Assembly (NCBI GenBank): GCA_951406725.2
Contig: OX597817.1
Coordinates: forward strand, 71,114,001 to 71,178,000
Origin: Octopus vulgaris
Lineage: Eukaryota
Reading direction: 5' to 3'
DNA length: 64,000 nt
This document shows, piece by piece, positions 1-64,000 of the stretch (position 1 is the first letter of the stretch; every line of letters starts with the position of its first letter). Below the pieces are notes generated by a model. That model searched no databases, was not told the DNA's origin, and saw nothing but the letters and a program-made list of their open reading frames with translations. The translations under genes and the position numbers were made by a program.

Positions 1-595
1 TTCTTTCCTCAGTCGAGTTCCAGATTATCTTTGCAATTTCGGCTGGTTATACTCGAGATTGCTCCAATTTGGCCAGCCCCAAGGAAAAAACGAAGCTAAG
101 AGCACTTGTTCCTTGGAAGAAAGCAGCGAATGTATACGAAAACAAGGACGGAAAAAAAATGGAGAAATGGTACATAAATACAAATGCAAATAACAGGACA
201 TTATCAACAGGTATCTTTCGACTAAGGACGAATTAAATAGAGGTGGCGTGTGTGGAAGTGAAGCCTTACGGCAGGGACATAAAAGATGACTGGCATGGTG
301 AGGAATATAGATGTTGCACGATAGTCGAACCAAGAAAGAAAAGTCAGGCTTAGCCGAACACCGGTCACGTAGAGAGATAGGAGAAAGGTAGAGGCAGAGG
401 GACAGAAGAATTAGCGATGGATGAGAAAAAACAGAAAAGGGTCAGAGTGAAGTGAAAGAGGAGGGAAGGTGAGAATGAAGAGAAAGCCAGGGAATGTGAG
501 AGAGAGGGAACGAAAGAAAGAAGAGTGGAAAGAACGAAGTGTGAAGGGATTCATAGACAGAAAGAAAGAATGAAAGAATAAGAGAGTCGTACAAA

Positions 596-597
<2 letters not shown>
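1..597 (-). mobile_element. Non-coding repeat family A (probable PLE 3' UTR/pseudo-LTR), truncated by window start
   Basis: 1-310 recurs at about 905-1220. The whole block is the reverse complement of about 61114-61720 (e.g. TCCTCAGTCGAGTTCCAGATTATCTTTGCAATTTCGGCTGGTTAT). Ends in (TA)n. PLE assignment inferred from partial-tandem and inverted-terminus architecture; strand arbitrary. Confidence 0.6.
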
Positions 598-654
<57 letters not shown>

Positions 655-696
655 CTCTTTTAGTTTCAGCTCAGAGCTGCGGCCATGCTATATGTA

Positions 697-760
<64 letters not shown>

Positions 761-768
<8 letters not shown>

Positions 769-1222
769 AGACCAAAGTGTACGTACGCCGCAATATGTAT
801 ATAAAAAGGAATACAAAAAATAGGACAAGAATGCAAAACATCCAGACAGCTAGATGATACAAAAAAGGGACAAGAAAAAATACGGACGAGTCATTCGAAG
901 TTTTCTTTCCTCAGTCGAGTTTCAGATTAGCTTTGCAATTTTGGCTGGTTATACTCGAGATTGCTCCAATCTGGCCAGCCCCAAGGAAAAACTAAGCTAA
1001 GAGCACTTGTTCCTTTGAAGAAATCTGCGAATGTATACGAAAACGAGGACGGAAAAGTAAAAAAAAAGAAAACGGAGAAATGGTACATAAATACAAATGC
1101 AATTAACAGGACATAACAACAGGTGTCTTTCGACTAAGGACGAATTAAATTAAGCTGGCGTGTTTGGAAGTGAAGCCTTACGGCAGGGGCATGAGATTTG
1201 ACAGGCATCGTGAGGAATATAT
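761..1222 (-). mobile_element. Family A repeat, second (partial tandem) copy
   Basis: Near-identical to 1-310 and reverse complement of about 61430-61845. Confidence 0.65.
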
Positions 1223-1754
1223 GCATATGTGTATATATGTTCTCTACGAAATACGAAGCCGCATAGGAATTTAGTAAGATCTGCAGTTTCACAGCTTCAA
1301 AAAATATACATACTCGACATTATACTAAGTACTCTTAGACAGAGATAGAAAAATAGATAGATAGATAGAGGGGGAGGAGGAGAGAGATAGAAACAGAAAG
1401 AGAGAGAGCGACAGAGATTGAGAGAAAGAGGTAAAGAGATTCAGAAGTGTATTGTGCGCGTGCACGTGTGTCTATGTGTGTGTGCGTGTGTGCGTGTGTT
1501 GTGCTTGTGTGTCAGTAGATGTTTGTGAGAATGATAAAGCTCGATATGTGAATGACAATGACAAAGGCTAAAGGCACTACAACGATGACGACAAACATAA
1601 CATCGAAGAACCAAAAAATAAACCAAAAATATAAACAGAAAGAATACTAACAGCATGCTTGGTTGGTTTTCCTATTAATGAAATTGCAAAAAACAACAAA
1701 CATACAGCAATAACACCACCACGTCCTATACGTAACCTGCCAAAATATAATACT

Positions 1755-1771
1755 ATTGTTATTATTATTAC

Positions 1772-1829
<58 letters not shown>
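1755..1829. repeat. (TTA)n microsatellite
   Basis: Direct reading. Confidence 0.95.
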
Positions 1830-2127
1830 TAAAGTTAATAAAAGAAAACAGAAATAAATAAAAAAAAAAATAGTTGGAGCGCAGTAAAAGTGACAACTAT
1901 GCTGAAACTTTACATTCACTAAGTTTACCAAGAAGGAAAAAAAATGCGGTTAATGGCAGCATCTAGGTGCCAAATTAATTTCGTTGATGGAATTAGAACG
2001 TAAATTCTGTCCCAAGGGGTCTTTTTTTTATTATGGAACTTTCTAGTATTCCTAGAAAAAAAAGCAAAACACCCAAAACTAAAATGCTTATCTTATTTAG
2101 TGTCCACTCTCTCGGAACTGGTCCAAG

Positions 2128-2159
<32 letters not shown>

Positions 2160-2201
2160 TGTATGTATGTATGTATGTATGTATGTATGTATGTGTGCAT
2201 T

Positions 2202-2274
<73 letters not shown>

Positions 2275-2330
2275 ATATATATATATGTGTGTGTATGTGT
2301 ATATGTATGGATGTGTGAATGTATATATAA
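2128..2330. repeat. Compound (TATG)n/(TA)n/(TG)n microsatellite
   Basis: Direct reading; explains the overlapping YVCM/YI/VC ORFs. Confidence 0.95.
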
Positions 2331-2597
2331 AACAAGAGAATAATATTAAAGATGGACAGAGACAAAAAGGAGTTTGCAGAGAAAAGAATTAAAAACATAA
2401 ACAAATACAGGTATATACTCATCTAAATATGGACATCACAGTTGCGGAAAGGAAACAAGATTGGTTGGTTGGCTGGATGGTTGGGTGGCGGGTTCGTGGA
2501 GAGGGAATCTTCTCTTCGTTAATCTATTTTGCTACCTGACAGTGGATAAACACAAAGATGGTTGATTAATTTTATTGCACTTCTTTAATTCAATTTA

Positions 2598-2630
<33 letters not shown>

Positions 2631-2916
2631 CTTTATGTGTATGTGCGTGAATATGTGCGTACGAAGCGAAGAAAACGTTTTTTGTGCAAAGGGATTGGCA
2701 AAGGGATTTTTGCGCAAAGGGATTCTATAATAGAAGGAAAGACTACACACACACACACACACAGACATACACACACATACACACACACACACACGTACAC
2801 ACGCACACACAAACACGCACGTACGGCACACATACACACATTAATTATCCACTGATGACAACAACAGTGACTGCAATGGTAGCAGCGCCGGTGGCCAAAC
2901 TCCACTTCATCATCGC

Positions 2917-4030
2917 GTGAAGCAGATGTGTGCGGCCTTTCAGCAGCACTTTACTCGACTGTTCGGGACGAGTGGTAGGACGGATAATAAAGCAGACTTC
3001 GGTGTCTATCTCGTCGGCCTGCCGCGACCCTCGACCAGCGAGACGGAGTGCTGCGAAAGGCCGATAACAGTCGCGGAGATACAGGAGTCGATGAAGGGCT
3101 ACGCGAGAAGCTGGTCGCCGGGTTTGGATGGTCTACCCTACGAGCTTTATATTTCTATGCCAGGCGTCTACCTAAACTGGCAACAAAATGGGAGAATCCC
3201 CACTTTTGTTTGTCGAGGGTTGGTGGCACTGCTGAGAAGCGACCCAAACAAAGGGGACATGACAGACAATTTCAAGCCCATCACTCTGCTCAATCCAGAG
3301 ATGAAGATTTTGGCCAAGGTGTTAGCCAAGAGGTTGGAGTTTGTCGTGGACAAGCTGATTGGCGAGACGCAAACACGCGCCATACCAACCAGGACTATTC
3401 GCAACAACCTCCAACTCATGCGCTATATCATAGAGAGGGTAGGAAACGAAGCTGGCATGGGTGGGGCTCTGATCAATTTAGGTCAATTTAAAGCCTTCGA
3501 TAGGCTCGACCGCCAATACTTGGCAGCTGTTCTCGCAGCAGACAGTCTCGGTCCAGTTTTCCGCTGTTGGATCGCTGCTTTGTACAGCAGCATCTGCTCA
3601 ATAGCGCGAATGAATGGTCACCGGTCAGAATTACTCAGCATCTTGCGTTCGGTCCATCAAGGGTGGCTGCGGAAGCTGGAGGCATTGAGGGGTGTCCTGC
3701 GTGATCTAGGATGTGGGAGAAGCGTGTCTGCTTATGCTGACGATGTCACCGTGATAGTGTCGAACCACAGACACATAGACCTGATTGGCGACACACTAAA
3801 AGAATTTGAAGCGGTTGCAGGAGCAAAAATTAACGCTGAAAAATCAATGGGCTTCCAACACGGCATCTGGAGAGAAAAATCCATGCTGTCCAACAGCGTC
3901 ATGTGGCGCTGGACAGACGGTCCGGTTAAATTGCTCGGGGTCTGGTTCGGTCCCAAACCTCCATTTGGAGAAAAACTAGGACGAGGTGACGAACAGGTTG
4001 AACAATCTCACCCAGAAAAGGGCCGAGAAG
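2917..4030 (+). pseudogene. Tx1/L1-clade non-LTR retrotransposon reverse transcriptase fragment
   Basis: 375-aa ORF with SPGLDGLPYELY, NFKPITLLNPEMKILAKVLAKRL, KAFDRLD, SVHQG, AYADD and VKLLGVWFG. Internal deletions (no CPLSP after QG), no endonuclease, truncated 3'. Confidence 0.9.
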
Positions 4031-4032
4031 AA

Positions 4033-4580
4033 GCTCGAAAATGAGTCAGTCTCACATCCTGTCTTCTGCTAGAGGATGGTAGGGGTTCGCCCCCACTTCC
4101 AGCAATATATATGTATGTACAGGGTGCAGCGCCACATCGATAGCCAGGTGGCGGAAGGTCTGCTTGGGGTTAAAGTAGAAGTAACACGGACCAGCCACTT
4201 TGATGTGGTTACTTGCTAGTATAATTACTACTCTGATTTCGAGATTTTACAAGTAGCTATTTTGCTTGTTGCAAATCAGTGACCGAGGGTCCCTTTCTTT
4301 ACAATATATAGCTGGCTGGAGCTGACCCTGGCTACCACTCTGGCGACCAGGTACTCGCAACTGAAGATGAGTCAACTGGAAATGAGAAATGGCTCGAAAA
4401 TGAGTCAGTCTCACGAAAATGTTGTCATCTAGAGAATGGTACGGGTTGCCCCCCCACCGCTAGCAATATATATATATATATGTTCAGGATGCAGCATCGC
4501 ACCAATAACCAGCTGGCGGAAGATCTGCCTGGGGTTAAACTAGTAGTGACACGGAATAGCCACTTTGATGTGGTGATTAA
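4033..4580 (+). repeat. Partial tandem repeat (about 185 bp: 4033-4215 and 4392-4580), PLE pseudo-LTR-like
   Basis: Both copies start GCTCGAAAATGAGTCAGTCTCAC and end AGCCACTTTGATGTGGT. Confidence 0.75.
4361..4406 (+). ncRNA. Degenerate hammerhead ribozyme core
   Basis: CTGAAGA-T-GAGTCA(15-nt loop)TGGCTC-GAAA-ATGAG-TC. Core and stem II are intact; stems I and III do not pair well. Confidence 0.45.
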
Positions 4581-4619
4581 CTTTACTCACACACACACAC
4601 ACACACACATAGATATGTA

Positions 4620-4836
4620 TACGAGAGAGATGATGAAAAGTTCCAGGCATTTAGGGTCTCGCGAAAGGCCTGACTGGAGGCCCAACCTAGCGAGATTTTT
4701 TTTTACAGGGCTTAGAAAAGCCGAAGGACTGCTGCAATAGGTGTGGGAATCTGAGAGGGGAATACTTTGAATAAAATCATAATTAACAAATTGTCATGTA
4801 CTTTCTTTTACCCTAAGCCAGGAACTTTTCAGTATA
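4620..4836. mobile_element. Mariner-type MITE
   Basis: TA-CGAGAGAGATGATGAAAAGTTCCAGGC...TTAGGGT versus ACCCTAAGCCAGGAACTTTTCAG-TA: imperfect TIRs. Confidence 0.65.
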
Positions 4837-4838
4837 CA

Positions 4839-4869
<31 letters not shown>

Positions 4870-4952
4870 GTGCGTGTGTATGTGTATAATTCTTTTTGGG
4901 AAGAGTGGATCACGAAGCCCATTAAGCTATAAGTAAAAGAAGGTAAATACTG

Positions 4953-5423
4953 GGCTGAAAAATCTTTTTGGAGAGCAATGTTTTAGGGCCGCTCGTGATA
5001 TTCGAACACACCCCTCCTGTAGACATAATAGGCGTTCTACCATTGGTCCAACGCAATCCTTTGCATTTTTCTACCCATTTTAGAAACTTTATTCTTACCA
5101 GCGAGAATTGTATGTGGTTGACGTCGTAAGAATCTTATAAACTTTCGAGAGAGCATGAAATAATTGTTGCTTGGAACAGTTGATCTCGAAGCTTATAAAT
5201 CTGTAAATAATCGTATGTAAATATTGGGGTGAAAGCTTATAAATTCTTATGTCGTTAACAACACACAATTCTCGATAGTAAGACTAAAGTTTCTAAAATG
5301 GATATAAAAATGGAAAGGTTTGTTTTGGTCCAATGGTAGAACGCCTGTCACGTCTACAGGAGAGATGTGTTCCAATATCACGAGCGGCCCTCAAACATTT
5401 CTCTCCAAAGAGATTTTTCAGCC
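4953..5423. repeat. Long imperfect inverted repeat (foldback/MITE), arms about 190 bp
   Basis: 4953-5146 is reverse complementary to 5231-5423 (e.g. GGGCCGCTCGTGATATT / AATATCACGAGCGGCCC). Confidence 0.85.
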
Positions 5424-6447
5424 TGTCACATCTAGAGGAGATGTGGGTTCGAATCTCAGGAACAACCGTCTAGTCTTTTTGTCCGAAAGAAGTTTTCAAC
5501 TATCCTCGATGAGTGGCTCTGTTGTCAAGCGCTATGTGTTTAACATGGAATTTACCTGGTAGAGTAGGACGATGGTCTTTTTTGCTTTCCGTGGCTTTCA
5601 TCCGATTTATTTTCCTGTAAGTCACCATCGCGTTGATAAGACACAAATTCATCACAGAACGTGAAGTATCAGAAATTATTTTATCCCACAATTACATTAA
5701 TTTATTTGTCTGGCCCGATACTTTACGTATCAACCTCGAAATGACGGAAGGGAAAGATGACCTCTGCGTTATTTTAACTCAGTTGAGAATCTGTACAAAT
5801 ACTGACTTTGAAATATAGTTTGTTTCAGACAGCATTATGTAAAACATTTTTGAGACATTGATATGTTATTTAGAGAGAATTGATTGCTATTTCTTGCAGG
5901 TCGAACGACCACAGAGAAGTTCTAGATTTAGATCATACAGCAAGATGTTTTCTCTGTCGCCCCATCTTTTCTAATGCCATTCATCACATAATATCTGTTA
6001 TGAGATCGCTAGCATACAATCTATCTTTGTCACTTACTTTATTGGTTTTTGTTTAGAAGCATAAAGAATCATTAAAAAAACGAAGCAAACTCCTCCTAAA
6101 TCGAAACAACGATTTCGATCTAACTTTCATTCAAGTTTACTTTAGTTCTACTGCTAATGCCCTTTAGATTGGTATGAGCGTCATAATTTGCTGCAATTTG
6201 CTCTTTCCCGAACTATAAAGACTTTACATCGACATAAATAGTAATGCCATTACGTGACAGACACTGTGTAGCATGAAGCAGTTTTTATCTATCTATGTAT
6301 ATTTATTTATTAGCTACAGTCACCCTCGTGATTTAAGGCATCCTAGAAGTGACAAACTCGTTTTTTCTCGTGAGTGATTTTCTCTATTTTAAGCGTTTAT
6401 TACTAGGGTACTGTACATGTGTATTCTTCTTACTGCCATGCTCCTGG

Positions 6448-7260
6448 GCAGCGAACTGGCATAATCGTTAGTACGCCGGGCGTACTGCTTAGCGGTATTT
6501 CGTCTGCCGCTACATTCTGAGTTCAAATTCCGCCGAGGTCGACTTTACCTTTCATCCTTTCGGGGTCGATAAATTAAGTACCAGTTACGCACTGGGGTCG
6601 ATGTAATCGACTTAATCCGTTTGTCTGTCCTTGTTTGTCCCCTCTGTGTTTAGCCCCTTGTGGGTAGTAAAGAAATAGGTATTTCGTCTGCCGTTACGTT
6701 CTGAGTTCAAATTCCGCTGAGGTCGACTAAGCCTTTCATCCTTTCGGGGTCGATTGAATAAGTACCAGTTACGCACTGGGGTCGATATAATCGACTTAAT
6801 CCGTTTGTCTGTCCTTGTTTGTCCTCTCTGTGTTTAGCCCCTTGTGGGTAGTAAAGAAATAGGTATTTCGCTCGTCACTATGTTCTGAGTTCAAATTCCT
6901 CCAAAGTCGACTTTGCCTTTCATCCTTTCGGGGTTGATGAATTAAGTACCAGTGAAATACTATGGTCAATGTAATCGACTAGTCCCCTCCCTTCAAATTT
7001 CAGGCTTTATGTCTATAGTAGAGAGAATTATTACCGTACTGTAAAGGGATGAAACTGGCAGAATCGTTATCACGCAGGGTAAACTGTTTAGAGGCATTTC
7101 GTTCGTCATTTTGTTCTGAGTTCAAATCCCACCGAGGTCGGCTTTGCCTTTCATCTTTTCGGGGTCGATAAAATAAGTACCTCTTGAGTACTGGGATCGC
7201 TGTAATTGACTGAGCCCTTCCTCTGAACCTGCTGGCTTTGTGCCAAAACTTGAAAACATT
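6448..7260 (+). mobile_element. Tandem array of tRNA-derived SINE family 1 (4 units)
   Basis: Head GGCAGCGAACTGGCA, B-box GAGTTCAAATTCC, core GCCTTTCATCCTTTCGGGGTCGATAAATTAAGTACC. Units restart at GGTATTTCG at about 6495, 6678 and 6862; a diverged copy starts at about 7050. Confidence 0.9.
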
Positions 7261-7714
7261 ATTACTGTACTCTATGTGTCCTAATACTATGACACCCTCC
7301 CCATGTATTCTGAATACTAGAGTACTGAATCTGCGTAGTCTTAATGCTAGTGTACTGTATCTGTATGTATTTAACTCTTGGGTACCGTATGCGTTCTTAA
7401 TACTAGAGCACTGTTTAGTAGATCAAGATCGCTTTCAATATTTCTGGATATCAACAACATAAAGTACTAATCAAGTACAGGGATCCGTTACATCGACTAA
7501 ATCCTCCTTCAAAATTTCAAGCCTTTTGCATACTTTAGAAACAAAGAAAAAGGAAAAAAAAAGAAATCCAGGGCGCTAGAATGGCAGACTCTTTGGACAA
7601 AATGTCTTGTGGTTTTTACTTGCGTGTCTTTACAGCAATAAATACAGTACTGATTAAGTATTTGGGGGCATATGTTAGAAACAATGTTAGAAATAATGTT
7701 TTACTCGTAATCTT

Positions 7715-8090
7715 GTGGGGAGTGGGCTAACCAATTATATGATCCTAGTATTTAACGGGTACTTATTTTATGAAACTCAAAAAGATGAAAGACAAAGTCG
7801 ACCTTGGTGAAATTTGAACTCAGAACGTAAAGTCGGATGAAATTCCGCTGAAGATTCTACCAGTTCGCCCCTTTATGTTGGAAAAAAAATCGCTTTAAAT
7901 TTAAGCACAGAGCAAGCAGTTTTTGAGGGGAGGGAGAAGTCGCTTACATCAGCACCAATGCTTGACTAGTACATATTTTATTTTATTGATACCGAAAGGT
8001 AAAGTCGACATCGACGGAATTTGAACTCAGGACATAAAGACGTACGAAATACCGCTAAGAATTTTGGCCTGCGTGCTTACGATTCACCCA
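7715..8090 (-). mobile_element. Two decayed SINE family 1 copies
   Basis: GATGAAAGACAAAGTCGACC...AATTTGAACTCAG, the reverse complement of core plus B-box, occurs twice. Confidence 0.75.
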
Positions 8091-8512
8091 AACAGTAGGG
8101 TAATGTGTTGTCTTCTTAATACAAGGATACAAGGGTCTTGTATCTGTATATTTATAGCTTATTACTAGAGGACTGCAAGCGTATGATCACTTATTTATTT
8201 ATTCAGTTATGTTTTGTGGTTGATAATGTTAACATTGTTAATCTAATTTTTTTATTTTTTGTTGAATACTCCTACGTAAGCTAGTTGCTATCAACATATT
8301 CTACAAGAAGCCATTAAAGCAACGAATATAAGACTGCAAAGCAGAACTAGATAGAAAGACAACGAACTCGCTCTATTTTATTTACTCTCTCTTTCCCTCT
8401 GTTTCTCTCCCTTTCTTTGTTTCTCTCTCATTACTTACAGTCACCATACATATATTATATACATTTATATACATGTATTTCTATATATTTCTATACATGT
8501 ATACTTACATAA

Positions 8513-8543
<31 letters not shown>

Positions 8544-8553
8544 TGTATATATA

Positions 8554-8594
<41 letters not shown>

Positions 8595-8597
8595 GTA

Positions 8598-8634
<37 letters not shown>

Positions 8635-8892
8635 CGTATATGCATATATATAATGTATGTATATAATATATATACACACATATACGTATGTGAGTGTGTA
8701 TGCATGCGAGCATGTGTGTGTGTGTGTGTGTGTTAATTTACGTGAGATAAACAGATATTGCATTCCCGGCTATGTAATCTGTTTATCTCACGTAAATAAG
8801 TCTACAAACTTCGAACATAAAAGTTGGATTATGCATATATTTACTTTTTGATATGAAAGATTAAAAAAAACAACACACACACATACTCTCAA

Positions 8893-8985
<93 letters not shown>

Positions 8986-9009
8986 CTCTCTCTCTCTCTC
9001 TCATAGACA

Positions 9010-10020
9010 CACATTATATTCCTCGTTTGTGCCAAATCGGTTGAAGCCATGCTGACTCCAAAATCTATGTATTTATCTATACTAGTTAAAATTTTTAGCT
9101 TAAAATACAACACCAAACAGGTAATGTTATTGTCCTTATATTGTGTCAGACGAAGGTGCATACTTTCTCCTTTTAAAACAATGGAAGTTCCCCAAATGGC
9201 AGCATTTGAATACTTCGAACACAGGTCGAACATTACTGAATGGGATGGTGTAGAGCAGGGATCAGGGAATTTCTTTAACCAATTACCTCCAAATATATTT
9301 ATTTACACAGACGATACCCCATTTGATTCGAAAGGCATTGATTCAAAGCATCTATGATTTTCTCCCTTTCGAATCAAGCGGGGTAACGTCTGTGTAAATA
9401 AATATATTTGGGCGTAAAAAAAAAAAATCCCTGACCCCTGATACAGGCAGTGACGAAAGTTATGTCCGGGAGGATATATTGAGGATTTGTCTACTGCCAA
9501 ATCAACTACATCAGAATCACTGAAAACAAACCTGTATGACTTCTATGGAATCTCTACTGTTTCTTTGGCATCATTATCGAGAATGATGTCTTCGCCGATC
9601 AATTGGCCGATAAATGAAATAATGGCTGTTTGCCTTTCTGCTAATGAATAAAAGACTTTGGGATTGTGTCTAATTTTTCAATGACTCAGTCTTCCTCATC
9701 GGCCCTTTGCTGTTTTTGCGGAAACTACAATTTATTATTGGTTAGTGATGTAATTCTTAATTGTGCATTTGGTTCTTTGGAGCCGGTGATGAAGCAGTCA
9801 TGTTGTTAGCATAATCTATCGCATAAAGAATAGCGGAATGTTCTGGGTTTCTATTTTATTCGTGTAAGTGGGGTGTGGAACAATCGTTCTTTTATGGAAG
9901 TACTCAAGTTTATTGGTTTGGGCAGTTTCCGTGAGATGAGTAGATTGCGAGTTGTGGTCATGGCTCCTGCAGTATTGACTTTAGTGGGACAAGACTGTTG
10001 GTAGACGTAGTGTTAAAAGA
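9010..10020 (-). pseudogene. Highly decayed CR1/L2-like LINE ORF2 linker remnant
   Basis: Minus-strand translation IRHNPKVFYSLAERQTAIISFIGQLIGEDIILDNDAKETVEIP*KSYRFVFSD resembles the CR1 NPK.FY...IGPL...E.AEIL..QY.SVF linker. Confidence 0.55.
9256..9440. mobile_element. Hairpin MITE inserted in the CR1-like remnant
   Basis: CAGGGATCAGGGA / TCCCTGACCCCTG ends, plus about 46-bp near-perfect inner arms (9291-9337 / 9366-9411). Confidence 0.75.
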
Positions 10021-10205
10021 GGGAAGGAGCGTTTTCTTGTTGCCGGTGGAGGAGGTAGTAGAATCGATAAAAGATGATGATGATGATGACGACGACGACG
10101 ACGACGACGGTGAAGATGCTGGATATATAAGTTCGGTGTTAGATTAATCTATTGATGTAATGGTACCCCATTTCAATTAGATGTTTGGTTTTTAAAATAT
10201 TAAAT

Positions 10206-10246
<41 letters not shown>

Positions 10247-11735
10247 TGCTCCTCATTTTCTCTCTTTTTTGATACATATATGCACTCACACACACACACA
10301 CACACACATATATACGTATGTGTGTATATGTGTGTGCATTCAAAAACACAAACGCGCCTGCGCATATCCATCACCTCAAATTGGGAAAAAACAACAGAAA
10401 TAGCATTGGGCATTATGTAGTAGCACAACATCTCTATATCTCTATCGAACTTCTGTCTGTCTCAGTAATTTATGAGATTAATGTAAAGCAACCATTAACC
10501 AAATTACTGAGACATATCGTCAAACTTTACGTTGGTCGGATATCGACGGCTGTGTGATATGGCCGTGCGTATCCTTACTTGTGTGCGAGTGTGAGTGTGT
10601 GTGTTTCAGTGTGTGTGCGTGTGTGAGTATGTATGCATTTGTGTATGCGTTATGCGTGTGTGCGTGTATCTGAGAAAATGAGAAAGTTAGAGGTGTAGTA
10701 TTTTAGGACAGTCAGGCGATGGTGTTTAGGTTGATATCGGTGAATTGACAGAATTGTTACAGCATAAGACAAAACGTATTGTAGTGTTTATTCCGACTTT
10801 CTGTTCTTTTATAAAATTCCAGTACAGAAGGCTGTGACTTTTGGAATTATTAGAGCCTGCGTTGAAATATCTTGGGGTATTTGTTCCGACACTTTGCATT
10901 CTGAGTTCAAATTCCGTCATTGCCTTTTTGGGTGGCAGACTAGATCCGTTTCCCTTGTTCTTACCAAGCTAAAGTAGAGGCCAGTCTAGTGCAATTGTTA
11001 ACATCAGGTCTCGGGTTTCAGGTCCATTCGTCTCTCCACCTCTCGTCAACCTTGTGGCGTTCAACTCCCCTTTCTCTGCACTTAACGTTATTCCCAGTCT
11101 TTCTTCCTCTAAACAACATCCTCTGGAGTGTTTTCTTTCTGTTCATGCCATTACTCACTTGTTGGTCTGTAACTTTTTAAATGGAACATTAATGGCATCG
11201 AGTTTGTTGGTCTCGAAGGGCGTGCAAGTGTCACGGGCACTGCCCCTTCTTCAGGCTTAGTAAGTAAAAGAAAAACCTTCGGAACATGAAAAAACAAAAC
11301 AAAACGGGTCACGGATGCTGTCCACCACCTTTTGCTTTTACGTAACTAAGAGGTAAAAAAATAGTTGACCTTGACAGAACAGGCCTATGATCCATAGCAT
11401 TCCAATGATGGCCATCATTTCTTTCCGCCAGACACAGTGTACTAAGATTATATTTATTCAATGAGTCTTTCTATGTTGACAGTAAAATGTAACTCGAGGG
11501 ATTTTTGGCTGCTATTTTTAGCTGGTGGTCGACTGATCATAGTTTGTAAGATGTCTACAATGAGGTTGTTGATATCATCAGAGTGGCTGGGGTTTAATTG
11601 TAGTGGACGTAATGGTAGCGGAGCTAGTGGTAATTAATAGTTTTCGTTAATGAAAATAAATTAGATGAGAGTGAATATATATCTTTTCAGTCACAGTTTT
11701 CCCGCCTACCACGAAATTCACAATCAACTACATGT

Positions 11736-11830
<95 letters not shown>
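11736..11830. repeat. (CA)n microsatellite
   Basis: Direct reading. Confidence 0.95.
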
Positions 11831-11834
<4 letters not shown>

Positions 11835-12484
11835 CAGAGTGCACACATACATACATACATATTTGCAATGATGTGCACAGTGATACATATTAAGTGATAC
11901 ATAATACGCATTCACGTAAATATAAGTGAATACACACACGCGCACACATTCAAACACACGCACACTGTGATGCATACTTATGGATACATTCACACAGTGT
12001 TACGTACATACATTCACATACTTAAGCATGAAAACATAATGCAGCAGAGTAACATACATAGACTCACATATACATACATACACATTCACATAAATAGACC
12101 ACACACATACACACTAACTGGGATGGAGTGATGCATTTACTCTCTTAAGCACACATACGTAGAGAGACACAAACAAACTTGTTTTCACATACAGACTGAC
12201 ATACATGCGTTATACACATACATGTATACAGATGTAAACATATGCACAAACATATATAACATAAACGCGTACATCTTTTAAAACATTTGTCATTTTATAA
12301 GATTTTGCTGGCAAATTCTTAAATTAACATAAACATTTATTTGCATGTAAGAAAATTACCAGAGCACTTTCTTCTAATTCTTCTAAAACTTTCTGTTAAA
12401 ACTGAATTGAAGCCATTTGTGGGTAATTTTTTTCCTTTTTATCACAAATACATCTTTGCTTAATCATACTGAAAATAAAATGTA

Positions 12485-13005
12485 CTGTAAATCCTCGAGT
12501 ATAATCCGCATTTTTTCCTCAAAATTTAAAGGTCAAAATCCATAGTGCGTACTATATACGAGGTTAAAAATGAAAAATGTTTTCTAAACAATATCCGAGT
12601 CTCTATTTACTGTCCGGCAATGTTTATTCAGACGCATTTTGCGATGTCAGGCGCAAAAATACCTTAAGCTAAGCTTGAAAGCAATGAAGTCACAAAAGAA
12701 TCGTCCATGACTTGCAGTAAGCAACATTTATTAAAATAAAAGTATTCAGATCACAGAATAACATGTAACAAAAACAATTTGCAAACATATTTACATTCCC
12801 ATATAAGAGTTAAGAACATTACCATTTTTGTATTACGCATGCGCAAAAGAGTTTGTTCGACTAGGTGCTGCTGGCTTAATTACGCACGACTCAAGTTAGA
12901 GAAGGGTGCGTATTATACACAAGGTTTAGGTTTTTCAGAAGTACAGCCCCTAAAAATCCCCCTGAGTATTATACTCAAGGGCGGACTATACTCGAGGATT
13001 TACGG
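12485..13005. mobile_element. pogo/Tigger-type MITE
   Basis: TIRs CTGTAAATCCTCGAGTATA / TATACTCGAGGATTTACGG with TA on both sides (12483-84 and 13006-07). Confidence 0.85.
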
Positions 13006-13567
13006 TAATCAAGTAAAACTTATTCTGAAGCTCCAACTCATTGGTGTGTCATTTCTGTTGAATATATTTGTGTTAAAAAACAAAATGATACAAAAAAAAC
13101 AACAAAACAAAACAAAAAACTAGCAATGCAGCACCAAGTGCTTTAATAGATCGCACACAAGGTTCATAGGAACCTACTGTAGCCTCGCAAACAAATGCAT
13201 AAATACATAAATGCATTCGAATAGACACACACAGACATACAAACCCGCAAATATACGTATACTCACATATATACGATACATACAAAATACACACACACAC
13301 ACACACACGAATTTTGAAAATCCTACTTTTACACAGTCTTGCCTCAATACTTTTTAGGGGAGTGTATGTTTATGAAGTTTTACAAGGAAAATTTGACAGT
13401 GACTTCGAAGTTTCGGTTTGCTCGTCATCTTGTAAAAAACTTAATGTGTGTGTATATGCTTGTTTATATGAATGAATGTATGTAAGAATGTATGTATGTA
13501 CACATGTATGCATACTTTATGTATCTGTCTATACATACATACATACATACATACATACATACATACA

Positions 13568-13599
<32 letters not shown>

Positions 13600-13644
13600 G
13601 GCATACATACATACATGCATACATGCATACATACATACATGCAT

Positions 13645-13683
<39 letters not shown>

Positions 13684-14024
13684 TATATATAACTGTATAT
13701 AATATATATCATAATAATATTTATTCTCCGATTTGAAGCGACAATTTTTAAATATAAACAAATGACTGAAAAATGATGGGCTAACCTCAGGCAGAATCGA
13801 ACTCACAAATCGACGCTTTCATGGCTCCTTGCGAATCTGACTGGCCAAACGTTAATCCCTGCAATTGCAGTCAAATTTAGTTAATATATACTTAAACTGT
13901 CTTGATAATACATAAATAATATACTATGAGCCTTCCATAGTAGCTTTCTCTCCGTAACTCGCAAAGCCTTTCGGCTTTGTTTATAAAAATATTAGTTATA
14001 TAATACACACACACACACACATGC

Positions 14025-14370
14025 ACCACCGCTCCTTGTATGTCACTGACTCTCTCACAATTACCACCAGTAATTTTATTTCTTTCTTTCCCTATCGCCT
14101 TTGCCTATCCCCTTACATAGGACGGACTGGTAACCGTGGGGCTGACAGTTTTGCCGAAAAGTTATGAGACATAAGATTCGAGAATGACACTCCAGTTTCG
14201 TGCCACTTTCACTCACTTAGACATTTTCTTCAACATCTGTCTATGTTAGGATTGCCCTTGTATTGAGGATCCCCACTCGACTCTTCCGTCTCCGTCTGGA
14301 GCAAAATTTTATTTATTTTTTTCTTCAGACTTCGGTTTGCGAGGGTCTTAATTCCCAATCCCTTTTTTAA
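14025..14370 (+). pseudogene. Neptune-type Penelope GIY-YIG endonuclease remnant
   Basis: Translation ...TSNFI...RLCLSPYIGRTGNRGADSFAEKL*DIRFENDTPVSCHFHSLRHFLQHLSMLGL...LEQNFI...EGLN matches the PLE YIG.T.R.L..RF.EH...PVA.HF...E...I...GLN pattern. Confidence 0.7.
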
Positions 14371-15189
14371 CACCCATGATCACCACCACCTGATACATTC
14401 CCGCAGTCCACACATTCGAAACTCAGTACATCCTTACAACACTAAACGTAGCATCATACACACCAACATGTTTAAACTTGCACACAGACACACGCACACA
14501 CACATACACACACACATATATATACACACACACACACACCTATCATCTTCTTCACATACACTAACACAAACTTTAAGTACAGTCTCACATGCTACCTATG
14601 TGAACACATGTACTAACAAGAAAATATAAACACACATACACTTCCCATCCCTTGACACATTATGTCACCTCTATTTCTCAAAAACGCATATATACAGAAT
14701 ACACTACACAATAACCTTACACACATACACAGTATATCCACACAAAACAAATAGCCTCTTCCACCCACACATACAAACAAGCAAGCAAGCACACACATGC
14801 AAGCATACACACACATACATCAGGCCCAAAGTCCTCCTTGCCTTACCACTCACGCCTAAAGTGACTTCACCACTACTTCCGGTCTTCTACTATGCCGTGA
14901 GGATTGAACACACGTCCTATAAATTTTTATTTATTTATTTATCTCTCTCCGTTCTTTTCGCTCCATCTTTGTCCTAACATAAAGAAGCAGAGTGAATACT
15001 CGAAATCTTAAAATCATTTTCTTCTTTTCCCCATGTCCTGAGTGTCGAGGTAATACCTTCCCTATATTTATTCTTTTACCGTGTCTTTTGCTCCAGTTTT
15101 TGTACACACACACACGCGCGCACATACACACAAATACACACACAAACACACACACAGGCACACACATACACTCACACAAACACACACAC

Positions 15190-15345
15190 ACATGGTTGTG
15201 TAGTAAGAAGTTTGCTTCACAACCATATGGTTTCGGGTTCAGTCCCATTGCGTGGCACTCTGGGTAGGGGTCTTCTACTATAGCCTCATGCCGACCAAAT
15301 CTTTGTGAGTGGATTTGGTAGACAGAAACTGAAAGAAGCCCGATA
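15190..15345 (+). mobile_element. 5' part of SINE family 2
   Basis: Matches 41190-41345 (GGGTTCAGTCCCA...GAGTGGATTTGGTAGAC.GAAACTGAAAGAAGCC). Confidence 0.8.
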
Positions 15346-15441
15346 TAAATTTTCCCTATATATAGGAAACATCGAAGTGCTCGGTATATTTGAGCCATAG
15401 GAAAATGGGAAAAATAATGATGAGAGACAAATGATAGGCCA

Positions 15442-15969
15442 CTATAGTATATTTTTTCCAAGTTTAAGAACCTTTCCAAGTTGTTGAAGAAGACGATGAA
15501 CAGTTGTATGGTTTGAACTAAGCTTTATTGCTAATTCTTCAACTGACAATGCAGGATTTTCTTCAAGTAATGCCTCAAGGAACTTATCATCAACCTCAAC
15601 TGGAAATCCTGTTCGATCTTCATCTTCAAGGCTGAAATAGATATAACCTATGTTACTTCTGCAAGTTCTTTCATTCAAGCTTTCTTTCCCATAAACTGAG
15701 TGTATGTTTCGAGTAGTAGAGTTTCCTTTATTGTATTCATAAAGCATTATGTACCTCAAATGCTCTTTGGGTACTTCCATGTTAGATAGGGTTTTAATCA
15801 AAGAAATTTTAATTCTTTTATTCTGTAAAATAATATTTAATTAGTTTAAAATGTACACAAACGCAAAAAAAAAATTTTTTAAATTCCATTAGACATTCTA
15901 AAATACTATTAAATTTCCTTCAATTTAAAAAAAGGTAAAATCGGACAGAACTTATGGGATGACCTGATA
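15442..15969 (-). mobile_element. Mariner transposon 5' fragment (TIR plus HTH domains)
   Basis: MEVPKEHLRYIMLYEYNKG...YGKESLNERTCR...SLEDEDRTG.PVEVDD...EELAIKL...TVHRLLQQLGKVLKLGK; TIR TA-TCAGGTCATCCCATAAGTTCTGTCCG at 15969-15942. Confidence 0.9.
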
Positions 15970-16022
15970 TCATTCTACCTATCTATTTATCTATCTTCCT
16001 GTCTGTCTGTCTGTCTATCTAT

Positions 16023-16104
<82 letters not shown>

Positions 16105-17060
16105 CTTAAAATTATCTGTTCCCAATCTATTTTTCCGAAGTTTTCTGCCTATCTCTCTTTCTCTCTCTCTAAACGACTCTCTATTTCATACAATCAATTT
16201 CGCAACCCTCCTCTCTCGCCCCCGTTTTATTTCCCTTGCTCTCTCCCACGTGTATTTGTGTTTGTGTGTGTGTGTATGTATATATGCCTGTTTAACAACC
16301 ATTATTTCTGTGTGTCTCCCAATTTTGCCCTTCTCATCTTAACTAATGTTTCACTAATTGAACCATAAATTCTATCACAAACCGTCTAATCACAATGAAT
16401 CTTCACTGCCAAACACGCGGTGATAATTTATTAGAGGTCAACTCTATTTGCTAAGAAGTAAATTAATATTTTATTATCTTTGTCATTTTCTTTGTCGCTG
16501 GGGAGCAGAGGAGAACAACAACAACAACAACCACTACAATAAGCAACAACAATAACAATCAGCAACAGCAGTAGCAGCAACAGCAACCACAACAACAGAA
16601 GAAGAAGAAGAAGAAGGAGAAGGAGGAGAAGGAGAAGGAGGAGAAGAAGAAGAATAAAAAGAAGAATTATATCACAGATCAACAAAATTAAATTAGCGAG
16701 TTGTTTCAGACAGGGAGATTCATAGCTTACTCATTTTTGATTGGTTATAGATTACAGGCGATAAACGATTGACTATAGGGACCATAATTTGTGTTTTGAT
16801 ACACACACACACATACATACACAAGCAAACAAACATATAAATTCTTTGACAAGATATGTAACAAACTGTACATTAAAAAAAGCTTTAGATATTATTTAAG
16901 TACCAAGCGGTATTTCTACACAAATATATATATATACACGATTACTTTGTCGCCAGGGACTCACATATGTAACAGAGTAAATTGAAAAATTTTCGATCGC
17001 TTGAAATTCTTTCAAGCAATTATTAGATAAAAATTCTTTCTTTCGGTGTTTTGAAATCTT

Positions 17061-17152
17061 ATACATACATACATACATACATACATACATACATACATAC
17101 ATACATACATACATACATACATACATACATACATACATACATACATACATAC
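17061..17152. repeat. (ACAT)n microsatellite
   Basis: Direct reading. Confidence 0.95.
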
Positions 17153-17557
17153 CTATACCGATAGTGGTAGTGTCATGAGTACTGATACCACCAGAAGCTG
17201 TAGTACTTTTAGAGTTACTACTCGCTCAATCTTGAGAAATTAAGCTTCTCAAAACCAGAAAGGAGAAAGCTAATTCGAAGACTACAGATCCAATCAATCA
17301 CTGGAACTGTAAAAATCTGTAAAACTTTCCAGAAGTTTATCATTTAAATATATATCAGCATGTCTAGATATGTAAACTATATGCATGAGAATACATACAT
17401 ACATACATACATACATACATACATACATACAAAAATACCCTGTTGTTGATGTTGAAATTCCAATGACGGAAACTTGGATCTAGGTTAGAAACCGGTTCTT
17501 TCTTTATTGTCAAGAAATTTTGAAATAAATTGAATAATGACATACACACATACATAC

Positions 17558-17719
<162 letters not shown>

Positions 17720-17789
17720 ATATATGTATGTATATACATATATGTATACACACACATACACGCACACACATATGTATAATTGTATATGT

Positions 17790-20220
17790 TGGTTCAGTGC
17801 CGATATTAGATTGCTATAAAACTGTTAGGTCCTTAATCTTCTCCGATAAGACTAAAAACTTATACACCCTTAATTACGATAGGCTGCTAGAAATCAGTAT
17901 CACACAAAATTATAGGCGTGCTTTGCCACAAACATACAAATGAAGCTAAGAAATTAACAAACGACCTAGACATAGCTGATAGGATGGAGATCCTAGCTAA
18001 AAGGAACGCCTATATTAACATTAAAGATCATAAACCGAACTTTGCCTCAAATCCTAAATACCGCCTGATTAATCCGACCAAATCCGAGACTGGTCTGGCA
18101 AGCATATATTGAGAAAAATCAATAACGACATAAGGAGAGTCACCAACCTTTCCCTATGGCATAACACTAAAGAGGTGACTGCATGGTTTAACACCAACAA
18201 ACGGAGAGGTAGACCAAGGTTCACCCAGTTCGACATTGTCGATTTTTACCCGTCTATATCAAAAGGGCTACTGGTCAAGGCGCTTTCCTTCGCTAGAGGC
18301 TTCACTAGCGTTAGCAACAGGGATATAGACGTCATTATGTACGCCAGAAAAACAGTGCTGTTCAATAAAGGTTCGACCTGGGTCAAACATACTAGTCCAG
18401 TGGGCTCCTTTGACGTAGCGACGGGGGCCTACGAGAGCGCTGATGTATGTGACCACATAGGGTTCTATATCCTTGATACCTTTAAGAAAAAATCCCACCC
18501 CACGTCCTTGGTGTCTACAGAGACGACGCCCTGGCCATCTGTAGAGGAGCAAACGGCCACATACTAGGCAGGCTTAGGAAAGATCTAATTAGCACACTTG
18601 CCTCCATGGGATAAAAATTACCATCGATACTACTGTGGACTTCTTAGACGTCACGCTCGATTTGGGTTCCGATACATATAGGGCCTACCTCAAGCCAAAT
18701 GAGAGGCTAACGTACATCAACACAGCCTCCTGTCATGTACAAATCATGTTCACAAATCTGGTGAAGGGTGTTAGTAAGAGGATCACGAACCTTTCCTCCA
18801 GACAAGAGATTTTTCATGCAGCAGCTCCACTACTATAACGAGGCTCTAACTGTTAGTGGATTTAGGGACTGCATCTCGTACATGTCGGGCCCCAACATCC
18901 GTAAAAGGAAGCGCCACAGAAAAAAACATTTGGTTTGCTGCCCCTTCTCTCTTAACGTAAAAACGTCTGTAGGTAGGATATTCTTAATAGATAAACATTT
19001 CACTAGTTCACATAAATACGGACTCTTTTTCAACAGGTACTCTAGTTAGCACCCCTAGACCACGAGTGGAGGCAGGATGCTCATACAGGGACCGCAACAG
19101 AGGTCCAGTGAGGGGCCACTGCGAAATTAAGAGAATCGTCTATGAAGCTGATGTACTGGCAGCAGCTGCCCTAATGGCGACTACAATAACAGGGACGGCA
19201 GTACCACTAGTAGCAGCAACAGAAATGCGAACAGAACCAGTAGCACCATCACCAGCAATAGCAACAATAATAACATCACGACATCAATATATGCTTGCTC
19301 GCCAGACCGGTCTCGTTAGGGATACTGTCATCAAATTGCAGTATCCCTAACGACAGCAGCAACATCATCAACTTCCCTAACGGCTACGGAGGCAGGCTCG
19401 ACAGTTCCAATATCAGCAGCGGCAGTATACTCGCCAGCGATTACATCAGTAACGACAACGACAGCTAAAGCAATTTCCTTAACGGTAATAGCGGCGAGCT
19501 GGCAGTAACGTTAGCACGCCGGGCGAAATGCGTAGCCGTATTTCGTCTGCCGTTACGTTCTGAGTACAATTTCCACCGAGGTCGACTTTGCCTTTCATCC
19601 TTTCGGGTTACGCACCGGGGTCGATATAATCGACTTAATCCGTTTGTCTGTCCTTGTTTGTCCTCTCTGTGTTTAGCCCCTTGTGGGTAGTAAAGAAATA
19701 GGTAATAGCAGCAGAGCCATCGCCAATGACATCTATAACAGCAATGACAGCGCTTCCATCAATGACGATGGCCATAATAACAACAACGGCACCTTTACCA
19801 ACACCGGCAGTGGCGGCATAAGCACCATCACCACCTCCAATGACGCCAACACCAACAGACAAACCACCGCCAACACCCGACCACGGAGTTTCATTAGCTG
19901 TTCCGTAAACTTGTTCAAACAATGCTTCTCCAACCACAAATCCCCCTTCAATATACCCGAAAGGAGATTCGCCACGCCTTTAGCCAGCCATGTATGGCAG
20001 CTGATAGACGACGGGATTCCATACACAATATCATGGAGAATCCTAGAAAATCCGGGCCTCTACATAAACGGGACCAATCACTAAATTATGCATAGCGGAA
20101 CGGGTAAGGATCCTAAAGGACTCTTTCGACCCAGGGAATATCCTTAACTTCAGAACGGGCGTCTTCGGACAGTGCTTACAGTGTAGGACGAAACTCAGAA
20201 TGGACTGCCGTCTTTGATAT
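17790..20220 (+). mobile_element. Penelope-like element (Naiad/Chlamys-like), RT plus C-terminal GIY-YIG, frameshifted
   Basis: IKDHKPNFASNPKYRLINPTKSETG; QFDIVDFYPSI; FDVATGAYESADVCDHIG; YRDD (about 18517); DFLDVTLDL; CSYRDRNRGPVRGHCEIKRIVYEADV; FKQCFSNHKS...LASHVWQL...ISWRIL. Confidence 0.9.
19493..19700 (+). mobile_element. SINE family 1 inserted into the PLE, flanked by a 9-bp direct repeat
   Basis: Full head and core. GGTAATAGC at 19484-19492 and 19701-19709. Confidence 0.85.
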
Positions 20221-20429
20221 AATAAATATATCTTTCCCCACTAAGCAGCTTATTGAGCTCGTTCTATATCAGATTATATTTACGCTGTAAAACATGTATA
20301 TTCTAATATACTTAACAAATCTTACATAACTACACATATACATAAGTGAATACATGTATACATACATACATTCATACATACATACATGCACATATACATA
20401 CATGTTTTCTACATTTGGCAAAAGCGTCT

Positions 20430-21900
20430 GCTACCTTAATTTCTGCCATTGAGAGGCTTACATGTAGCTAGGCAAAAATTCTAGCACTTTGAACTAAGAG
20501 TGGAACGATTGTCTCCAATACCATAAGTATTTCAATGAGAATATTCCAAGGAGATAGATTTTCTGTATTTCTGTTCATTTTAGCATTAAATCCATTACCA
20601 TTCCTGTCACAAAATTCAAATGGCTACATATTAGGGTCTGCAAATGCTAGAGATATAAATGTAACCCATAATTTCTATGTGGATGGCCTCAAGATTTATG
20701 TTAAACATTCTTTTATTCGTTTACTTGTTCCAGTTATTTTATTGCGGCCATGCGGGAGCACTGCCTTTGTTAACGAATGGTAAAAAGCAGCTGGAATTAA
20801 TAGCATTTTCAGCTGACATAGGAATGGAATTAGGTCAAAAGAATTATTCATATTTGATTGTTGAACAGGGAAAATCAGTTTTACAGACCCCAAACCTGTG
20901 CATCAATGGTTTTACTATCTCTCCTGTCCCAGACAGTATCAAGGCCTTAATGATAACATATACGAAGGTACTGTGAATAAAGATAGAGTGACCCAAGAAT
21001 ATTATTCCAGAAAAATATGGCGGACGGAACTCTCCTCTTATAACAAGATAATATCCCACAATGTACCAGTGCTAATTCCATCATTTTGAATTCTTGACTG
21101 AAGAAGAAGTCCATTCCATAGACATTAAAACCCAGAAGATACGAACACCAACTGGATATCTCCACTGAAATAGTGATATCTACAAGCTCTACCCAAGAAG
21201 TGATAAAGAAGGTAGAGACTTGAGATCAGTGCAGACAACCTTAGAATGTCGTAAAGTCTCTCTCAGACAGCACCTAATAAAGAAGAGCAGCAAAAATAAA
21301 TACGTTTACTTAGTGCTGAAAAGTGAAAAGGACAATATCCTACGTGTTGACAGCAAGCTTCCTAGGAAGCACACTCTTTTTGATGGCTTCCCATACAATC
21401 CCCAAACAGCCGGACTTACATACTTCAAAGAAGATCTGGATGTTGAACGCTCAGCATGCAGATAATAATAAAGACTATGCATGCATGTTTCCCGCAGACT
21501 TGAAGAAGACAGTAATATTGGTATAAAGCGAAGCCTCTCTTGGACTCGTGACTGCTATATCACATCACACTTCGAAGGCTATGCATTTGCAATCCAAGGA
21601 CATGAGATTGCTACGAAACACATAATAAACAAAAAAGACAGTGAAGCCCTTGGAGGTCTAAGATGCAACCAAAAATGTAGATTATGTCATATTTCTATGG
21701 AAGACATTGCACATGTGATTAGCACCTTCCAAAAATGTCATCAAGATAGTACCTCCCTATGCGACTCGACGTTGTCGGAAAAACAATATACAATGCAATC
21801 CGGAAGAAAAGATTGTCCTGGAATAAATATAGAGAACCCCCCGGTTATTGAATACATACACAAAGATCAACACAAGGAATACTGATGGAGTATTCCCACC
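20430..21900 (+). pseudogene. R4/Dong-like non-LTR retrotransposon remnant (RT C-terminal half plus CCHC), copy 1
   Basis: IFQGDRFSVFLFILALNPL, HNFYVDGLK, EGYAFAIQGHEIATK, KCRLCHISMEDIAHVIS, YLPMRLD. Confidence 0.8.
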
Positions 21901-22410
21901 ATAATAACAACAACGGCACCTTTACCAACACCGGCAGTGGCGTCGTCAGCACCATCGCCACCTCCAATGACGCCAACACCAGTAGCCTTAGCACCAACAG
22001 CGCCAGTTCCAGCAATAGCAACAGCGGTGGCAGCGACGCCAACACCAACAGACAAACCACCGCCAACACCCGACCACGGAGATACATCGGCTGTTCCGGA
22101 AACTTATTCAAACAACGCTTCTCCAACCACATATCCCCCTTCAGGATACCGGAAAGGAGATTCGCCACGCCTTTAGCCAGCCATGTATGGCAGCTGATAG
22201 ACGACGGGATTCCATACACAATATCATGGCGAATCCTAGAAAATCCGGGCCTCTACATAAACGGGACCAATCACTAAATTATGCATAGCGGAACGGGTAA
22301 GGATCCTAAAGGACTCTTTCGACCCAGGGAATATCCTTAACTTCAGAACGGGCGTCTTCTGACAGTGCTTACAGTGTAGGACGAAACTCAGAATGGACTG
22401 CCGTCTTTGA
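21900..22410 (+). pseudogene. Duplicated 3' end of the Naiad-like PLE (YIG half of endonuclease)
   Basis: RRYIGCSGNLFKQRFSNHISPFRIPERRFATPLASHVWQLIDDGIPYTISWRIL. Confidence 0.85.
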
Positions 22411-22699
22411 TATAATAAATATATCTTTCCCCACTAAGCAGCTTATTGAGCTCGTTCTATATCAGATTATATTTACGCTGTAAAACATGTATATTCTAAT
22501 ATACTTAACAAATCTTACATAACTACACATATACATAAGTGAATACATGTATACATGCACACATACATACATACATACATACATTCATACATACATACAT
22601 ACATACATACATACATACATACATACATACATACATACATACATACATACATGCACATATACATACATGTATTCTACATTTGGCAAAAGCGTCTGCTAC

Positions 22700-24400
22700 C
22701 TTAATGTCTGCCATTGAGAGGCTTACATGTAGCTAGGCAAAAATTCTAGCACTTTGAATTAAGAGTGGAACGATTGTCTCCAATACCATTAGTATTTCAA
22801 TGAGAATATTCCAAGGAGATAGACTTTCTGTAATTCTGTTCATTTTAGCATTAAATCTATTACCATTCCTGTCACAAAATTCAAATGGCTACATATTAGG
22901 GTCTGCAAATGCTAGAGATATAAATGTAACCCATAATTTCTATGTGGATGGCCTCAAGATTTATGTTAAACATTCTTTTATTCGTTTACTTGTTCCAGTT
23001 ATTTTATTGCAGCCATGCGGGAGCACCGCCTTTGTTAACGAATGGTAAAAAGCAGCTGGAATTAATAACATTTTCAGCTGACATAGGAATGGAATTAGGT
23101 CAAAAGAATTATTCATATTTGATTGATGAACTGGGAAAATCAGTTTTACAGACCCCAAACCTGTGCATCAATGGTCTTACTATCTCTCCTGTCCCAGACA
23201 GTATCAAGGCCTTAATGATAACATATACGAAGGTACTGTGAATAAAGATAGATTGACCCAAGAATATTATTCCAGAAAAATATGGTGGACGGAACTCTCT
23301 TCTTATAACAAGATAATATCCCACAATGTACCAGTGCTGATTCCATTATTTTGAATTCTTGACTGAAGAAGAAGTCCATTCCATAGACATTAAAACCCAG
23401 AAGATACGAACACCAACTGGATATCTCCACTGAAATAGTGATATCTACAAGCTCTACCCAAGAAGTGATAAAGAAGGTAGAGACTTGAGATCAGTGCAGG
23501 CAACCTTAGAATGTCATAAAGTCTCTCTCAGACAGCACCTTATAAAGAAGAGCAGCAAAAATAAATACGTTTACTTAGTGCTGAAAAGTGAAAAGGACAA
23601 TATCCTACGTGTTGACAGCAAGCTTCCTAGGAAGCACACTCTTTTTGATGGCTTCCCATACAATCCCCAAGAACCGGACAAAGAAGATCTGGATGTTGAA
23701 CGCTCAGCATGCAGATAATAATAAAGACTATGCATGCATGTTTCCCGCAGACTTGCAGAAGATAATAACATTTACATGAATCGAAACTTCTCCTGGACAC
23801 GTGGCCGCTAAATCACATCACACTTCGAAGGCTATGCATTTGCAATCCAAGGACATGAGATTGCTACGAAACACATAATAAACAAAAAAGACAGTGAAGC
23901 CCTTGGAGGTCTAAGATGCAACCAAAAATGTAGATTACGTCATATTTCTATGGAAGACATTGCACATGTGATTAGCACCTTCCAAAAATGTCATCAAGAT
24001 AGTACCTCCCTATGCGACTCGACGTTGTCGGAAAAACAATATACAATGCAATCCGGAAAAAAAAGATTGTCCTGGAATAAATATAGAGAATCCCCCGGTT
24101 ATTGAATACATACACAAAGACCAACACAAGGAATACTGATGGAGTATTTCCACCAAATCTGTCAATTGTAAATATATCAGACCAGATATTGTTTGTAACA
24201 GATAAGAAAAAATATGTTCCGCCATAGAGGTCAGCTATCATGCTGTGAATATCTCTTTGAAAATCAAAGAGATGAAGGATAACTATGAACAGCTGCGCCA
24301 AAACCTCCATTTTCTGCATTCAGATTATAAATACACACTTATACCAATAATAATTGCGCACTTGGCTTTGTGACAAAATGCCTAAGTGACAATCTTAGTA
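22700..24400 (+). pseudogene. R4/Dong-like remnant, copy 2, continuing into the restriction-like endonuclease
   Basis: Same motifs as copy 1, then IRPDIV (about 24176-24193) and downstream REL-like sequence. Confidence 0.8.
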
Positions 24401-24471
24401 TATAGTAATATACATTTATGCATATATACATACAGGCATACATAAACTTATATATGTATACATATATATAT

Positions 24472-24533
<62 letters not shown>

Positions 24534-24919
24534 TATTATAAAAGGCAGATTTTATCTGCCTCCCTTTGTAAGTTATAGAAATCTACAATATAGGATTTCT
24601 TCAATTACAATTTACCTAGCATTTTAAAGAGTAGAATGCATCGGGTCATGCCAGGTCCAGTTTTTAAAATTTAAACTCCAATTAAGCAAAATTTACAGAA
24701 AACTCACATTCTGGTGTGTATGTCAAATGTTTTTCTTAATGTGGTTTACACCACACGCAAACGCACACACACACAAAGGGAGCGAATTGTTTCACTGACG
24801 CTATCACCCTTCTCCTCCTTTGTCTTTGCAAGTTTGGCAGCTATTAAAGTGAAAACAGTGAATCCGACAGCGATTAAGAACACGAATTAGCACCTGAATT
24901 GAGTGAAAATTTAAAAACT

Positions 24920-25175
24920 GTTTCTTTCGGTGATTTTTCTGAAGAAACTGCACCAAGCCACAGACTTTCCCAGAAGAGTAAAGCCTTACACTATTTCTAT
25001 TTACTTTTTCGAATGAGCCCATTTAAAATCATTACGGCAGAAACGAAACGTTACGCTAAACGTAAACAAAACGAAAGAAACGATAGTTTCTTATTTCCCA
25101 CAACCTTAAATGCAATTAAGGCCTATTTTGCCATAAATATTATTATGGGTATCAGAAAGTTACCCAGAATAACAA
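24920..25175 (+). pseudogene. piggyBac transposase fragment inside the Helitron
   Basis: ALHYFYLLF...IITAETKRYAK...FPTTLNAIKAYFAINIIMGIRKLPRI matches the start of the piggyBac DDD domain (F.LF...I..ETN.YA...TT..E.KAF.G..I.MG...LP). Confidence 0.75.
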
Positions 25176-25726
25176 ATTCTATCGTAAAATTTTGTTGTAT
25201 ACCCAATTGAATATTAGCTAATAACCCATTTTCTATAGCGATGTTTGAACAAAATTTTAATAATTTTAGAAAGTTACCCAGAATAACAAATTCTATCGTA
25301 AAATTTTGTTGTATACCCAATTGGATATAGCTAATAACCCATTTTCTATAGCGATGTTTGAACAAAAATTTAATAATTTTACAGAAAGTTAAGAATAACA
25401 AATTCTATCGTAAAATTTTGTTGTATACCCAATTGAATATTAGCTAATAACCCATTTTCTATAGCGATGTTTGAACAAAATTTTAATAATTTTACAGAAA
25501 GTTACCCAGAATAACAAATTCTATCGTAAAATTTTGTTGTATACCCAATTGAATATTAGCTAATAACCCATTTTCTATAGCGATGTTTGAACAAAATTTT
25601 AATAATTTTACAGAAAGTTACCCAGAATAACAAATTCTATCGTAAAATTTTGTTGTATACCCAATTGAATATTAGCTAATAACCCATTTTCTATAGCGAT
25701 GTTTGAACAAAATTTTAATAATTTTA
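25154..25726. repeat. Tandem repeat, about 115 bp x5
   Basis: AGAAAGTTACCCAGAATAACAAATTCTATCG... restarts at 25154, 25268, 25383, 25496 and 25612. Confidence 0.95.
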
Positions 25727-26597
25727 TATATTGTTGAATTTACCTGTATCTATCTGCAATTAGAGTCACTTTGTGACAAAAATTATAGTATAGAATTGGT
25801 TGAGGACATTTCATTAAATTATCTTCCAAAAATCACATTAATATATTGATAAATAAAAAAGTTATAGTTGTTTAATGAAACCAGACTAAATTTATGATTA
25901 CGTTAGAAATTAATTGAAACACATAAGGGGTGTATTTTGGTCAGAAATATAGTAACGAAAGGATTAAGAAAAACCAAAAAATATTTTATTCTTTATAAAT
26001 GTTGTATTCAAAATAACATTTTCTTTTAAGAATGCGTATATAACAAAGTATGTGTATATAACTACGTGGCTTATATCTTTATATATAAGAGTGAAGTTGT
26101 GTGTCTGTCTCCTACGATTTAGATTCCTAACTACTCCCACATTTTGCGGTGCAGTGTAACCAAAACCGGGTATCTTATAGTCGTGATTCATATCGAGCCC
26201 TTCTGGGTATTAGCGCGCGTCTACGATGAGTCTACGATTAAAAAAATTTACCATCATATTTTTCCATTTTAATGCATTTTTTCGCTAATATATAAGGGAA
26301 GTAACTCTCTAAAAATATCTACGATGTGTCAACGATTTAAAAAGAAATTTACCTTAATTTTTTTTCCATTTTTTATGCATTTTTTTCCTATTTTTTGGCT
26401 ATAACTCTCTAAAAATGCTTATATAGTTATTTCCCTTACAAACCCGAGCAACGCCGGGCGATACTGCTAGTATATATATATATATGTATATATACATATG
26501 TATATATATGTATATATATATATAATATATATATATATGTATATGTATATATATGCAAATACATATGTATATATATATATATATATATATGCAATAT

Positions 26598-26660
<63 letters not shown>

Positions 26661-27053
26661 GAATAGTAGAATAGAACATACATATAAAAACTGGAAGTCT
26701 TTGGCAAATTATTTGGCATTACTCAAGAATATTTATTTCATAACAAAGAGTAAAAATAAACTATATGCTTTATTTATACTTTATATTTTATTTGTATTCT
26801 TTACTATGGAGGAAATATTTTCCAGATAAAGTAAATGCCTTACTTGTCCGTCTCTCATTTTTTTTAATGTTTACACCCGCTGAATCAGGTCCCGCTTTTA
26901 GCCCCTTTGGATAGGCAGTTTCAACACCTCGTTTTCATTTGCATTTCAAGGTGGAGCTTTAGTGGTAAACCGATCTAAGCACTCGTCGTGCGTACCTATT
27001 AATATACGTCAATCGACGTATACTACTTGTATCTCACCTCGCTCTCTCTACCG

Positions 27054-27126
<73 letters not shown>

Positions 27127-27399
27127 CATAAATACATACACACATACATTATCATGAATGTGTGTGTGTGTGTACTGATGAAATATAACATTATTCTCTT
27201 CGACTGTTCGTGCCGATAATATTGGATAAATAATTGAATAAGTACAAAAATAAGACATGATAATTGAATTATGGAATACACTAATGGTTGATTCCAATTT
27301 CAATCTAATAATAAATTATAATGATTGACATTCAGCGGAAAGAGAATACGATGAATTTCATTGGCAAATTGGCAAATAGTATGAAATTTTAATACATAA

Positions 27400-29295
27400 T
27401 TTAAAGTAACAAAAAAATTTTCGTCGTTTATTTTATAATGGTCTTCGTCGCACCGGTGTTCTTCTCTGCCTGGTGGATTTCTGCTGTTTCAGTGCCGATC
27501 AATTTCGCATAGCACTCAGTAATCGAATTAACCGAATGTATGTTTCGTGTTGGCAATGGCGCCGAGTAATCATGTAACCGAATCTGATTCTGGCGCTTTT
27601 ACCATTGACCCTTGTCTGTTTGAGTCAAGTACATCACCGAACAAGGAATATGCCACCGTTTGATTTAGTTATGTTTCAGTAATTTCTGACAAATAATGAT
27701 TGTTCAATGTATAATCCCATTGGAACCGTTTGTCTATTTGTCTTCCACTTGCCTATGGTTGACGCCAATAACAATGACATCTTTGCTCGAAGTTGTTAGT
27801 CGTACATCACATCTGCCAGCGACTTTCTACCCTGGATGACTGCAGAACGGCACAAAAAAAAACTAGCTAAAAAAAAAAACAAAGAAAGGAATGATTGTCC
27901 TGCCTCCGTAGACTGACTTTTATGGTAGGTTTATCAAATTTCTTGTTTGATTGTTTGAACAAAGTGATCTGCTTTATCGTTTGATAGCGGATTAAAAACA
28001 AGTTAAGTACTTATTTGATTTTAGCTTGTTTGAATTCAAATGTCGTAAACAAAATTCCATTGGTGGTCATCCATGTCTTGGTAGGTCTTTCACTGTTAAA
28101 AATTCTACTGTCATATTCCATTTTAGTTGTTGATGTTCTCTAAGTCATATATAGACATTTCGAGAACGAATCAATGACAACAATGCCCACACTTTATCGC
28201 GAAGTCGGTATAAACTCGTTGCCATAATCCAGATGTTTTTGCAAGCCTTTTTTATTATTTATCAGGTACATAAACAACTGATGACTTGCTGAACATGTTG
28301 TTTTTTTTTAAAAAAACATCATATTGATATGGATTGCATTTTCGGTCAATAACAGCATTTATGGCTAATTTATTTCGATCGCTCTATGCCACAGTGACCT
28401 TCATGCAATTAAGTTCGAATTTTATTGTGTAATATTTCCGAAATAATTACTATGGAAAAGGTGGACAGCAGCAACAACAACAAGAACAACAACAATAACA
28501 ATAAATTTCCGTAATAATTAATTGCATCACTTTTTATACAATATTCTCTTAGATGTTCGTTCTCAATATTTAGTTTTTCCGGCCAACCATTATCGACGAA
28601 TTGTTTAATTCAAATAATATCGATATTAGGCTTCATGGATGATTCAATTTCTTTAGTAGTAACCGGCATTTTATCAGAACTTTCATCAATAATTTGAAGC
28701 ATTTCGAATCCAAGCAGAATGTGATTTTTATGACTTTCTCAAAATCGTAATCGGGTTAGATGGGAAATTTTGAAAATGTATCAGTAGTTTCGTGTTGCTT
28801 CGAAGTGAGATACCGTACTGCATATTTATATTACGCCAATAACATTGCCCAACGTTCCAGTTGTTGAAGCGCAAGTATTGTTAACCGGAGAGAATATTTG
28901 TATTAGTGGTTTTAAAATGCTGTTCTTTTAGAGATTGATCATATTTATGAAGACCGAATATAATAGGTAATCCCTCTTTATTTCTAAAATTCCCCATTCA
29001 TTTGCATTAATTATTTTAGATGCATGAGAGCCAATGGACGTTCAAATCCATTTTCACATTGTATCAGAACCATTCTCATAACGACTGGCAATGATTCTTA
29101 CTTCCAAAGTTAATGGCGTAATCTCTGTGGCTTCAGATATTGGTAATTTCAATTAACCAGAATATTGTTGATAGCCATCTGATAATTTAAATGGTTCATT
29201 CTTGCTTTGTTAGATTGTACGCAGGTGTTATAAAGTTTGTAACACTCTTAATGTACTTTCGTAACAAATAATTTTCGCAGAGTTTGGAATTTTTA
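27400..29295 (-). pseudogene. Decayed Ty3/Gypsy pol (RT end, RNase H, integrase)
   Basis: Minus-strand pieces: MVLIQCENGFERP, KEGLPIIFGLHKYDQ, KPLIQIF, LERWAMLLA, LHEGHCGIERSK, WQRVYTDFA, IVVIDSFSK, NGILFTTFEF, PLSNDKADHFVQTIKQ, in RH-then-INT order. Confidence 0.8.
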
Positions 29296-29526
29296 ACCTT
29301 TTATCAATGAGTGGATTTGGTAGGTGGAAACTGAAAGAAACTCATCATACTCTTTTATTCTTTTACTTGTTTCAATCATTTGACTGTAGCCATGCTGGAC
29401 CACCACCTCGAAGAGTTTTAGTCGAACAAATGGACCCCAAGACTTATCTTTTTTAAGCCTAATACTTATTCTATCGGTCTTTTTGCCGAACCGCTAATTT
29501 ACGGAGGCATAAACACACCAATATTG

Positions 29527-29604
<78 letters not shown>

Positions 29605-29610
<6 letters not shown>

Positions 29611-29893
29611 ATAAATATTAGGGAATAAATCCAAATTTACAGGGAAAAAAATCAGATTTAGGATTAAATCCAATTTTATAGTAAAATATTATAAAATATT
29701 ATTAGAGACAAAACCACTATTTTGCAAAACAAACAAGGAATTTGAAACTGACTTATTGGAAGTCCACCTGAAGATTGTCGATCAAGACAAGAAACAATTG
29801 TAGTGGCGGTTTTTTTGACTATTTATTAAAATTTTATGTATTGATTAAGTCTTTCCTTGTTTGTTTTGCAAAATAGTGGTTTTGTCTCTAATA

Positions 29894-29900
<7 letters not shown>
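29605..29900 (+). mobile_element. Short PLE-derived cassette family B with inverted termini and hammerhead
   Basis: 29701-29740 is inverted at about 29851-29892; hammerhead in the middle; (TA)n on both sides; paralog at 40775-41029. Confidence 0.7.
29764..29806 (+). ncRNA. Minimal type-I hammerhead ribozyme (intact)
   Basis: CCAC-CTGAAGA-TTGTC-GATCAA-GACAA-GAAA-CAATTG-TA-GTGG: stems I and II pair perfectly, palindromic stem III ACAATTGT, GUA cleavage triplet. Confidence 0.9.
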
Positions 29901-29980
<80 letters not shown>

Positions 29981-30173
29981 TACATAAACAAAGTCAAATG
30001 CGATACAATAAAATTAATTATAATCGCCGGTGTTCTCGCACACGCCATATATTATTCATATATAAGTACACTAAAAGGCGAAGTGTGTGCTAGATACACA
30101 AAAGCTGGATAAATTTAATGAGATGAAAATTAAAAACTTTTACAAACTTAGTTCTTCTTATACTGCAGTTTCG

Positions 30174-30268
<95 letters not shown>

Positions 30269-30704
30269 CGTTTTGGGATTTGGTTTGCAAGATTCTTTAT
30301 GTGAGTTCGTATGTTGAAACAAGTAAACCCTAAAATTCACTCCATAATTGCGTACGGGCATATGGCGTAGTGATTAAGAACGCGGGCTACTAAACCCAGT
30401 ACGTATTTCTTAAAAATCTGGTTGCCATTCTATTGGTAACTTTAGCCGAACCGAGTGTCAATTACAAGGCTCACAGGCGTGGCTGTGTGGTAAGACGCCT
30501 GCTTCCCAACCAAATGGCTATTGAAAAGGTTGCAAGACGCAACGAAAATCTTAGGAAAATAAAAATAAGAAATAAGTGGAAATTTTACCGGTGGGTGTGT
30601 CAAATTATAAGGTACAAAAAGAAAATGACTCTCCTCAGGCACAACAGAATATGCTTCAACATACGAACTCACATAAAGAATCTTGCAAACCAAATCCCAA
30701 AACG

Positions 30705-30774
<70 letters not shown>

Positions 30775-31212
30775 CATACACCAATATTGGTGTGTTTATG
30801 TCTCCGTAAATTAGCGGTTCGGCAAAAAGACCGATAGAATAAGTATTAGGCTTAAAAAAGATAAGTCTTGGGGTACATTTGTTCGACTAAAATTCTCCGA
30901 GGTGCTGGTCCAGCATGGCTACAGTCAAATGATTGAAACAAGTAAAAGAATAAAAGAGTATGATGAGTTTCTTTCAGTTTCCACCTACCAAATCCACTCA
31001 TAAGGCTTTAGCTGACCCAGAGGTGTAGTTGAAAACACTTGAATAGGGTAACACGTAGTGGGATTGAACTGAAAATCATGTAGTTGGAAGCAAGCTTCTT
31101 ACCATACAGCCATATATATGTAAAATGCATTAATAAACATGTACGTATGGTTCATTCATTATTTACACTATTTACAATTGATGGATATTTGTCCTCATCT
31201 TGCTTGTTGTTT

Positions 31213-31256
31213 ACACAACGTTTCGGCTGATATACCCTCCAGCCTTCATCAGGTAT
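31213..31256 (-). ncRNA. Minimal type-I hammerhead ribozyme (intact core)
   Basis: Minus strand ATAC-CTGATGA-A-GGCTG-GAGGGTATAT-CAGCC-GAAA-CG-TT-GTGT; palindromic ACGT stem III. Confidence 0.85.
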
Positions 31257-31572
31257 CTTGGGGAAATTTTGCCACCTCAGAATAAGAGTAGACGAACATC
31301 GCAAAGCTGTGACACGAGGAGATATTGATAAATCGGGTATAGATGATCATGTATGGAAAAATGGAGACCACCTCCCTCTGTGGGATACAGTTAAAATAAT
31401 AGAGAACACCACTAGAAAATACGAAAACTAAAAGAAGTAGCACACATGCTAAAACACAAAACCCCCTAAGCAGACCGAGTGCAGATATGAATAGCATATA
31501 GGAACCGGTATTAAGGATGAATAGGAAAATATTAGATTTATAAACCCTAAAATTCACTCCATAATTGCGTAC

Positions 31573-31647
31573 GGGCATATGGCGTAGTGATTAAGAACGC
31601 GGGCTATTAACCCCAATATTCCGAGTTTGATTCCAGGCAGTGACCTG
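31573..31647 (+). promoter_or_regulatory. tRNA-like Pol III A/B-box cassette inside the PLE 3' region
   Basis: GGGCATA-TGGCGTAGTGA (A box)...GAGTTTGATTCC (B box)...GACCTG, followed by (AAT)n. Confidence 0.65.
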
Positions 31648-32244
31648 AATAATAATAATAATAATACTAACATCGAAAATTACTTTAGGAATGAGAACCC
31701 AGGTTCGAAATTTCCCCAAGACACCTCATGAAAGGTGGAGTTAACAACAGACAAGATGAGGACAAATATCCGTGAAATGTAAATAATATACATAATTCCT
31801 CATCTCTTAAATATAGAATTGCATGTACGTATGGTTGTATTCTTTTATTTTTACTAGCTTCAGCCATTGGACTTGAACTATACTTAGGTATCACCTTAGA
31901 GGGGTTCTTTTTTTTGTTCATCAAATCGACTCCAGGTCACTTTTAATTGCCTAAACCGGTAACTTACTGGGTTGTAAACAAACTTACATCGGTTGTCAAC
32001 AAGCGGTGACAGGTAAATACAAACTCAAATGCACACATACATGTACATATGCTTTTATACTTTTTCTAGTTCCGACCATCGGTCTGCTGTCAGGCTGTGG
32101 CATCGTCTTCAAGAAATTAACCGATCCATTCTATAGACTTACTTTTGTCTGGTACTTAAATTCATCTATCTAATGGGCGTTCTTGCATGACTGACATGGC
32201 AGTCAACGACACAAGTCATGAAATATCTAAGCTGTAAATCTTGA

Positions 32245-32590
32245 GCATGAAAGCGTATGGCTCAGTGGTTAGAGCGTCGGGCTCACAATCATGAGATAGT
32301 GAGTTCGATTCCCGGACTGGGCTGTGTGTTGTGTTCTTGAGAAGACACTTTTATTTCATGTTACTTCTGTTCGCTCGGCTGCAGAAACGAGTTGCGATGT
32401 CACTAGTTCCTAGCTATATCGACCTTTACTTTCCCTTGGATAATATCGGTGATGTGGAGAGGGGTGACTGCTATGCATGGGCGACTGCTGGTCTTCCATA
32501 AGCAACCTTGTCCAGACTTGTGTCACGGAGGGTAACTTTCTAGGTACAATCTCATGGTCATTCATGACCGAAGGAGATCTTTACCCTTTT
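32245..32590 (+). mobile_element. tRNA-derived SINE family 3
   Basis: TGGCTCAGTGG A box, GAGTTCGATTCC B box, core GTGTTCTTGAG-AAGACACTTT, tail CTTTACCCTTT. Confidence 0.8.
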
Positions 32591-33120
32591 TTTTACCCTA
32601 ATTACAAGAATTATATTGATTAATTATTCACTGTCAGCTTTGACTAGCCAAGTATTAATCGGAAACTTTTTTACTTGGAATAAATGTTTAAGTTTTTTTT
32701 TTAAAGAGGATTCAGAAAATGTGGCGTACGTGACATCGCACAAAATAACTGTTTTCACCGGAAAATATTGACTACTAATTCCTCTGAATTACTCCAAAGC
32801 AGCACGAAAAAACCTCACTGTGTTCTTTTACAGTGACCTTGAAATGTCAAAAATGTTAATGAGTTGACTGAATTTTGGTCACAATTCTCATTTTCCTGGT
32901 ATGACGTATCTGACGAAAATGGATCAGATATTTTCAAGATATATTTTCTCTATCTTCCAGCGTCGATATTTGGTAGAAAATAAACACTTTCAATATACTT
33001 TTACATTTAATTAGTAATTTTCCTGGGCATTCTAAAACTTTTTGTAAATCCTGTTTTGGTTTAACTTTCTTGACAATAGCCTTCAATAAGTTTTGTTTTC
33101 TACGGCTATCAATGTGCTTG

Positions 33121-33167
<47 letters not shown>

Positions 33168-33171
<4 letters not shown>

Positions 33172-33346
33172 TGGCGATTTTTTTTCCTCCGTCTTCCCTT
33201 CTTTGGATCTTTCCTTTTCCTATGTTTCTGACGAAGATCTCCGCTCAAAACGTTAAACCCTCCTTCTTTCCTGAGCGTCCAATAATACTATACTTGTTCC
33301 ACATCGTCGCGTTGTGTTTTCTCTTTGTGTTTTCATGTTTGGATTA

Positions 33347-33352
<6 letters not shown>
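33168..33352 (+). mobile_element. Short cassette family C with inactivated hammerhead (33224-33258)
   Basis: GTTT-CTGACGA-A-GATC-TCC-GCTC-AAAA-CGT-T-AAAC (G12 mutated); (TA)n on both sides; inverse paralog at 55832-56017. Confidence 0.75.
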
Positions 33353-33401
<49 letters not shown>

Positions 33402-34099
33402 TACACACATATACATATACATACATACATGCATACATACATACATGCATACATACATACATACATACATACATACATACATACATACATACATACATAC
33501 ATACGTGTGTATGTGTGAATGAGAGTAGTACACCTGTGTGCATTTGGGAGTAGTGTGCAAGTGATTGTATTTACATTCGGAAAAGAAGATGGATAGCTTA
33601 CCTTATAAAATATTTGTATAGAGTAAGGTGGGGTGATTGGTATAAACATTCAATACATTATTAACTCAGTCAATAAGCGACATCAACATTTTTGGAACAC
33701 ATTTGTATGCTTGTGTATATTAGCGAATATGTATGTGTTTATAAGGACAAACAAGTACACATACGTTTATAAGTACAAACTTGTTAGTACGCCCGCACGC
33801 ACGCAAGCACGCACACACACCTACTCACACACACTTACTCATATACGCTCACTCGCATACAAACACAGACATACATATATATATGAAGAGAGAGTGAGAG
33901 GGAGAGAGAGTGTGTATGGGGAGAGAGAAAAAGAGAGAGAAAAGAAAGTGTGAGGGAACATAGCATAATACAGAATACCTAAACATGTTTACTCTCGATA
34001 AATGTATAGTTATGCAATATAAAATTGTGAAAAAAATTGAGATGATGCGAAAACATCACATTGTTCTCTTTAAGTAACAAACATAACTGTGGATCTTCT

Positions 34100-35700
34100 A
34101 ACAGATTGTTTCAAGGTAATTGAGCCCTGTCAGAAAAGATGTACATAATTCCTCGCCTGCCTTGAAAAATCTGAATTAAAATAGCAGGAGCTTATCACGC
34201 TGTAACATTAACACTAGTCCTTTCCGTATAACGTCTGTGGTCAGGTAGTAAATTTATAATATAAATTTGTATAGAGTGCTCCGTATTTCGGAACAACTCT
34301 AATAAGTGTAATGTAAATAACTATATAGTTATTTACTTGAAGTCTTTAGCTGTAGAGATTGAGAAGTTATGTAGTGGAATTGCCGGAATGTTGCAGTAAC
34401 GATGTATTCTTTCTATTGGATTGTGTTATTTTAGAAATGATGTTATCTAGGTAAGAACAGTCAACATTGTTATTATGTGCGTTGAAAAGTTTGTGGTAAT
34501 GTATGAAGTTGGAAAGTGGTGCCTACAAGTGATGGAAAGTTCTTTACAATATTTGTATTAGCGTCTAAAGTGTGGAGGGCTTCAATTAGGTTACTTTATG
34601 TCTACTGGTTCTATTTGTTTATAAAACTAAGCTCTAAGGCTCCATTATAGTAGAGAACTGTATTGTTAAAAACTATATGAATTGCTCTTATCTGTCTTAT
34701 AATCTAATGTGATGCTTGAGAAATTAGCTATTGGTGGATTTGCAAACATAATTCTTTACGCCTATTACTTGAAATATACCTTTTAGTTTTCTTGTTGAAT
34801 CTAATCGTCATTACTATATAAACTTGAGCTGTGAAAGACGGTTCAGCTCCTGCCCGTGTTGAAGATGAAAATTTCTTCGAGATGAACCACTTCTTATGGA
34901 GATGTCAAGCAACGGATCTCCCTCCTTTTTGACTTAGCAGGAACTGTTACAACTTGATAATGACTTCTTGGCATTCATTACTGTTCTAGTATTTGGCTCA
35001 ATGATCGTAGCGAATCTCTTTCCCAGTCACAAGCATACGCTAAAACTCCTTCCAAAAGAGAATTGGGCATAGTTACTAATATCTCCGATACCATCAATCT
35101 GAAAATTAGAAGCGCTACAAAATTAATACAATAGAACTGTAACTATTCCGTAATCGGTATTGAAAATGAAAGCCAACTGCAGATTCAACCAAATTGATAT
35201 AAACTTTGTTTATTATCTAGCCATATCGAAATCTTTTTTCTGAAAGCTCTGAACTGCGGGATTGATAACTTGCAATATTATAGAGACTCCAGTCGTATAT
35301 GAAACTGTCGGTTCTGTCTCTGTAAGAAACGGCGAATTCCAAAATAGCTGTTTTCAGCTGAAGGCTGTCCCCAGTTATAAAAGTCAGGAGGGATCAACGA
35401 GTATGTTGATAAAGATAATTTCAATTTTAAATTGCAAAAGATAATTTCAATGGGGCTGCTACCCTTCGACTCATTAGTAACTTGTACTCTGGTCTCTCCT
35501 TCCAGTGATTCACAATAATAGCCTGCAACAATTATTCTTCACGTGATAGCCAATGTTATCAGCGGTTAATAAGGAGAAACCTTCCAAGCCAGCTATGCTG
35601 ATGCTTAACTTACTGCAGACACTTTAATGATTAAACATGCGGTCTCATGTCTATGACACTCTGAGGAATTGTCGTAAAGTCAGTAACTATTCATTTGACA
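34100..35700 (-). pseudogene. Possible very decayed LTR-retrotransposon gag/pro/RT remnant
   Basis: Only weak motifs (SYLDNII near 34435-34460). Lies upstream of the Gypsy RH-INT on the same strand. Confidence 0.3.
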
Positions 35701-36010
35701 AAATAAACTCTTCATAGTATTCAGTGCTCTATTCTTCGGTATAGAAGCACGCGCACACAAACACATATGCACGAAAACACACCATAATATAAAGAATGAA
35801 AGAAACATATCGTAGAAAATATATTAAATGGCATTGAATAGAGCAGATGTTTTCTGATTTCTCTGCGATCTCTTGAGTAGTAAATATAATTTGATATGAG
35901 TTTAAGACAATATCCAATTATCACAGAGTGTGGAAAAACACATATACACACATACATAAATGCAGGTAAATAATGATGTAGAAAAAGATATAAAAATACA
36001 TATGCGTTTA

Positions 36011-36055
<45 letters not shown>

Positions 36056-36086
36056 ATATACATATGATGCATTAATATGTAATGAA

Positions 36087-36123
<37 letters not shown>

Positions 36124-36209
36124 GACACACAGGCGCGCGCGCACACAAGCACACATGTATAAAGAGAAAGAGAGAGAAAAGAAAGAAAAAGAGACAGACA
36201 GATAGATAG

Positions 36210-36276
<67 letters not shown>

Positions 36277-37937
36277 GTGGACGGACAGTCCCCAATATTG
36301 AAGGAATGTTATCTAAATATGTGAATTGGTCGTAATTAGGTTCTGTCCTTTATTCAAAAGACTTGCGAGAACAATTATGTTACTGGAAAACAAATTATGC
36401 AAACACATGTGCTTATACGCTTATAGTTGCACGTTTGTTCTGTGAGTGTGTTTACATTGCGAACGTATGAGTATGTGTATACGCCTACTTATTTGTGTTA
36501 TGCCTACTCGCATGTGCAAGTTTCTGTGTATAGACGTATGTTTCCTCTAGATTCTAAAGTACATTTAACATATGTCCGGACTGACCATTGTAATCTCGGA
36601 ATGAAATCAACCAACGTTGCTGCTGCCGTTGCTGCTGCTGCGACTGCTAATGCTGCTGCTGGTGCAGTTGGTGTGGCCGGTGATATCATTGTTGTTTAGA
36701 CCCAGTTCAGTTCTGAATGATCAGATAAACCTACGAACGAATGCCATTCTATTTACGACGGGAACCTCTTTTTCTTAATTTTTCAGACAGTGTAGCTATG
36801 AAAATTATATCTAATATGTCTTTCTTTAGCAGCTATTTCTAACTGGTTGGTTCTTTCGTTATTCCATGCTGTTGCTGTTTATCCTAGTTTAGCTCCAACT
36901 GTACTGACTAACTATGTAGAGGCGTTCCATTGGTGACCATACTGTTTTGTCTTCTCATATTTTAGATATAATGTATCTAGAACTGCATTATCCAAGTCTG
37001 TCTTTCATTGTTGCCGTTGTTATTTTTAGCCCCCTCGATGGAGCAGATCTTTCCATGGTTGCCCAGTCATTTATTCAGACATTTCATTATCCTCAACCAC
37101 ATTACTTAGTTTCGCCTTCATCTTTTTAAATCTAACGAATATGATTTGAATGATATTTCGTTAGTATTTTTTGTAGAAGACATTTTCCCAAGGATCTATA
37201 CCTTATTAGAAGATATATTGAGTCATGTGATTTCTCAGCAGACATTTCAATCACATGACAATTCCTGCGTCTTTGGGAACCGTTCTAGAAGTTTTTCGAT
37301 ATCCTAGACACAACACCCAAATCTCACAAATTACATCTACCGTCTTAAATAAAGGAGGATACACCAGGCAATATTTTTTTATTATATTCTTCATTAATAT
37401 GGTTTGCAGGTATGGGCTAAATTTCAAATCGTTGGGATTCGAATGAAATTATCTTCTAGCCACTCTCCGGGGTTTAATTTGTAATTGATCATCCTGTTTC
37501 GAGGTCATCTGAACACAATTTCATTTTGCTGTGTGTGTGCTGGTGGTGGTGGGTAATTTGAATTCGCTACACTGAGCGAGCTTTTGATTATGCGTCTAAC
37601 AAAATTTCAAAATACATCCAAAGCAATTTCTTTGAGTTGCTGTTACAGTTAATGCAGAAATATATTCAAATATTGACTAAATCCACAAAGGGAAGCAAAA
37701 AACAAACAAACGAAAACTTCCTTTAATTTTCACTCTTTAAATTTGACATTTCCGTTAAAACCAAGTCAACTATTTCTTATGATTATGTAACCCAACAGTT
37801 AGTGACATAGAGTAACTACGGGGGTGGAACACTTCTAACAGAGCTCTACTTCTTAATATTTACATTGATCAACTACATTGATCATGCGGCTGTATTGATC
37901 AGTTGAAAATAAACATTAATTAATAAAATATCTAATT

Positions 37938-38571
<634 letters not shown>

Positions 38572-38729
38572 AAGAAAGAGAGAGAGGGAGAGAGAAAATA
38601 ACTGGAATAAGCAGTACATGAATTGCACAATACCATCTTGATACGTTCCAAAAGGCTGCTTGACCAGAGATACCCAGGGGCTACACATAATAACAATGAC
38701 AAGTTTTATTTTTGTATTCTGTATTTAAA

Positions 38730-39180
38730 GGCGGCGAGCTGGCAGAAGCGTAGCACGCCGGGCGAAATGCTTAGCGGCATTTCGTCCGTCTTCAGGTTCT
38801 GAGTTGAAATTCCGCCGAGGTCGACTTTGCCTTTCATCATTTCGGAAGTCGATAAAATAAGTACCTGTTGAATACTGGGATCTATGTGATCGACCAACCC
38901 CCTCTCCTCAAATTTCAGGCCATGTGCCTATAATAGAAAGGGTTATTTTATTCTGTGTTTAAAGGCGGCGAGCAGACAGAATCGCTATCACGTCTAACGA
39001 AATGCTTAGAGGCATTTCATATGGCGTTACGCTCTGGGTTCAAATTCCGATGAGATCAAATTCACCTTTTATTCTTTTGGGTTCGATAAAAGAAGTACCA
39101 GCTGGGCCCTGGGATCGATGTAATTGGCTAGCTGCTCATCTCAAATCTCAGGTCTTGTGCCGATATTAGAAATAATTATT
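38730..39180 (+). mobile_element. SINE family 1 dimer
   Basis: Two units, each preceded by TTCTGT.TTTAAA and starting GGCGGCGAGC (about 38730 and 38964). Confidence 0.85.
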
Positions 39181-39420
39181 TTATTCTGTATTTAAAAAAC
39201 ATCGTGACGACCATCGTGAATCAAAATGAAAACGACTGTGGTGTTGATTCAGTGATCGAATTCCCATTTCCGATTAAAGTCAATTTCACTTCACTTTTCT
39301 AATGAATTTATTGAAATATTGCAGTTCCGTTAAATCTCTTCAAGAGATTTTTCCTCTCTCTCTCTCTCTATCCCTCTCTCTCTTCCTTCCTCTCTCTCTC
39401 TGTCTCTCTGTCTCTCTCTC

Positions 39421-39477
<57 letters not shown>

Positions 39478-39761
39478 TTCTGTCTTTCTCTCCCTCTCTA
39501 TCTCCCTCCCTCTCTCTCTCTCTTGTCAAAGACACTCTGCTACCAGGAAATATATTGAATTTCAGACTGAATTCCTCTAGTAAATGGCAGTGTAGAAATT
39601 CAAATAAAAGAACTAGATATATTAATACATGCACTCATATATAAATATACAAATAAATACACACATATATGTATGTATATATGTGTATATATATGTATGT
39701 GTATATATTTGTATATATATATATGTATATATATGTATGTACATATATGTATATACATATA

Positions 39762-39803
<42 letters not shown>

Positions 39804-40154
39804 TATATATGCATGGATGCATATTTAACATATGTAAATGTATGTATATGTAATATGATTATGCGAATATGTTTATACACACACACACACACACACGCAC
39901 GCTCATTTATGCAAATATAGTTTCAATGTTACTGGTGTTCATTTCTCTCGTTTTTAGCTTATTCTTTTTAGCAAATATATATATATATGGAGTAATTTCA
40001 AATTATTGTATAACTTCTTACTGATTCAGAATGTCACTAGTCTCCACTAGTATGGTTGACTTAAAAGTAGGATTCTGAGTAGACTGGCTCCATCAGTTAT
40101 GTAGTGTCTCCATTCATACAGATACATATTCAAATGCACACATGCACACACATT

Positions 40155-40310
40155 CTTTTATTCTTTTGCTATTTTACTTGTTTCAGTCATATGGTCATAT
40201 GGCCATGCTGGAGCACTGCCTTCAAGGGGTTTAGTCGAACAAACCAACCCCAGGACTTATTCTTTGTAAGCCTACTACTTATTCTCCCGGTATCTTTTCC
40301 GAACGGTTAA
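40155..40310 (-). mobile_element. 3' part of SINE family 2
   Basis: TTTTACTTGTTTCAGTCAT...GGCCATGCTGGAGCAC is the reverse complement of the 41490-41545 tail. Confidence 0.8.
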
Positions 40311-40480
40311 GGGAGACAGTCGGTTTATATACACAGCAAACCGAGTGTATAAAAGTGTTTAATACTTTATTCAATGTCAATGGCCTGCGAAGCGGATATC
40401 TCAGGTCACATAGCATCAAGGTCTGTTATATGTAAACCTACGAATTAGATATACAATCATAGCAAATTCAACTCTTTCTC

Positions 40481-40554
<74 letters not shown>

Positions 40555-40580
40555 CTGTCTCTGTTTATTTCATCGTGTTC

Positions 40581-40616
40581 CTTTCTGTTGAAGAGCGTAG
40601 GCTCGAAACGTAAAAG
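40581..40616 (+). ncRNA. Minimal hammerhead-like motif with CUGUUGA core variant
   Basis: CTTT-CTGTTGA-A-GAGC-GTAG-GCTC-GAAA-CG-TA-AAAG; stems I and II pair, ACGT palindrome; A6 replaced by U. Confidence 0.7.
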
Positions 40617-40717
40617 ACCGTCTCACTTTCTCGGGCGTCAAACTAATACACCTGCTTATTGTATACACCTGTCTTCGTCTTTTGTTTTTCTGTCAATTTC
40701 GACTATATATGTATATA

Positions 40718-41560
<843 letters not shown>

Positions 41561-41587
41561 TATATATATATATATATATATATATAC

Positions 41588-43095
41588 CCATTCTAGAAAG
41601 AAGTGGTGAAAAAGACCAGATCAGGATCAACTCCTGGCTCTGGTGGTGTACCTTATAAAAGATACAAGAAATGCCCGCGACTACTTCGGAGTCTGTGGAC
41701 GCTGTTCCAAAATATCTGGACAGAGGGTATCATCCCACCATACTGGAAGGAGGCAGAAGGATGTTCTGTGCCAAAACAAGAAAACTCCACAGCTATTTAC
41801 CAGTTCAGAACTATCTCCCACCTGAGTGCTGAGCGGAAAATCTTGTCCTTATTGGCCAAGAGAATGGCTATATAAACACATCTATCCAGACAGGTGGGGT
41901 TTTGGGTTTCTCAGAATGTCTGGAAGACACTAGAATTTTTATCCAATTGATTCAGGAAACCAAGAGAAGTAAAGGTGACTTGACAGTCGTTTGGCTGGAT
42001 CTGGAAAATGCATACGAATCAATTCCTCATGCTCTCATATATGCAGCCCTTGACTGCTATCGTATTCCCCCGTATATTAAGGAAATAATCAGCAGTTACT
42101 TTGGAGGCATCCAGTTACGTTCCAGAACAGCCCATTTATAACTCGGTGGCAAGACCTTGAGAAAGGAATCATAAATGGTTGCACAATTTCCCCCATTCTT
42201 TTAATCATGGGTATGAATCTTCTCATATCAACAGCTGATAGAGAAGACCAACAATGGAATCAGGTAGCTGTCAGTACCCAATATGAATCTTTATGGATGA
42301 TATTACTGTAACCACTACAACCCATGTGGATGTAGAAAGGATGCTAACTTCACTTGCACACATGGTGACATGGGCAAAAGTGAGGTTTAAGCCCAAAAGT
42401 CAAAGAGTATGGTAATCAGTGGGGGGAAAGTAACCAGCAAAATCAGGCTGCAAGCGCAAGGAGAGGCCATTCTACTAATAAAGGAAAATCCAATTAAATG
42501 CCCTGGAAAGATGTTTGACAAGTCGCTCTCAGACAGAAGCAATGTTACCAATATTGTGAAGCAAGCCGGGGAGTGGTTGAGGAGGATTGATAGATCAGGG
42601 CTTCCAGAAAAGTACAGGACATGGCTCTACCAACAGGGACTGCTTCCAAGACTCATATGGTTATTGACACTGTATGGCATTCCGATGACAAGTGTGGAAA
42701 GGGTGGAGAAGAAGGTAAATAATATCCCCGAAGATGTTTAAGTGTTCCCCCAAGCTTCACTTCAAAAAGTCTGTATATTAGATCTGGATAGCTACAACTT
42801 CCCCCGTCATCTGTACTGGAGGAATTCAAAGTAGCAAAATGTAATGTAATGATGTACAGAGGCTCGAAGGACGAGCTTGTCAGACATGCAGGTATTACAA
42901 CAAGGTCTGGGCGAAATTCAGTAGCTAGCACCGCAGTCGTTCTGGCTGAAGGTATGCTGGAGTAACGGGACAACATTGGAGCTGCCAGGGTCTCGGTTCT
43001 TCCTATTTCCAACAATGAAAGAAGTCAGACATCAGGGAGAGGTGGGGTACCAGGAAGAAGAAACAAGAAAATCAAGAGCTGTGGGACTGGTATTT
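41588..43095 (+). pseudogene. HERO/NeSL-clade non-LTR retrotransposon RT remnant
   Basis: RSGSTPGSGGVPYKRYKKCPRLL, WKEAEG...PKQENS...QFRTIS, VVWLDLENAYESIPH, GCTISPILL, FMDD (about 42290), YQQGLLPRLIWLLTLY. Confidence 0.85.
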
Positions 43096-43621
43096 TAGGG
43101 TGCATGTAAACCTCGAAAAGGGGGGATTTTTGTAATTTTTTTTACAATAGCGCTAAAACTATGGAATTTATGTCAACACTGATTCTATTCAGTATTGTTT
43201 ATTATTTAATGCGAAAAAAATGTAGGTTGCATGAAAATCCGTTTATTTGTTCGGCAGACCGGTACTTTTTATTGGTGAATGTTTACGGTTTTAAGTTTGC
43301 AATAAAGCATGGTGGAATCATAACTGATGATAATGTTCAACAAAACGCAAAAGCATGCATGCACACTCACATCATCATGCAAGTCAGCATTTTATATTTG
43401 TATAACAGATTTTCGTTATATTTTGTTTACATATTCTTTTATATTGTATATAGTGTTGTTGAAGAGAAAGGTGGGCGAGCGTTTTCAGCAGAATTTTTCA
43501 ATGTAATGTTTCTAATGTAAATTATACATTCCTCGATTTGTCAACCTCATTATTGCCACGAAGATTAAGTGGTGTTGAGACTATGCTGCAAGAAGAAACC
43601 TCGCTTAATACACACACAGAA

Positions 43622-43690
<69 letters not shown>

Positions 43691-44970
43691 TGTATCTTTT
43701 TGCAAGCCTATATTCGAAAATATAGATTCCCAGAACTCATCATGAATAGGTCGCTGCAGAGCGAGTTCTACCCTCCCACCCGCCTTCATTATTTCATCAT
43801 ATTATATGTTAAACTGCTTTTTAGTATCATATTTTTTTAATGATGCAGGAGATTTTATTCAGGCACGAATAAAGCCGTCCCTGTTGGCCTCTCCACAAAC
43901 TGCAAGTGAATCTTCACTAACCAATCATACTGCTCTTTCAACACTTTGAGAGTGGCAAAGAAACTTTTCAAACTCTATTTTAAGAATACTTTGATCTTCT
44001 AGAAGACAATGTAGAGTTTCATTTTCGACGAGTCTTAGTAAAAGCGGGCTAGATGTTTCGCATTTTCCCCGTGATATGAGCAGGGTGTACTCTCTGGCCG
44101 AAAAGTTTATTTTCAGGACTTGAAATTTTCTGATGGAGCGTTCATGTTGTTTTGAATGTCGAAACAAACAGATCCTTCTTATTGCGAGTTCACGGACATC
44201 ATCTCGATCATCACACAACATGCTCAAAAGAATTATTCTCTGGGTGGGTGAAAAATCCACTTCTTTGGATGACATTATCAATAATCCTTTGATATTGATT
44301 GGGAAGATATCTTGAAAGCTGAATTGGTTGGAATAAATGCAGAGATCCAAAGCTGCATGATGGCGTGCCTTTAATTTGAAACCAAACTGGAGTATACCTT
44401 TGCATCACAAATGTTACTAGAGCTACAAGCCCATGAGAAAGACAAATTTTTGTAGCATATAATCGAAGGATTCTAATGGCGGTTGTTAGCCATCTGGAAT
44501 GAGAGACTGATCCAAGTTTTCTGTGAGCCAAGCCGTCATTTGTTTTACCAGAGCTTACTCCCTCAAAAATCAGAAGTAATATCTTTTGGTCATTGCCCAA
44601 GTCTAAGTTTTGACTTTGTGACAAAAGCCTACACTTAATAGAAACAAAACTGGATGATTTCCACACTCTTTTATTTCCTAAGCCCGAACAGTCCGAGTGA
44701 CGGAGCCGCCATTATTTTTTTCTTCTTCTTTTTCCTAACCATGAATTCACAAGGACCTCGAACCCACAAGAGTAAACAAGAGAGACAGAGACAGAGACAG
44801 GCAGAAACAAGGAAAATGCCACTTATATTTGAACACCATACAAATATTATTTTAAAAAAACTTTTCTTTTAATTTTTCTAAATTTAATTATTTAATTGTT
44901 ACAGTTGAAAAAGTGTAAATGACTGAAATCGGTACTGAAAGGATTTTTATAAAATTATTTTAGCATTTTC
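43096..44970 (-). mobile_element. hATm-like DNA transposon remnant
   Basis: SHSRWLTTAIRILRLY, YTPVWFQIK, QRSGFFTHPEN, LLSMLCDDR..VRELA, CHSQSVERAV; terminus TAGGGTG at 43096. Family name from recall. Confidence 0.7.
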
Positions 44971-44988
44971 TATCATGACTATTTTTTT

Positions 44989-44990
<2 letters not shown>

Positions 44991-45083
<93 letters not shown>
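44991..45083. repeat. (TA)n microsatellite
   Basis: Direct reading. Confidence 0.95.
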
Positions 45084-45084
<1 letters not shown>

Positions 45085-45087
<3 letters not shown>

Positions 45088-45850
45088 GAGAAAGAGAAAA
45101 TGGAGATTGGGAAATTAACAATTGTCTATTATTAACAGCAAATTAATCATCAACATGAATCTATATTAACATCTTGTTAGGGGTAATGGGTAAAAAGTGT
45201 AAACGCATATATATATATACAGAGATGTATGTGTGAGTGCGCATACGTATTAATGTGTTCGCGGAAGTACATGTATGCATATATAAGCGTATATACGTAT
45301 ATAAGCGGATATGTGTGTACGTGTTGGTGTATGTATATGCGCGTGTCGTGTGTATTTATATGTATATATGGACGTACGGATACATATATGTATGTGTGTG
45401 TATGCATGTGTGCGTACTTGCATGTATATAAACTTTCTTAAGTTTATTTATACCTTATAAACGTATACTCCATTCTTTATTAACTATAAACGTACATTGT
45501 ATTTAAATTTCCTCTATCATCTCTATTTAATTTATTCATTCGTTGCTTTAATTTATTGCTTTATCTACCTGATGTTTCTCTTATTTCCAATCTACCTGCA
45601 AACCCCTCGCCCGAACATATAACAATAAAATTCATAAACAGTATCATTCAGCCTGCTTTAACGAATCCATAAACACACATATAGAACATCCAAGGGTATA
45701 TTTTCTTCCTCTGAAGATACTATGCTCAGGTCATATAAATATAAATTCAATATTTACTGAGTATTATTTGAAACAGCTGTAAGGGATGATTAATTTGCTG
45801 TTAATAATAAACAATTATTAACTTCCCAATCTCCATTTTCTTTGCCTTCT
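45085..45850 (+). mobile_element. PLE-derived non-coding cassette with about 60-bp inverted termini
   Basis: About 45095-45151 is reverse complementary to about 45785-45841; (TA)n on both sides; contains a hammerhead. Confidence 0.7.
45706..45786 (+). ncRNA. Type-I hammerhead ribozyme with extended stem II
   Basis: TTCCT-CTGAAGA-tact-ATGCTCAG...CTGAGTAT-tattt-GAAA-CAGCTG-TA-AGGGA; palindromic ACAGCTGT stem III; base of stem II mismatched. Confidence 0.8.
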
Positions 45851-45872
45851 TGCATATGAATATAAATTATAT

Positions 45873-45922
<50 letters not shown>

Positions 45923-46471
45923 ATTATTTTAAGGAAATTTATTACCCATAAATACTAGGTATTGAACCAGTATTTCCTTGGATGAAACCATCCCTTCATG
46001 AAGTTAACGCAACCTCTAATCGAATTTAATATACACACATACATACAGACAGATAGACTGACAAACAGACAGATAAGCAGGCAGATCGACAGACAGTAAT
46101 ATAGATATATAGGTAGATAGATGTGTACACGTTCATACAAGGTTAAAGAATATATTTTAAATACAGTTGCAGAGTACATGTATAGTGCTTTACAAAACCG
46201 CACACAATTAACCCATACATTCATACACACACTCGGGCATATAAAATTTACACATACACACAGCAATCATAAAAAATACTTTACATAAAAGTTACGCATA
46301 GTAATATCTCGATATATTTAATCTTATCAATTATTCCTTTTAGTTATTATTCCATTTCTTTCCTTTCTTAAAATGGAAAACTTTGAATATTTTATGTTTT
46401 ATGTTTTTTCTTGTTGAAGATATTCACTATATGATATATATATATATGTGTATGTGTCTATAGATAACTAC

Positions 46472-46519
<48 letters not shown>

Positions 46520-46546
46520 CAAGGTGTAGTTATCTATAGGCACATA

Positions 46547-46593
<47 letters not shown>

Positions 46594-47053
46594 TCACAAG
46601 GTGTAGTTATCTATAGACACATACACACACACACACACACACTAACGCACGCACGCGCACGCACACACACACGCTCAAACGCACACACATATGCATACAT
46701 ATACATATAATTGTATTAACAATATGACTGCAAAATTTTACGCACACGCACCCTCAAACCTTTATAGATAGGATACAAAGGTAAGGACAGAGATGCAACA
46801 ATACATATAATCACCCACTAATACATACACACGGACATGGTTTCATACATACATACATACATACATGCATACATACATACACACTCACACACACACATAC
46901 CTACTCATAGAGAATAAAGAAGTGTAAGAAGTAGGGTGAGGGAAAGCGAGAAAGAGAAAGAGAAAAACCTATACAGAAGTTATATTGTTGAAAAGAAAAT
47001 CACAAAAATCGTGGGTTTATACGTATATATATATATATATGTATATATATATG

Positions 47054-47106
<53 letters not shown>

Positions 47107-47216
47107 GCACACACCACAGACTTATATACGTCCATATATATGTATATGTGCATTCATACGTATATACATATATGTGTATGATTATGTATGTATGTGTATA
47201 TGTATATATGTATCTT

Positions 47217-47272
<56 letters not shown>

Positions 47273-47280
47273 TATATGAT

Positions 47281-47370
<90 letters not shown>

Positions 47371-47704
47371 ATAGGTAGAGAACATTATTACCTCAGTTGC
47401 ACCAACTTTTGTAGTTCATTATCAATATTTATACACTTAAATTCGCTCCGTTAACTCTACCGATGGACTACTTCTATTGAAGCGCCAACCATTTACAGAA
47501 TTATTTCGCCATCAAAAGCTCTTTAATAGATATTACAAACTCATACACTTGTCATAACTATTCTCACTCTTCTATTTTGCGAACAGTTTAAATCCTATTG
47601 AAATAACAACGACCATTTATACTGTCTGTACTATTCTTTTCTACCGCATGTAATTGTCATACCAAGTCGTTCATCTGTCTGCTTCCTTCTCTTGTGTGTA
47701 TGTA

Positions 47705-47762
<58 letters not shown>

Positions 47763-48389
47763 CTTTTTTTTAAAGATTTGATTTAAGTAATTATCTAGAC
47801 AGCTCAGTGATTTGAAATACATAATATATTCTGGCCATTGTATCGATGAGTGGATTCTACTTGCTTCTTTAAACCCACCACACACATATTTATATATGTG
47901 TATGTACACATACATGCTTGCATACGCACGCACACACACACACACACACACATATATATGTATATATAGACACACACACGTGTGTGTGTGTGTTGTTTAT
48001 GTCTTCCTTTTCTTTCGAATTTTTGGAATATTAACAACCACAACATAATAGATGAAAGTCTATTGGCGTAAGTAAGTTGACAGTTTGCTTAAAGCCGGGG
48101 ATTTAACGTAACTTTTTTGGTTGGAGAAACATACTTTTACGGTTTACTTTTGTTGTTGCTATCTCCTATTGGCTGAATCGTTACAGAATGGTTTGCATTA
48201 TTTGTTTCGGTTATTTGTACCATGATTTCAAATCCCGCTGAGACCGACTTTACCTTTCACCCTTCGGCGGTCGATTAAAACTCAGTGCTAGATTTGCACT
48301 GGAGTCGATGTAATGTTTTCAGGTTGGTTATCATCAGGTCTACTACAACTATTATACAAAGATAATCATTCATGCAAAATGTGAACATT

Positions 48390-51300
48390 TATGCAAAATG
48401 TGAAGATGTTTTTTTTGAATTTCACGAATGTTGATGTTTACCAGGGAAGTTTTCAAGCAACTCATTTCCGCTATTCTTATAACACCAAACACACCTGTTG
48501 CAACTGGAGCTGTTTGTTGTTTTCAAGAAATACATTCTGCTAGTCTCGATTTCTAGGTCTTTGTACATAGCAAATTTGTCATAGGGGAGACCGGGTCTAG
48601 TTGTTACATTTTATTTATTTTTTTGCCTTGGCATCCACATAAATGAACACAGTTGACGTTTCTTTTCATATTTAATTAGTAAAACATCTCTATTTATTGT
48701 TAACAGCAGCAAAAAACAGAAATTACATAACATTAATTAGACAGGTTATAATTAATGCGGTGGTGTCAACTGTAACAATTTTCCCCGAGTGCGAGGTACG
48801 TTGTGACACTTACTGGGGTACTTTGTTACAACTGTCGATAACTCGGAATTATTTTAACAAACAAGTTCAAAATGAATACACCTCCTGCTTCTTACATCTA
48901 GGAAGTATTATTTTAATTAACTGTGCTTTGAACCACCTCATATCCTAACTGTGATACTGAGAGTCCTCATCAGCCAATTTCCCCATTGTTATGTGCTATC
49001 TAGTCGGAATCGTCCTCTGTTAACTTCTCTCCACACAGATCACACAGAAATTCCTGTCGTCCATCGGTGCAGTCAGTGTGTGCCCAGTCTTTACAGATTA
49101 TGCATTGCCTCCTTTCTTCACCTGGAAGGGAGTTGGAATACCAGTCTCAGCAGACAAAGCATTTCCAATCGGCGACTTGCTTGCTGCGAGGCTGCTTCCC
49201 TTCGTCTTTACCTGTTTTAGTTGACTTTAAAGAAGTTGAAGGTTTATTTTTTGGTACAGCTGACGTTCTGTTAACATCTTAAAAGGTTAGTGTAAAGGAT
49301 ACTGGTAACTTCATGTCTAATGAGCCTGAAACCAACCTCGAAATCTTTGGCAACATCTCGTAATGATTTCTTTTCATCCACAACTTTTCTGGAGGCTCTT
49401 TCCATGACATCAGCAGGGGTATCCCCCTTTGTAGTCTTCCTTTTGTAATTTCTAGGCATGGTGCGTTAAACTGAAATAGAAAGGATAAGTTGTTAAATGC
49501 CTGGAGTAAGTTGATACACTGTAACAATTAGCTCAGACCATGGATTTCTGAGGATTACCTCGTACACAGCACTAGCAATGCATGGCATCGAGGACACACC
49601 TTCATGCATGTATCGAAGGCAGCTTCCAGCGCTTCCTAATGAGCCACAAACTACTTCAGTAATACCACTTGTGCTTTTGTAGTTAAGGAAATAATTTGTA
49701 ACGAAATTTCACTTTTGGAGTAAAAAATCGTTTTTTGAACCTTTCCTGACAGCCCGCCAGTGCAATACACATGTGCAGTCATGATGCTATGGAGTTGGCC
49801 TTCACTAATGTCACCTATTTCTTGAAGTTGGAAACATTGGGCTTGTAACAACTTACCCGTGTAACAAGACCCGGTATCTCCTACTCTACTGTTGATACAT
49901 TTTTGTCAGGGGGTATAGTCATCCCAATGAGTGGGGATGTCATATTTTTAAAATCTTTAACAATAATCTCAGGCCGCTTGTCAATTATGGTGCAGTCTGT
50001 GTGGGCTGAAAAATCCCATAAAATTGTTGTTTCGATTAAAAATGGGGATGCTGTTCAAATCCGTTTTTAGCATGTTCTGTACCGTATTGTTTGCATAGTG
50101 ACTAAATATATTGACCAAATCAATCATACTTAGCTTTATATTCAGTTGGAGTTAAGTTGCAATGTTAACTATACATTATGTTGTCTAGACTTCTGCATTT
50201 TGGGTTTGTCCCATTCTGAGGACGTTTCCTTGGTAATTTCTTGAGAAAAATTTGTTTTAGGGGCAATATAGATGAGTCTCACATGTATCTCTTAGTTTTG
50301 GCTTTTAACCATGACTAGCAGCCACTGATGGACTTTTGGCTGGTCAACATCAGCATCTTGGATGCGGAGTTGGTGTTGATCGCGCAGAGGTTTTTGCTGC
50401 CATTTCCCTTTCAGAGCTTTAAAGAATTTAGAGTTTGTTTTAATTCTACAGATTCTTGCCACCTTAGTTGTTAATGAGTTAACCACAATTGCAATATGTA
50501 TGTTATTGATTCTTAGTTCTCTTCTATATTTCACTTCCTCTTTCGATGAGGCTGTCTTTTACTAATATCATCATACAATCTCCGAATTTGTGTGAATATG
50601 TCTACAGGGCAATTGTGGCTGTTTTATTGGATAATTCAAATTAAATGAGTCCTGTTCCACCTTCTTTCCTCGACAGGTAAAGATAGTCGACATCTGCCTT
50701 AGTGTGGTGTATTTTGTTGGCGGTGAGAATTTCTAGTTAATGATATTGAGACCATATTACACTGTAGGTAGGTACACTTGAGGTGTTGGTAACTTCGCTT
50801 GGGTTGAGTTCTTCTTCGATTTTTTCTTTTTATTTGGTATACTGGCTTCCTTCGCCATCATTCATATCTAGATATTTATAAGTACCATTAAGATGCAGTT
50901 CTTGCACAGTGACATTTAGGTCAGGTTTGGTGAATGATGTTATACTAACTTTTCTCCCTCTTTAAAGTTGCTTATGCCCACTTATCAAGTCCAAATTTCA
51001 TAGCTCAACTGCTTTGTCGTTCTTATTCTTTCTCCGACAAATTTGTAGCATCATTTTGCTAATCATCAGTTGATCTTTACATCCCCAGGAGTTCCATTTA
51101 CCTCATTTTTGTTCTTGTGGAACAAGGGTGATTTCTTCAACAAAATCGTACATACTTTCAATAAGAGTTCAAGTGAGAATTTTGAAAGTCGTAGCAAGGC
51201 ACGTAATAGGCTTTTCGGAACTTCTGTTCCTGATGTTTTCAGCAGGAGATACATTGTACTTGTTATCAACCAGTTGGGGACTTTCTCAGGACTTTGTATA

Positions 51301-51673
51301 AGTGCACTCATTTTTTTGACATTCGTGTAATTGTATTTTGCCAAGAATTTGGGATTCAATCCAATATTGACATGTTCCATTTTTGTGTTTTGCTAAGGAC
51401 CTGCTTTACCTCTGCCACTTCAAACTCTAACTATTGTTGCTGTTTCACATTTTTCACCCTTCCATTTTCTCTGCTAATCGAACTTGATTCCTCGTCATAT
51501 GCTTTTGCATGTTCTACCAAAATTCTTCAACTTAATATTAGTTGAATCCTTCCTTCTATGGCCTGTTTCTATAGTTCTCTGTAAAAGTCTTTTGCAAATG
51601 TTTCGAAAAATGTTCTGTCTACAGAATTTACTACTTTTTCATATTTTCTAACTCGCTGTGCTTTGATCTGCGC

Positions 51674-51753
<80 letters not shown>

Positions 51754-52130
51754 TCCATACGCAAACACACACATACACATACACAAACACCATATGCGCC
51801 CACATTACACACAGACACACACACAAACACACGCGCACACACGCACACACACACATATATGTACACATACCCAGAGTTCAGGAAGAAATTTCATCATAGA
51901 AGACCAGAGGACCTGCACTCGGACTATGCACAAGTTCAAAATTCTATCCTGGCAACCAACTATTTGATAGTGATGGGCATTAGAAATGTCCCTCATCCTC
52001 TCTGCAGTTCAGACCTTCATGCGACTTGATTGTCTAGCAAGCTGAAGAAGATGAAGGGGGCTGTGACAAAGGTAGAAGTGGTTGGAACGCTAGAAGTTCA
52101 TTGAAGTTAAAGGATGCTACTTTGAAGAAG
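48390..52130 (-). pseudogene. R4/Dong-like non-LTR retrotransposon remnant, interrupted by a DNA transposon and a (CA)n tract
   Basis: KVPNWL...YLLLK, ADVDYLYLSRKEGGTGL, WQQKPL...DADVDQPKVHQWL, KRPEIIV, LIGMTIPPDKNVSTVE|YDKFAMYKDLEIETSRM. Confidence 0.8.
48584..49881 (-). mobile_element. Internally deleted pogo-like DNA transposon (psq-HTH plus PHD finger, no DDE)
   Basis: TIRs GGGGAGACCGGGTCTAGTTGTTACA / TGTAACAAGACCCGGTATCTCC, TA TSD; MPRNYKRKT...VMERAS...KSLRDVAKDFEV (49459 downward); CFVC*...QCIICKDWAHTDC...FLCDLC (about 49160-49030). Confidence 0.85.
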
Positions 52131-52214
52131 ATTAGACTTTTGTCCCTCTATGGAATTAATAAATGCCTCTCTTTATAAAGTGTGAAAACCTCCTGAGTAC
52201 ATCTTGTATATATG

Positions 52215-52250
<36 letters not shown>

Positions 52251-53274
52251 TATATACAAATACATGAATACATACATGCATACACACATACATACATACA
52301 AACACATGTACATATAGGTACGTACATACGTACACACACATACACATACACACACATACATACATGAAAGAGTAAATCTGAATACACCAAGTCATTTTGT
52401 AGACATGCGAATACAAAGGCTCACACTCTCACACGATCAGTTAATTACATTCATAAATACATACTTACAGAAGTACACAAAATTATACACGCAGCTACAC
52501 ACACCCATATCTATTTACACACACTAATAAACGCATACGTAGAGCGCTGGGGGGATTGGAGAGTATGTATCTGTGTATATGTATAAGTAACGATAATTGT
52601 AAATAGAAATGTATGTATTTCTATGAATGTACATGTATGTGTCCATGAATATTTGTAAGTTCATGCATATTCATGTATGTTAGTATGTATGTATGTATGC
52701 ATGTATGCAAGTATGTATGTGTGTGCGCGTGTATATGTATGTGTATGTATGTATGTATGTATGTATGCATGTATGTATATATGTGCGTATTCCTCATTCA
52801 TATATTCTAATATATCTGCATATGTATGTGTGTGTTTCTGTGTATTGTATGTATACACACACATATATAGGTATATGTATGTGCATAAGAATATGCATAT
52901 ATGTATATATATATATATACACACATATATATATTTATATATATATATATATACACATATATATATTTATATATGTGCACACACATATACATATACATGT
53001 ATATACACACATACACACATGCACACATATTTATATATATATATACTTATGCATATGCACACATCAACGTTTAACTTAATCTACGCATGCAAATGAGCAT
53101 AGTTCTGTACAATAGCACATATCTACACCAACATCTATATCTGTACATATGTTAGCATATGCATATACACACATACACACATACACACATGTACACATAT
53201 ATACACACACATGCACACAGATACGCACACACAGTTCATATCTTCATACGAGTGCATGTGCGCGTATGCGAGCG

Positions 53275-53317
<43 letters not shown>

Positions 53318-53619
53318 AATAGACCGACAAAGCGTGATACATGTATGAATGGAAGCATTGCGTTGACCAGTAAGCCGAGATCGGGCAAATGTGAACAAAT
53401 TGGTACAAAATGAACGGGTCGAAGCTGAGAATATTAATGTTGCTCATCCAATCAATAATGTGATTCGGTGGAGAACAGTGAAAAGGGGGACAAAATGATG
53501 TTGGAATATTATCGCAGTTCCTTTGATGAACCAGCTTTCTTCCACTATGTGAGAAAAATGACAGCAACGCGAGGCCAGAAGGGAAATATCATTAAAGACC
53601 CGATGTATTCATTGGCGTT

Positions 53620-55320
53620 GTAATTGTTGTTGACTGTTGTACTGGTGGTGGTGGTGGAAATTATGGTGGTGGTGATGGTAGTTGTGGTGTTTGTGGTATC
53701 GGTGGCGGTGGTGTTGGTGATAATGGTATTGATGGCTATGTTAGTTGTAGTTTTCGCGGGTGTGGTGTCAGCGATGCTGGTGTTGGCGTTAGTATTGATT
53801 ATGAAGCTAGTGGTAGTTGTGGTTGTGATGATGACGACGATGGTGGTGGTGGTGGCGGTAGTTGTAGTGATAACGGTGGTAGTTTTGATGTTGACGATAA
53901 AGGTGGTGGTGGTGGTTGTTGTGATGCTGTTTTTGATAGTTGTGCTGCTGGTGATAGTCGTATTGGTGATTATGTTAGTTGTAGTGTTGGCCGTTGTGGA
54001 GTTGGTGATTGTGGTGCTAGTATTGGTTGTGGAGCTGGTGGTGGTTGTAGTGTTGGTAATAGTAGTGTGGTGGCTATATTAGTTGTAGTGTTGGTGGTTG
54101 TGATCACAGCGATATTGGCGTTAAAAAGCTGGTGGTTGTGGTGTTTTCTTCTTTTAATCAGGACTCACGCCATTAGCCACAAAGAATAATCTCTAATTCG
54201 ATCCTACTCTAAGCTAATAAGAATGTGTGTAGCAACTTGAAGATCCACCCACCACACGCGATAGACTGGCGGTTGCACGGGCGCGAAAGCTACGTTGTTA
54301 TCTTCATTCCGTAAACGGTGGCTCTTAACGGGTGGAGGGCTGAACCATCTTGGGGTACAGAGGAATCGCAATCTAGACTAGGGTCTGAAAGTTTACCACA
54401 CCATAGTGGGTTACACCATGGTTCCTCTGCTTTATGGCAGAAGTAGGAAGAAAGATTGAGAGAAAGTTGTGGTGAAAGAGTACAGAGGGGTTAAACCCCC
54501 TCCTACCGCCGGAGCCTCGTGGTGCTTAGGTGTTTTTGCTCAATAAACACTCACAATGCCATGTCTGGGAATCGAAACAGCGTTCTTACGACCGCTAGTT
54601 CGCTGCCTTAACCACTGAGTCATTTCGCCTCCACTTTGTGGTATTGCTGTTATTTAGCGTTAGTGGTGGTTGTGATGTTATTAGAGTTGTTGGTAATTGT
54701 AGTGTTTGTGTTTGTGGATTTAAAGATTTTGGCGTTGTTTGTTCTGGCAGGTGCCTTGGTATAAGTATTGATGGCCACGATAGTGCTAACTGTGGAGTAG
54801 TTGGTTTTAGATTGTGGTATTTCATGTGCAGTTTACGGTTGTAAGGTTTGTAGTTGTGATTTTGGTTTTGGTGTCTAGGGTAGTGATGTTATTTATGATA
54901 TTGGTACCGGTCGTGATACTGGTGTTGGTCATAGCATTCCTTGTTGTGGTACTAGTTATTAGTTGTTGTTATTAGTAGTGATGTTGATGGTTGCATTGGT
55001 GTTGATTGTGGTATGGGTGGTTGTCGTAATGCTAATTGCATTGGTTTATGTTGTGGTGTTTGTTGTGGATTTCGTGGCGTTTGTATTTGTGATGTTTCTT
55101 GTGGAGTTAGTAGCTATTAAAATAGTTGTGCTATTAAAAGCATTGGAGTTTGGCTGTGATGATTATGATGCCGTAGATGATACCTGTTCAGTTGAGATGG
55201 AAAATTTACACAAATGTTATGGTTGTTGCTATGATATTATTATTGCTGCTGCTGTTGTTATAGTCGTTGTCCACCGTATATATAAATATAGCAATCCCTC
55301 TACTATCACGAGTGTTATTT
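53620..55320. repeat. Degenerate (GTN)n low-complexity tract split by a SINE
   Basis: GTG/GTT/GTA-rich on both sides of 54150-54632; source of the Val-rich ORFs. Confidence 0.8.
54150..54632 (-). mobile_element. tRNA-derived SINE family 4
   Basis: Minus strand GGAGGCGAAATGACTCAGTGGTTAAGGCAGCG...GTTTCGATTCCC; A-rich tail at about 54145; flanked by TTGTGGT(G/A)TT. Confidence 0.75.
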
Positions 55321-55831
55321 TCACCACCCCCACCGCGATAGGGGAAAATCTGCGAAGTAGAAACTGTACCTGATTGTATTTTTTTTTTTATCAATTCTAT
55401 AATTCCATATATATATTTTATTATAAATGCAAAACAACACAACGGAGGAATCGACGTAAGCTTGAACAATAAACCGTAATTGTTGAACCGCGACAGGGAC
55501 ATTGCGATATGGTGAGGGATTACTTTGTAACGAGAAAATGCTTTTAAGATTCTATCATGATGAAAAGGTGAAAGTGTTTCCATTTTTAATCAAAAATTCT
55601 TGAGATGGTATAAACATGCAATAAGGAAAATGGTAAGTGACTTGAATTAAATTAATCATTTACAATAGCATTTGGAAAATGCCCTCGTTTATCTAAAAAA
55701 ACTGACGTTGTAGTCGTTATTGGCCTTCCTTGATAGTTAGTGGTTCGTGATGATTGTAGCAATTGTAATAGGAGTGCTAAGTAGTGTATCGTTCCTTATT
55801 GTGGCACCAGTTATATATATATATATATATA

Positions 55832-56016
55832 TAAAGTTAATCCAAACATGAACAAAGAGAAGACACAACAACGCGAGGACGTGGAACAAGTATAATGTTA
55901 TTGGACGCTCAGGAAAGAAAGAAGGAGGATTTACCGTTTCGAGCGGCGCTCTTCGTCAGAAACATAGAAAAAGGAAAGATCCAAGGAAGAGAAGACGGAA
56001 AAAGAAAATCGCCAAC

Positions 56017-56017
<1 letters not shown>
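55832..56017 (-). mobile_element. Family C cassette with hammerhead (55929-55963)
   Basis: Minus strand GTTT-CTGACGA-A-GAGC-GCC-GCTC-GAAA-CGGT-AAAT; paralog of 33168-33352. Confidence 0.75.
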
Positions 56018-56090
<73 letters not shown>

Positions 56091-56137
56091 TACACACACA
56101 CACACACACACATAATTATATTATATCCACAACACAC

Positions 56138-56673
56138 ACAAGGTGGAGTGAAAAAGTAATGCAATTTATTTTATTGTTCTGAGCACTACCTATGGCTAAC
56201 TCCAGCATCCGATGCCGGCTCATCAACGGTTATGCGCCTGTCAGCTCTAATTAAAGTGTCTACTTTTCCCTTATTGACAAGGTTGAAGAAGTTGTCGGGT
56301 GGCCATTATGCGGCATGTCTGCTGAGCTTGAACTTCCCAGTTCTGTTTTGATGTGTTGAATTCTCATTCAGACTGCAAGTCCGTCTCCATACATTTATGT
56401 TCGTAAATATTTTTCAGTCATTTGTGAATGTTTACAGGAATCTCTCTTTCGGCAATAAGGAACTCAATTACTGCGCTTTGCATCTGATGGACTCCCATTA
56501 GGGTAGCCATTTGGATATCAGATCATTTATGTATAAATCTGAAAAGAAAAAGAAAGTAGATAATTAAAGATCAGGAGTATACATGTCTTTCCATCTGTAC
56601 CAAAAATCAAATGATTTCGTTGAAAATGTGCCTCGTGTGACAAAAATTGCATTACTTTTTGACTTGGCTGTAT
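56138..56673 (-). mobile_element. Internally deleted mariner with both TIRs
   Basis: GAAAAAGTAATGCAAT / ATTGCATTACTTTTTG; QSAVIEFLIAE...NIHK and KVDTLIRADRRITVDE on the minus strand. Confidence 0.75.
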
Positions 56674-56747
56674 ATATAATATTCTTGTATGTATGTATGT
56701 ATGTATGTATGTATGTATGTATGTATGTATGTATGTATGTATGTATG

Positions 56748-56787
<40 letters not shown>

Positions 56788-56865
56788 AATCTATCTCTCT
56801 ATATGTCTGTATGTTTGTATTTATATGTATATGTCTGTCTATCTATCTATCTATCTATCTATCTA

Positions 56866-56926
<61 letters not shown>

Positions 56927-57039
56927 GTTTGGATAGGCGTGATTGTGTGGTAAGAAGCTTACTTCCTAACGACATGGTTCCGGGTTCAGTCCCACTGCAT
57001 GGCACCTTGGGCACCTTGAACAGGACGCCGGTCCGTTAC

Positions 57040-58620
57040 AGAGTTCAAGGCCAGCAATTTTAACGGGAGGGGACAAGTCGATCATATCGACCCCAGTACT
57101 TGTCTGGTACTTTATTTTTTCGGCCCTTAACTGGCAAAAGGCAAAGAGGATCTCAGCAAGAATTGAACTCAGAACGTAAAGAGCCAGAAAAAATGCTACG
57201 AAGCATGTTTCCGACGTGCCACCGATTCTGTCAATTTGCTGTCTTGATTGGTGCTGCAATATATCGAACTCGGAAGGATGAAAGCAAAGCTGGCTGACTT
57301 CGGCAGGATTTCGTCTCAAAATATAAAGAGCCAGATGGAACACCGTTACGCATTTTGTCCAATGCATTAACAATTCTGCTTATTAACTGCCCTACAGAGA
57401 CAGTAACATTAACAGAAACAACAGCACTATAAACAATTGCAAAACAACCACAATAACACCAAGGAAATGCACATCGATTAAATGGACTTCATTATTTAAC
57501 TAGTACCTTACTTTATCGACTCCGGTGAGATGAAAAGCAAAGCCAACCTTGGGAAGAAAAGGGATGAACTGACTACACAAAGAGCATGTCGGCTATAATA
57601 ATGATTTGGAATTTTGGCACAAGGACAGCAATTTTTGGGGAACAGGTAAGTCGATTATACAGACCCCCAATGCTCAACTGGCACTTATTTTATCAACTCC
57701 GCGGGATGAAAGGCAAAGTCGGTCTTGGTGGAATTTCAGTTCAGAACCTGAAGACTGACGAAATACCTATTTCTTTACTACCCATAAGGGGCTAGACACA
57801 GAGAGGACAAACAAGGACAGACAAACAAATTAAATCGATTATATCGACCTCAGTGCGTAACTGGTACTTATTTAATCGACCCCGAAAGGATAAAAGGCAA
57901 AGTCGACCTCGGCGGAATTTGAAATCACAACGTAACGGCAGACGAAATACCTATTTCTTTATTACCCACAAGGGGCTAAACACAGAGGGGACAAACAAGT
58001 ACAGACATAGGTATTAAGTCGATTACATCGACCCCAGTGCGTAACTGGTACTTATTTAATCGACCCCGAGAGGATGAAAGGCAAAGTCGACCGCGGCGGA
58101 ATTTGAAATCACAACGTAACGGCAGACGAAATACCGCTAAGTATTTCGCCCGGCGTGGTGACGATTCTGCCAGCTCGCCGACGTAATACCGGCTATAATA
58201 ATGGTTTCAAATTTTGACACAAGGTCAGCAAGTTCGGAGTATGGGCGATTATATCGACCCTAGTACGTGACTGGTACCTTTTTATCGACCTCTAAAGGAG
58301 GAAAGACAAAGTTGATCGGCAGAATTTGAACTCCAAACATAAGGACGGATGAAATATCGCTAAACATTTTTCCCGGCGTGCTAACGGTTCTGTCAGCTTT
58401 CCACTTTAATATCAGCTATAATAATAGCACCAATAACAATAGCAACGATGACAGCAGTGGCTTCTGATTGAGGTACAACATCATTAATTTTGAAAGGACG
58501 AGTTCAGTCGATAGCGTGGACCTCAGTATTTGGTTGATACTTTATTTTGTTGATCTGGAGTGGATGAAAGGTAAAGTTCACCTTGGTGGTATTTGAACTC
58601 AGAGTGTGAAGAGTCGGAAC
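57040..58620 (-). mobile_element. Cluster/tandem array of SINE family 1 (about 8 full or partial units)
   Basis: Repeated GATGAAAGGCAAAGTCGACC...AATTTGAA. A well-preserved array at about 57640-58180 mirrors 6448-6900. Confidence 0.85.
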
Positions 58621-59669
58621 AAGTACCGCAAACGTGACCAGGCTACAAGTTTACCGCCTTGTAGCAATAACGGTAACAGCAAGAACGACAGTATTAACAA
58701 TAACACCATGAACATCAACAATAATAATAATAATAACAGCAGCTACTACAGAAAAGAAAACTCAAAAGAAAACAAAATAAAAAAAACAACTCAAAACACA
58801 TCTACGACGACGACAGTAATAGCAACAACAACAACAACAACTACAACAACTTCATCATCAATATTCCAGCCTAAAAAAGAAGCCAGACGGCCTGGCTCTT
58901 ACATAGAACATTAAATAGTTAATATATAAAATATTGCAATATTTCGGTAAGTTACGTCCCTTGAGGTGCAACCCACATTCATTTTTTTAAAAAATGGACA
59001 AATTAATTTCTCAGAGTGCCATGACATCATAGGCGTTCCAGAAGTGTCCTGGTCATCTCTTTTTTCTTTCTTTTTTGTTTTCTTTTACAGAAATAGTAGT
59101 ATATCTAGTATATTTAATACTACAATAGATTTTAAAAAAAAAAAGGATTAAATTTAATCTAAGTGGGGTTTGTACTTTATTTATAGCCTGCCGATTGATC
59201 ATATTAGAAGCTTCGACATAGGTTTATCTACATAGGCGTCTGCAGCGATTTAGTCGACTAAATGAGGTGAAGAGAACTACATTGTCAATCTCAATGGGAT
59301 TTGAACTCATAATACAGAGCTCTAAAAGCGAACACTCTTCCGAATATATGCTTCAGCTTCCAACAACTTCTTGCACAAAACTGCTACACATTATGTTATA
59401 CCATACTATATTTCATTAGTACTGTACTATAATACACTATACTATGCAAGCATATTATAGTGTATTTATATACAAACACACAATCACGAACACATGCATG
59501 CTCGTGCACTCACAACACACACACACACACGCGCGCACACATACACAACTACACATACACACATGTACATACTGAAATGTGGTATCCTAAACCAATGCCA
59601 CCACGATGAGGCATTCTTTGTGTGTGTATGATCTGAATTTATACTTATATATATATATATATACATACA

Positions 59670-59701
<32 letters not shown>

Positions 59702-59904
59702 GATACATATGTAAGTAGGTATGTAGGTATTCAAGCATATATGTATATATACTTGTATGCATATATGTATGAATGGATGTACATATGTATGCATTGATAT
59801 ATGTAGATCTATATCTGTATCTATTCCTATCTATATACGTCTAAGTAGACACACACACACACATATATAAAATATACATCACCACACATACATATACCTA
59901 TATC

Positions 59905-59957
<53 letters not shown>

Positions 59958-60241
59958 ACTGTGTATATATACAAAACACATGCACACATAAATGTGTGTG
60001 CATCTACGTGTATGTATGAGTTGGCATACACTGAAACACATCAGGGAACAGCATAGTTTATGTCTGTAGCTATTAAATTAAATATCAATTATAATTAGTC
60101 CTCAGCTCTTCAGTTACAATAATGATTATTCAAGGTAATTCAATCAGGCATCGAAAGATGCAAATTTATAAGTACAATGAATTATAACTAGAACACATAC
60201 ACACACGCACGTACTCAGGAACACACAGAGACACAGACACA

Positions 60242-60290
<49 letters not shown>

Positions 60291-60300
60291 ATATATATAT

Positions 60301-60750
60301 TTAGATCAAAGACAGAAATTGGAATTAGTGCGATTCTTTATTCAAAACGACTACAATTGTTTCGGCGCATTCTCGCACTCGTAGGTCATAGGTAAAATGC
60401 TGTTTAGTCAACTATATTACACCAAGGGAGTATATTGCACTTCCTCAGGTGATTGCTTAAACAAGTTCCTCGCAATATCTTCTCACCATTTCACTCATTT
60501 TAATAAAGTGTACTTAAATTGATGTGGCGATTCTAGCAGTTCTCAGATATTCATTATTAAACTGAGTGAAACGGCGAGAGGATATAGTGAGGAACTTGTT
60601 TAAACAGTCACCTGAAGAAGCGCATCCTACATGTAATGTACGATACTTGACTGCACAACATCACTTATGATCTACAGGTGCGAGAATGCATCGAAACAAC
60701 TGAATAAAGAATAAAGAATTTCATTGATTCCATTTTGTGTTTTTGATCTA
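60301..60750. mobile_element. Inverted pair of PLE pseudo-LTR-like arms (about 200 bp), each with a long-stem-II hammerhead-like motif
   Basis: 60301-60506 versus 60554-60750. Minus: TCAC-CTGAGGA...ATGCGCC-GAAA-CAATTG-TA-GTCG (60453-60348). Plus: TCAC-CTGAAGA-AGCGCAT...ATGCATC-GAAA-CAACTG (60608-60702). Confidence 0.7.
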
Positions 60751-61030
60751 TTTATATAAACTCTACGGACACTATGGAATTCCTGAAGTATATCCAGTAG
60801 CATGTACATCTCTAATGTATGATGACATCAGGTAGCCGATAAATGTGCACGAGTTTTGCACAGTATTCTACAAGGTTTTCACCCGAATCTCACTTAAATA
60901 CGAATATATATGCATGGATATATGTATACAATGAATATATAATAATATATATGTATACGTATGTTTGTACGATATAAATGTATTGTATTGATTAGACGGC
61001 TCTCTCCCTTCCCCTCTTTCTATATATATA

Positions 61031-61845
61031 TATACAAAAATGGGACAAGAACGCAAAACATCCAGACGTACATTTTAGTCTCTTATATGTAAGTATATAT
61101 ATATATATATATATTTTGTACGACTCTTATTCTTTCTATTCTTTCATTCTTTCCTTCTTTCTATCAGCCCTTTAACACTTCGTTCATTCCACTCTTCGTT
61201 ATTTTGTTCTCCCTCTCTCACATTTCCTGGCCTTCTCTTCATGCCCACTTTCCCTCCTCTTTCATTTCACATTGACCCTTTCATTTTTTCTCCCCCCCCT
61301 CCTTAATTCTTCTATTCCTCTGCCTCTACCTCTCTTTCTTCTCTCCCCACGTGACCGGTGTCCAGCCAAGCCAGACCTTTCTTTCTTGATTCGACTACCA
61401 TCCGTCCAACATCAATATTCCTCCCTATGCCTGTCAAAGCTTATGTTCCTGCCGTAAGGCTTTACTTCCACACGCCAGCTTAATTTAATTCGTCTTTAGT
61501 CGAAAGACACCTTTTGTTATGTCCTATTATTTGCATTTGTATTTGTGTATCATTTCTCCGTTTTTTCCGTCCTTGTTTTTGTATACATTCGCTACTTTCT
61601 TCCAAGGAATCTAATGCTCTTAGTTTAGTTTTTCCTTGGGGGCTGGCCAGATTGGAGCAATCTCGAGAATAACCAGCCGAAATTGCAAAGATAGTCTGGA
61701 ACTCGACTGAGGAAAGAATACTCCGAGTGACCCGTACTTGTCTTCATTGTATCGTGTGTCTGGATGTTTTGTGTTCTTGTCTTATTTTTGTATTTTTTAT
61801 ATATAAAAATATAGCGGCGTACGTACACATTGGTCTCACTCTCTC
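61031..61845 (+). mobile_element. Family A element with short inverted 5' segment
   Basis: 61031-61067 is inverted at 61758-61793; the body is the reverse complement of 1-597 and 761-1222. Confidence 0.7.
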
Positions 61846-62321
61846 TCTGTACATATATATATATATATATATTATTTCTACCAGTGCAAAGAAACAATTT
61901 CTGTACAAGAACGTTTAAATAAAGAAAATTCATCGTAAAATACAAAACACGCCTAAATATGAACGCATAATCAAATTTGGTCTCAGTACATATTTTTTAT
62001 TCGTGATCACATATCCATCACAGTACAGATTTCATCTCACTACTTTACAGTTTTTGCATATTATTTATCTCACCCCCAAATGAGCAATTACCTCCCCTGT
62101 CCCGAATAATAATTATCACCACTTACCTCCCCTTAGAGTTTTCTACTTGTTGATTCATTCACAAAGTATCATACAAGAACATGGAATAAAACCTTCTTAA
62201 GAAAATACAAAATTACGATAATTTCAATATCATGATAAGTGAAAGCGAAACTGGTCGACAACCACAATGCTCTTTCATTCATATTATATTAAAACTATGT
62301 AAACTGTGTGCCTTTCCTTCT

Positions 62322-62389
<68 letters not shown>

Positions 62390-62827
62390 GGTAAATTGAA
62401 AGCAGAAAAATGAACACGATTCAATTGGACGAACATACATACACACAGATGACCCCTCCCCACAAATATAACGATAGAAAGAATATTCATTGTCCAAGAA
62501 CTAGCACAATTTTAAGAATCATTCGTGCAAGTCCAAAGTACGAGGACTCAAGAAATAGATCAGGAACTTCTAACCATAGTCTAATATGTAGACCTGTCTA
62601 AGTCTGGAAGGCCAAACAATCTGGATACCTCCCTATACTTGTCTTTAATTCAAAATCTCAAACAGAGGAGGAGACTGTAAAATCAAATTTTATAAGAACG
62701 ATACCTGCAGAAATTGCTTGTCCACGATAATTTCAGCCCCTCCTGTCAGTGTTTTTACCGGGTGCAAAAACAGAAAGAACGAAGATAAAGGGGTATTTGA
62801 ATCACTCAGTATATCAACACTCATACT

Positions 62828-63298
62828 TCAGCAAGCCAAAGTTCATGCAGGGATAAAAATTTGTGCCCGCTAAATGGAGCTTGCATGTCCGAGACCATCA
62901 TTTATGAAGCCACCGTGGACTCTATATCCACCAAGGACACGGTTTCGACGAAGAAATACGTGGGCCTTACAGAGGGTAATTTCAAGGCCAGGTTCAATAA
63001 TCACACCTCGAACTTCAGGTACTGGGATAAAAGGAAAAGGACCAAATTATCCAGTCGTATATGGTCTTTAAAAGATAAAGGTGCCAGTTACAACATCCAT
63101 TGGAAGATCTTAGCCAAGTATAAGCTCTACACCAACGGCAGTGGAAAGTGCAGTCTTTGTGATATGGAAAGATGGCTCATCTGGAAAAGCAGCTTAAGCC
63201 CCGCCTCATATCTAAATTCAAGAATTGAACTTTTCGGATCATGTTCATATGTGGCTAAATATTTGTTACGTTTTTGGTCCCTCCAAGATTACAGATAG
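62828..63298 (+). pseudogene. Naiad-like Penelope GIY-YIG endonuclease domain (5'-truncated element)
   Basis: SCRDKNLCPLNGACMSETIIYEATV...YVGLTEGNFKARFNNHTSNF...TKLSSRIWSLKD...WKIL...KCSLCDMER...LNSRIELFGSC; no RT upstream. Confidence 0.9.
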
Positions 63299-64000
63299 GA
63301 CTTGCTTTCTATATTGTGTCCACGTGCAAGCTTTTTATCTCTCTATACTTTTTACTTATATTTCTTATATATTTTTTATATATTTTTTACATATTTATAG
63401 AGATATTGGTTTATAGTTTTATTGCTCATATATTTTTTTACACATAATTTTTCTGTACCCTACCTTCCACCCTGCATTTTTCCTGTTCGTATATAGACGT
63501 ATATATGGAATGTTTTGTACGCGCGTGTGTATGTGTGCGTGTGTGCGGGTATGTGCGTATATATACGTGTGTGTGTGCGTGCATGCGAGTATGTGTGTAT
63601 ATAGACGTGTTTTACTCTTATTGCTTATTTTTTACACGTTTTTTTACACATTTTTCTGTATTTTGCCTTCAGCCCTGTTTTTTCTTGTGCATTTGCGTAT
63701 ATAGACGTGTGTATGAAACTTTTTTGTGCGTGTGTGTGTGTGTGGAAGCGTATATGCGGGTATGTATATATTTTTTGGCGAATGTGTGGGTGAGCATGTG
63801 TGTGTTTTAAGTGAGGGTGGATGAGTATATACATACAGGCGCATGTATGTTGGTGAGCGGGCGCGCATGTGTATGTATGGACATGCACGCTTACGCGATT
63901 ACTATGGACATTTTTACTCCCTTACCTTTACTCCCTCCACTTACTTAGCAATCATTCAGAAAGCTCTTTTGTCTTAATAAACGGTCAATCACACAGTACT

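Follow-up and report, generated by a model that had tools for sequence, protein, structure and literature searches.

The closest described counterpart of the octopus element reported here is PAc, a Penelope element of Anolis carolinensis. In the available text of the PAc study (PMC11167929), as in the octopus family, a single ORF encodes a reverse transcriptase (RT) with a C-terminal GIY-YIG domain, a pseudo-LTR (pLTR) overlaps the start of that ORF, a hammerhead lies within the first codons, and copies carry inverted 5' arms. Both also possess a pair of 3' end sites, separated by about 30 nt, within an AC-rich stretch. For PAc, the same text reports two internal sites at which reverse transcription starts, a template that spans the pLTR-ORF junction, and hammerhead cleavage that is dispensable. 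Unlike the octopus family, PAc is not described there as carrying a tRNA-derived head. The PLE promoters treated in the available portions of PMC8557442 and PMC3846280 are of the Pol II type, and the passages on rotifer Penelopes in the latter mention palindromes at pLTR 5' ends but no tRNA.

Pol III promoters mark non-coding parasites such as SINEs, TRIMp3 and SM-alpha, while coding retrotransposons are considered to rely on Pol II (available text of PMC10886601). In the schistosome repeats SM-alpha and Sj-alpha, a Pol III-type promoter is followed by a hammerhead, as the probable one is in the octopus unit. However, according to the accessible parts of PMC6765202 and PMC8490949, the schistosome repeats are non-coding, arranged in tandem and cleaved in vitro, whereas the octopus unit forms the terminal repeat of a protein-coding element, occurs dispersed and is copied without being cut. 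The TRIMp3 elements Cassandra, Helenus and Ajax likewise have a small-RNA-derived Pol III promoter in their terminal repeat, for which capture of a SINE has been proposed, but these are non-autonomous LTR elements, whereas the octopus head sits in the repeat of an autonomous one; the text at hand of PMC10886601 argues that the autonomous partners of TRIMp3 must use Pol II. Animal non-LTR retrozymes, as non-coding PLE pLTR derivatives with type-I hammerheads, are similar too, but they form tandem units each with its own hammerhead, whereas the octopus copies are dispersed and either single or inverted (2 of 88 in tandem); neither a tRNA nor a promoter is mentioned in the retrozyme text available (10.64898/2026.07.22.740005). 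Hammerheads go unmentioned in the accessible text of an octopus repeat annotation (PMC13282606), and no report of a Penelope with a Pol III or tRNA-derived promoter was found in searches of the openly accessible literature.

Here, we describe a Penelope family of Octopus vulgaris with a tRNA-derived head in its terminal repeat. Judging from comparisons among its copies, this head probably serves as an internal Pol III promoter and thereby fixes the 5' end of the RNA from which copies are made. If true, a Penelope with a tRNA promoter in its terminal repeat would unite a LINE and a SINE in one sequence and would provide a direct path from Penelopes to promoter-plus-hammerhead elements like SM-alpha, while the translation of PLE RNA and the purpose of the hammerhead would become testable questions. 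Thousands of annotations in the octopus genome as "SINE" or tRNA-like represent Penelope ends.

The insertion in the window

The window, i.e., the whole 64,000-nt stretch of DNA that was analysed, contains the element at 31138..31836. As a sequence-only reading of the window had proposed, this is a single insertion bounded by an exact 15-bp target-site duplication (TSD), the left copy of which lies at 31138..31152 and the matching right copy at 31822..31836 (a direct repeat, to which no strand applies). The rough probability of such a repeat arising by chance is about 2e-5, and flank repeats of at least 9 bp were found around 17 of 52 other insertions as opposed to 1 of 52 control flanks. Positions within the family are numbered from the first base of the head (+1, window position 31573) on a script-built consensus, which is without a 3-nt stretch at +174 that is present in most copies.

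The other parts listed in that reading were recovered as well. The insertion opens with an inverted pLTR arm on the minus strand (31158..31269), which sequence comparison with the family places at +133..+241 and which is likely a fold-back product. In minimal hammerheads, helix III is nearly absent. The arm holds an intact motif match of this minimal kind, a putative type-I hammerhead on the minus strand (31212..31258) with its predicted cut after 31217. Specifically, it is made up of the core CTGATGA (31252-31246), a stem II of 5 bp, GAAAC (31224-31220), a loopless palindromic helix III and stem I, following the motif definition in the available text of PMC4209133. Rfam scans of the window region, L118 and L315 called neither a tRNA nor a hammerhead in any of them. 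On the plus strand, the arm is followed by a 5'-truncated GIY-YIG endonuclease tail (31270..31543; stop at 31541-31543) that contains frameshifts; the same stretch, taken from a long copy, aligns with the endonuclease region of an anole Penelope (E 6e-22). At 31555..31572 (plus strand) lies an inverted and degenerate repeat of the head's first ~18 nt, likely the stub of an old fold-back, and the predicted start site falls near 31567-31571.

The tRNA-derived head itself (31573..31647, plus strand) and the (AAT)6 that follows it (31648..31665, plus strand) correspond to the tRNA-like A/B-box unit and (AAT)n of the earlier description. Each box carries one mutation in the window copy, namely G18 to A in the A box (31580-31591) and C56 to T in the B box (31625-31633). 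Across the family, (AAT)n varies in length and is often interrupted by other repeats. Finally, the sense pLTR contains the start of the ORF (31691..31821, plus strand; ATG at 31691), which in the family extends across the hammerhead as far as the long 3' end, and a broken hammerhead (31708..31760, plus strand). Besides the deletion noted earlier, here a loss of 23 nt between 31739 and 31740, this hammerhead has a substitution in its core. Because its sense arm begins at -306, inside the ORF, the window copy derives from a long template. Its head cannot drive the intact hammerhead, since both boxes are mutated and that hammerhead lies on the opposite strand. The window insertion is a dead, 5'-truncated fossil and no source of new copies. 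A second, separate fragment of the family (30324..30401, plus strand; about -32..+46, 96% identical) is no free SINE either, as it includes upstream Penelope sequence.

The Penelope family and its head

The family consensus, built from 105 pieces, has an unbroken frame of 783 aa that encodes an RT together with a C-terminal GIY-YIG endonuclease. A Pfam search matched RVT_1 and not GIY-YIG, and the endonuclease region aligns with an Anolis PLE protein. The RT is 40% identical to an Anolis Penelope protein over 264 aa. No Zn-finger linker between RT and EN was seen in the consensus protein, unlike in a second Penelope family of the same genome (L285-L314), which has a Cys/His linker and a hammerhead without the tRNA head and which served as a control; we take this second family to be Neptune-like. 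The pLTR passes directly into the ORF and represents its 5' leader plus first codons. The ATG is at +107, upstream of the hammerhead and with the head ~100 nt ahead of it, and an N-terminus similar to the one that the hammerhead encodes is kept in related proteins. In the 2.8 Gb of genome searched, the minimal motif of this predicted hammerhead gave 2,048 exact 34-mer matches. The 3' ends of copies fall into two clusters inside the first codons (+220-235 and +250-259), which match the two internal start sites given for PAc in the available text. Inverted arms accompany the pLTR in 53 of 88 head-picked insertions, and tandem copies make up 2 of 88, with few head-to-tail pairs and no long arrays seen. 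The pLTRs of Penelope/Poseidon elements are marked by partial tandem or inverted copies and an optional tail of 30-40 nt, and the octopus family conforms to this pattern. By its ORF, pLTR and hammerhead, the family is a high-copy PLE of the Penelope/Poseidon type. A scan of viral contigs found no relative.

The head belongs to this family. Among 29 top-scoring copies picked by the ORF tail, 26 have the head directly after it, and the remaining three break off before reaching the head. Conversely, in the 29 top-scoring copies picked by the head, all run on into (AAT)n and 27 into Penelope sequence. The tRNA-like box thus lies between the ORF end and the hammerhead family-wide, an arrangement that the sequence-only reading had left to a genome comparison. 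That reading had also named an alternative, in which the head was an independent SINE insertion into the window copy alone. The head does resemble a neighbouring SINE head at 32250-32325 (~70%; score 76 versus 27 +/- 4 for shuffles), but an independent insertion is scarcely credible and was rejected: 26 of 29 other copies have the head at this position, the head's junction is covered by contigs from four runs bearing four different organism labels, and no free-standing SINE version turned up, the Penelope end being reached in 27 of 29 head-picked copies. One ancient capture in the ancestor of the family is likely, and the SINE head at 32250-32325 is possibly a relative of the donor.

A regular expression for the A and B boxes missed the family's own head, and an HMM of 10 host tRNA genes was used for box detection. 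Against this model, the consensus head scored E 2.8e-5, above 500 of 500 shuffles, and its nearest host tRNA is Arg(TCG) among the few isotypes sampled (7 isotype labels). The head was rejected as a tRNA gene, with no ARAGORN call in the window and no cloverleaf fold; ARAGORN found nothing in the 34 loci scanned out of 79 related ones. Among copies, non-CpG mismatch is 3.2% in the B box versus 5-7% elsewhere, in favour of a Pol III promoter. The A box, with a mismatch of 11% that is affected by junctions, is no better kept than its surroundings, which counts against one.

Where copies begin

Copies of the family pile up at the head. Exact 19-mers were counted genome-wide: the ORF tail gave 787, the sequence just upstream of the head 878 and the head itself 4735. 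After correction for match rate, the arms number roughly 1,750, 3,200 and 20,000, respectively. The corrected counts describe a ~1.8-fold rise over 110 nt upstream and a ~6-fold step over 60 nt at the head. For the ends themselves, loci were taken in genome order from contig C1. Among the first 100 hammerhead matches listed, 70 loci were scored by their 5'-most end: 30 ended at -19..+8, 14 further upstream, 9 within the head, 10 at the microsatellite and 7 downstream; when only loci reaching +8 are counted, 30 of 44 end at -19..+8 (binomial P 6e-23 at a loss of 0.3% per nt). A head-picked set, comprising 90 loci among the first 100 matches listed and 88 after removal of the near-duplicates L233 and L235, gave 58 ends at -19..+8, 20 upstream and 10 inside the head. 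Ends scored at -19..-14 are mostly perfect fold-backs, with the true end near -7. Among full-length copies, L204 and L220 start with the head, a further one starts within it, and another two reach upstream as partial tandems. When copies were picked by the ORF start, at least part of the upstream head was kept in just 5 of 30, and 2 of these 5 extend past the head, which speaks against the promoter reading. From the boundary to the A box downstream is 9-13 nt, approximately the spacing at which transcription from a type-2 Pol III promoter starts.

The main rival to a Pol III start, and a serious one, holds that the head is a passive relic of a captured SINE or tRNA piece, that transcription is by Pol II, and that the ends reflect stalling of the RT or snap-back of the cDNA at a bulged hairpin around +1. 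It must be taken seriously because the hairpin at the head start is the strongest within -600..+259 (-9.1 kcal/mol over 24 nt, -13.1 over 36 nt), exactly where the 5'-end peak falls, and because rotifer pLTRs have palindromes of their own; indeed, as far as the available texts of PMC8557442 and PMC3846280 go, Pol II-type promoters and palindromes at pLTR 5' ends are both described for other Penelopes. Inverted copies also cluster at the boundary far more than direct ones (43 of 48 versus 12 of 27, P 6e-5). A comparison hairpin at +111, where 5 of 70 ends fall, is an unfair control, since it is far weaker (-0.3 versus -2.1 kcal/mol as DNA). Nevertheless, direct insertions, i.e., those with no inverted arm, cluster too: of the 27 reaching +8, 12 have their end at -7..+6 (P 1e-9), or 9 of 24 when three possible stubs are set aside (P 8e-7). 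Perfect fold-backs account for 24 of 154 head contexts, yet in none of the 154 did fold-back follow copying of the template to -14 or -18, where pairing would be longer. In addition, a similarly strong hairpin within the head (-8.3) halts few copies, and the upstream arm of the hairpin reads as a degenerate version of the head in inverted orientation, suggesting a former RNA end at this point. Stalling also leaves the absence of T runs described below unexplained. All told, we regard a hairpin-induced stop as unlikely.

Cleavage by RNase P could also place an end at +1, if a longer RNA were cut there on a tRNA-like fold, and +1 is among the most frequent single ends (7 of 88). However, the acceptor stem and cloverleaf are absent, and in direct copies template bases are retained as far as -3 and -4, which makes such processing very improbable.

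Two sets of junctions were seen in passing. L128 and L138 are tandem pairs: a fragment that ends at +107/108 is succeeded by a head whose first base is +1, as expected of a template jump at the 5' end of an RNA. Elsewhere (L145, L153, L164, L168, L169, L172, L183, L184, L191, L197 and L207), three recurring foreign 3' ends are joined at (AAT)n and sever the head; these presumably belong to Dong/R4-type LINEs that target (TAA)n.

Short and long copies

Among head-bearing insertions, there are about 3 short copies for every long one, and the short ones show slightly less divergence at non-CpG sites (4.3% versus 5.8%, P 0.012). Together with the promoter boxes that they carry, these figures would suit a separate non-autonomous SINE/retrozyme, consisting of head, (AAT)n and hammerhead, that is transcribed by Pol III, self-cleaved and mobilised in trans like SM-alpha. 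The sequence-only reading had envisaged such a hybrid, with Pol III driving a short self-cleaving RNA. Its Pol III component receives indirect support from the 5'-end pile-up; the hybrid, in the form proposed, finds none. No diagnostic variants that sort short from long copies were found (nearest-neighbour test P 0.17), and since variants are common to both no separate SINE lineage is discernible. Nor do the short copies have a body and tail of their own; their sequence and variants are those of the autonomous pLTR, shared with ORF-bearing copies, and the repeat supplies the autonomous ORF with its 5' leader and first codons. Short copies also read intact through the hammerhead's cleavage position, so the template behind them had not been cut. 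With 2 of 88 insertions in tandem and no long arrays, the copies also differ from what would be expected of minimal hammerheads, which act as dimers (available text of PMC4209133), and in PAc, cleavage is dispensable and the template needs ORF sequence beyond the start sites (available text of PMC11167929). A separate SINE/retrozyme seems to us quite improbable, and some secondary copying may have proceeded from short copies.

Because lineages are shared, the cut site is spanned and the PAc template crosses the pLTR-ORF junction, the simplest source of the short copies is the 5' end of the element's own RNA. They look like by-products of the Penelope element, with the head as that element's own promoter. 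In the mechanism that we propose, Pol III would start ~2-6 nt ahead of the head's +1, and the element's enzyme would prime reverse transcription internally, like that of anole PAc. Priming in the 5' repeat would give rise to ~260-nt SINE-like copies, often folding back into inverted arms, while priming in the 3' repeat would yield longer, randomly truncated copies such as that in the window. Copying would be independent of the hammerhead.

T runs and the full-length RNA

A bolder and more tentative proposal is that Pol III makes the whole 2.7-kb coding RNA from the captured tRNA promoter, in which case this RNA would have stayed clear of T-run terminators, be translated without a cap, and be the source of tens of thousands of SINE-like copies of its 5' end. 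Such full-length transcription is less certain than a Pol III-defined 5' end and, on the sequences compared, is possible rather than probable. Host tRNA genes end in T runs. In the octopus family, no run of four T (T4) occurs in the 2,389-nt body or in the head plus tail (2.65-kb consensus), an absence with P 0.038 by synonymous shuffling and P 0.007 under a composition model. The head-less Penelope family of the same genome has 12 runs of T4 or longer in 2,305 nt, at a T content of 26% versus 22%. T4-free ORF stretches were also found in 3 of 28 related loci of at least 1.5 kb, two of the three with T-rich UTRs and no head; since these related stretches are also free of T4, the T-run data support the Pol III reading moderately.

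Among the listed reads of three unstranded RNA-seq runs from one study, no pile-up of ends was seen, and 57-61% extended into unrelated sequence. Reads over the element are mostly host transcripts that contain copies of it, and none of the public runs containing the stretch is recorded as RNA.

Related and neighbouring repeats

A distant, intact tandem Penelope with a period of 2,791 (L315:2821-3020) combines, in the order seen in the family, a unit resembling A and B boxes, an AAT-rich stretch and a hammerhead, and its protein shares 38% amino-acid identity with that of the family. The box-like unit is weak (HMM E 4.3, 5 of 500 shuffles, 1 of 79 loci), its likeness to the Penelope head is not significant, and there are 2 T4 runs per unit (P 0.17). 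This element may be an instance of the same Pol III solution.

Other repeats of the window were noted alongside. An inverted repeat of 294 nt (29307-29600 and 30708-31001) is 97% complementary, (TA)n included, and a hammerhead-like motif with its core near 29768 lies in a different repeat at 29610-29860. Finally, a third family of short hammerheads lies near 55940 on the minus strand and also in L065 and L105; its flanks are T-rich, and it has inverted arms.
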